From contig CAJFCJ010000028.1 of the NCBI GenBank assembly GCA_904063045.1, positions 560,192-624,191 on the forward strand: DNA of 64,000 nt, given 5' to 3'. Below, piece by piece: positions 1-64,000 of the stretch. The number at the start of each line of letters is the position of its first letter. Within the stretch, counting starts at the first letter, position 1. Source of the stretch: Dimorphilus gyrociliatus. Lineage: Eukaryota > Animalia > Annelida. The notes beneath the pieces were generated by a model that saw only the letters and a list, made by a program, of their open reading frames with translations, ran no database searches and was not told the DNA's origin. Made by a program: the position numbers and the translations under genes.

Positions 1-3000
1 AATAAAAAGAATAAAATAAAAAAGGTTAGGTTTAGCCCAATCTGTTATGCGTAGGCCTAACCGACGATGAATCCCATTAAACGTGCTTCGAATTTTATAA
101 CCCCAATTTATAAATTAAAAGTAGATTGATTCGTATTAAAATAGACTGGGAGAAAGCGAGAACTAAAGATAGAGGCAGGGAAACTATTTCATTGATAGAG
201 CTGTAAGCTTATTTTTGACATCTATTTATTATGGAAAACGTAATATTTTGTATATCTTGTACGGTCTATCAATCTTTGAAAAGGAAAAAGAATAACACAG
301 AGTAGAGAGGTAGGAGAGAAAAAAATCACTTTGTCGATAACTTTTACGCCTTAGGCCTATACCGACATATATTAAGTAACTGAACAATAATTAAGAGACA
401 ATAAACAGTTAGAGGTTAAATATCAGATTCCGCCCAATCGGACACTTTTACATCTGGGTAATGGAGTAAAAAACGTCATTTTATGTCGCACTTGACAATA
501 GAATATTGTTTTTCCCCTACTCCTTGCTATTAAGTACTTTCAATATTGGGCGATCATCTTTCTAATCTAATAACAATAGGATATAAAGATAAGAAAAGGA
601 TACTTGTAAAGATTTCTTTAAAAATATGTCACTTTTTTCACGATATTAACAAGAATCCAAAAAAAAGAAGAGAAAGAAGAGAAAGAAGAAGACAAGTTCA
701 GATCATAGTCCAAAACGTATAAAATAACCTTAAAATTTTTAACAAAACGATTTCTTATTCTTTTCAAGTTCAATAGTGAAAATATAAGAAAAATTCATAT
801 ACAGTATATTGTCTATATACGTTTCTGCATAGTATATATCTACTGTATATAATCATTGAGCAACTAGCCACATGTGTTTAACCAAATGCGTTATATCGTA
901 TTACAATCATAGGGTCGGAAAACTCTGGAACTGCAATACATTTTCTCCAGATTAATTGATAATATATATCAGAACTGAGTCTATTTTTTCCTTTATTTGT
1001 GTATAATTTCAATATTTATTTACAATTTGCAAAGTTATATTACCTCTCTTTCAAGTAATATTACTTAATATTTTAATTTTCTCTATAAACCTTCTTCAGT
1101 TGTGTATATACTATACTTTCTTTTCTTTTCTTTTTGTTATAATTTACATGAAATTAATGATCTATTCAACACGTGTTCTAAGTTCCTTTGGCAAAGAAAG
1201 GAGGGAATCTTGCCTTTCAACAAGTTAAATTATCCCAATTTTTCATTAAAGAGAAAACAACGACTGCTTATTCTCTTCTTTCTATTATTTTCGTTTTTTT
1301 CTTCTATTTTGTTTTAATAAAATTAACTTTTAACAAAGTCTATATTTATTTAAATAAACTGATAATTTAATATTAAATTTTTGTTCTATTTCTTTCTATT
1401 TTAAGTACAAAGTATGCATAAGAATAAAAGAGGAAAACATGCATTTAATTAAAACGTTAGAATCGATAAATGGATATCTTTGCTTTCTTTCTTGTTTTAA
1501 AGTTTTACTTTCTATTAAAAAGTTTTAACTTGTTTTCATTGTAAATTTATACTAGTCTGACTCTGTTCAGCACGTGTTTCCAAGAGTTTTCCAACTTAAC
1601 TAATTCAAAGAAGGCAAAACACACTTATTTTTTTGGATTTTCCTTTTTTTTTTTACATTTGACAAATTGACAAACAATATAATAGAAATCATCGGATAAT
1701 TAATTACTATATATAAGTACAGTATAAAAAAGAAAGTATAGATCAAGTTGTCTTGAAACTCTCTATCTATCTCCATCGAATCTTTGACAAGGATCCAAAA
1801 AAGAGGAATATAAGCAGCAGAAATATAAACAAATGTTCAAGAAGAGTGGAATTCTTTGCCGGATGTTTAGAGATTGATTGATAGAAGATTCGTGGATTAG
1901 TGGGAAAAATCGAAAGTATTTGAAAAAATAGCTTGAAATTATAAGGAATTGGGGGAAGGAAAATTCTCAAAACAGCAACTTCAAAAGCTGTTTTCCGGCT
2001 ATAAAACACGCGAGTTTTGCAGTTGTTTGGCAGATGCAACAACACACATTACACGGCCGCTTCATCTTTTACGATCGCTTCGTTTCCGACCCCCTCCCTC
2101 TATCTTCTCTACTAAGCACCTTGCTCGCCCTTTCTACCCTTCTCGCCCTATGATCGTCGCTCCTCCCCACTTCTCTCTTTCGTTATCTGATTGAGTATAA
2201 ACTCAGAGATGAAAGAAGTGATATACAGATTTCACTTCCTTTATTCCTAAAGATTCGCATCACTCGACCCGTATTTTTTTAGAATATACAATTTATATTC
2301 GAAGGTGGGAGGGCGCCATGAAGCTGTAAAAGGCTAAAGGAGTAGGTTGGAACTGGGAGGTGACGGTTCCTATTTAACGCCCCCCAGTCATTTACTCACT
2401 AGTGGAATGATTTATTTGTCATATATTCTTTGAAAGACTACTATTCAACAATATCCTCGTTCTAAGCGCCGCGTCACGCCTTATATTTTTCATATAATAG
2501 TCTACCTTTCGTATAACTTGAACTTTAAGTATAAATATACATAAAAAATTAGGTGACTTAAACAGCAATAATATACCGACAACAGATGTTAAGTCATACT
2601 CCTCTTCTTTGACTATTGGCCTATGTAAATAGTCAACTTAACCGTTAAAGAGCGGAAAGGAAAAAATAAAAAGAGAATAAATATAGAGAGGGGAAGAGAA
2701 CCTAACCTAACGGTAAAGCGTCATTGGTGTTTTTTTTTAAAAAGTCACCGTACAGCCTGGCAGGTGTTTGGCACGTGTTTCTTTTTTGGTTTATTTCATT
2801 TTATCTTATTTATTTATTTATATTTTTTTAAAAAAAAAAAGAATATAAGAAAAACTTTTTAGTTTTTTATTCTATCGAAACAGTTCAATAACTTTTTCTA
2901 TTCCAAAACGCTCTGATAAGAGATAAGATTGGTTGTAAAATTATTAAGTACGAACAATCGCGGTAGCATTAAATTTCCTAGGCATATGATCTGCTAGCAG

Positions 3001-4753
3001 CCCGCCCGCCTAGAAAAGGATCGTCCCCATTTTATCTTATGGTATCTACCATAAACAGTGGCGCCCTCTAATAACAATTTTCATGTCTCTACTATCTATC
3101 GGATACGCTTGATAGGTTGTAATAGGTAAGAAAAAAACAAAAGTTTGCTATTTAAAAGTTACTAAATGCTGATAATCAGAAATTACTATAAAAAAAGTTA
3201 TTGAATAATACGATAAAGATTTTATGAACTTTTGAATCTGCTATCTTATTGAAGCCATTGAATAACACGCATAAAACCGGTATAAACAACACTAGAAGCT
3301 ATTTTTTTAAAGCCGTTTTATACCCAAATTTTATCCTTTTCTTTGATTAAACAGACAAATATATTTTGATGATATAAACTTGACAAAAAACATGAAATAA
3401 GCAAAAATTTACGACATCACTCGACTAAATGTGATAGCTAGGCATTTTGGGCAATTAAAATCGAATTAGCTCTTAGGGTTAGGTCGTTGGGGGGTAAAGG
3501 AATAAGAGAGTGGGAGAGAAAAGGCTTGGAAGGAGGAGAAGAGTTGAAAAATGCCCGTAGGCTATTCTATCGCATTCCAGAATCGAAAAGAGCTTCCCTT
3601 TCCTTCTCTTTATATCATACATCTCTAACCTTCCTATCGACTACCCCCCGTCCCGACTTCTTTCTTTCTTTCATTCAATTTTACTTTTATCTCGAGCACT
3701 TTCACTCTCCTCCCATCTTTTTACGAAGAGACCTTGGCTCTAGAAATTATTCGAAAAGCTCTCCGGCAGCTCGGAAGCCGCTGAATGAGATTTTTTTTAT
3801 CTCCGTCTCGACCTTTCTTGCATTAAACCTACACTACTGATGGACCGGTACTCTTGATAAGGATTTTTACTGTTTGTATTGATAAAAGATAGCTTAATTT
3901 GCTGATTGATACCGAAATCAGCGTTAAGTAAGTTTTTTTTGAATCTTTAATAAATTTCTAAGAATAGTAAAAAAGTTTGTACAAACCGTTGAAAGGATTT
4001 TGAGAGTTTGCTAATAAATGACATAGGAAAACACAAATTAAAGAGTAATAATGCATATCCAGTTTTCTTTTCGAATTTTTAAATTATATGCAAGTTTGCT
4101 CCATCAATCATCTTTTTCTGTGAATATAATATAACACCAAGTTAGTCTCTATCTCAGCTATCCGAATGCTCCCATACTACTGGCAGATCGAGAAACTAGG
4201 CCAATAGTATAGGTTTAAAAACTGACATGCGCACTGGGAATTCGAGTGTTGATTGGATAGTTTACATTTGCCGCTAGATATTCAAAAAAGTTTTTGGGGT
4301 TTATTCAAAATTTGTATTCTATGTTGCATTGTTATCAAAGTCAAGAGGGAGCAGGTGCCTTGAAATCTAGGTCGTTATGTATCCAAGATAAGAAAGGCAT
4401 ACACCCTATATTTTTTTAATAGAAACATATCAACAATACGCCATCTATTATCAAATTTACGTATTATTCAAAACAATCAAAAAACATTTATCTCAGCCAA
4501 GTATAAGTTTTTTTCCAAAAAAAAAGAGAAAAAAGTAGAATAAACATATTTCTCTAAGTCAAATAATGTAACTTAAAAGTTACCGATAAATAATTATAGG
4601 CCTAGAAGGCAAGATCGCTTTTTAGATTATAAACGCGTTAGCGATATAATCAGTCAGTGTTGCATAAAAACTTTTCTAGTGGCTCCTTTGCAAAAATGTT
4701 TAGCATGAAAAGAGTAGTGTCTGTATAAGTAATAGTGTATAAGCAATATATCA

Positions 4754-4756
<3 letters not shown>

Positions 4757-4794
<38 letters not shown>
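4757..4794. repeat. (TA)19 microsatellite
   Basis: Perfect dinucleotide run. Confidence 0.95.
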
Positions 4795-4795
<1 letters not shown>

Positions 4796-5411
4796 CAAAA
4801 AGGACATTTTTTAGTGTACATGTGTGTCCTTTTACCTCATTTCCAACCTTGAAAAAAATTGTTTTTTTACAGCTGATAAGATAATAAAATAAACAAATTT
4901 TTTTTACTTCATAATTTAAATTGAAAAATATAGACACATAAAATATATATTATCTCTTTCATCCATAAGATTACACTGCTATTGATTCAATTATACTTAA
5001 AAGTTACCTCTTTTCCTATATAAGGCATATAAGGAATTTATATAATTCATATTTTAATATTTATATATACACTGTATATATAAATATATAAATACTCTTC
5101 AAGATTGGAAAGATTAAATAGAAGAAAAGTTATTTTTTGTTAGAAAACTTGTTTTAGACATTTTTAACAATAGCTATTGTAAGTATAATCTATCTTACAA
5201 CTACTTTCTAATTTTAAATAACGTACCTATTCATAGATTCAAACTTATTGAAATATATCTTTATAGTTGGTTTTACCCTATTTTCTTTAGCTAATAAACT
5301 ACTTATATAATAAAATTTAACGTTAGGTGGCGTAGTGGTAGGCATGTAAATAAGGTTTTACTGTATTGTTTTAATAGGGAAGGGAGAGGGGGAAAAACCT
5401 GTTAGAGACGT

Positions 5412-7710
5412 TTATATTAAAGTTATTTCACAGATTTCTTCGGGTTGACCATTTCCAGATCCGAATAGGACTATGTAAACATCATTACACAAATCATTCT
5501 GACATTCGCATATGTACTTGCACTTTGTTGCTTCCGCAGATTCGCTAGTCCATGTGCCAGAGCAGATCATCTTCAGTTTTGGATTTGTAATATCCGTAAG
5601 ATATATAGTTAGATAATTATTTGAATCGTCTAGAAGATTACGTTCACTAGTAGAATCGTTAAAAGTAACAATAACTTGTAGAAACTTCTTGTTGAAGTTT
5701 TTTGGCTTTAATTTTATCAAGAAATAATTAGATTTATCAAATTTAGTACACGTTGTTTCATCTTTATCGTACATGTAGGCAAGTTCTAAGTGTTGATTAC
5801 ATAATGTATTATTGTTTAAAGTATTATTTGTATTCGTATATATGTCAAATGAATACGTTTTAACTTTCTTCTTTTTCTTTGCTTTATCTATTAATTAGAA
5901 AAAAGTTGACAAACAGTTATTTATTGTTATTGTTACGTAATTGAATTGTTTGTCTTTATTTTTATCATATAAAGTAGTTATATATTTTTTATATATTTTA
6001 CCTGAAAACCAGTTAAATATTTGAATTTCATGCGCTAAAGTTGTAGATTCTGAACCAAAGCGAACTTTATTTGGGTCCAATTTATTACCAGTAGAATTTA
6101 TTGACAGTAATGTTTCTTGTTTGTCAAATAAACGACCAAATTGTATACTCTCGCTGTTCCATTTTACAAAGAATTTCTCCCATTCTAAGTATTTTGGAGA
6201 CAAAGAACCAGAATTTGACAAACCGTTATACGTATTTAATACTGCTGTTTCATTGTTAATTTCCAACTGAAAAATAGGTAATAAAACGATTGTTAATAGG
6301 TAATTTAGAATATTTGTCTCTTATCTTTGTCTTTACTTTAATTAATGTTTGATTTTCCTTTAACAAAATCATTATCAAATTACTAAAAGTATTCTCTTGA
6401 GCGTTTAAACTTTTAATACTAAATTCTATTATATTCCAATCTTTACTTTCAGCTTTATATAATCCATTAGAATTTAAGGAATCTATTCCAGAATAGTACG
6501 AAAATAGTGTATCATCTGGAAAATATTAAGATATTTACCAAATGACCTAAAAGATTTAATAGTAAATTTATCATTATAATGAATTTTTTTTTGTTACCAT
6601 TATTAAACATTCCTATAAATACTATTCCAACTTTATCTTGGTCTTCGGACCAAACTTCTTTAACAGTTAATTTAAACCATTCAATATTTTCAAGTTCCTT
6701 ATCAAAGCAATTTATCTTATAATCACTGTTTCTTTCGATTTGTAATAGTTGTTTGTCGCCATTAGACCATAATATTTTGGCTACTTTTATTTGAATATTT
6801 CCCATAGCTGTTATTGGATTTATTATACAGAATTTAAAATTGGACACTGATTGAGAAAGATTAAATAATAGATTTATTTCGCTATCATTACAACTCAATC
6901 TCTGACATTTTGATGATAGCCAATAGTCAAAAGAATAATTCTGTATTTGATTGCAATCTTTCTTATCTTCAGTACTAATATCAGTGCATTTTGTTATTAG
7001 GTTACTTCCGTAAACTTGGCTCATTTTCTCACCATTTTCGCCTATAAGTAATAATAAATATAAGCGACTTATGCATATAAATATTGAAGAGAAAGGAAAT
7101 TTTTAAGTTGAGACTTACTCGTGTAACCCCATACTCCTATCTCCCCAAGGGCAAATTCGAATGGGTCTGGTTCGTAATATCTCTCAGGAGAAAAAACAAG
7201 AGAAGATTGATCTTTTAAATGAACTACATGACATCTATAGTCATAATCTTTTTGAAGATTTAGGAAAAGATTTTTCGGAGTGTCTTCTTCCTTGAAAGTT
7301 ACTCGAATTTTCTCAATAAAGGAAGTTGTATTTGAATTTCTTGTGAATCCTTGACGAAAGCAAATTTGCTGAATGTCATATTTTCTTGCAAATGTTACAG
7401 TAATATTAACAAAAGTACAAGATTCTTCTAAGCCGCATTTTATTACAAATGAACTTGGTTGCTGCCATATTGGGCTTAGTGAATTTTTACATTCGTAAGT
7501 AAAATTAAATTCCTCAAATTCGGCTTTACTCGTATTGCAAATAGCGTTATTTTCCAATGAAGCAAAATTTTTAAAAGCTCCATCTGTTAAAGAAGATTAT
7601 AATTGAAAATATATTATATAATAATGATTTCTTGAAATAAAACAACCTAAATTGAGTTGATAAGTTTTCAATAACAGCGAATATATGAATAATATTATAA
7701 AGAGAAACAT
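5412..7710 (-). CDS. Secreted multi-domain protein, paralog A (~596 aa): signal peptide, two Cys-containing discoidin/galactose-binding-like beta-sandwich domains, a farnesoic-acid-O-methyltransferase-like domain and a Cys-rich C-terminal domain
   Basis: Six GT-AG exons: 7710-7647, 7583-7119, 7041-6598, 6515-6337, 6266-6002, 5785-5412 (1791 nt, in frame). The N-terminus MFLFIILFIYSLLLKTYQLNL is signal-peptide-like. It aligns domain by domain with paralog B (FTYECKNSLSPIW/FTYSCTHALKPIW; YDIQQICFRQG/YDLQLICFRQG). Domain names come from motif resemblance, not a database search. Confidence 0.8.
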
Positions 7711-8195
7711 TGGTCTTTCTCCTTCTTCTTCCTAACGTTGAAGTAGCAATGAAAACAGTAAAAATGAAAAAGAGAATACAAACAATCAAACTTCAATTAG
7801 TATATGAAATACAACTAATTGACTTCATTAAAAACTGTAAAATGAAAAAGTCCGCTCAAATGATTTAATTGTCTTCTTTATTCTATCTCTTTGATGATTT
7901 ATTAATTATTAATTATTAAATGAAGGTTACTCTTAATTAATTAAAAATAGTTGAAGGAGAAAAAAAAGGGCACAAACTTTTTTTTTTAAAGAAACAATAT
8001 AAACTATTATTCTGGAAATAAGATAGTAAATTACCAGGATGATTGATGATACGAGTCTATCTATTGGCAGTTTAATAAATCAAAATATTTTTTTTCTTAT
8101 TTTTTATATTGAATATACAGTATTTTAAGAAAGATGAATTCTGCAAGATGGTCATCTTCAGTAGGTTAATTCGAGAGATATCAAAAACAGACTTT

Positions 8196-10352
8196 TTATT
8201 CTATGAAATCATATGTTATATCACATATATGAAATGGTAGATGATTTACTTTTGTATACATAATATTAATATTATTGCAATTGTCTTCAACACACGTACA
8301 AGCAAATGAACAGGTTATTAAATTACCCGCCCCTGTTTGACTATTTAATTTACATATAGACAAAAAATTTGAAGAGGTGCGTACAAGAACTACAATATTA
8401 TTCTGGTTTTGTCTATCGATATCACAGGCATCAGGTAAATCCTTTACAGTAATTTTTACTTTAACAGTTTCCCTATCTGACGGTAAATTATTGTGTTTAA
8501 CAGTCATTTTCACCCAATTGTTAAATGAAATACAACTAGCCATATTTCTATCAATTAAATTTTCAAAGTGTTTCTTCATCAGACAAGAAGAAGGACTATT
8601 AGCTTCAACTGTAAAATCCTTATCCAAATCTGCGGCTAAATTTAGAGCATACAAAAAGAAAAATTATCACAACGTTATCTATTGTATTATCGATTAATTA
8701 ATTAGGAGATTTTACCTTCAAACCAATCAAGGAATCTAATTTCAAAGATATTTAGCTTATTTATTGTTTTAATTGCCAAACTTTCCGGTAAGAATGGGCC
8801 GTCTTTGTCTATAGAGAGTATCTCTGTTTCATTTTCTAAATCATCGGAAAGTATTCCAAATCGTACTTCATCAGACCAATCAATGTAAAAATTTACCCAT
8901 TTGTTACAACTTAAATATGAATTTTCTGAAGTTTCTTCATCACCATTAACGGATAATATATATCTAGGTGCCGTTAATTTTTCCATAGTTAACTTTAAAG
9001 AAAAACTCTTTTAATTAATAGATTAATATAATTATCTATAAATCATCATTACGGTCATAATTGGAGCCAATTTTTCGTATAAGATTATATAGAATCCATT
9101 ACAATTTGAATGGGATCTTAGAGAAAATTTTGTAATATTCCAGTTAGCAGGTCTAGCTTTGTAAAGTTTATATTCATCTTCACGAGCTTTTATTGACAAC
9201 GAATTTCGCTCTATTTTATAAGGAAAAAAAGACATGAATTTATACAAAGAATCGTCTATATTAACGGTCTACCAGATTTGATTACTGCTATCCAATCAAT
9301 TGTCCAAATTTGGGGTATTTCAACACCTGAGACAGCTTCTGGAGTAAATTTAACCCACCTTTCAATATCTGATCCATTATAATTTAAACATTTGACGTTA
9401 TGAGGTGATGAGTCAAGATTTATACTCTGAGTATAGCCTGAGCTCCAAGTAATAAGCCAAAAATTGTATTGACGATCGACCACATTTTTAGCGCATATTT
9501 GGTCAGGCCTGATTGCTTCGGTTAATGTAACATTAAATTCAAGACCATCCACAGGGCAAGACGGCAATGGACAGTTTACATCGTCGTCGGTAGGTCCATA
9601 TTTTATAATGTTGTTACATTTTGGAGATGGTATTATAGAAAGACAACTATCTAGATAATTTCTTCCATACTCTTCGGCCGGAAAACTTGTTATTTCGGCT
9701 TTACAAATAAAAGAAAAGAATAATAAATAATCAGTTGACTTTCCTGAAACAAAAAACAATTAAACGGAAGAAAGTACACCAACGGTTATGTGCCCATACG
9801 CCGACTTCATTAAATCCAATATCATTAACGCTTCCAACAATTGTCAACTCTTTAACGTAAATTCTGATTTTATTACAATGGACAAAGTTGATTAAATGAC
9901 ATCGATACTCGTAATCATCCTCCAAGTCAAGTTGGCGAGTTTGACCATTACACTGGACATCAACTTTTTTGATTGCTTTTGATTGACCGATATAAGTGTT
10001 TCCGTAACCTTGGCGGAAACATATCAATTGCAGATCGTAGGAAGTTTTAAAAGAAATATCAAAAAAGCTAGTATGGCACATGCTAGAGCAATTAAATAAG
10101 AGAGGATTAGGATCTCTCCATATCGGCTTTAAGGCATGAGTACAGCTATATGTAAAACCATTTATTGTTTTTACACCAGGTGAAACAGATAGGCATGTAG
10201 CTCCGGCATCCACAGAGGCAACGTTTACGAAAGCTCCATCTTAAAGAAGCATTATACATTATGAAGAAATAATAATAAAATATAATTAACAAACTTGTGT
10301 TAAATTGAAGAGAAGAGCGGAAATTTAAGATAAGAATGAAGAGAATTTTCAT
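8196..10352 (-). CDS. Secreted multi-domain protein, paralog B (~604 aa), tandem duplicate of A
   Basis: Six GT-AG exons: 10352-10295, 10239-9784, 9698-9273, 9210-9053, 8992-8716, 8635-8196 (1815 nt). Intron phases 1,1,1,0,1 are identical to paralog A. N-terminus MKILFILILNFRSSLQFNT is hydrophobic. The C-terminal CSFACTCVEDNCNNINI...ICDIT matches A's CKYICECQNDLCNDVYI...ICEIT. The exon 2 donor could lie 6 nt further on. Confidence 0.8.
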
Positions 10353-10860
10353 CTTTCTATATAGAGACCTATCTAAATCAAAACAGCAGCTTTCCTTCGA
10401 CCCTCTATTTCTAACTGTCAATCACCTTTCTTTCTTCCTCTTTTTGTCCATCTATCTAATGGATCCGATAATCTTTGTGAAAAGTAAGTCATAAATATTT
10501 AAGAAGTGCATATTTCGATATAAACAATTGAATAACTGGAAAATATAGAAACAATAAATTGAGAATGATCTTTTTTTTCTGTTTATGAGTGTTATGAAAT
10601 AATAAAAGACCTAATTGTTTGAAAATTCATTTATATACAGTATATATAAAGTAAATGTATAGAGATAAATTACTGATTAATAAGTTGTAATACCTTTTCC
10701 TTTTGTAAAAGTTCTAGTAGTGTCATATATTTTAATATATTAAACAATTGTTTGTCCAAGTTCTTTCTAATCTTTTCTATGTTCTCCGTTTCTATTTTAT
10801 CCCGTTTACTGTTTATCTCTCTGTTCCTAACCATTACCGTAGAATATAAATAAATATATA

Positions 10861-10891
10861 TATATATATATACTGTATATACTGTATATAT
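10861..10891. repeat. (TA)n tract with tandem TA-CTG-TA interruptions; representative of a dispersed motif family (putative Tc1/mariner footprints)
   Basis: TATATATATATACTGTATATACTGTATATA; 17 exact TATAC(A/T)GTATA copies counted by eye across the window. Confidence 0.6.
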
Positions 10892-11972
10892 AGGTTTTTA
10901 AAGGAAAATCTTTATAAAAATAACACCAGACAGAATATCTTGTATGATAAATGCTGTAACAAAATGATAAGATTTTATATAAATATTCACATGTTATATA
11001 CAATTGAAACATTTTAAATATATCTATTTTAATGAATAAACTATATTTAGAATTGTCTATTTTTGTTATAATATTTATATAACAGTATAATAAATTTGTA
11101 TTGGGTTCTTAAACGATTTATTAATATTTTTGTTCGAGTTGATCAATTTTCATTTTGATGTGATATAGTTATAATCTTATTACTTTTGTTCAATTTTTAG
11201 AATTAGGTCAAAAACGTTCAATTACGTGCTTTTTTATTAAAAAATTTTCTTCTAATATACCATCGGCTAGATGTCGTTAGTAATGATTTTTGTATTTTTT
11301 AAAAAAATTTGGTGTGTACTTTATTCCTTTGTTAAAGCTGTTAGTCATACACCTATCCACTCATAGTGTTCCAGCCCTGAGTGAACTGAAATGTTTGTAG
11401 TCAAGCAAAAGTCTCTTATTCAATATTGCTTTAAAAAATGTTCAATTAAAGCGCCATCTGTCATTTATAACTCATGCCCTACTTTTCAAATACAATGGCT
11501 ATGACACAGGGTGTACAAAGGACTTGAAAAGCATCAACAACTAGGCCCATGAAACCCGTAGTATTAAAAAATAAATAACGGCCATAAAAGAGTATTAAAT
11601 CATGTTTTTCAAGTCTGCTTCTGTGTTTACGTTGAGTATTTTAGAAAGTATACCGAAAATACGAGGTTTTAAGGAGAAAGAAGGATAAATTATTCTCTTA
11701 GCATAAAGAAAAATCTATCTATTTATCTCTACATCGCAAAGTGAAGAAAGAGAAAAGGGAAAAAAGGATTTAAAAGAAAAATAAGATCTACTTATTCGTC
11801 CATTTTTTCCTCATTTGATTATAATTCCAATAGAGACAAAAATAGACATTAGTGTGTATATATATGTTTATTTGCGGTCAAGATAGAAAGGAGAGACAGA
11901 CGTCGAAAGTTGAACTGTATTTTTATCTCTTTAGTTTAAGATTTTTGCTTGTATAAAAGAAATAGAGAGATT

Positions 11973-12999
11973 ATGACTAATGTTACTAATACTTTAAATT
12001 TACTTAATGAAACAACAACAAATTTGTTATTGACTGCCGTTTATAGTACTTTTCAAGTTGAGAATACAACTCGAATTGTTGAGAAGAGCTCGATAAAAGA
12101 TCCTAGCAATAATGATGATAATGGTGATATAAATGCTGGAATAATTGCGGCTTGTTGCGCAGGAGGACTTGTAGTTTTATTTGCTTTCGTTTGCCTTGTA
12201 CTTCGATATAAATGCAGGTTAGTATCACTTATTATAAAATATAGCAAATACAGTATATGATTGATCAGTATATAAATAGAGATGTGCACTGTATATTTCA
12301 TTTTTCAAGATTTATCGATTAGATATCCATTGCTTTTTGAATTCAATACTGTTTTAAAGGATGCCAGCAATACCGCTAGGGGTAAAATGGTTTACATGTA
12401 TTGAACAAGAGGATAAATAGATGTAGCTAAGGTGAAAATATATAAATTTTATAGTACATATATATGTACATAAATCTAATATATATGTATATGTGTCAAT
12501 GGGAGTAAACAGCTTATGAAATAAGGTCGTTTAGGACAAAATACAATCTATTTCAAGGTTATAACTATCGCTTTCAAACAGAAGTGTATCGACGCCACTA
12601 AAATCCAATAAGAGACGCTTCCAAGAGAATTTTGATAATAAGAATTTCGTATTTGAAGATGAGACTTTAAAAATTGAACGTCCTCTACCTCCAGAACCAA
12701 AAAACCATATTGAAGTATTAGAAAGAGCAGAAGAAGCTATTGAGAGTTTAGATTTATCAGACGGTATCACAGAAAAGAAAATATCAAATAACGATCGTAA
12801 AATTAACGGTGATATCAATCTATCTGAAAAAAGTAACCTGTCAAATGGTGAAACCGTGGTTGAAGTTCACAGAGAACTAACGGAAAGTGAAAAGAATCTA
12901 AGGGACTTAACAATTACACCAGACGAACTGGATTATCAGTCCAGCATAAATGAAATAGACAAAGTGTTAAATAATTTGGTCGATGAAGAAAGCATTTAG
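11973..12999 (+). CDS. Uncharacterised single-pass membrane protein (~220 aa)
   Basis: join(11973-12217, 12582-12999) = 663 nt with a phase-2 GT-AG intron. The Thr/Asn-rich N-terminus carries sequons NVT, NET and NTT. TM segment AGIIAACCAGGLVVLFAFVCLVL is followed by basic RYKCR and an acidic tail ending LVDEESI. An extra middle exon near 12360 is possible. Confidence 0.65.
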
Positions 13000-15900
13000 G
13001 TGAAAGAAAATAAGAAGATAGTTCTTGCCTGAAATAAACTACGGTTCCTTTGTTGACAAATGACAAACAATTAAACCGATTAAATGTCTTCTCTAGTTAA
13101 TCATATATATATATACAGTATATATATATATGTTTGTGTGTGTATTATAGGGTTCCCCCCTTCTGATTTCTTTTTATTTTAAGCTATACTATACCAAAAA
13201 GAAAACAAACACTCTTTTTTTTAAATTAAATATTCTTATTCCTTTTTATAATGTGTTTTATTTGTATTGTAGCATTTTTATTTTTCTTTTACCTCATTTT
13301 CTATCAGTTTTTCTTTTTTAAGTACGTCCGATCAGTTATTAGAAATGTCTATATAAAAGGTTAATTAATATTCTTATTGAGCTTTTTTACGAAGCTATTT
13401 GTTACTCTTTTTTTTAAAACTATCTAAAAGTTTATTACTTTTTACCGAAAGATAAAAAAATTGGAAGAAAAGAGGAAAAGGGTGGAGAGAAAGCCTTCTG
13501 TCTTATATAAATGATTTAGGAGAAGAATTCTTTAAAGATTATGATACTGTTCCATTATTTTTCATTTTTTTAATTCTCTCCTCCTCTCTTGTTCTGTGAT
13601 CTGAAACAAAGAAAACTTCAAGTAAAGATATCTCTTTTAATGAAATTCCGAGAAATATTACTATTAGGTTTCCCAAAATTTTTTCATATAATACTTTTTA
13701 GATTTTAGTTAATGACTGATAAAGAGACTCTCTTAGTGGAGGATTTCCTTAATAGTGAAGAACATCTAATGCATTTATTCATTTATTCTAAAACGAACAG
13801 CTTTTCTGTTTCGTTTCTTGCTTGTTGCTCCTTCTTCTATCTGCTTGTCATTATATTTCTATTTCTTTTCCTTCCATTTAGTTGCCTCTATCTTTCTCCA
13901 TTTTGTCCTTCCCTTCTTGTCTCTTCCTCTCTTTTTTACTTCGTTAAATATATTACACTATAAATGTATTTTCCTTTTGCTACATTGATTAGAGTTTCTG
14001 TTTTCATTTTCCGAAATTTGCACTCAGAGCACGGTCTTCAAAAAACTCCAGCCTCTAGAATTTATCGTTATCAGATTTCATTATTCAATATAACCCTTAC
14101 TGATAGAATGATACTTTTTCCGATGAATGGCGTCTGCTCTAGTAGGCTAAATTTCCCTATTTGTACAAAACGACAAAAGAGATTATCGTTTATTTCGATA
14201 TAAAAATTTTGGAACTTCATTTCTATTTATAGGAGCAATGTCAATTGATTTTAGAATTTCATCCAAATCTGAAATAATTTTACATGAAAGGAAAAAGAGT
14301 AGAACAATGTTTAATCTTAAATCAATCCCTTTTTCTCTGTTTTTTTTTAAAAAAACAAGAAACCGAGCTTCTATGTATAATATCTAGATTCATTTAAATT
14401 GTTACGTCATCAACTATGGTAACTTATTCCTCTATTGCGGAATTTTATAATTCAGATTCAAATTTTGCTGTCTTTTTCTTATATATAAAAGCAAGATGAG
14501 GATAATGTTATTCGAGTGGGCGTGAGAAATGAACATTGCTGCTTACAGTCTGTTCTGGGCTGATTGTGGCAGAAATTATTCATACAGGCAGAACCATATT
14601 AAGAAAATACTTTCAATGCCATAGACTGGTCTAATTCTTTTTTCTATATACAGTTATATAGATCTATATTATCCGCAAATCGTGTTCTCTTTTCATATTT
14701 AGTCCCCTCATGCTAAGTTAAATACGTAAAATAGTTGATCTCCTTACAATGTTAATTAGACTAAAAGATTACGGAATTAAATATAATAGAATGAGGAATT
14801 ACGTTTTATCAGAGATTTTTAAAATTCCCCCCTCCATTCTCCTCCGCTCTCTCGCTTTTTAATATTTGATTATAACATTCTTAAGCTGTTAAAAACACCC
14901 TCCTTTAAGGATATACGCATCTTTGATGTAGAATAGGGATACTCTTCCCTTCGTATAACCTAAATAAAAAGGTTCAGACTTACTAGATAAGCGATTTTCC
15001 TTTTTTTGTTTCATTTTTTTTACATTTACTCTAAAGCGCCGTTGTCGAAAGAAAATCGGATTATGGAAAACTAGAATGACGGAATATATATAGAAAATTT
15101 ATAGAATAAAGAAAAGTAAGCAAAAACCTCTTCAACTTTCATTCTAAAATGCTCTAATTTAGTCATTTATTCAAGTTTTTTTACTTTCTAATTGATTAAT
15201 GTCTTATTTAGAAGATGTTTGTAATATGTGCTCCTTAGTATACACTGAATTGATTTCCGCAGAAAGATGTCGCCACCTATACTTCAAGGAAAGTAACAAA
15301 TCAGTGTGTAAGAGAATATAAAGTAAATTCTTTAAACGTTCGGGTAAGCTGTGTGCTCGTACGAAACCAAATATCGGAATATGCCCTCAAAAAAACACGT
15401 TACAAAATAAACTAAACTAAGAGAAAGAATTAAAGAGCAAGATGATTTAGTTGATGAAGATAAAAGAAGGAAACATTTTGTTTGACCTCTAAAAGTCACC
15501 TAGGTTTTAACCTTTGATATTAGGAAGAGAGGTGAAGTTAACCGGGAAGAAAATTCAATCGATAGATTAGGAGAGAATACATTTATTTTCTTTGAACAGA
15601 GAGAAATAGGAAAAATCTAAGAAAAGAAAAACAAAATAACATTAAATTTTATTTTAAAGGATTATTTAAACCGTTCTTGTTGGATTTATAATCGTTTTTT
15701 CATGTATAGCATCTCCTAATACAATAATCCTACTATCCTAATAGTAAAAGTAGAAAAAAATCTGCAAAGTGGAAAACCTAAGTAGAGATACAACTAGAAA
15801 ATTAACAGCAACAAGAATACTTGATGTTTTAAAACAATAAGTAATAAAACATGAAGAAGATAGGTTAAAGTTCAATGTAATATTGTCACTTAATGTAAGA

Positions 15901-18112
15901 AACTACTAAATAGATTAATGCCGGCAAATGTAAATAATGTATATAGTATATTCTAATATTGTCTATTATATAGCAGTCTTAATGGATTTTCAGCTTCTAT
16001 TTCTCCATGTATTTGTTTTAAAATGATATCTTGAAAAGGAAGATAGAAAATGAAAAAATTCACATTTCATGATTAAATTAGTATTGGAAGAAGATTGAAA
16101 GAATAGTAAATGTTATAGAGTAAACAAAACAGAGATACGTTTTAAGCTGCAACTATAAGTAAACAAACTTTTTAAAAATACTTAGAATGCTTATTACGTA
16201 ATACATCGACAAAAAGAAACAAGTTATAGGGAATAATCCAAAATTCAATTACAATAAACATTATTTTAGACTTAAAGATGTTGCTGTGAATAAGTGATAA
16301 GAAGATTTAAGAGTCGTAAGAGTGATTCTTATTCTCCTTTTATATAATCCATTGAATAAATGTTTTAGTTGATAGTAGATTGTTTTAAATAAATAAATAT
16401 ACAAAAACTATTCATAATATGAAAGAATGACCTATTAACATATAATATCTATTATTCGTTTTAAGTGAAATATACAATATAAAGTAAAAGACTTTAACTT
16501 GGAAACTAATCTTTAAAAATTAGCGTTTCTTTCAAATGAACATGAATGTCACTTGTTAATAGTAAAAAATAGTTTAAATCGTTATTTTTAATCTTGTAGT
16601 TTATTTTTATCTATCCCTTATTTAGATCTCGAATCCCTTTCCCTTAATGGCTCTTTCATTCTTTTCTATTATCAATATTTCGAGAGTCTTTCAATCTACA
16701 GTCCATTTATCTCTACCCTTTTTTTTATAACGAGAAGGAGTAAGCATATGTTTCAACTATTAGTTAGACTATTTACAGTGAAATCAATGTAAGGTTAGTA
16801 AAAAAACTTATCTATATCTATATCAATTAGATATATAAGGATAAATAGAATAAGATCCAAAAAGTTTGCTTGTTAACTAGATTTAGATCAATAACACCCA
16901 TTTCAGGGAAAAATATCATTTTAAGAAGAGATAGATAGATAGATAAAAAAAAAGAGAGAGAAAATATTCGTGGGTGAGAACCAAAGATTACACGTAGAAG
17001 TTTAGATAGGAGGAATATAGCAAACGGAAGAAAAAGAAGAAATAAAAAACTACTTGTATCAAATTTAAAACACTTCAATTAATGATATGTTACTAATTGG
17101 TTGGTCATTTAAATGGGGACGCGAGAGTAATGCTTGGGTTAATGTTCTAAATTAATACTCTAAGGCAAATGCAGTACATCTATTCTATATTTATATATTA
17201 ACACAATAGCACAGTTTATAAATACCTAGCTTTTGGATATCATCTAGCCCTATACTAAAAATTAATTTGTATGACGTATAATGTTACATTTTTAGATCAT
17301 ATTTATATCTCTCTTTCAAAATGGAGGATAGGAATAGCATCTTATTCGTTCTAGTTATTTTTCTTTATGGTTTTATAGGTAAATTGCCCTTTCATATCCT
17401 ACATATTTATGCTATATTAACAAGAAAATGTGATCGTTTCTTTACAATATATCATCTTTTATAAAACAACCGATGTGTTGTATGATTGAAAGCTACTTTT
17501 ACAACTTAATGCTATCCAGGCGCCATTTGACGCCTCAAAGCTTTCGATGACGCTTTTAAACGTTTCCCACCAGTCTTATTCTTTTTTCTCGCAGTATAAC
17601 TACAAACAATATTACACAGTAAACTTTTAACAGTATGTCATATTTTCATAATAATAGGAAGTAAATCGCTGAATTTTTTATGTAGGTAATTATCTTTTGT
17701 TTTCCTTAAATTGACTTATCCACCGAATAGATAATTTTCCTTTAAAAAAATCGTTACTCTATCTAACTAACTTGTGAGATGACATTTTGAAAATATTGAA
17801 TGAATGAATGAATGGTTGAACGATTGAATGAATTAATTTAAATTGTTAAAGTATAATTTTTGTTATGTAGAATATTTCTATTATTATTGTTATGTGTTTT
17901 GTATTTATTTATTCACTGTAAGACGCCATTAAAAAATATCAATTAAACTAAGAAACAACCATCACGATCGATGGTTTGGATCTGCTTAAATCTAATTTGT
18001 CATATTAAAAATAGGTTCTATAGATACTAATATATAGAAAACTTTAGATATTTGTAAAATATCCTTATCATCCTTGTGTTTTTTCTTTCGTTTTCCCTTT
18101 CGATCTTTGTCT

Positions 18113-18214
18113 GTGTGTGTGTGTCTGTCTGTCTGTCTGTCTATTTATATACACATATATTTATATATATATGTTTGTCATCCCCTCGCTCACCCCATCC
18201 CCCTCTCTCTCTCT

Positions 18215-18246
<32 letters not shown>
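18113..18246. repeat. Compound (GT)n/(GTCT)n/(TA)n/(CT)n microsatellite
   Basis: Read directly; it explains the overlapping low-complexity ORFs at 18074-18319. Confidence 0.9.
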
Positions 18247-18251
<5 letters not shown>

Positions 18252-21200
18252 ATTTCTATTTATTGCATACTTTTAAAATGTTACTCTTTCCACCTCTATT
18301 GAATTATTCAATAATGTAATTCAATTGATAGAAATTAAATAATTAATTCTGTTCTCTTCTCAATAGATTAGTTTCTATATCTTGTACACATCTTACTCGT
18401 CTCTTCTAATTTGTTACAGATTGTTTATCAATTCTCTGTCTTGATATCTTGTTTATATACGATTAAAAATATCGTTTTAGCATACATACAAAAAGATGCA
18501 AGACATTAATTCCATCATTTATCGATAAACTTGTATAAAGTATCACAAAGGTAAAGAATAAACGAATGAAAAGTACTTCCTTCTAATTTATGATGATAAA
18601 AAAAAGAAAATTTTGTTTATATTGTCATTTTAAAGAAACATATTAGTAAAATTTTATGAGGAAAATTTCAAAAAGTTTATTCTACTGAAGCTTTTGAAGA
18701 ATGTTTGATGTTTTCATTTTAGAAAGTGATTTCCAGACTTAGATTGATTGATAGACATTTACTTGGATTCTTTAAATGCTAAAATTTTCTAAAACAAAGA
18801 CTAAAAAGTTTTATAAAATATGGCGGTTAAAAATAGATAGTAATCTACTGCATTTCCACGATCTATTTAATATGTAAAGTTGTTAAATTTTGTTTTTTAA
18901 AAGAAGAAAGAGTTTGTTAAGGAAGGCAATAGATAAGAAGGAAAAGGAGGAAGAAGAGATGTGAAAAGAGAAAATGACAAACAGTTCTAATCAATAGTTA
19001 AGTTGTTTAGTGGCTTAATTTGTTAAGTAGTTTATTCCTTTATCTTTTCTTTTGTGAAATAGTAGAGTCGTTATGCTTGTTTTAAAATTTTCTTTTTCTT
19101 ACATAAACGCAGATATATCTGTATGTAAGCTCATTGGAAGTAGCTATTGTTAACCTGGATCCATTTGGAGGTATAATTAATCGCTGAGAACATTTTGTTG
19201 AAGTTTTAAAGAAAAGGTGAAAGTGGATTTAGTGGACATCTCCTTGAAAATGGAAATTGAAAAAGAAAAATCGTATATAATATTAAATATAGTAGGATAT
19301 AGTAGCTTCCGATTTAATATAAATATTGCAGTTTAAGAGCAGATGACGTTTATGGAATACAGAACATTTCCAGAATCGTTTATTGGGTTCTGCTTTTGAT
19401 TAACACGCTCTTGTATTTTAGACTTCTTTTCTATTCGACGGCCACCGGTTATTTCCTCTTCCCGTGCGTATTGTACATCAATTTACGGCTAGTTCTGCGT
19501 TTATTTATAGGAATTGAGCTTCTTCTTATTGCCGTTTGATTTTTTAGCAAACTTTTTACTGTTCGTCTAGCTTTTCTATCTATAAAGAAATGATTAAGGA
19601 AAATGGGGATTGACTAAAAGGCATAAAGAAATTACGTACATGACGAAAGACGGGAAAAAAACTCTTCTTAAAAGTTCCTAGATATTCCAAGGTCATAATT
19701 TCCCTACCATACAGTACAACAGAAGAAATTCAAATATGTTTGGTAGAATTCGTATCAAATTACGAATAGCTTTAGATTTCAAGTCATTATTACGATAAAT
19801 TTTAGACGCTTTTCCAGTTTCTTCATAGCGGAATTAAGGTTTCTTATGGATTCATCAGATGGAACAAATTTCGAAGGTTTCCTAATTTAATTCATGTTTA
19901 ATTTTATACACTTTTCCATTTTGAACAACCTTGAATTTTATACATTCTAAGAAAAGAATTTCCCAAAATATCTTATAAAAATCATGGATAGAAAAAATGA
20001 AGATAAATTATAAAGAATCTTCTAGCATATAGGAGATTGTTATAATAATTGTTACGATTAAATCTTCCCCACTAAGAGAAAAAAAGAAAAAGACAACCTC
20101 AACTATAAAGTGTTGACTTGACAATATTTACTTATGAATTTTTTTCTATTATCAAAACAATTGTATCAGATATTTGATACTATCATAACCACGTTCAATT
20201 GCTAGTATTCCTCTATCGATTAATTATACTTGTATACTGAACCGGAAGTGTACATGCCCTTTTCCGCAAGTATGATTTTATTTTCATAATACGAAATATG
20301 TGAAAATCTCGATATTTTCATCAAAAAGCAGTAATAATAACAATTATCGTTTACTTAAAGAGAAAAGCCTGATTAGTGTAAAATTATGACGTATCGGTAA
20401 AGAGACGTTCTTCCTATCTAACTCTTTTCTTTTCCCCTTCGGCTTTTTACCGTTTTATTATTTTTCCTTCTATTCGGTTAGCATATTTTTTCTTTTAAAT
20501 TTTTTATACCTCTTCTGCCTATAATTATTTGTAATTTTACGGTCCAAAGACTAGGACATGACTCTGCTCAGCTGAGCAATCTTATTATAAAAAAGCAATT
20601 GTCCAGACTACGATCACAGTTACTTCTATTTCAAGTTTAGTGCAAAATCCTATGCCATACTGTCTTATTAGTTTAAAGTAAAAAAGAACTAAAGTATTTA
20701 AATACTTTGTTGTTTCACATTTGCTTTATTAAGCAAAGAAAGAATTGGTTAAAAAAAGAAAAACTATGGAAAATATATCAACGTTTTATGAAATTTTGAA
20801 ACAAATATAAGTGAAAATATATAGAGAGAAAAGAAGCTAATACATCGATATATTGTTTGTTCTTACAAACATTATTATTTCTATAATGTTTAGTTATAAT
20901 CACGATTGGTAAAGTACTTTTAAAGCGGTTAAACGATATAGTTCTCTCTACTGATTTGATCTATAAATCTGATAATCTCATTCTAAATTACACTGCGCCT
21001 TAGGATCCTTCATTTTTACTCTGATTAGTAAGTCTTCGACGACAATTGGCAACAGAAAGAAACGCTGGGGCGAAAGAGACGTTTTTGTGCTTTGGCATTA
21101 GCGAAGAAGGGGGTGGAGGTTGAAATGAGGAAAGAAAGGTGTAAAGAGCCAGGGGGAAGTATTGTTAGACTATTTTCAAAAAAAGAACGAAATTTCTCCC

Positions 21201-24200
21201 AATTCAACATCAGGATTAAGCGATTGTCGGGGGTCTATAGCGAATATACTCCAAGATCCGATTATCGATTTAGAAATCTTTTTATACCATATCTTTTTTA
21301 CTTTCGCTAAAGAACTCCTTCTCTTTTCCTAAAGAACGAACAAAAGACGCTAACGATGGTCAATTTTCAACCCACAACTACACTTACCAAATAGTGATAC
21401 ATTCGTTAAGATATGTTCTGCAGCCTGCCTTATAGAAAATATGCTATTCCGTATTTTTTTACGCGAAATTGGCGTAATTGACGATGCGGATCTAAGTATC
21501 CAAGAAGAAAAAAATATTAAAGACGCTGAACCGTAAATTATGCTCTGCAATCATTTCATTATTTTCCATATATCTTAATAATTTCTCTTCGTCTATTGTC
21601 TTATTATGATTATAAGTATGATGATGATTATTATTATTAATAATGATGATAGAGGAAAGAGTTAAGTAAATGAATTGAATTATAATCCTTAACTAAGAAA
21701 TTATAAATTATATATAAAAAATAATTACAATCAAGGAAAAAGTTGTTTTTAGAAATTAGCAAATAAGCGGATTTGAAAAGTCGAATATTGATTCTGTCAG
21801 ATTTTCAGTTGAATTGATCTAGAGACGGAAATGTGGCTGATATATGGGACGATTTTTCCTTAAAAACTTTCATTCTATTCCCTTCCACTCTTCCTCTTTT
21901 ACTGCTAGCCGAACTTTTAAATTCTTTAACGCTTTGTTTCATTATTATACATTATTATTTAATGTCCTTAACGGTCAATCAAACTATTCATCACAAATAG
22001 AAAAAGTATCTTAAAAACCGGAAGTGAATGAAAGGAAAATAAACTTTTTTCTAGTATTTTATCGGAAAAAAAAGGAATTTTTTTCCTTTTATTCTTTCAT
22101 TCTATAAAATAAATATTAAAGAACAAAAAAAACTAACAATAAAAAGATGTTTAGGCGTAGAACAAAGAGAAAGAGAGAAAAAAAACAAAATGGAGAAGAA
22201 ATATCAGAAAGGCTGTAAGAAGAGAAGAAAAAACAGAGGTCGTTCAGCTATTAATCAAGCGGTACGGTACATACACAATCTTATAAAGCAAACTTAGAAA
22301 GTATGTATAATATATAGCAACTAAGTTTAAGCAAATATGCAGATAGAAAAAATTATTGAGCTTTACCGTACAAGCTATTTACTAAAATATGAGCTTAATA
22401 TATCTTATTAATATTCATAATTAATATTTCCTATTCAACATTTTCAACGAATTCTCAATAACTATTCCCCTTATGTTTTTCCTTTTTCTTTTCCCGCTTT
22501 ATTATAATAAGGTAATAGTCTATCTTTTGTGAATAATACAAATTGATAATTGATAATATTATAAGTATTTGATTTTTTCATCAATAGATGTCACTAGAAT
22601 GGTAATGAGAATACTACGTGACTACGTGCAATGACAATGGAGCTGATCCTATTTCTTTTTAAAACCCCCGTAGAGTACAGGATTTATTGCTTTTTACATT
22701 TATTGATCAAAAAGAGAAAATATATAGAATGTATTAGTTGAAAATAAATGACTAGAAAACTATAAACCTAATAAAATATACATCATAAAAGAAGGCCAGA
22801 AATACATATAGCCATAATTTCTATAACTGCATACAACTTTTTTGAATAAATAAACATCTTAATAACAACCACTTTAAATACGGATGATCGTATTATACAT
22901 CTTTAACAAAATATGCGCTAAATACTCTATATATAAAGCAGTAAATTATTTAACATTTATACATAAATATATATATATGTATAGACTACATTCACTATGA
23001 ACTTTTCATTAGTGCCATAAGTTTTATATTTCATAATATAAACAAAGAAATTATTCCAAACTAAACATGGCAAGAAAAAAAACAAACAGAAAAACCTCCC
23101 AAAACATTATAAAAGTATGATTAATGAAATAGATATAGTAGAATATATATAAATATAAATATATATAAATTTATATATATATTTATAAATACACTTTTTT
23201 TTATAAAAAAAAAAGTTAATAATAAATTAAAAAGAAAAGAAAAAATTCTTAATTTTTTTTTTTAAATTTAACGCCTACGTTTAACGTGATAAGAATATAA
23301 AAGAACAGAGAGAGAGAGAGAGAGAGAGAGTGGTTTATTCTTTTCAGCTTGTACATATTCTTTAAATTTTAATTCAACTAAATATTCTAACTTAGATAAA
23401 TAATTTATATTAATCATATATTAAATATACTGCATACTTATATCTATATATCTTATGTATGAGTATAATATACCGCAAAATGTTTGCTGAAAGTTATAAC
23501 TTTACGAGGAAGCTGATGTATAAACTTGTATCTATAATTTTTTTTAATATTGATATACTATCTACTGGAATATCAATCTCTTAAATTGTTTAATACGTAA
23601 ATATATCCAAGTTTTATCAACTATCTTAACTTCAGAGAAAGAGAGGAATAAAGAGAGAAATAAAGAGAGAAGAAGAGAGAAAAATGATCAGCTGTTGTCA
23701 ATTACTTTTCTGATATTCTTTACATATACTTAACTCAAAATGTAGTTTTATTTTTTGTCGGTAGACGGCGCTTCGAACAGAAATTGGCGCGAAACTGTCT
23801 GCGTTTCTCCAGAAGGCACTTCGATGAGCGGCGTTTAACGCCGGGTTTTTTCCGTGAGACTATTTTCAGAAATTTAGACGAAGCGTAATTAGCTATTTAA
23901 GGAGAAACACGCGAAATTCAAATATCTTCCATTCGTTGAGTGTCTCTTTCTCAATTTTAAACAGAAATATGCATTGAAAGGTTGGTAGATGTTTCTCTTT
24001 TATGTCTCCTTATATCTTTATATACGTTTGTACATCTGTACGTAAACGTCTGTGTAAATATTGTACATAGTTTGAAAACTCTTAGTAAAAGCGTCTAATT
24101 AAGCTATACAATGTTTTTCTAATGTGTTGATAAGAATTTGATCAGAGTCACGTGCAAGGTATCAACTTTCTTGGAAGGTAATAGGACTGTAAAGTGAAAA

Positions 24201-25494
24201 AATCCCCTCTAGCATTTAAGAATTAATACTTGGACACGAAGTTTTCTGGAATTGATAATTTTTTCAAAGAATTAATCATCAAATTATTTAAAATATACAA
24301 TTATAAAATGCAAAAAGGGAAAGATAAACTTTCAAACCAATGAACGTATTCCTGATGAAATTAACCTTCTCACACTCTTTCTCTTTCTTTCTCTCTCTCT
24401 TCCTCGTTCTTTATTTTCTATTTTTCTTCGTTATTCTATTCATAGCTAATGAATAATAGTTTTAAAGCCTAATTTTCTCTTTACATCAGAAAAAATCGCT
24501 TATTTGTTAAATCTGAATAGATTTTTTAATTAATAAAATATCTTTTATTGCACTATAAATAAGTTAATGAATTATACCTTTTCTAGCTAATAATTCAAAC
24601 ACATTGTATACTAAATAGAAGTTATTTGTTAGTAAGTTTCCTTTTCTTTAAAATCTCTTATGTCTCTCATTACTATTGATTTTTAATTTATCATTTAAAA
24701 CCTTATAGAAATAAAGTATAGACAACTTAATTTATACGGATAATTAATATACTTTTATATAAAATACTAATAAACAAAAATGGAGCGTACTCTTTCCTTT
24801 TAAAGTTTATTATTCTATTACTTTATCCAATATTTCTTTAATGTTCCAATCTGATACGTATGACATAAATAGTCAAAAGCCTATTATTTACCGATTCGTC
24901 ATTTTATAAAACATTTTTACCCTTTTACCTATATATGATTTAGGCGTCTATTCCATTAATATTTTCAGGCAGAACAGTTTACTTTTAAGTATTTTCGTTG
25001 GTTTTTTTTTACTTAAAAACTTTATTAATCCTATTATATTTTAATACTTAGTTGTCGGAGTGGGCTTAGTTAGAGAAGAAGCGGGAAAAATAAGAGAGAC
25101 TAAGGCAGATAGGAGAACATATAGAGATAGATATGAAAACATAAGAGGCGAACAAAAGAAACGTCAAGATAATAAAAATGTAAAAGAAAGAAAACTCTCC
25201 TTCCCTAAATCTTCAACCTTTATTATCTTTCAGAAGTATTGCAAAAAGGAAACAGAATTTCCGAAAAAGGCGTACTATTATTATTATTCTTATACTAAAA
25301 TTTCTACCCTAGAGTAATGAAGAAAAGATAGAATTTTTATTATAAATTATACATCCATAGATAGAATCAAAGTTATATTTTCAGTTTATTTAGAATATTT
25401 AATAAAAACTAGGTATTATCTATATTTTTAGTTTGGAAATAACCTATTTTTTTAGTTGATGGATTTTAACTATAAAGTTGTGTTTATAAATGCG

Positions 25495-25499
<5 letters not shown>

Positions 25500-25527
<28 letters not shown>
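25500..25527. repeat. (GA)n microsatellite; similar GA/CT tracts near 23308, 30953, 38858 and 55571
   Basis: Read directly. Confidence 0.9.
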
Positions 25528-25530
<3 letters not shown>

Positions 25531-28500
25531 AATACGATATTTTTTAGGTTGTAGTATTGTAAAAAATCTATTAATTAGATATGATTTGCAAGGGAGAACA
25601 TTGAAAAAAACTTTTATTGATTTCTTTTACATATTGATCAAATTTTTTGGATAATCCTAAAAACATAACATAAAAACAATATTTATATACATATATACGC
25701 TTTATCCTGTTTTTTTCATTTAGTTAAGGAAATAACTAAATGATAAAAAGCAGAGACAAGAGATTGCAGAAGGAGAGAATTATATTGAAAAGACCAAAAT
25801 CTTTTGTTTGAAGAAAGGGTAGAAGGATGAGGAGAGCTGAATAGGAAGATCTTTAGATAAAATCCAAAAGATTAGACTCTAAGAGAAAAGGATTTCTAAA
25901 TAATCTAGGACCTTTCAAATAGACCTATAAAAATTACTTGATCCTTACTTTATGCTAAAAAATAATCATTCAAGATTAGTAAGAATAAAGTTATTAAATG
26001 GAAAATTTCAACTTGTTTATATAAAGAGAAGAAAAACAAGTCTTCTCCTCCAACTCTTTCTCACTGACATTTTCTCTTTTTCTTATATTTTTTAGTTATT
26101 ATTGTTAAGAGATATTTAATTTAGATCAGACAGTATTTTTTTTCCTTGCAATTACCTATTGCGGTTGCTATCGACGTGATGAAATGTCCTGAAATTGTTG
26201 AAAATAGAATTTTCTGTAAACTCTTTGCTGGCACGTATGGCGTCGAAAGTTGCCAAACCGGATATAGTATCTAGTCTTAATGAGACTCACTTTTAAGCGT
26301 GCTGCTACATTAATTTTCTTTTTGATTTTCTCTTTACGTGACTATCCTTAGTGTTGATTTAATATACTTATATATTACTCACTGTTTGACTTGTAGCCTC
26401 ACTTAAGAGAATGGTTCATAGGTTCAAAATATGAATAATAAAAAACAAATATAACCAAAGCAATTGCTTTACAAGTCATTCCCTCTTAAATGTCTTAAGG
26501 GTTTTAATCTTCTTTCTACTATTTAGTCTTTACACTGCTTTTAAGTTCCCAGTATGGAATTTTTATGAAATACCATATTTTTTAGGAAATAGATAACTAA
26601 GAATTGATAAACTTTAAAATGTTAACAGTGTTTAAGAGTGATTTAATAATTTTGTAAGTTGTTTCTTCTTTATACTTTGATGTTAAAGTTTAATCATATA
26701 CGCCTCGATACAGCACTCCGTTATAACTATCTGACAGGGGCCTAGTTTATGTCCTAATTTACTTTTACCCTGTTTATCCATTTTCTAACACTGTCCATAT
26801 ATATACTAATATATATATATATATTGTTGAGTTATTTTCATCATAAGATTATTAATTTATTAAGAAAAAGGGGAAATCTTCCTAAAAACGGAAAAAAATT
26901 AACTATTAGGGAATGAATAAGTGTTTTCGTTATTAACAAGCAAGAAAATAAATATCTTATTGTACGCAGTTTATTACGATAATAATACAAAAAAAGAGGA
27001 GAAATTAGGTTGGTAGATTCATATTTCTAAAACGCAGAATTCATATTTCAAAAGTTAACTTAAATAGTTTCTTTTTACCTTTTTCTAAATGGAATGTTAA
27101 GAGAAAATCTTTATAAAAAACAAACATAACTAATAAAAGCAACGTATTTGTATAAATGAATTATATAAACATATATCTATATATTCATACGTAGAACATC
27201 ATTAATATATTCATTTATTGAAATTTCACACATTACTTTTTCTTTGCTATACAAGTGTTTTTCTTCTACTATTCAGCGGTTAGTTTTCTTCCTAAAGGAT
27301 CACAGATTAAAGAGAGTATACTGAAGGGAAAAGTGTCTACTTCTGTTTTGCTAAATACGACAATTGTTTTCAAAAGCTTCTCTAAAAGAAGTATATACTT
27401 ATATCAGGAAAATATATGTATACTGTATATTTAAGATAGTCTCTACAATACTATATGAAGAGAATGTACTTCTAGTGCAGCCCACCAGTTATATATTGCC
27501 TCCAATTTAATAAACTGTTAAATTGTAATCTATTCGATGACAAACGTTTATTCATATAGCATTCTACTGTCAAATCTACAACTTATACATTATATTGCTC
27601 TTCATTTTATAAATTATACAAAATAGATTTAATGTTATTCCTAATTAAATTTTTCTTCGAAAAGAGATAAATAGATTTTATAAAGCGTATAAGCGTTGTT
27701 TTTTCTCCTACTTATTATTAAAATTAATGCAATTTCTTCAAAAGACCGTTTTTTCCCAGATGTGCATGACAGGCAAAGGTTTTTTTTTCGTTTAATTAAT
27801 AATAAATATTAAATATGCATATATAATCCATGAATAATCATGTTTTAAACAAATTTGAATATTTATACAGAATATTAAAGTGAATTAGATATGAATATTT
27901 AAAGATAAACAGAAAATATTACTAAATAAATTCCCACTGTCTGTTGTTAATTACCTTTTTCTGACTGTATTAAGAAAACAAGAGGAGAAATTATGTCTAC
28001 AAAAAACTTCAACTATTCAATTTAGTATACAAAATGTATTTGCTAATTGAATTTTAACTTAATTAATAATTCAAACGAAACATTTTTAGGAAGCAAAAAA
28101 AAGGGACTATTTTTAATTTACTCTATGCTTTTAAGTAGTTTTTAGGTCAGACTGTTAATAAGAATAAAGATAAGTAACAACAGGTTTATGAATAAATATG
28201 TAAAACAATATAAATGAAATTTATGTAGTGATAACTATTCTATTTATCTATTTTTCTAATTATTGTATTCCACTCGTTATTTAACTTGTATAAAAAGTAA
28301 GAAGTTATCATGCATTTATATCTTTCTTTCATAAAGAGGGAAATGAAAGTATGATTATTGTCAAATTAATATTTAATTGGTCTAGACAAAAAATGATAAA
28401 GGCAGGATAAGTACGTTGAATCGGCTCTTAAGTTTTTATTACGTGACAAAACTAATAAAAGTAGTGAGGTTGCTTTACAAAAAATACTCTGTCAAAGTAA

Positions 28501-30947
28501 ATTAAAACGTTAAGTAATTTACATGTAAATATATGCACAATAGATTAACCATTTCATAAATACTAATATATGCAAATGAGTACAATAAAACCAAGCTATG
28601 ATTAACAAATCTAGTAATATAAATAGAGAGAGAAAGAGCTATGGTTGTGAGAGAAGGGAGAATTGCTTTATTTTAAGAAAAGTAAGATGATATTCCTATT
28701 GTTCTTGACAGATGAAATGTAAGATAAATCTATGTTGGAATTATCTAATCCTAGTTGTCTAATAATAACATGTAGTTACATATAAGGTTTCCTAAAGAAC
28801 ACTAGTATTTATATCGGATTAATAACAAAACACATAGTGAAGGTAGCTGTTGTTCTATACTATCTTAACAATAAAACTAATAGCCAAAATTACAGAAGAT
28901 TCTTCACCAGTAGAATCACATTTATATGCTGAAATCTCTATTTGGTAACAATATTGCAAATTCTTAACAATAGATATGACCTTATTATTATTACATGAGG
29001 AAAAATTACGGTTTATGACAAACTACGAAACATACGCTTATTTTATATTATACAGTATATAAGTACTTTAATAATTTTCTAGGATTCCTAGAAGTAAACT
29101 CAAGTTATATTATATAGTCCTTTAAACACGATGTTTCATTTTTTGCACTAGCGTTTAATGTGACGCCTTATTAATCAACCTATAAAATCGTCAATACAGT
29201 CAGACAACAGAACCTAATTAAGTAAAGACGGTCAATTTTTATTCTTTCTTCCTTTCGTGATAATTAGATTATTGATACAAACAAGGATTTCAGATACATT
29301 TTTAGGTCAATTTCTAGACTATCGGGATCATCTGCAGGCCTAATAGTGGGTAGTTTATTCGCTCAAATAGCCGAAATGATTGGATAGTTTATTCCTGCGT
29401 AAGTTAGACACTTATGAACAAGCTTTCAATCTCAAATACTTTCTGCTAATAAGGAATATAGGATATTTATATCTGGATATGCAAATATATACGTTTACGT
29501 ATATACAATATATATATATATTCCATGTATAAAAAAGAGAAAGCATCAACTATAAATTATCTAATAAAGGACATGAAGAGCGATTTTCTTCATGTTGTAG
29601 TGCATTGTGCATATATATGATTATTTGTATATATAAATATATATACATGTATTTATGTGTGTGTAGACATACGCCCCTAGTAATGTATGTTAATACCTTA
29701 ATATTCATTCCTAAAGTTCTCTTTGTAAAAAATAAATCTCAAAGGATTATGAAATTGAGAGATGTACACAAAGAATAACATTTAAAAAAGCATACATTTC
29801 AATGTTGAATGTTAGGCAATAAATTCTCATCTGCTAATATAAAAACAAAATTTAGAGAATAGGCTATGAAAAACAACGCAAACGTATACATTTTATAATC
29901 CTTCCTTAAAAATTCTATGACTATCTTCCATTGGATAAAGGAAACTGGTAGAGATCAGATAAAGTGTTTTTATCTTTTCGCCTAATACCTTTTTTTCTTT
30001 TTTGTTATATTTCCGGTTACTTTTTATGCCAAGTAGATTTATCTAGAGTTTTTTAATAATTTTTATCTTTCAATTTGTATCCAATTCACAGAAGGAAAAA
30101 AAGGAGAAATTTTGTATTTAAATCCTTTTTTTATAGTCTAATAGAGATAAATGAACAAGAAAGATAGAGAGATATTTAATCCTTAAAACAATTTAAAAAT
30201 GTCGAAAAGGTGATTGAACGTTAACATGAAAAAATTTTCTAACAGATTTCTTCTAGGAATGGTAGGATTAAAAAGTTATACACATTGTACGATTACTCTA
30301 TCCATTTCGACTTTACAGTCGATTAATTCAGCGATTTATATAGCAGTATATATCCCTTTAACTATTGATAGCTTGTAAAACTGTTACAGATTAGAATGAT
30401 GATATTAAATAAATAAATAGATCTATCCATATACTGTATTTATATGCTGTATACATTTCTTCTGGAAATGATAGGAAATATACAGTACCATATATATTTA
30501 TAAATTAACCCGTTATGTTAATAGTTAAAATATGTAATGTTAACGATAAACTTATACAAATACAGTATATGAATAGTCTGTAGAAAGGAAAATAATATTT
30601 CTCGTCGAAATATTAATCATCATATGTTTTCCTTTCCTATAGTTGTATAACTTTTTATGCCTCGTCCAACTATCTTTACCTTTTCTTTACTCATTTCTGT
30701 AGACAATCGTAAAGGGAAAAGAAGCCGACATAAATCGAGTGACGTAAGAGATACAAATTCTCAAAGATAGCAAGAAAAAGAGTAGATAAAAGGGCAAGAG
30801 GGAAAAAAAGGAATAATACTATTTATAAAGATTCTTTATAAATGTTTTTTTTATTGACTTCCGGTTTATCTGCTCTTTGTCAGCTCATACAGACACAAAA
30901 AAATTAACTTCTTACAGAAGAATAAAAATGAAAAGAGGTAGATAGAT

Positions 30948-30989
<42 letters not shown>

Positions 30990-33900
30990 AAAGAGTAATT
31001 TTACTACTATAAGAAATTAATGAACAAAATATATTAATAGTTCAGAATTTACTACTCGCTTGCGTAGCATTAAAGTAAATTGGTCAATTTGAAAAACATG
31101 AATTTTTAAAAAAACAATGCTACTGTCTATAATCAGTTCGCTATGTTTCAGGTAACCAACAGCCTATAAAAAAAACACTATTCTATATTAAAAACTTCGC
31201 TTTTTCTCTATTTCTCCTTTCATCACTACATTTACATTTCCATAGAAAATTCCTAGAATGTAGAAACGTGGACTATTTATTTTACATTTATAATTTAGTT
31301 GGTTTGGAGCTCAACTCCTTTTAATATTTTCATTCTCACTCCTATTTGTATAATAAAACCAATAGCTAATTAAAATTGAATATAAACAAACGGTAACTTG
31401 TTTCAATCCCGTGAAATTCATATATTATAGATTAGACGCTTTTTCAAAGCGTTAGTGATCATTTTTTTTCTCATTCTGCTCTGAATAAAACCCTCTCAAA
31501 ACCGATTGAAAAAAAGCGGAAGAAACTGAATATGCAGCATTTTCGTTAACTAATTCGTTAATTTATTTTATAAGGGAAAAAGTAATTAATTTTTATAGTT
31601 TTCCTATCAGTATTGACTTTTAAAAAGGACGCTTTGTGATTTATATTAATTCCACCCACTGTTTTTTAAATATTCATGCTAAAATTTGTATCTATTTATA
31701 AACATCTTTCATTGTTCTCTCCTAAAGCCAACTTCACCCCCTCTCACTATCGACCTCTTACTTCTATATCTTTTTTTTTTATAATTAATTAAGCTACTAA
31801 AAGTTTTCCTCTACGTCGTCCTTTTTTCTTCTTCGCTTTATAATGTGTGTATAATATACAAGGTATATTCACTCTCTATAGAATTATATAAGATAAATAT
31901 ATCAGAAAAATAGGGCAGAAAGGAGAGAGAGGAGAGACAAACAGTTTTAAAGGAAAAAAAGAAAGGTTTAAAGTTTTTGAACAATTTCCTCAGTTCTTTG
32001 GTTAAATAGTTTTTTCTCTCTCTAAACTGGATAAATTCCGTTATAAATTGATTTTTTTTTCTTTTGTGACTAATCCATATGTACGCTGAATATAGGCCGC
32101 GTGATTTTCTCATTGAACCTTGCGTGGAAGTAAATTATTTCGTAAATATCGTTGGCGTACAAGATATAATCTAGATAATGTAACAATGTCTTTCTTAACT
32201 AGAAAGAAGCTTAAACAAGAGGAGAGCAATCTCTTATAAGTAAAACAAACGTACAACATATCCAAATGAATTTTCTTTAATCTCCTCTCTTTTCGGCTAA
32301 ATATAACTATATTAATATATGGAGAGAAAGTAAATTATTATCAAAGGTTTTGTATATATTAATTAACGAATGTTTGTTTAAAATAATATTTTCCTTTGGA
32401 CATAAAAACCTCTTTTATAGAGCAATCTATATGAACAAAAACTAGCAAAATATGATGTGAAGATAACAGTACTGTTTATAATGTTTGTATAATCAAAAAT
32501 ATACAATATACAATGCATACAATGCATATAGTGTGTTGTAAAATGTATACTATATTTATAATACTTTTTATTAGTATTGCTTGATATATTTTTGTTCTTT
32601 AATAAAGCAAAAAAACGATTCTTGTTTTTTATTCCTCTTTACACTCCCTCTTCATCTCTATTTAAATGATACAATATTATACAATTCACGTTCTCGCCCT
32701 TTTATATATGAAAAAGCATTATACAATCATAGAGCTTTCTTTTCAATAGGCATTGTCGTTATAATCTAACGCTAAACCTTAATATTTTATTTACATGGAA
32801 AGAAGCAGGGGGGACAATAGAGACAGATAAAAAGACAAAGAAAAGGTGAGAAGTGTATAGACATGTTACTTTTCTTTGATGCTCTTTAAAAACATTATTG
32901 CAATGGAGCTGAACATCGTTTCCACTTTTGCCGTTCCATAATATAACTTTCCTCATTTTCTACCCAATAACTCTGTACGATAAACGAATAAAAAGTTGAT
33001 AAATAATCAATCATAATCACTTAAGCGAGTTATGAAATTTTGAGTGATAGTGATAAGAACAAGAAATAGTCGCTGTCTAGACGAAAGACAAAGCACTATA
33101 ATCTTATCTTATGTTAATGTCGTGCACAGGAAAGTAAATACCTTTTTGGTTTATTAATGAATTTATAATTATTTACTAGATATATTATTCCAGTTAAAAC
33201 ATTGAAAACAAGGGATTCGGATTATCACTAGTCATCTTTTAGTTAATCATAATTACTTTAACAGACAATGACTGCTGTCTATAATCATCATAGTTTCATT
33301 TTTCTTTTCTTCATTTGCATCTTCTTCTTCCTCTCTTATTCATCTCAACTTAATTTTATTAGTCTACAGTAAATTTTATATCGAGGACGTCAATTAAAGG
33401 ATATTTTTTCCCTTGCGATAGTAGGCTTCGATGACGATGAATTTAGTCACGTGATGTGCATTTTAGAAGTTACTTTTCTTAACTACTTGCTTGTCGAACC
33501 AAAAAAAATATAAACATTTGCAATTTTTTAACAGAAAACATTCATGGATAATAGAGGAGGTTATTGTTTTCTTGTTTAATAGAGTATAAACTACAAGTAG
33601 CAAACAAATGAATAACTTATTAGTTAAAGAGTGAAAAAAGATTGGAGAGAGGGGTGATTAAGAAGTTTAGATGATAGACTTACGTTTCATTCATATTTGA
33701 TTATTTTCACTTACAAGTATGTCAAGCTCAAAATAAAAAAAAATTATGGATATTTATGAATATTCATAAATTATTCCCAAGAAAACCAGATTGACAATAT
33801 ACAATAAAGGTATTTCTTTTAAAATGTTTTAACTACTATTATCGTCTAATATATAACTCTTGACATTTTATTCTATCAATCGTAATTATAACTTTAAGGG

Positions 33901-36900
33901 TAAAAAGTTTCCATATAATAATAAAATATCTTTTAGTCTCAGATAAATTTTTCAGGCATATACATCTATATATTTTACAAATAAAATTTGTCGATTCTCA
34001 GATGTATAGGACTATACTGAAACGCTTAGTTTAGAAAATACTGCAAATCGCTTCCAATAATATATATATATATATGCAGTATATACTGTATATAGAAAGA
34101 GAAATCTGATTGAAATATCCGGAAAGAAAGAAATGAGAGCTGAAGGAGCTGGGTTATCTGATAATATAAACGAAAAATTATTAACAAAAGAGGAGAAAGA
34201 GAAGGAGAGTGCGTAAGAATGAGAGAGAAATAAAAAACGAGAGATAGAGAGAGAGAGAGGGGGAGGAAAGAAACCAGATAGGGTAAAAATATACTGAAAG
34301 ACGCAAATAATTGTTAAAGATTTTATAGTTTATTTTTTTGGCACCATTCTATGATGAATTTGTTATTTTCACTCTATCTAACCTCGCTGATTTAAGTCGA
34401 TTCATGTAGAAGTATGTATAACATTCAAAGAGACTTTTTTTTATATTATAGAATTAAATAGCCCTAAGGAATCAATATGGCTGATCAGTACACTTTATGA
34501 TCTATTTTATTAAGACGGTTCGGTTTCATTTGCTTTATCGAATAATTTCAGTAATGAAGTTTGTCCCAAATAGGTTAGTATCATCTCCATAATTTGTATG
34601 CAACGAATACGAAAGCAAGCAGTTTTGTATTTTTACAACCATCTCTCTTTTTTATTTCTTTATTATCTGCAAACCATGAAGGTTTTTTCTCGCAAACGCT
34701 ATTCTAGAGTAATATATAACGTATATATATATATTAGTATATACAATGTATGCAATATAAACTAGGCTTAAAGCAGCAATATTTGCTATGGTAGACACTA
34801 CAACATATACGTATATATTTTAGTAAAGGTAAATATGTTAGTTCAGATTGTTTTTAAAAAACCCACAAAAGAAAAGACAGTAAGTATACAATAAATTATC
34901 GATAACGGATTGTCTGTATCCCTTACCCCTTTCTAACCACCCTCTAGGCAAATGGTAATTCTTCCTAATCAATTAATTCCTCCACGGATGGCAAATTTTT
35001 TAAATAAAAACGATCTTAAACCGATCAAGCAGCTATTCATTTTGTTTGTTTCTTAAAGTTTGTTTTTTAAATAAATCTATTTATATCAATTATTTATTCC
35101 ATTTATAGAAGTAAAGAAAAAGCAATTCTCTCTTTTTTGTTATTGATATCTAAATAGTCTGTTTCGTTTTCTTGTTTTTTTGTTTGTTCTTTTATTCATT
35201 TTCAAGATCACCGTCTCCCACTCTTCGTCGTTCTCCTCCTCCTCCTCTTTCCTTTTTCTTCTGTGTTATAAATTCTAGTTCTTACTATTATATTTATGTA
35301 TTGTGTTTCTTTTAGTATAATATAATATTTATACAACTATTAATTTTCTTCATTGGCATTTTATGTATTAAATGAATATTCGTCAAAGTATCTCGTAACA
35401 TTAAAATAGTTGAATAGCTATTAATTATTGTTCTTCTAGTTTTTACTTGTTTTAAATTTACATCTTTTCTCTTTAAATCCTCAATATTTCGCCTTTTTGT
35501 TTATAATAAGACATTAACAACTAATATAGAAAACATTCACACTTAATATTATCATATTTATCAAATTTACCGCATTAATATCATTACTATCGCAGTGTTA
35601 TGGGACATTTATAGCAATATTTTTTTCTTTTCTTATGAATAATTCATAATCTTTTCTGATGTTAACCTAAAAAGAAATTCTACTATCTATTGTAAATTAT
35701 TGAATGAAATGACAAGCTATACTAACAATCATTACATTATAGTTACATAATAATAATTATTATTAATTCATTAGTTTAATTGCTATCAAAAACACTTATT
35801 TAAACTAGTTTACCTAGAAAAGATGCTCTATTAGATAATTGAGAATAGTTTTCAACTTGATCAATGGCTGTGTAGGTGTCACTAAATCTAAAATTGATCG
35901 TTTACCTTGTTCTATGTTCGATATTTTCTTTTATTAAGGTTTCTTTTTTTTATTAGAGGTCGAAGAATTTTTTCTAACAAACTATATGAAAGCGTCTTGC
36001 AACTAGAATACAATATTCATTAAGTGCTATTTATGATTTTATAAGATTTCCTGAAAAGCTGTTCATAGAATATCTGAGCAACTTGTCCTTCTGGTATTAT
36101 GCTAAGGTCACTTTTTTCTCATATGACAAAGAACTCTCCACTAGACATCCTCGTTCCTAATATTTACTATTATTATCATATTATGATTGATAAAAACTTA
36201 ATTAATTGCACAACTGAAATTTAGTATCACAAAAATAAAAGATACGATACGTCTGAAACATTGTAATAGATATATACAGGCGAGATAGGGAGGGAGCGTA
36301 AGATGGTTAGATAGGTGTACAGGTAGATTGATAGAGAGAGGGAGAGAGAGAGTAGAAGAGAACAGAAGAAAAATATATTGTCTGATATAAGGAGGAAAAT
36401 TTGCATCTAGTCACGTTCCAATATCACGGAAGAGGGATGTAAAGCTACCGAATTCTTTAAGGTTACCATCGTCCATTCCTCCCACTGTTTTATCTATTTT
36501 TATCCTCACTATCCCCTTCCTACTATTAATTTACATTTCCCCTCGCTTAGAAATATATACGGCTCAAAGAATTCTTAAAGGCTGTTAGAGGAAAATATTT
36601 TTTAATAATTGAAAAAAAGAAAATCAAAATTTTTCTAAAGCAAATCATTAATTATTCAGTTATTTTTCTCGAAAATAGAGCGATAATTTGATAAAAATGG
36701 CTTAACATTAAACATATGTCGGAAAAGAAAAGAGTTGTTATATTCAAACAGACACAAAGTCAAATAATAAATGGAACTTTTGCTTCAAGAAAACTGATTA
36801 ATGTTTCTTTTCCTTTATTACAATCTGAATTTTTGAGGGGGAGAGAGGTAGGGGGAAGCGGAGGAAGATTGATAAATAATTAAGAGAAATAAAGGAAAAG

Positions 36901-38853
36901 TAGAATGAAAATTAAATTAGAGACTAATTAATATCTATTATACCTAATACAATGAATTTGAAGAAGATGGCAAATTGTTCACAAGCTATATACTTTAATT
37001 AAGGAGCTAATAAACTCTCATGTGCATTTACTGTTAACACTCATATACCTTAGTACATTAACCTTTTATCGCGTAACGTTAAGAGCAGCTTTTCTCCTCT
37101 TTCCCTGCCTCACAAACTCTGATAGCCGTCGTCAAACGTAGGTCTTCTGTTCAACATTGAGAAGGGCTATAAAGAGGTTCGCAAGGTTAACTGTTAATTT
37201 AGATAAATGGTTTCAAAATGAAAACAATACGTCTAATGCGTTTATGATATAGACATAAACTGTATTATTATATACAGCGTAGCACACTTAAGAACGAATC
37301 TGTTTGTAAACGAGTACATAAACTGTATTTGAAATATAGAGCACAGTCTATCTGTGTTATATTATGCTATATATTGTACAAACATCTCTTAGCGATGAAG
37401 AGTTGATGCACAAAATTGTCACTTGAGATATTGTTCAGAAAGGGAAGAGACGATAAAGAAAAAAATGAATACGAATAAATATCGTATAAGTAGCAGTCAT
37501 ATATGATAGAAATAGATTAAATATCTATAAATTTATATATACAAAACAAATATAATACATACATTTATCGACTAGTAATATTTAGAGATGTATAAATCTG
37601 CTTGTAAACCTAATTTTAAAAAAGAAAAGATATGAACTATAATTTAGAAAGACTAAAGCAGCTTTTATTTTTTTCTAAAAGGAAGATATCGTGATACTTT
37701 ATAAATGAATAAGGGAAAAACAGTTTCCAAACGATGTTGATAATTGTTCATTTTCTTTTCTTTTACATAAGTTAAAGTTAATAATTTACATATAGCATGT
37801 ATTAGTAGTATTAATAAAGATTTTACTCTTCAAACTCCTTGTTATCATACAACTACAAGTATAATATGGTAAATTTTCTGAAAGTTCGGTGAGTAAAAGC
37901 TTTTTAGAAGGGTTAATTTTATCATATCCCCCTTTTTTGATCCTTCATATTAATCCTTATATTATTTAAATATAATTTGTCTGCTTTTTTATACGTCCCA
38001 AGGCTAGAGTAAAAATTCTATCGATTATAAGCAGGGTTGACAACTCATTCATTACGCAATTCATCTTTATAAGATTTATTTAAGACCTAAACCGCAATTT
38101 GTAAAATTATTTATAAAGTATATATGTTTCTAGGTGATGCACTGCATATTTACTTATAATTTCAGTATGTATTATATGCTTGTTAACAGTTATCTATCAT
38201 AAATACGTTTTATATATCTATAGCTCTATTTTTTCATTAAAAGACGATGATTACACATTGTGATAATTTTATAATACTGTTCAAATATCAACATTCTATT
38301 TTATCATAGATATTATAAATAATATAGAAATAATGATAAAATTTCTAATTATTCTCCAGATTCTCTATCCTTGATAGATAGATATACAAAGTATAAATTT
38401 TTCATAAATCTAGTTAAGTTAATATTGATAAGCCAAACAAATATAAAAAGGTCATAGTTGAATATTTTTCCCTTTGCTAAGTAATCTTTGATAAGATTAT
38501 TCGTGGGTGAATATAGGCTACAAAAACTTTCAAAACCTTCATATAAATATTGCAATGAAAAAGCTATTTGATTGGGATGATAATACAATTATAGAATGTG
38601 AAAACAGAAATGGACTGAGGGAGGAGAGATAAAAGAGTGCAATCCATTGTATACAACTTCTTTATGTTTCATTTTCTTGTCATATACTAAAACAATTAAA
38701 TAAGAAAAACTTTGCTTACTTTCTAAGGCATTCTATATTATGTTATTAAAAATCAATTTGCTCTATTACTTTAATCTAAATATTCCGCAAGAATGAATAT
38801 GAAATTTTAAAAAAATTTCTCTCCTTCCCCCTCCTGCTCTCTTTCCCTTCCTG

Positions 38854-38884
<31 letters not shown>

Positions 38885-39965
38885 GCTTTTCTCTATTATC
38901 CCCTCTTCGCCTGTATTTCTAAAAGAAACGCATAGAACGTTTCTTCTTCCTAATTTATAATCTAATGATTCTGTTATACAATGTAATACTAATTAATTAA
39001 AAATATAAATTACCTATATCTCTTGGAACATTTATTTAACAAGATTGTTAGGAGAGAAATATGAAAGCCTTCCAAGATTTTGTATGAATCATATATCATA
39101 TTTTTTTCTAACTACAAGCACATAGAAGAAACAGTACTTTGTTTTCTTCAGGTGCCAAGTTAATGAAAAAAACTATATACAATAGTTGAAAGCTTTTTAT
39201 TGCTAGTTCTAGTTAAAGTTTCTATACATATTTGAAAATGCAAGTACAAGATATATCATTCGTTTATTCTTACTTACGCACACCAAATACGAACAAAAAA
39301 TCAAGTAAACTGCACTGTAGCAGTAGGTTGTTAACCCCACTCATCAGTCAGTCGGTATTTCGAGGAAGAAAGACAAATAAACGACTTAGAGGATCCACTA
39401 TGAAGTAAATAGTGACAATGCTTTGAATTCGAAATCCCCTTTAGATCATTATTTAACCTTCGTGATTGGGATACGGTTTGTATATAATCTAATCTAAAGA
39501 AGTATTGTCCATTTCCTATTGAATGTAAAAAGAAAAACAAAAGTATAGGCCTAACAATAAGTAAAATGCCAGAGAAAAGTTTTATTATGTAAAGAAAAAG
39601 GGAAGAGTATAGGATCCCATAGATGGCTCTCCAGATCAATTTTGTTTTATTTGTTATAGCTTTCTTCCGTGTCATTTCCTACCTTTTCGTTAAAAACACT
39701 ATTGAAAAGGATAAAAATTAGATTCTTATCAAATGTATACATTGCATACGCTCTAACAAAATATAAGGTTATAAAATATACTTTATAAACATATATATAT
39801 ATATATATATATATAAATTTATATATATGCTTTATTTATACTGTATATAAATAACTGTAAATTATAAAAAATAAAACAGATTTACACCAATTTCATATTA
39901 AATACATCACATGCTATATTTCTTCTCTTTTTCGCAGCTAAGAGAAGGGGATCAAGAACAAGATT

Positions 39966-41832
39966 ATGTCGACCTCTTTCCCATTTACGACAAGACATAC
40001 TCCCTTAAACAACACGGATGGTGACATAAAGTTTTACGAAACCGTCCAGTGGATGATTGGTCTTTTCTTCACTCCAATCACCTGCATACCGGGAGTTGTT
40101 GGAAATGCCGCCATTATCATCATCTTCACGCAAAAGAATATGAGATCATCAACTAATGTTTACCTTATGGCATTAGCCGTATCAGATTTCTTAAAAGTAT
40201 TCAACGATTTTCTCTACTTCCTGGTAGTATTATTTAAAGAAATTGACGATGATCTCCACCATTTAGCCTATGTTCATATGTATCCATACGCTCATTTTAT
40301 ATTTGGATATTCCACTTGCGTTTCAGCCTTGTTGACAGTCAGTGTGGCAGTTGAAAGATATATTCTTGTTTGCCATCCCACACGGTCAAAGACGTGGACA
40401 TCGATAAAGAAGGCCAAAATTTTTTCAGCAAGCATCTATATTATCGTTGTCTTGCTCAACATACCGCACATGCTAAGGTAAAATAATGAAATCTAGTCTT
40501 TTTAATTAATCTCATTACAACATCATTATAACAAAAACAAAAAAAGTATAACATAAGAGAAATTCTAAATTTATTTCCAATTAAAAAGTTAATGCTTGAC
40601 CGAAAAAGCGAATAGAATTTCCCCTAAGAATCTCAACCGGAAGTGGTAGTTATTTTAGCGGGGGATGACAGTGTTAAAAGCAATCGTAAACCTTAGGGAA
40701 TTAAGAAATCATCTAAAAGAAGAAAAAGAGTATATAATTATTCCTTCCATGTTCCATACATTGGAAATTAATCTAACAATTTATTAATAATTTTCATAAT
40801 AAATATTTTAAACAAAGTCAAAAGAATTGTATGAAAAGAGACATTAGTATCTAGCACTATGATAGTTTTTATTTCCCTTGCGAAACAAAACGTCTCGTAT
40901 TCCATTAAAAAGAGAGAGAGAGAGAGAGGTTATAATCGTCACCTTGAAGATATAAAAATTATTAAAAATGTTCAGTTAGGGCTTAGTCTACCAAATGGAA
41001 AGAAAAAAAAGATCAATTTTCTCTTGCTTTTATATTCCGTAATATGAAATATTAAAGTAAAAATTTGCTTTCTTTCTCTCCTCTCTTCCTTTTACCTTTT
41101 ATGCGAAAATTGCATATTTTTTAGTTGAACCTTTCGCTCTTCTAATTCGATCCATGTGCACTTCATTCATATATCATTCCTTCAAGTTTACATATTATAT
41201 ATGACTCTATATTTCGTTGTTTTTACCTTCTTAGATATGAAAAAAGTGTCCAATTTAAAGTACTAAATGGTCGAAATGTTAGTGAGCCATCTGTAAAAGT
41301 GACTGAATTATGGGAGAATAAAAAATTCGTAACGGCTATCAATTGGATTCAAAACCTTATCCGATCTATAATTCCTGTCTTCATTCTTATTGTTATGAAC
41401 TTTTTTATTATAAGAGCTCTTCGGAAAACAAGAGCAAATAAGAAATTGGCGTCCAGGAACAGAATAACTACAATGCTTATCATTGTTATTATATTTTTCC
41501 TATTATTCATATGTCCTGATGCTATTATGTCGTTCTTCACTGGCTACACAGAAGAACCAGCAAGAGTCAGAGCCGTCAGAGAGATTACAGATTATTTGTT
41601 ATGTGTTAATTCAGCTATTAACTTTTTCCTATACATTATTTTTAACAAACTATTTAGAGATGCTTTTCTCGATATGTTCTGTACAAGATGCTTAAAAAGG
41701 TGGAGGAGAACAGAGAGTAGAAGAGACGAACGGGAAAAGGAGTACCGGAAATTGGCTGATGGGAGTCCAAGACATCGTAGTAATATTAATGGAGTTGTCG
41801 ATGGTAGCCGAACGGAAACGACAACAATTTAG
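39966..41832 (+). CDS. Class A (rhodopsin-like) neuropeptide GPCR, FMRFamide/sex-peptide-receptor-like group (369 aa)
   Basis: join(39966-40477, 41235-41832) = 1110 nt. Seven TM segments with GN (TM1), STNVYLMALAVSD (TM2), VAVERYILVCHP (TM3), LLNIP (TM4), LFICPD (TM6) and NSAINFFLY (TM7; the NFxxY variant is typical of this group). A splice acceptor (ttttcgcag, ~39937) just upstream implies 5'UTR exons. Confidence 0.9.
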
Positions 41833-44313
41833 GACGTGGGTGTCCGGAAATTTTTTCTATAATGAAATCCATTTACTTTTTCATGGGGTTAAAAATTATA
41901 GGGCTTTATTTTATCCAAAGAGGAAACGTCGGAAGGATCTTCCAGTATTGCTTCCGGCCTTTAAATATAATAATGGTTATTTATCAACAATTCATTACAG
42001 GTCATTAAACAACCCGAAATAAGCCTATTATTGTTCTTGATAAATTCTTTCAACAAATATAAATTGACAAATAACCATATTAAAGTACTTAAGGGCTACT
42101 AATAATCCCTTCTCAGTAATAATTGACAATATAACTGTCAAATATTCGTGTTTCTCCCAATCCATCATATTGTCTTGTAATAATATTTTCAAAGGGAAAA
42201 AAAAAAGGAAAACTTTTTGTGTTTCATTCAAATCAATTACTTTTTTTTAACGACAGAAACAATGTTTGAATAGTTGTTTTATCCATAGAGAAAGAAAAAA
42301 TAATCAATACCATTTCAGAATCATCAATTCATACAAAAGAAAGCTAAAATTTAATAAGGTTATTCCAAATAATATGACACAATCAATTGAGAAAATATAA
42401 AAAGCATTAATTTTTTCTTCATAATGTAAGTATTATGACATAAAACAATAAATTATGCATGATAAAAAAACGGTTGGTAAACTATGCAGTATTTAAAGAT
42501 ATCTATTAAAAGAATAATTTACAAATTACTTAAATTCTCATCGTAAGTCTACTATAAGTAACTTTCTTTATATTCTTGGATATTTTTCTTTTTTTTTGTT
42601 AAATAAACTAAAAAATGTTGAGCTGGTAAAATAATTAGAATGTTTACTGCAAAAAAAGGCAGTAACCATGACTGGAATTTAACGTGTGCCTTAACTATTC
42701 ACTTTCTCCTTTCTCTCTCTCTCTCTCCTTTTTTTTCTGTATTCTGTATATAGTGTTTTATCCTGCCTTTTCTCAGCTTCAGGCCTATTTTATCTTTCAT
42801 TTACATTCACTGAAAATTATTAAAATATAAACAAAAAGAGAGAGAGGGAAAACGTGTAAAATCGAATATAAATAATTCATTTTGTCTTCATTTTTCTAGT
42901 AATATATAATATAATGATTTATCATGAAGTCTATATGTAAAATACTTGTTTTATTGGTATGAGAATTATATAAATTTTCTGTTTTGTTAATTATATACAG
43001 TATATACATATATCTTATTCTACTACTGTTGTTTTATTTTAATAATTATGCTGTCAGTAATTTTCGGACACCCAAAAAGAAGGGAAGAATATATTTTTAC
43101 TGCATATACATATATATATGTATATATACATATATAAAGTATGAATATCTTATTAGATATATAACTTTTTCTTATTTTGAGTTTTATGGCAGATACAATA
43201 TGCATGTAAAATGTACAGAAATTGATTAAAGTATAAATGTGCAAGTACTTGTAGGAATTGCATATACATATACATATACTGTATATTGATATGCAGTATG
43301 TATTTAAATTTTACCATTAAATATCTTTTGTATTGATAACTGTGTCTGCTTTTTAGATAAAAAAAAGAAAACAACAATAACAACAATTTATCTCGCACCA
43401 GTATTTTGTTGATGATTATAACGCACTTGATCTACATTTATTATGTTATTTAAGCAACAAAACAAATAAAATCAGTATTTATTTTCTTTTCATCTAACAA
43501 AAATATGAAATAAATATTGCAAGAAAATTTAATAGTACAATACATTCGTTCTTTAAATATTTGTTTTTTTTCCTTTAAAAGTCATAAAACAACAACTTTA
43601 AAAATTATTAATAAGAAATTATTTGAAATGATAACTTTATTACTCTTTCAAAATAATCGAATAATAATCTTATTGCTCTCTCTAAAAAGATTACAAATCT
43701 TTTCGCTTCCCTCTTTGAAGATTTTTAGGAAGTATTAATTTTTGAAATTTAAGAGTTTAAATACTATTTAACGATATGAAAGGCAGAGAGAAAAGAAAAT
43801 TAGATTAAATTAGGAGAATTCCAAGAAAATAGTTTTTGAAAGTGACTGCAATTGTTAAAAGAGTTTTCATTTAATCAAAAGTATAACATTGAAACGAAAT
43901 GCTACTGAATTGTGATATATATTGTGGATTAACAGTTCTCTTGGATGGATTCTCTTTATTTACTTTATTCTGTACATTTTATTTCTTTTTTAAAGTTATT
44001 AATATAGATGTTACTCTTTTTAAAATACAGCACATCTTGCTTTTTTTATTCTTTGACCTAAATGTTGTCGGTCTAAGATAGAATTCTTAATCCATAGCCG
44101 AACGATGACAGGCTTTAGGGAGTCAATGCTAAACCTTGATAAAGATAAATAGGGGAACAAAGAATAAATTTAAGGACTAGTTTATGAAATTATTATCTTA
44201 ACAGTAATCTTCCTATCGTCCCTCTCCCATCTTTCCATCACATAATACAGAATGTATTTTCCATGCCTATCTAGCCTACTTTGTCTAGCCTATATTGTCT
44301 ACTTTTACTTGTA

Positions 44314-44349
44314 TCACATGATTTGTCACGTGCCGTTCAGATCATGTGA
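44314..44349 (+). promoter_or_regulatory. Cluster of three CLEAR/M-box-like E-boxes upstream of beta-mannosidase
   Basis: TCACATGA (44314), GTCACGTG (44325) and TCATGTGA (44342), 40-75 nt before the ATG at 44389. Confidence 0.6.
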
Positions 44350-44388
44350 TTGTTTAGTTTGATATTTGATAGAAAAAAAAGGAGAAGA

Positions 44389-47300
44389 ATGAAATTCTTT
44401 ATTATATTTTTAGTAATACTTGAAATAAATAGCGAAAAATATATTCCACTGGATGGTTTATGGTCTCTTAGATCAAATAGTAAGATAGAATAAAGAATTG
44501 TCACTTAATTCGTCTTTAAAAGGAAAATTACATTCAACAACAATTAAATTTACAGGCAAAAACTTGACAAATATTCCTGCAACTGTTCCTGGTAATGTCT
44601 ACACAGACTTAAGAGCGCATGGTATACTTAAAAAGCCACTATATTACAGAGATAATGATCAGAAATACAGATGGGTCAGTAGAGTTGACGATTGGACTTA
44701 TACAAGAAATTTTACAGGTTTTACCAAAATCAATTAGCTTAGTATAAACTAATAAGATAAAGAAGCTTAGCATTATTGTATTTTTCCATTCTTTCTATTC
44801 CAGTCTCCCAAGACGACATAAAACATGGAAAAATTGAACTAGTTTTCGAGGGATTAGATACAATTGCCCAAATCTATATAAATAAGATAATGATTTATGA
44901 AGCAACCAATATGTTTCGACTCTACTCTTTTAACATAAAAAGCTTGCTGAAAGCGTCCTTGAACAGTATAACTGTAAAGTTTTCTTCTCCTATCAAATAT
45001 TCAGCTGCAAAAGCATCTCAATATAAAAAGAGGTTTTCTTATGACGTTCCTCCAAAGTGCCCTCCAACTGTGCAAAATGGAGAATGCAATTTTAACTTTA
45101 TCAGAAAACGAGCGTCCAGTTTCAGTTGGGATTGGGGTCCAGCTTTTCCCGGAGTAGGAATTTGGAAAAGCGTCTACCTAAGACTCTACTCTTCTGCTAC
45201 TTTAACTCAAATTGTCGCTTATCCTGTCAAAGACGGTAGAATTTTCAATTTATAATTATCTAACACTTAATAAAGCGACCAATAGATGGCGCCTATGTTT
45301 GGTACATTTTTTAGTAAAACTCGGTCTCGACCAATTCGATTATAAAATGTTAAATAAGTCGAATATTAAAGAGCTTTATTATCATTTATATACAGTATAG
45401 TATATAATATATATACTGTATATATGCATAATATAGATAGTAATATAATATGTACTATACTACTGTATATACACTGCATATTTATATAAAACTTCTTTGT
45501 GATAGCCAAGTTGGGCTGGTTTGTTAAAGGCTCTCTATATTTCAACGTAGTTTTGGCTCAAAAAGGAAAATTAACCTTATCCATCGCCAATGTTATTAAA
45601 GTAAGCAATGACGTAGTACTGTTTGCTGATGAGCATAAATACGACTTCTCAATGCATGTCATCCGAGTAAGTTAATTTTCGAATCTATTTAACTTAAGAT
45701 TTTACAAACATTCTAAGAGGTAATAGATACCGCTCTTTAGTTTTATTTTAACTTTGTCCTTCCTTGCCTTCTCCTCTTCGACACCTAGCCAATAAAGCTG
45801 TGGTGGCCTAATGGCTATGGAAAGCAAAATCTGTACAATCTAACTATCAAGTTTACTACTTCTGACGAAAGTACTGAAAAAACAGTTGAAATCGGATTTA
45901 GAACAATAGAACTTATACGAAATCCAATTGGGAACGATAAAAAAGGAGATTATTTTTATTTTAAAATAAATAATCTACCAATATATATTAAAGGATCAAA
46001 TTGGATTCCAGCTGATAGTTTTCCCAATGAAATAAGCGTTGCAAAATTAGAGTTACTATTAAAATCAGCTAAACTTACAGGAATGAATGCTTTAAGAGTT
46101 TGGGGAGGTTTGCAATCAAATAAATAATTCATTTAATTCAGAGATAATTATTTATATATTCCACTAATTTTAGGTGGAATTTACGAATCAGACAAATTTT
46201 ATCAATTGACCAATCAATACGGAATAATGATATGGCAAGATTTAATGTTTGCTTGTAGTATGTATCCAAAAGATGAAGAATTTCTTGTTAATGTGGCAAG
46301 GGAAATTGACTATCAAGTTTTAAGGTTATCAAATCATCCATCTATAACTGTATGGTCGTTTAATAACGAAAATGAAGCTGCACTAAGAGAGAATTGGTAC
46401 AACACTTCGAATAATTATCGCCAATACTATGAGGATTATATTAAATTATATATTAAGACCATCAAGGGAATTGTCGAAAAAGACTCCACTCGTCCTTCTA
46501 CCCCTTCTAGGTAAGGAATTTGCATTATCACCCTGATATCATATCACACAACTCAAAGCTACTTTTTTATCTTTTATTACGAAACCAGTCCATCAAACGG
46601 TCTATTAACTGAGAAACAAAATTGGGTTGCCAATAATCCTCAAGACCCACTTTATGGAGACGTGCATTACTATAATTATATAGGTGATAGCTGGAATTGG
46701 ACAATATATCCAATACCACGGTTTTTATCAGAATTTGGTTTGCAATCTTGGCCGTCAAGTTACACTATGAACACGGCTTTCGACAAATCGGATTGGTTCA
46801 TCAATAGTTCAGTTGCTAGTAATAGACAGCATCATCCGAATGGTACTAAAGAACTAAATGCTCAAATTCAGAGTCACTTTAAAGATTTGCCAAAATCTAA
46901 AGACCCCAAAAAATATTTTGAAGATTTTATGTTTCTTACACAGGTTAGTAGGTATATATATACAATATATATTGATATTATACTGCATTTTTATTCTCTT
47001 TAATAAATATAAATGATTTTCCTCTCTCTCCGTTTCTTCACATTTAGATTAACCAAGCTGAAGGAATACGGACAGAAGCCGAACTAATGAGACGTATGCA
47101 AAATTTTTTCAACAGTAAAGGGCAAGGCCATACTATGGGAACGCTATATTGGCAATTAAATGACATTTGGCAAGCGCCAACGTGGTCTTCAATAGGTCTT
47201 TTTTTCACTTTAAAAAACTAAACAAATAGTAAATATATTCTATTATACTATGCTTCTATCCAATAGATTATCTCGGCAAGTGGAAGATGTTACAATATTT

Positions 47301-47949
47301 CGCCAGGAGATTCTACTCCAATCCGACTCTTTCAAGTTATATAGATAATGATGTTATTAAATTACATTTTCTACAGGATATCTTACCCAATAATGACACA
47401 AACGACAATAATCTAAGATTTAGGTCTTTGCTAAACCTAGAGCCCGGAAACTATGTCAAAAAGAGTCTTTTAGTTTTAAAAGTAATAGTCTTCAAATGGA
47501 GTTCTTTAAATCCTATTGCATCTCAAAAGTTTAATATCCAACGGCCAATTTATTCTTCTGCGGAAATATATCAACAAAATATTAGACAACTGTTACAAAT
47601 GGCAAATGCTTCGAAAAGTGAACTCTTTCTTGTCTTTGAAGCCACTTCCGACAATATAATTCTGTATAATTGGATACCTCTCGCCTATTATAAAGACATT
47701 AATCTTCCTAAACCCAAAATACAAATTAAGGACTTAACTAAAAAAACAGCAACCAAGTTTACAATTGAATTATCTACTGATAACATTGCTGCCTACGTTT
47801 GGCTAGAAGTTTATGAATGTCAGGGTTATTTTTCGGAAAACGGTTTCTTAATGTACAGGAGAGAGTATCAAGTGGAATTTTACAGTTGGAAAGAATGCAA
47901 TAATCTTAATGATATAACAGTTAAGACTTTGAACCATTTATATAATTAA
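44389..47949 (+). CDS. MANBA: Lysosomal beta-mannosidase (GH2, ~895 aa)
   Basis: Nine GT-AG exons: 44389-44479, 44556-44717, 44804-45235, 45506-45666, 45789-46107, 46174-46510, 46589-46943, 47048-47195, 47267-47949 (2688 nt). Signal peptide MKFFIIFLVILEINS. Motifs ATVPGNVYTDL, FEGLDTIA, SFSWDWGPAFP, LWWPNGYG, VWGGGIYE, WQDLMFACSMYP, NNENE (acid/base Glu), SEFG (nucleophile Glu) and YWQLNDIWQAPTWSSIDY. Confidence 0.95.
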
Positions 47950-47978
47950 TATCAATATTTGCTTTTGGTAAAAGAAAA

Positions 47979-47987
47979 TTTATTAAA
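47979..47987. terminator. Overlapping bidirectional poly(A) signal candidate (AATAAA minus / ATTAAA plus)
   Basis: TTTATTAAA lies in the 208-nt gap between the convergent MANBA (47949) and KANSL2 (48158) stop codons. Confidence 0.4.
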
Positions 47988-48157
47988 GATTATTATTTCT
48001 TTCACCAGAGTAACTTTGAGATATTTTACATCCATATCTGTACACCTTTTTACATTTAAAAAAATACGACTTAAGAAGAGAATCCATACAGCATGCTTTT
48101 TTTCTTCTTTTGAAAAAAACAGCTTTTATACGCTATATGTAACAGTCAAAACAATTT

Positions 48158-49844
48158 TTAATCCTGCTCCACGTCCAACATAGACGAATCCAATTTCGTC
48201 TGATTATTTTCGTTAGGCAAGTTGGAACTTTGCAGTGTTGGTGGTAATATATGATCTTCGCAAAATACAAGGTCGGGACAATGGGAGATAATAGGTTTTC
48301 CGCAATCTTCTCTTAAACACTTCGAAAAAAGCTGTTAAAATCAAACAAAAACAGTTACTAAACAAGACTTTTCGATTTTGAAGATAGTCACTTACTACTT
48401 GTTCAGAATCACTTAAAATGTGCTGCAAGCAGTGCTTGGTGGCAGGCAGGACTGGCTCTTGACAATTAGTTTGGACGCAGAGTTCAGTGTCATCGATCTT
48501 CTTTTCAATTCCTTTGTTCTTTTGAGCTTCGTGCAGCAATGCTTCCTGATAACAATTTACTTATTAAAAAAATTCATTTCACTTGTAAAAGATAATGAAA
48601 GATAATCTATTTAAATCCCTGCTCAAAGATCCCTCAGATTTTTCTTTCAATTAATCAATGTTTTAATAATAACTATTCTTAAAGAAAAGATATAATACAA
48701 AAGAATTTTATTGTGATAGATTTACTAACAATTCCGGATGGCTTATGAAAATTCTTCATCGCCTTCATGCATTCGTAGTCATAACGTTGTTCGGGATCAT
48801 ATTTAGCATGTCTCGTACTTCCGTAGCCTGTTTCCGCTTCAATTTTTCTTGCCAACATATACTTTCTTCTCTTCTGCTTCAATTCGTACTGAAACAGGAG
48901 CAATAAATATACAATTACTTCGTAAATAATGTCCTATTAGAAAGATATGCATATATACATATATATATATTTTAATACAAACTTGTAAATAGCGAAATTG
49001 TTCTATATATAATGTTTGTAGTCTCATAAGCTTCTCTTTCATTAGGGTTGCAAGTTCTTCAGGTGTATATACTCCCGCATTGCTAATAAACGAAATATTG
49101 CTCTTAATTGGCATTTTTGATATGAACTGAGTCTTTTGTTTAATATAAATGAAATTAATAAGCACTTTAGAGGCTCCGCAGGTTCATTGTCCAAGCTGTC
49201 ATTGTCGCTATCATCTTCTCCAGTCCATGTGTTAGAAACACACATACTTTCGAGATCTGATTCGTCTGACCCATTTGGTTCACCTGTTGAAAGAAAAAAA
49301 GGATAAACAAAAATAGATTTAATATTTTATATAGATTTTATATAAATTAGTTTAAGATAATATTTCATTATTCTTTTAGTTAATTATACACTTTATAATA
49401 AGAAATATTGGAAGTATTCTTACATAAAACTTTCTTGGCTAAACTTTCTTGAATTGGATCAATGCTTGTTGGATTTTTAACTGCATATTTATCCAGTTGT
49501 CCTAATAAATTGTCAGGCGTATCTTTTACGCCGCGTTTTTTCTTCAACTTTCTTCTTTGAGCTTGTGTCTTTTTTAAATGATCGTAGCACATTCTATAAA
49601 AATATCATATGACTTTAGATGAGTGCTATCTTTAACTAATAATTTTTACTTACAGCTCTTTACAACCACTTCGGTCACTCCGCAGAGTCGGCTTACAGCA
49701 TCTTCGTGCAGTTTTGGCATCGGTATATGTACATTGCTGCAATTGACTATTTTTGTCTTCTAATAAATGGCTTGTACAATAGTCGTATCCATCGTGTTTA
49801 TTTCGGAGACACACTCGGTGTGGATAGGCACAATATATATCCAT
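48158..49844 (-). CDS. KANSL2: KAT8 regulatory NSL complex subunit 2 (~353 aa)
   Basis: Seven exons: 49844-49654, 49593-49424, 49283-49166, 49082-48983, 48888-48730, 48545-48396, 48331-48158 (1062 nt). It has the C3H-type fingers CAYPHRVC...YCTSHLLEDKN...QCTY, the segment TWTGEDDSDNDSLD...PL..AGVYTPEELATLMKEKLMRLQTLYIEQF, and LPATKHCLQHI, all matching the KANSL2 family. A non-coding first exon ends at the donor near 49983. Confidence 0.93.
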
Positions 49845-49982
49845 TAACGGTTAATCTGAAAATTTTGGCGGGTGTGTAAGTAACGCCATCTACTAGTCTT
49901 TGAAAATTAGAAGATAATATGAATTTTCCTATTCACGCAATTTTTAAATCCTTGCTAGCTAAATAAATTATTATGTATTTAC

Positions 49983-50276
49983 CTGGAATGTTACATAAAA
50001 TATCACACGATTACCGTTCCTTTTATCGAGAAAACGGTGATGCGTATGAGATTTTGATGGCCGATCCAAAAGGAAGCTTCGTAATCTTAATTGCGGGACT
50101 ACAATTCAATAATACTTAATATAAAATCGCGACAAAAAATACCTTTCTAAAATTTATTATAAATTTATTTCAGCGAGTAGATATAAATGTTTTTTCTTTA
50201 TTTTCTCGTATTTTAATTTTTTTTAAAACATTTGAAAGAAGAATTTTTTAGCCAATGAGCGTCGAGAAATTATTCA
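49983..50276. promoter_or_regulatory. Short bidirectional promoter region between KANSL2 and cyclin T
   Basis: The genes are head-to-head. The KANSL2 5'UTR donor (~49983) is about 295 nt from the cyclin T ATG, and the interval is locally CpG-richer. Confidence 0.65.
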
Positions 50277-53073
50277 ATGCGGGAGGGATTAATGGCGGCT
50301 GGTAGCAAACGATGGATCTTTACAGCCGAACAACTTCAAAATACGCCTTCCCGGCAAGATGGAGTAGACGGAAAAAAAGAATTATATTATAGGCAACAAG
50401 CTGCTAGTACAATTCAAGATTTAGGACAAAAATTACAAGTGTATCCTTTTTTTTCGTTTTCCAGCATGCTGTCAAAAAGGTTGATGGCTTTCGCTATATA
50501 TTGTATGGCTTATTTAGTATTTTATGCAGTAAGCAGGTCAAATAGGGGACTGTTAGCTAAATACCTATTTCTCTGTGGAAGAGATTAATTAAAATTCAGG
50601 ATTATATTCTCGATGAGTCATTTCCTTAACTAGATAGTACGCAATTATGTATAAATACAGCTATAGTTTATATGCATCGTTTCTACATGTTCCATTCCTT
50701 CCTGAAGTTTTCAAGAAACGTAAGTATTAGCTTTTTTTCAATATTTTGCTCTTGAGCAAGTTAAAAAAACACGTGATCTACCTTTCCTGAGTATCTTTAG
50801 TTTTCGTGTGAATTTTAAAGTAATATATATAAAAAACCTTAGGTTTAACTTCAAATTATCATATGTAATATATTTAAGCTCAGAATTTCTGTAAAACAAC
50901 CTAATTTCACCGAAATCTGAATGAAAAACTCAATTTTGAATTATTGATTAAATTTACCGGCAGATGAGATGATTATAGCAGCTGTACTTTATTTCTAATA
51001 AAGATGATAAAATTTGATATATTCTTTAAAACTTACAATAAATTAACTCTTAATATCTGCATTTTCAGACCGTCTCCCTTGCTTGTTTGTTTTTGGCTGC
51101 CAAAGTGGAAGAACAACCGAAAAAATTAGAATACTTAGTCCGATATAGCTACATGATGTCCCACAACAAAGATCCAAAGAACCTGGACGTGAAAAGCAAA
51201 GTAATTAATTATCATTTGTAAATTATTTTATTTTTTAACGTTCTTATTATTTATAGGAATTTAGTGAAAAAGGTCAAGAATTAATCGAGTACGAGAGTTT
51301 CTTACTGCAAACATTAGGCAAGTGCTTTTTTATAGGAAGGCACAATTGATTATAAAGTAGTTTGTGCAGGATTTGATTTGACTGTCACTCATCCTCACAT
51401 GCACGTTATGGAGACATGCAATCTAGTCAGAGGTAATTATACAACTTTTCTATCTCTTCTAAACTTACTTTCATAAAAAGTTTGCATTGCAAGACCAAAG
51501 AATTTCAGCTTTTATGTCTATCCAATCGAAGAGCCGAGATTATTAAGAACAGTTAAAAAAACCATACCTGAATATTTATTTGGATGATATTCTTAAAAAC
51601 TCCTTCAAGGGAGTTGAAGCAATTATCAAGAATACATTCGTTTAAAAAATTGCTTTATTATTCTGTCAATTATTTAGTTGATAATTCTTACCTTAAATGC
51701 GGTTCAGGGATTCGTGCAAAGAAACAGCTTTCTTCGTATACTTTAAATTTTTAAATTTTGTGATTTTTACAGCTCCCAAAGATTTAGCTCAGACATCTTA
51801 CTTTCTAGCAACAAATAGTTTACATTTAACAACTTTATGTTTACAACACGAAACTAAAGTTGTATCAGTTGTTTGTATTCATTTGGCATGTAAATGGTCA
51901 AATTGGGAAATTCCAGAATCTAGCGAAGGAAAACCTTGGTGGCATTACACGGATAAGAGCATAACGAACAAATTGATTGACAGTAGGATATCCAATTTTA
52001 TTTTGTTAAAAAAATATAAAAGCTAAAAGATAATTACCAAATTCATAATGTTAATTCACCTTATTCAATTTCAATTTACACAGAACTGACTGACGAATTC
52101 CTAGCAGTTTTAGATCAATGCCCCAGTAAATTAAAAAGCAAAATTATGCAATGGGAGGTATGAAGCGATATGTTTATAAAATATATCAAATATGTTAAAT
52201 TGAAATTATTTTAAGAATAAAAAACCAAGCGATTCACCTCCCCAGTCTTCTGACAGTCCAGTTTCTACGACTGTTAGCAAACCACCAGTTAAGACAAGTA
52301 CAGCAAGTGAAACTCAGAAACCTCAAGTGCCGCCAGCAACTTCATCACATCAACATCATAATTCTGCACCAGGGAAACTAAGACCTCCTCATCTTCCTTC
52401 CACCGATACCAGCACATTACGACGAACATCAACAGAACCTGTCTTGGCTCACCATCATCACAATACCCATCATCATCATACCTCTGGGAATCCAAGCATG
52501 AGCAAACCCCCTCAGTCCCATCCACATAAAAAAATAGCTCCGCCAAGAACTCCTCTCGGATCCCCACCTCCTGCAAATATTCGACGCAGGGCGAAACCGC
52601 CGGAGGTGAAGAAACCAGAAGCCACAGGTCCGAAACAAGAACCTAAGAGAGAGATACCCGAAGTTAAAAAAGAAGCTACTGAACCGTCAAAAATACTTAA
52701 GGACGCTTTGCCCTCCCTTCCAAAGCCATTAAGTCCATTGGACAAAGTAAAACCAGAATCGTCCCCACCCAAGCAGGATGAACCAAAAGATTCAGAAAAA
52801 GAAAAGCTTGAGCTAGGTAAGATTACGATACGTATCAAAGTACCGACCGCTCCCGATGATCCTGCTGCTTTGGCATCTAATTCCAAAGATAAAAAGAAAA
52901 AGAAAAAGAAGCATAAAGAAGGGAAAGATAAAAAGCATAAAAAAGATAAGGATGATAGAAAAAGAGCTCATAGTCCAATAGCCAGTTCAGAAAGACCAAA
53001 AAAATTTCCAAAATTAGAGCCTGTATTAAATGGTGATAACGATAAAGGATTAAAGGTTAAGCTAAAAAAATAG
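50277..53073 (+). CDS. CCNT: Cyclin T (P-TEFb regulatory subunit, ~547 aa)
   Basis: Eight exons: 50277-50440, 50638-50719, 51069-51200, 51257-51317, 51370-51432, 51773-51982, 52084-52157, 52216-53073 (1644 nt). Motifs [50 protein letters not shown]...HPH and [19 protein letters not shown]...[14 protein letters not shown], plus a His/Pro/Lys-rich disordered tail. The start could be the second Met at 50292. Confidence 0.95.
50441..50637 (+). other. U12-type (minor spliceosome) GT-AG intron 1 of cyclin T
   Basis: 5' splice site GTATCCTTT at 50441, branch site TTTCCTTAAC at 50621-50630, AG at 50636-50637. Removal restores the conserved [16 protein letters not shown]. Confidence 0.88.
51318..51369 (+). 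other. GC-AG intron 4 of cyclin T (52 nt)
   Basis: TTAG|gcaagt...gtgcag|GA TTT. This is the only junction that gives the conserved QTLGFDL. Confidence 0.85.
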
Positions 53074-54147
53074 TCTGCTCAATGTTACGGGAAAGTGAAT
53101 TTGAAGTTGTCCAATAGGGGTGGGTTGAATCTATGAGGGATAGGAATTTATCATTTTTTTGTACATAATATCAAATTTTAAAAAAAAACTGTAAAACGTC
53201 TCTTTGTGCGAATTTAGCGTGAAATATGTTGGATCACATGCAGAAAACGATTCATTTACTATTTATTTCTTTGTAACGTCATGGTGTTTTTATGGGACCA
53301 CGATTAGGATTAGTTGTACATAAAATAGTGGTGTAAATGATTTTTATACATGATATTCAGTCTTTGGTTATGTCTTCTGTACAGGTTAACAATATATTAA
53401 CCGTTAGTCATTCTTGAAAAAAGCCTCTTCCACTTTGTTAACTGCTGTAGTATCCTTTATATTTATAAAACTAAAGAATATGTTTACCTCATAATGACAA
53501 CTTTTTTCAAGCTTAAAAAAATGAGTTTGCTCATTTTTTTACAGATATCTTATGTTTTAATCGTTACACCAAATAGCATAATTTAAATGGCAAGTTTTAT
53601 TATGTGCTAAATTTATCGAGGGAACAAAAATGTGAGTCTAACTGAGCTAAAGTTTCTAAACATAGGAGCTACAAAGGTTCACTCATCTTTGCACGTGTTT
53701 AGCCAGGTTTTTTTAGTTAGACTATAATCGTGTTGAAAAAACACTGCCTTTTCTATTATTTCAACCGTAAAAGTCGCTCTAATTAAACACTGTTTAAGAC
53801 AATCATTTTATTAATTGAATGATTAAATCATAATAATATTATGTATTGCATAATTTGTATATGTGTATACTGTATAATATATATATATATATATTTAAAA
53901 GCTAAGAACGAAAGTCTTGGTCGTCCCAAGATCATCATTCTTTGCCAAAAAAATAGCAAACAGACAAAAAAAAGTCGAGCAGGAGATACGAAACCTCAAA
54001 CATTACTTTATCACTTTTTTCTGTCAGTAATTAGACTTTGATAAGATTTTATACATTATTTTCATACAGTGACTGTTAAACAACATTTTTTTGAGTTTTT
54101 AAATGAAGTTATATAATTACTATATAGGTTATATTTTATTATATAAA

Positions 54148-57100
54148 CTATGATATCAATAATTTTTGCTTCGTTTTCAAGTAGGAATCTGCGGAATTGT
54201 TGATTGATAGAAGAATCCCAAAATTTAGCTGTAGTTGAACGAAATAATTAAAAACAACATAAACTACTTGTATATATTTATGGATTGTTTAGTGTGTTTT
54301 ACCTTATTTTTCTTTAATCTATTAAGAAACAGAAGTGGATTTTTATCTTTTTTCGCCGTATGCTGATCTATGCAAATCATTTGACATCGTTTACAATCTC
54401 CTGTTTTCTAAGTTGAGTCAAAAAACACTCCATTAGTTTGAATTAGATTCTAAGTAAGATTGAAATAAAAAACTACAGATGGCATGACGGTCTAATGAAT
54501 GACTGCCTGTGGTTTGGTTTTTTGCTCTACCAATCCGATTTGAGACGGTTTCAATTTCAATTTCCACACCATCTAGAGATTTCTAATCTATTCTTGAAAC
54601 TTACTGTTAAATTCAGCCCGTCTATCGTAATTTCCTTCCAGCACTCTTCGTGAAAGGGTGGAGAACCGCTCACAATTAGGTTTGCTCTGAATCGATCCTC
54701 TTCCCTTACATCTGTCGAAGATAATTCAATTAGGGAAAACCCTAGAATTGGTGCAAATTTAGTTACCAAATTTTGGCAGGGAAAGAAGCGATTGAACACT
54801 ACTTCTAGAGATCAAAAGTAATTTCTCTTGATTACTGAATAAATCGCCTTTTCCTTCATTTACTTTATGAAAATACAGATAATTTTCTTTTAAATGACTT
54901 ACAATGTTGAATATTTATGTAGAAAGGCTTAATTTTTATCTTATTTACATGGAATTCTTCGAATTAAGCGGCAACCTGACAGTCCCAATATCTGATTAAA
55001 CCACTCGCTAGCTTCTTCGTCTTCTTCAATACCCTCAACTCTTTGTGATGAATAGAAAAAAGGACAATTACTATCATTTCCTGTTAATTCTATATACAAT
55101 TTTTTCCCAATTAATCAACTATAAGTATACTAAATTATTGAATAAATCTTCTTCGACTCGACATTCATAACTATTTATCCAAATGAATTGATAAAATGAA
55201 TTTACAAAAATAGAATTCCCCTTATTCTTTCCTGTAGATGGCTCTTGTACTTACATTTTTCCACAAACAGTCGCCTTCCTAGTAATTCGTCCTTTAACGG
55301 ACCTTTTTAAAGTAACAATTTGTTTAAATACTTTTATGACAGTTACTCATTTTTGCTATCTCTTTCTCTCTCTCTCTCTGTCTCTCTGTATCTGTATGTC
55401 TCTCATTGGTTCATCCCCCTTCCTTTCTCCCTAACTCTTTGGAATAGTTTTTTGACTATCTTTTCATTCTTTACAAGTTTAAGGACAAAAAATTTATCTA
55501 ATAAAAACAAGAGTAAAAAAGTAGGAAGAATAGATTTTTTTGTGCCGAATTTTCATAAGATAAACTGAGAAAGAGAGAGAGAGAGAGAGAGGGAGAGAGA
55601 AGAGATTGAGAACTGAGAATAAAAATTTTCGTTTCTTTTCATTAGTGATTCTTATCTTAATTTTGATAATAGTTAAAAATAAAGATACTTTAGTTTGTAT
55701 TAATTAATAGTAGTTTAAATTCACAAAAAGTTACTTTAAAGAGATAATTAAGTTGTCTACTCCTGAAGAAAAATGAGACGTGGCTTAATTAGTTTAATAT
55801 ACTTAAATCTTAATTTAAAATTTCGGAGTCACGCACCTGGATAGGACAGAGTTATTTTTTTTAAAGTTAAATCTATTTCTGGCTTAACTAAGCATAAATT
55901 TGCGTGTTTCTTTTGAGTTATAGTATCTCCTCTAGCTGTTATTATCATCCATTGTCTATCGTATAGTAATTCTTGATTGAGAATTGGCCAGCTTCCATCC
56001 TAGGGTAAGGGTAGACAAAAAAGAAAGATTTATAAAAAATGGAAAATTTAAAGAGATCCCAAAATAGGAGAGGGGAAGTAAATTTACTATTTCAAAGGCG
56101 GCGCAGGATTTAATCGGATAGACGCAAATGCGTTCGATAACCACCGAACAAGATTCCCTTTCCTGGTGTTTAGTTGGGGTTGTCTCCTTGAGGGAAGAAA
56201 AAAAAACAAAAAAGATATCATCGTCTCATTCACATATTCGTTTCATCTTTAAAATTAATTAAAATAGGCCTAATCAAAGTTAACCATTGAAAAGGAGAGT
56301 ATACTTTGAAATAGAGCTATGTACGCATATCTGACCTTAGTTTATAATTAATACGTATAGTTTGCACATTGTATACAAATTTATAAATTACTTTTAAAGT
56401 ATAACCATATATACAGTAGAATAAATTAATTTATGAATACTCATTAATGCTATGACCTTCATGAATAAACTATTTATCGGCCTTACATATGATTTATTAT
56501 AAATAGTAATTTGACAACTTTCCTAACTAATTGGCGGGAAAGCTGATTTATTTTTTAACATGTAGTCCTATACACAAAAAAACCAGATTTTCACTTTTAT
56601 TTATTTACATACTTCAATGTTTCTATTGAATTTTTAAAAGGAAGCTGTCATATCCATGATCTATGAGGTTATATATTCTATTGAAGATGATGGGAATGAG
56701 TGGGAAAACTAGAGAGGCTTAGGAGATACGTTTTAAACTTACTATAATAATTTATTTGGCGGGGAAGAAAGCCATTAATAAGTAAATAAAATTTATCTAG
56801 TAATGAGTTGACAATTAAATAAGCCTTTCAAAGTATTAATCAAGCTTTATCAAGGCTTTCGTATAGTAATAGATTCTTTTTCACCGGAAATGGGAGCAGG
56901 GTGGTGAGCAGGCCCCACTACGTAATAGAACTAATATGGAAGAGTACTATGACTAGTTTTGTGCCTGTAAATTATAAAAATAGAGAAAGTCCATACACTC
57001 ATACGCGTGAGAATGGAAGAATTAAGATGGCTAAATGTAGGACTGTTTTAAAAGAAAGGATAAAAGAAACGTAGGAATGGTTTGAGGGCGCTAGTAGAAA

Positions 57101-60100
57101 ATGGTAAGAACCTTGTTCTCGTCAACAAAGTTAGTTAGAAACTTCAAGAATCTCTCGACATCCTCCCATAAAGTCATATAGCCAAAAGAAATTCTTATAG
57201 CACCCGTTGGTTTATCATTAATGAGATCATTATCGTCCCCACACACGTGACCCAAATCAAACTGCTTAAGAACCTCATCGTCAGAAAGTTTCAGAAAGTA
57301 ATGACAGGCTCCCAAATTACAGAAGCATCCAGTCCGAAATTCTATATTGAATACTTTTGCCAGCTTGGTGACACGGCTATATCCGATAACGTTTCCGGAG
57401 GCGTCGAATAAATTAAAGGCAATAACTGGTCCTTGCGTGTCCTTATTAATAGTGTCGTGTAACGAATATATTTCTATCAATTTCTTTCCGTTTGTGTGTT
57501 GAATAGATTTCAGACGACCAGCACATTTCTTTACAAGCTTTAACAATAAAAATAATAAAATATAAAATATTTTCTGGTAGTTTTTTCTTTTAAAAAAAAA
57601 AGCAATCAATAAAATAAAGATAACATTTCGAAATACGAAGCATACATTCCTATATCATTATTTCGTAATAAAATTAATTTATTCTAATTAATGTCATTAT
57701 CCTTTAAATAATTAGCTAAAAGTTAAACCAAAAACAAAGATAGAAAGAAGAGGAAAGGAAGGAGAGAGAAAGATAGAAAGAGTATGAATAATGACAAAAT
57801 AACAATATATTAGCTTCTATCTTTTTTTTTATAATTTAAATAATAATGAAAATACGTATAGGCTTTCTTTCATTATTTACCATAAACGGTGATGCTGTAA
57901 AGAGGAAAAAAAATACTAAGAACAAAAGGAAGCATAGATGATTCTATAAAATCTCACACTCTGAAGCATTTCCTAAGCCTATAACTCCTATAACTTCTAA
58001 GTTCCAATAGACTTTCCTCTTGTAATTGATACATGAAAGAGAGAAGAGAAAACCGTAAAGCCGGTTACGAGCAACCCATGGAAAGGAGAAATCAAGATGA
58101 AAATTTGGATATAGTTGCTGTAATTTGTCCTATTTTTCAGGATTTTTTGTAACTTTTTAAGGCGTTATTTGATTATTCTAACAGGGCTTTTCTGTACTCA
58201 TTTAAGCTTATAATTATTTAAGGATTAGGAAAATATATGGGAAAAATACGTGGGATGCTTTGAGGAAAGGTATAGGGAAAAAAAACATGTTTACCTTAGT
58301 CTTCTAATGTACGTTTAGCTCCAGGGTGTTTCCTTAATATATTTAATGGGCAGTGATTAATAAGTAAACTTTTATCGAAATTCTCTTAGAGAAAAAGATC
58401 TAAGGAAAAGGTCTTTTAAAAGTATCATGGTTAATTAAGCAAAATACTTGGAATCAGGTTATTTTGATTCGTTAAGAGAAACTGATAATTCGTGACAGGA
58501 TGAAAATGACTTTAAATTATAAAATTACTAGTCTAAATTCAGATTTCTTTTCTCCTTTGAATTCTATTCACATAATTGTCGAGTTGGAAGAATCTATCTA
58601 CAATTCCTCTGCCTATTATGAAGCAATACGATAAATGCAAGGTCTTCTATTGTGTTCTGGATTACCCTTTCAGACCTAATTGCTGCTGATTGGCAGTTCG
58701 TCCCTTTGGTTACTAAGGACTAATCTTAGTTTCCTAAAAAAATAGTAAAAGGAAACGCTGATATAGCGCCGTTCTGGGCCTTCATAAAACACAAATAATA
58801 ATCCTCGCAATACATTGGGGGGAATAAGGCCAACAATAATTGAGATTTCCAACTAAATTATCTCTTCTCTGCCGAGAAAAGAAAAACAGATAAAGCTATT
58901 CGATGCATGTTAAGAAAAGAAAAAAGAAAAAAAAATGAGGGTAGGAAAATATCTTTGCTTAAACATTAGCGTTAAAAAAATATAATGCTACACCTGTCAT
59001 TTTCATTCGCTTGTTTTTACTGGGATTTACCTAATTGTCTAATAACGAGATTACGATATTATACGGAACTTATTATTGTATATTACTATTACGAATAAAA
59101 TAATAATTTAATGTGTTAATTAATTAATTAATTAAGTAGCTTGTAAGCGATTATGTTAAAAATAATGGCAATAAATAATACCTTGAAAGTATAATTCTGA
59201 ACGTTTAGTATACCTCCTGCAAAACACGAGAAATGAAGGAATATTTATATACTGTATATATACTGTATAATTTGCATTAATGTATATTTAAAATAAAATA
59301 TTAAGAAAGTAAACAAATAAAAGAAAATAATAAGTTTATATATATATAAAAAAGAAGAGAACAAGGCGAAGAAATCTTTCTTGTATTTGTATAAAGAGAA
59401 AATGTAATAAATGTAATTAGAATGAAAGTAAATAAAAAATACAGTATCGAAACAAAAGAAAGGTAAGAAAAGACACACAAATAATAGAAATCTCTCTTTT
59501 TATCAAAGAAAATTTGATTGAAAATAGAAACTGAAACAAAGTGAAGGGAAAGAAAGAATTTCAACATATGCAGTTGAAATTGCATATACAATAGCATATG
59601 TCTCTATATATTTTTATATCAGCATGAGAAAGGAGGGATAAAAGGAGAATATGAGAAAGAAAGAAAGAAAGAGAAGACAGACAAACTGAAGTAAATTAAG
59701 AAAAATATATAGCAAATATGCAATATTTATTTTATATAATACGACAACCTGTCAAAGTTTCGAAAGCTACCATTGCGTGTTGCAGTGCTAATATTTCCGT
59801 GAAAGGCAAACTGCCGTCTTCGAAGCTGCAAAAAAGATATATATGCACACCACAATAAGAAATAAATCATATATAGTGTAAACTATAGACTATATGTTTT
59901 ACTTTAGTGAAAGAAGCAAACTTTGAAAATCCTAGTGCTACATCTTTTGGACCTATAAACTTTTCTAATCTCTTATAAATAATAAAGAAAAAGTGCTAAA
60001 ATATAGAAAGATTTATATATATATATATATATAGAGGGAGAGAGTGAGAGTGAAAGAGAGAAAAAAGCAGAAAGATGCCAAGATTTTTTTTGTTTGATAA

Positions 60101-63100
60101 ACATGTGTTATATTTAAATAGAGACTTTTTTTTCAGTTTTCTTATTACATATATACAGTATATATATATTAATATATATATATATATACATATATATTCA
60201 ATATATGTATACATTATACTTATATATATAATATAAAAGATTTTCTACAATCCCCAAAGTGAGGAAATTCGTTTTAAAACGATCCTTAGTTAAGAAAAAA
60301 AAAATCTTTTCAACCTTCTTTGTACAGTTATTTCTATTAGCAGAAACCTTCTGCAAAGTAAACTTATACCGTTCGTGTAAATTCTTTTTGGCTACGTGAT
60401 ATCTCGTATCAGTTAGAGCCATTAGAATAGTACCACCTCCAAAGTAACGTTTCTTCAGCAAATAATCCGAGGAGTTCTGTTTAAAGGACGATAATAATGC
60501 ATTTTAGATATAGTTGAATAAGAAAAAGTGAGGATAAAATCTATCCTAAGGGAATATCTCAGGGAAAAAAAAAACAAGAATTTAAGTAGGAGAGAGGATC
60601 GACAATGTTCTATTCGGGTTCCAACAGATTATCTTCTTTAAAAGATTAAAATTTCTACGGGGAATAAAAAGACAAACGAATAGTCAATATATTATGTGAC
60701 AAAAGTGACTGGTTTATCATTTATAGTTCAATTTATATTACTAAATATAGATTATTGATACGTTGTACTCACAAATTATTTGTTTTTTATTTATATCAGC
60801 TTATTTGTCGCCAGGGAAGATTAAGCTACTTTACTATAAACTGTTAAGTGTCTTATTCTCTGTTCTTTTAAACTTTTTTCTTTACATACATATTCCCGTC
60901 TTCCCTATCCTTTTTGCTAAATTTTTCATTTTTTCCCTCTATCCTTCTATCCTCTCCCATTCTCTTCCTGTTTTTTTTTCTTTTTACTACTTGTTATTTA
61001 TAGACAATACTTTAGGGACTACGCGATAAATGCGAAGAGTGTAGAGAATTTGACCTAGAAAAATGGATCGAAACTAACCTTTACAATTAATGCTCCTAAA
61101 CCAGTAGGAAAGCCGAAAATTTTATAAAAACTAACGACACAAAAGTCAGGTTTGAAAGCACTTAAATCCAAGAGTGAAGTCGAGCAGAAACTAGCTGCGT
61201 CCAAAAGGACAGAAAATCCATTATCTCGACATCTCGAAATCCATTGCAGAGGGTACTTATTCCCTGAGAAATTACTTTGAGCAGTATACATGAATAAATT
61301 ATGACAACCGGCTCGTCCTGTTAAATCAAATGTTCTAGTGCATTCAATTCGCACATTGTCCTTCATTAATTCCCTGATTCCCAAGGCAGATGTATGACAA
61401 TCCTATAGAAATGCAGATTTTCAACCTACTACGTGTGTTCAAAACACCTTTTGTTTCATATTAAAATTTTAATAATGTAAAGATTAAAGTTTCTAAAAAA
61501 CAACAATAGAAAACTATTATAGCCTATATAATATATATATATATATATATAATATATACAGCGTAAACTGTAATACACTATATATATGAAATTGAAGATT
61601 ATCTGCATTCCTCATGATAGGCGAAGATGGATGAATCCTGGAAGTCAAAAGTTTCTCCTACCAATTTAAGAGAAGCTGTTGCGCCGGAGGAAAAAATCAA
61701 GGTGTACTCGTCGGAATTAGTCTTGAAAAAGTTCAGCACCTTTTCTCTGACATTTTCTATAAGATCGTACGTAAACACGCCACTTTCGTGTTTACTGTGC
61801 GGATTAGAATAGAGATTTTGCTGTAGATTATCCGCAAAAGTTTGAATTTGAATCTTTGAGTAGATTGTAGTACCAGCATGATCAAGATATGTTTTATCTA
61901 ATGAGAAAAGAAAGAAACATAAAGCGTTAATAGAAGAGAAACATCTTTAATAAATATGCTTACTACGAGTTTTCTATAGAAACTGTATACAAATATAATA
62001 TAAGATGGAGATTTAAGACAAAAAATATATTAAGCTAAAGAAAAACGGTTAGATTGATTCCATTTTTCCGTTTGAAAGAGTAAGCCTCTCTCTGCCCCTC
62101 TCCCCTACCTCCTTCCCTATATAAGATTTTTGGCCTATATGACACAATGCAGACATAAAAGCAAATTAGATTGTCTGAAATTTTGTATGGAATTATTTAA
62201 ATGTTGTCTGTATTTTATACATTTCTGTTTTTTTTAAGGCAATAAGTATTATAACAGCTAGACGTTTCACTCTTTTTTAATATTTTCCAATTATCCAACA
62301 TCTTAGGTTCAAATATAATGATAAAAACATATATAATATCAAATTTTACATAAATTTTCCCTCACGGAATCATTGGCAAAGTGTACATTGAAAAACAAAC
62401 AAGATATTTAATCAATAGCAACCGCAGAATATCTTGAAGAAAATTTAAAGTATTGTTTGTTTTGCGTTTTTTTTCGCCTAAAAAATATTCTCCTAAGATT
62501 GTTTGCCAATCTGTAATTATATAAAACAGTATAATTAAGCAATTAAGTAGACCGAGGGTGTGCGGAGGGACGGGAGAGAGAAGAAAGAGAGTATATATAT
62601 ATACATATATATATATGTGTGTGTGTGGGTGGTGTGTGAAAGGGAGGGAAGGAGGATAAAAAATAAAAAGAAAATTAATAATCAATTTCAATTATCTATT
62701 CAATCAAAAATTGAATAACAATAGATTTTAGCGAGAATGTTGTATTGTTTTATTTCTCTTCTTGAACGTATTTATAATTTGAATAGATATTTTTAAACGT
62801 TTGCTTTTTAAATTAGCACTTAATAAGTTTACTGATGCGAAATTGAAGCATTAGTAGTGAAATACGAGGCCATAAAGGAGCTATTGTTTTTAATTAATTT
62901 AGTAGAATCCGTTGTTAACTATTTTAACAACAGGTAACATTATGGAAAGTTAATAGTGTGTTATATAAGAAAATTGATATTTTTATATGTTAATTAGACT
63001 TTATTTGTTAGGTTTAACAATAAAAAAAGGACACCCATTGAGACGTTTAATAAAAGAAAATAACCTACCAATAAAGGGAAAGATCAATGGTTCTATTGAT

Positions 63101-63512
63101 AGTAAAGATGCTAAAGTAATGAGATAAATAGCTCTTTAATATTTTGTCAAAGTAACAGCATGGTCTCATTACGTAGGTTTCTTACTTAAAGCAATTAAGC
63201 GTAATCATCAAAACACGAATAGATAAAAGGGCTGCAATAAAGTCTTTAAAGGTTTTTTTCCCATCAGTTACAGAAAACAAGTGGTTGATTACTGGCTACT
63301 GTACTATTTTTGTAATTCTTTTACAAAACAACAGAACACTGACCTATTAAATTGCAAATAAAACAATTAAACGATATAATCAATCATATAATGGACAGTG
63401 TAAGCATTTAATTGGCAATGAAAAGTACACCTTCTAATTGAGGAAATTCTCTTTTTCTTATATTTTTAATAGATTCCTCGTAATTATCAACTGTTTCGCA
63501 TAAATCTTCCAT
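54148..63512 (-). CDS. MOCOS: Molybdenum cofactor sulfurase (NifS-like PLP domain + MOSC_N + MOSC, ~718 aa)
   Basis: 15 exons: 63512-63431, 61897-61611, 61402-61079, 60476-60370, 59825-59749, 59216-59182, 57537-57112, 56186-56088, 55999-55837, 55330-55255, 55040-54949, 54862-54767, 54711-54605, 54407-54303, 54228-54148 (2157 nt, in frame). Motifs IRKREFPQL..KTYLDHAG, NPHS, SFYKIFGFPTGLGAL (PLP Lys), YFGGGT, RFEDGS, FRTGCFCNLGAC (persulfide Cys), IYPIKSC-like VYPIKSCAA, RFRAN and CKRCQMICIDQ. Intron 2 requires a GA donor. Confidence 0.93.
61403..61610 (-). other. Putative non-canonical GA-AG intron 2 of MOCOS (208 nt)
   Basis: CAT GAG|gaatgc...ttctatag|GAT TGT CAT yields an ungapped FAYHEDCHTSALG, matching the family consensus F.YL.D.HTSV.G. 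Confidence 0.7.
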
Positions 63513-63539
63513 TTTCTTCGAGTTAACACTTATTGAATG

Positions 63540-64000
63540 TACGCGGCCATCTTGAAAGATCACATGATCAGTCGTAGGCTAATATGCATAATAATCGATA
63601 GTATTTCTGCGCCCTTCCGGACGTCCTACTAGTTGGTTTGTAATAAGAATTTGTAAAATAGACAAAAATATAAGATGTCAAACACGTATTTAGGTTATAA
63701 ATACTTATTTAAACGAAAAAGCAAATGTTAACTGCAGTTATAACAAAGAAAATGAGAAGAAAGTAGTAGACAAACTAAGGAACTATTTGCGCACGGACGC
63801 TTACTACGTAACGCGGTCCGTTAGATAGCGGTGCATGTTCGAGTTTCTCCTTTTTTCTTTTCCCTCCCGTCACTCTTCCCTACCCGCCCAAACCAACGAC
63901 TGCACCCCGCTTGTCACCGAGGTATGTTCTATAAATATTTTCACTCTAAAAACTTCTTCAAAAATCCCGCCACACCGTTACAAAACAATTGACAAACCCG
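63540..64000. promoter_or_regulatory. MOCOS promoter, probably shared with a divergent gene beyond the window
   Basis: YY1-like AAGATGGCCGC (minus, 63543-63553), E-box TCACATGA (63560), CpG-rich stretch with CCCGCCC, and a plus-strand donor CCGAG|gtatgt at 63922. Confidence 0.5.

What the first reader, a model, noticed from the sequence alone, without database searches (positions are those of the whole stretch)
61395..61620. MOCOS appears to need a GA-AG intron to make an intact enzyme
Seen: exon 2 reads ...LKLVGETFDFQDSSIFAYHE and runs into TAA three codons later. The next exon starts right after an in-frame TAG acceptor with DCHTSALGIRE. The only join that keeps the conserved F.Y..D.HTS motif gap-free uses gaatgc as donor. 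The nearest upstream phase-0 GT would delete 17 conserved residues, and the nearby GC has the wrong phase. The other 13 introns are GT-AG and all catalytic motifs are intact, which suggests the gene is functional. Known: GA-AG introns are very rare in animals but occur systematically in a few lineages. Inference: this is either a real non-canonical donor (helped by the exonic AG) or a T>A allele or assembly error of gtatgc.
Basis: partly seen in the sequence, partly recalled or inferred. Interest (0 to 1): 0.75.

Follow-up and report, generated by a model that had tools for sequence, protein, structure and literature searches.

The report
Helix-clamped GA-AG intron in MOCOS
The molybdenum-cofactor sulfurase gene of this small AT-rich animal genome can only give an intact enzyme if a 208-base intron starting with GA instead of GT is removed. 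The two ends of that intron pair into a 12-base helix, as in two other GA-AG introns I checked in the same genome, so it is probably real and not a sequencing error.

Summary
On the minus strand, exon 2 ends ...FAYHE at 61611 and the next bases are gaatgc, with an in-frame TAA three codons on. Exon 3 starts at 61402 (DCHTS) after tatAG. Joining 61611 to 61402 matches 17 of 22 homologues with no gap, and no in-frame GT-AG pair exists for this junction.

AG|GAAUGCAGAU (61612-61601) pairs with AUCUGCAUUUCU (61418-61407): 12 bp with one G.U, then a 6-bp second helix. The duplex is about -18 to -19 kcal/mol, against -1.8 to -7.9 for seven GT introns of the same gene (chance 2e-4 to 7.5e-4). The unusual A(+2) pairs with U(-8), and a T there would weaken the helix.

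I found the same architecture in GA-AG introns of HAP2 and a MutS-family (MSH5-like) gene. The MutS intron uses the identical pairing register. The scan has noted this kind of intron before at other loci of this genome, which earlier notes call Dimorphilus gyrociliatus.

The intron position is absent from mussel, beetle and skink MOCOS. The intron ends are single-copy, and the U1 genes have normal 5' ends.

Missing: no transcript and no close-relative orthologue could be found for this intron.

Verdict: a real helix-ended GA-AG intron, about 0.7. Assembly error or T>A allele, about 0.1.

The parts
54297..63512 (-). MOCOS gene (molybdenum cofactor sulfurase), from the ATG at 63512-63510 to the last exon. 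The 3' end is approximate.
   Evidence: Pfam Aminotran_5, MOSC_N and MOSC on single exons. Exon-by-exon tblastn with homologues.
61611..61897 (-). Exon 2 (phase 1 start, phase 0 end), ending ...FAYHE.
   Evidence: Aminotran_5 profile positions 1-79.
61403..61610 (-). Intron 2, 208 nt, GA...AG, phase 0. It carries an in-frame TAA and its length is not a multiple of 3.
61601..61612 (-). 5' arm of the terminal helix, AG|GAAUGCAGAU (last two exon bases plus intron +1 to +10).
   Evidence: Inverted repeat I9. The MFE fold closes with it. Duplex energies.
61407..61418 (-). 3' arm of the terminal helix, AUCUGCAUUUCU (intron -16 to -5), followed by AUAG.
61591..61596 (-). 5' strand of the second, inner helix (UUCAAU, intron +15 to +20).
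   Evidence: Duplex prediction and centroid fold.
61420..61425 (-). 3' strand of the second helix (GUUGAA, intron -23 to -18). It overlaps the only branch-site-like stretch.
61079..61402 (-). Exon 3, starting DCHTS and ending ...GALIVK. It contains the PLP-lysine motif SFYK.
61898..63430 (-). Intron 1, GT-AG, phase 1.
60477..61078 (-). Intron 3, GT-AG (aag|GTTAGT ... AAACAG|).

Best explanation
Window 61403-61610 (minus strand) is a genuine intron of an intact MOCOS gene. It begins with GA instead of GT and is removed exactly between 61611 and 61402.

It belongs to a recurrent type in this genome. In this type, the last exon bases plus the first 10 or so intron bases (AG|GAA...) pair with a pyrimidine-rich stretch that ends 2-4 nt before the 3' AG (...UUUCU-NN-AG|). 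A second short helix lies just inside the first. Together they clamp the two splice sites side by side.

The most likely mechanism (inferred, not shown) is ordinary major-spliceosome splicing:
- The weak donor keeps the exonic AG, G+1, A+3 and G+5, but mismatches U1 at +2.
- The end-to-end helix rescues it by holding the 5' splice site next to the branch and 3' region.
- The helix must then be opened for catalysis.

The intron sits at a position not used in mussel, beetle or skink MOCOS, so it was probably gained in this lineage.
For: - **Sequence and frame:**
- **Junction:** zero-gap in 17 of 22 homologues.
- **No canonical alternative:** no in-frame GT-AG pair for this interval, while the other solvable intervals have one.
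- **Gene looks functional:** domains and catalytic motifs are intact.
- **Terminal helix:** a 12-bp helix including A(+2)-U(-8). The MFE of the whole intron closes with it, z = -4.2.
- **Helix is unusual:** duplex -17.9 to -19.0 kcal/mol, against -1.8 to -7.9 for seven GT introns of the same gene. It is matched by 0.02-0.075% of random or shuffled partners. A U at +2 weakens it to -14.1.
- **Same architecture elsewhere:** the HAP2 intron (L025:2175-2282, 108 nt, -18.1) and a MutS-family intron (L051 minus strand 2101-1946, 156 nt, -23.4). The MutS intron has the identical register A(-2)-U(-5), G(-1)-C(-6), G(+1).U(-7), A(+2)-U(-8).
- **Donor context:** AG|GAA matches the published GA-AG consensus (PMC7072748).
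- **Sequence context of the base:** it is not in a homopolymer or simple repeat.
- **Copy number:** only one copy of the locus exists in the assembly.
Against: - No transcript-derived sequence spanning the junction was found, and no public gene model for this gene, in any of four protein searches. Removal of this particular intron is therefore not shown.
- No orthologue from a close relative was found, so neither the GA nor the helix has been tested by covariation here.
- The helix buries the 5' splice site and the pyrimidine tract. In most systems that inhibits splicing, so the proposed helping role is an inference.
- Part of the pairing (AGGAA with UUUCU) could arise simply from a purine-rich donor facing a pyrimidine tract.
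- A blind screen of 264 kb for such helix-ended GA introns was dominated by false positives and showed no clear enrichment.
Confidence: 0.7

Rival explanations
1. The donor is really GT (gtatgc). The A at minus-strand 61609 would be an assembly or polishing error, or a T>A variant carried by the sequenced animals, and the gene is spliced canonically in the wild type.
For: One substitution gives G|GTATGC, an acceptable donor. No read-level or RNA data could be consulted. The other intervals of the gene have GT-AG solutions.
Against: The A is base-paired in a 12-bp helix, and a U would mismatch there, weakening it from -17.9 to -14.1 kcal/mol. The helix is improbable by chance, at 2e-4 to 7.5e-4. 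The same GA-plus-helix pattern recurs in the same register at an unrelated locus. The base is not in an error-prone sequence context.
Confidence: 0.1
2. The sequenced allele is a loss-of-function or decaying MOCOS gene. The intron would be retained or mis-spliced, giving a truncated protein. MOCOS loss is viable in insects (my own knowledge: Drosophila maroon-like, silkworm og).
For: The intron carries an in-frame TAA and there is no canonical donor. No public model or transcript for the gene was recovered.
Against: All twelve recognisable exon cores are open and keep the conserved catalytic motifs on both sides of the intron. The helix and the shared register point to a functional class, not to decay.
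Confidence: 0.06
3. A different junction is used. Candidates are GC-AG from 61622 (deleting AYHE), GA-AG from 61613 (deleting one residue), or GT-AG from 61661 (deleting 17 residues).
For: These junctions are in frame and free of stops. Three of 22 homologues are one residue shorter here.
Against: Each removes conserved residues of the F.Y..D.HTS motif. The GC donor context ttc|GCCTAT is very poor. The 61613 donor lacks the exonic AG. Only 61610 reproduces the register seen in the MutS-family intron.
Confidence: 0.04
4. The intron is excised by a route that depends on the helix and not on U1 recognition of the donor. That would make it an animal analogue of euglenid nonconventional or intermediate introns.
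For: The donor mismatches U1 at +2, and the helix hides both the donor and the pyrimidine tract. None of 12 inspected U1 genes has a compensating base. The ends of euglenid introns pair in a similar geometry (PMC4770533).
Against: The borders are constant (GA...AG after an exonic AG) and keep G+1, A+3 and G+5. That is what a weakened spliceosomal donor looks like. There is no experimental hint of a second mechanism in animals.
Confidence: 0.1

Closest known systems
GA-AG introns of Oikopleura dioica and Eurytemora affinis (Frey and Pucker 2020, PMC7072748)
   Same: An animal lineage with repeated use of GA donors. The GA is preceded by exonic AG and followed by A (AG|GAA), as here.
   Different: No pairing of the intron ends is reported there. 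The frequency in this genome is unknown. The U1 variant proposed there has no counterpart that would pair with A(+2) here.
Euglenid nonconventional and intermediate introns (PMC4770533, PMC3935182)
   Same: A stable helix brings the two intron ends together, close to both junctions, and U1 complementarity is reduced.
   Different: Euglenid borders are variable and the conserved pairing is +4 to +6 with -8 to -6 (CAG/CTG). Here the borders are fixed GA...AG, the helix starts in the exon, and +k pairs with -(k+6). This is a resemblance in how it may work, not membership.
Amoebophrya non-canonical introns with 8-20 nt terminal inverted repeats ('introner elements', PMC7789003)
   Same: Inverted repeats between the 5' and 3' ends of the same intron, short direct repeats at the junctions (here AGGA at both), and non-GT donors.
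   Different: Those are multi-copy, transposon-like families with many border types. This intron's ends are single-copy in the genome.
Human FGFR GA-AG intron (cited in PMC7072748)
   Same: A GA donor spliced efficiently by the major spliceosome.
   Different: According to that paper it depends on a canonical site six bases upstream. No GT lies near this donor.
Intron-end pairing that aids splicing of long yeast introns (my own knowledge, not checked here)
   Same: Complementary segments near the 5' splice site and the branch region shorten the effective distance between them.
   Different: In yeast the donor itself stays canonical and unpaired. Here the donor is inside the helix.

Membership tests
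Molybdenum cofactor sulfurase (MOCOS/ABA3/maroon-like) | N-terminal class-V aminotransferase (NifS-like) domain followed by MOSC_N and MOSC domains. | tested here: met
   Pfam hits on single exons: PF00266, PF03476 and PF03473 (the MOSC hit is weak: 16.9 bits, below the 22.7-bit cut-off). Exon-wise alignment to annotated MOCOS proteins.
Molybdenum cofactor sulfurase (MOCOS/ABA3/maroon-like) | PLP-binding lysine motif and conserved cysteine motif. | tested here: met
   SFYKIFG in exon 3, RTGCFCN in the 57.5-57.1 kb exon, and CKRCQMIC in the last exon.
U2-type GA-AG non-canonical intron | GA...AG borders whose removal restores the conserved reading frame. | tested here: met
U2-type GA-AG non-canonical intron | Exonic AG before the donor and A at +3 (published consensus). 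| tested here: met
   gAG|GAAtgc. Consensus from PMC7072748.
U2-type GA-AG non-canonical intron | Precise removal seen in RNA. | tested here: inconclusive
   Four protein searches found no transcript-derived ORF or gene model spanning the junction.
U2-type GA-AG non-canonical intron | Lariat or branch point, and dependence on U1/U2. | not testable with these tools
   Only a weak branch-like stretch (GUUGAAAA, -23 to -16) is visible.
Helix-ended GA-AG introns of this genome (class noted earlier by the scan) | A helix of 10 bp or more that includes the donor and ends a few bases before the 3' AG. | tested here: met
   12 bp plus 6 bp, -17.9 to -19.0 kcal/mol, chance 2e-4 to 7.5e-4.
Helix-ended GA-AG introns of this genome (class noted earlier by the scan) | Same architecture at independent loci. 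| tested here: met
   HAP2 (L025:2175-2282) and a MutS-family gene (L051 minus 2101-1946). The register is identical to the latter.
Helix-ended GA-AG introns of this genome (class noted earlier by the scan) | GA and pairing kept, with covariation, in a related lineage. | not tested
   No close-relative orthologue of this gene was found. L009 is a distant species with a GT-AG intron 12 codons upstream.
U12-type (minor) intron | Donor /RTATCCTT and branch site TCCTTAAC. | tested here: not met
   The donor is GAATGCAG and there is no TCCTTAAC-like motif near the 3' end.
Introner / MITE-derived intron | Multi-copy element with terminal inverted repeats and target-site duplication. | tested here: not met
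   Inverted ends and a 4-nt AGGA direct repeat are present. However, both ends are unique in the 77.9-Mb genome at up to 3 mismatches, and only the AT-rich middle matches elsewhere.
Euglenid nonconventional intron | Variable borders with conserved +4 to +6 / -8 to -6 pairing. | tested here: not met
   Borders are GA...AG and +k pairs with -(k+6). Definition from PMC4770533.

The most novel reading that the evidence does not exclude
This miniature animal genome holds a class of lineage-specific introns defined by structure. A 10-18 bp helix joining the two ends would take over part of splice-site recognition and so tolerate GA (and, by earlier notes, GG or GC) at the donor. That would be a metazoan counterpart of euglenid intermediate introns, possibly spliced with little or no help from U1. 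The shared AG|GAA : UUUCU-NN-AG register of the MOCOS and MutS-family introns would be its signature.
Probability: 0.2. Interest if true: 0.85.

Novelty: new variant of a known kind. Interest (0 to 1): 0.55.

Why it matters
GT at the start of introns is one of the most constant signals in eukaryotic genes. Animals that use GA repeatedly are few, and how they manage it is unknown.

A set of GA introns whose ends are clamped by a helix would give a concrete, testable mechanism: mutate the helix, then restore it. It would also link animal splicing to the structure-dependent introns of euglenids.

On the practical side, such introns break gene models. No model or transcript-derived protein for this MOCOS gene turned up in the databases searched. 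Annotation of this genome, and perhaps of other compact genomes, should therefore allow GA-AG junctions.

Tried and rejected
- **Transcript or gene-model evidence.** I ran one HMMER search of representatives with exon 3. I ran three word-index searches: exon 3 alone, a scaffold homologue plus six exon rows, and a short scaffold plus exons 2 and 3. None returned a protein near-identical to this gene. Exons were always given separately by reference.
- **Close-relative orthologue.** The best partial hits (P0208, P0209) lie on Logan contigs L009 and L010 from distant species. L009 has a GT-AG intron at another position.
- **Second copy or haplotig.** None was found.
- **Dedicated U1.** Of 12 U1 genes inspected, 8 start ATACTTACCTG, 3 start GTACTTACCTG and one is a variant AAACTTACTTG. 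None would pair with A(+2).
- **MITE or introner origin.** The intron ends are unique in the genome.
- **U12 type.** Rejected on sequence.
- **A-to-I editing of A(+2).** Rejected by reasoning: inosine reads as G, giving GG and not GU.
- **Blind screens for helix-ended introns.** I screened 264 kb (the window plus C1:100001-300000).
  - They recover the MOCOS intron but are dominated by false positives.
  - Four further AG|GA candidates did not stand up to Pfam or reading checks.
- **Small exons.** The exon or exons between 59750 and 57545 could not be located by homology.
- **Organism name.** I could not verify it independently. It comes from earlier notes and fits the genome size: 77.9 Mb here against 73.8 Mb published (PMC7854359).

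Full report
**What is in the sequence**

The window is AT-rich (about 29% G+C). It lies in a 77.9-Mb assembly of 349 contigs.

On the minus strand between about 63.5 and 54.3 kb lies a gene. Single exons hit Pfam Aminotran_5, MOSC_N and MOSC, the last only weakly (16.9 bits, below its 22.7-bit cut-off). They also align exon by exon to annotated molybdenum cofactor sulfurases.

- Exon 1 starts at the ATG 63512-63510 and ends at 63431, before a GT.
- Exon 2 runs 61897-61611.
- At its end the sequence reads ...ttc gcc tat cat gag | gaa tgc aga taa.
- Exon 3 begins at 61402 with gat tgt cat aca tct, directly after ttctatag.

**Is the GA junction needed?**

I aligned exon 2 and exon 3 separately to homologues from the representatives search. 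I then projected where each exon ends and starts on the homologue.

- In 17 of 22 homologues that cover both sides, the two exons abut with no gap: F.Y..(D/E).HTS, for example FAYLDECHTS.
- An enumeration of all in-frame, stop-free donor/acceptor pairs found no GT-AG pair for this interval.
- Nine other inter-exon intervals have in-frame GT-AG solutions.
- The interval 59750-57545 needs a small exon that homology could not place.
- The exon cores are all open and keep the PLP-lysine and cysteine motifs.

So the gene looks functional, and it needs this intron removed at GA...AG.

Every search used single exons by reference.

**The new feature: the ends pair**

The inverted-repeat scan finds AGGAATGCAGAT (61612-61601) complementary to ATCTGCATTTCT (61418-61407).

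- In RNA this is 12 bp with one G.U.
- It covers the last two exon bases and intron +1 to +10.
- It ends four bases before the 3' splice site.
- A second 6-bp helix (+15 to +20 with -23 to -18) follows.
- The minimum-energy fold of the whole intron closes with this helix, z = -4.2.

The duplex between the two ends is -17.9 to -19.0 kcal/mol. Seven GT-AG introns of the same gene give -1.8 to -7.9. Only 0.02-0.075% of shuffled or random partners do as well.

The unusual A(+2) pairs with U(-8). Replacing it with U lowers the duplex to -14.1. This argues against a simple base error, and the base does not sit in an error-prone context.

**Is it one of a kind?**

Earlier notes of this scan name the organism as Dimorphilus gyrociliatus. 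They list several GA-AG introns with paired ends at other loci. I treated these as leads and checked two.

- **HAP2.** A Pfam search of the genome located the gene. Its profile match is interrupted by a 108-nt stretch, AAG|GAGAGAGATTT...AAATCTCCCTCCAG| (L025:2175-2282). Its ends form an 11-of-12 helix plus a second helix, -18.1 kcal/mol.
- **MutS-family gene.** It has a 156-nt GA-AG stretch between its MutS_III and MutS_V matches (L051 minus strand 2101-1946). The helix is 18 bp with two imperfections, -23.4 kcal/mol.
- **Shared register.** The MutS register is identical to MOCOS: A(-2)-U(-5), G(-1)-C(-6), G(+1).U(-7), A(+2)-U(-8). In other words, AG|GAA pairs with UUUCU-NN-AG|.

In all three genes, GA-AG is the only border pair consistent across the possible cut registers.

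**Origin**

The intron position is absent from Mytilus, Tribolium and a skink, where the motif lies inside one exon. It is also absent from two metagenome eukaryotes and from the Logan contig L009.

Conversely, this gene lacks the intron after ...VRYR that those three animals share. So the intron is probably a lineage-specific gain.

Its ends are unique in the genome, and only the AT-rich middle matches elsewhere. It is therefore not a member of a present-day repeat family. AGGA occurs at both junctions.

**Mechanism**

Twelve of 13 U1 genes were inspected.

- Eight have the canonical 5' end.
- Three start with G.
- One is a variant (AAACTTACTTG).
- None would pair with A(+2).

The donor keeps the exonic AG, G+1, A+3 and G+5, as in the published AG|GAA consensus for GA-AG introns (PMC7072748).

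I therefore favour ordinary spliceosomal removal of a weak donor, helped by a helix that holds the two ends together. This is inference. The helix also buries the donor and the pyrimidine tract, which would normally hinder recognition.

Euglenid intermediate and nonconventional introns (PMC4770533) and Amoebophrya inverted-repeat introns (PMC7789003) are the nearest known analogues. This intron meets the definition of neither.

**What is missing**

- No transcript-derived protein, public gene model or close-relative orthologue was found for this gene.
- The genome paper does not mention non-canonical splice sites.
- No paper in the library links this species with GA-AG introns.

**Verdict**

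- A real helix-ended GA-AG intron: about 0.7.
- A base error or variant of a GT donor: about 0.1.
- A helix-dependent, non-U1 route: about 0.1.
- An inactive allele or another junction share the remainder.

The scan has seen this kind of intron before on other DNA of the same genome. This case adds a shared pairing register and evidence that the intron position is lineage-specific.

Noticed in passing
window 11521-12062 (+): Candidate second GA-AG intron (542 nt): acaaag|GACTTGAAAAG ... CTTTTCAAGTTGAG|aat. It has an 11-bp end helix, again with G(+1).U, and joins open frames of 40 and 65 codons. The downstream frame looks like a single-pass membrane protein. There are no Pfam hits, so it is unverified.
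   Followed up: partly
window 6116-6223 (-): Candidate GT-AG intron (108 nt) whose ends form a perfect 11-bp helix (GTTTGTCAAAT / ATTTGACAAAC), ending 3 nt before the AG. It lies in the region of the secreted mosaic-protein pair. If real, end helices are not limited to GA donors. Pfam on the flanks was uninformative.
   Followed up: partly
window 55357-55610 (+): A (CT)n run and an (AG)n run about 200 nt apart form a very strong inverted microsatellite pair (duplex about -40 kcal/mol). It lies inside a MOCOS intron on the opposite strand.
   Followed up: no
L021 (G000:C3:2401789-2401954); L022-L024: One U1 gene has the 5' end AAACTTACTTG, with two changes in the splice-site-reading arm. Three lower-scoring U1 copies start GTACTTACCTG. 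Eight copies are canonical.
   Followed up: partly
window 61611-61897 (-), compared with L047, L048, L049: This MOCOS lacks the intron after ...VRYR that is shared by mussel, skink and beetle. It has instead an intron those animals lack, so there has been both intron loss and gain within one exon-sized region.
   Followed up: partly
L009:115-225: A Logan contig (SRR29217543) from an unidentified eukaryote carries MOCOS exons 62-79% identical to this gene. It has a GT-AG intron 12 codons upstream of the position used here, and an extra intron inside the equivalent of exon 3.
   Followed up: partly
I did not examine it.
   Followed up: no
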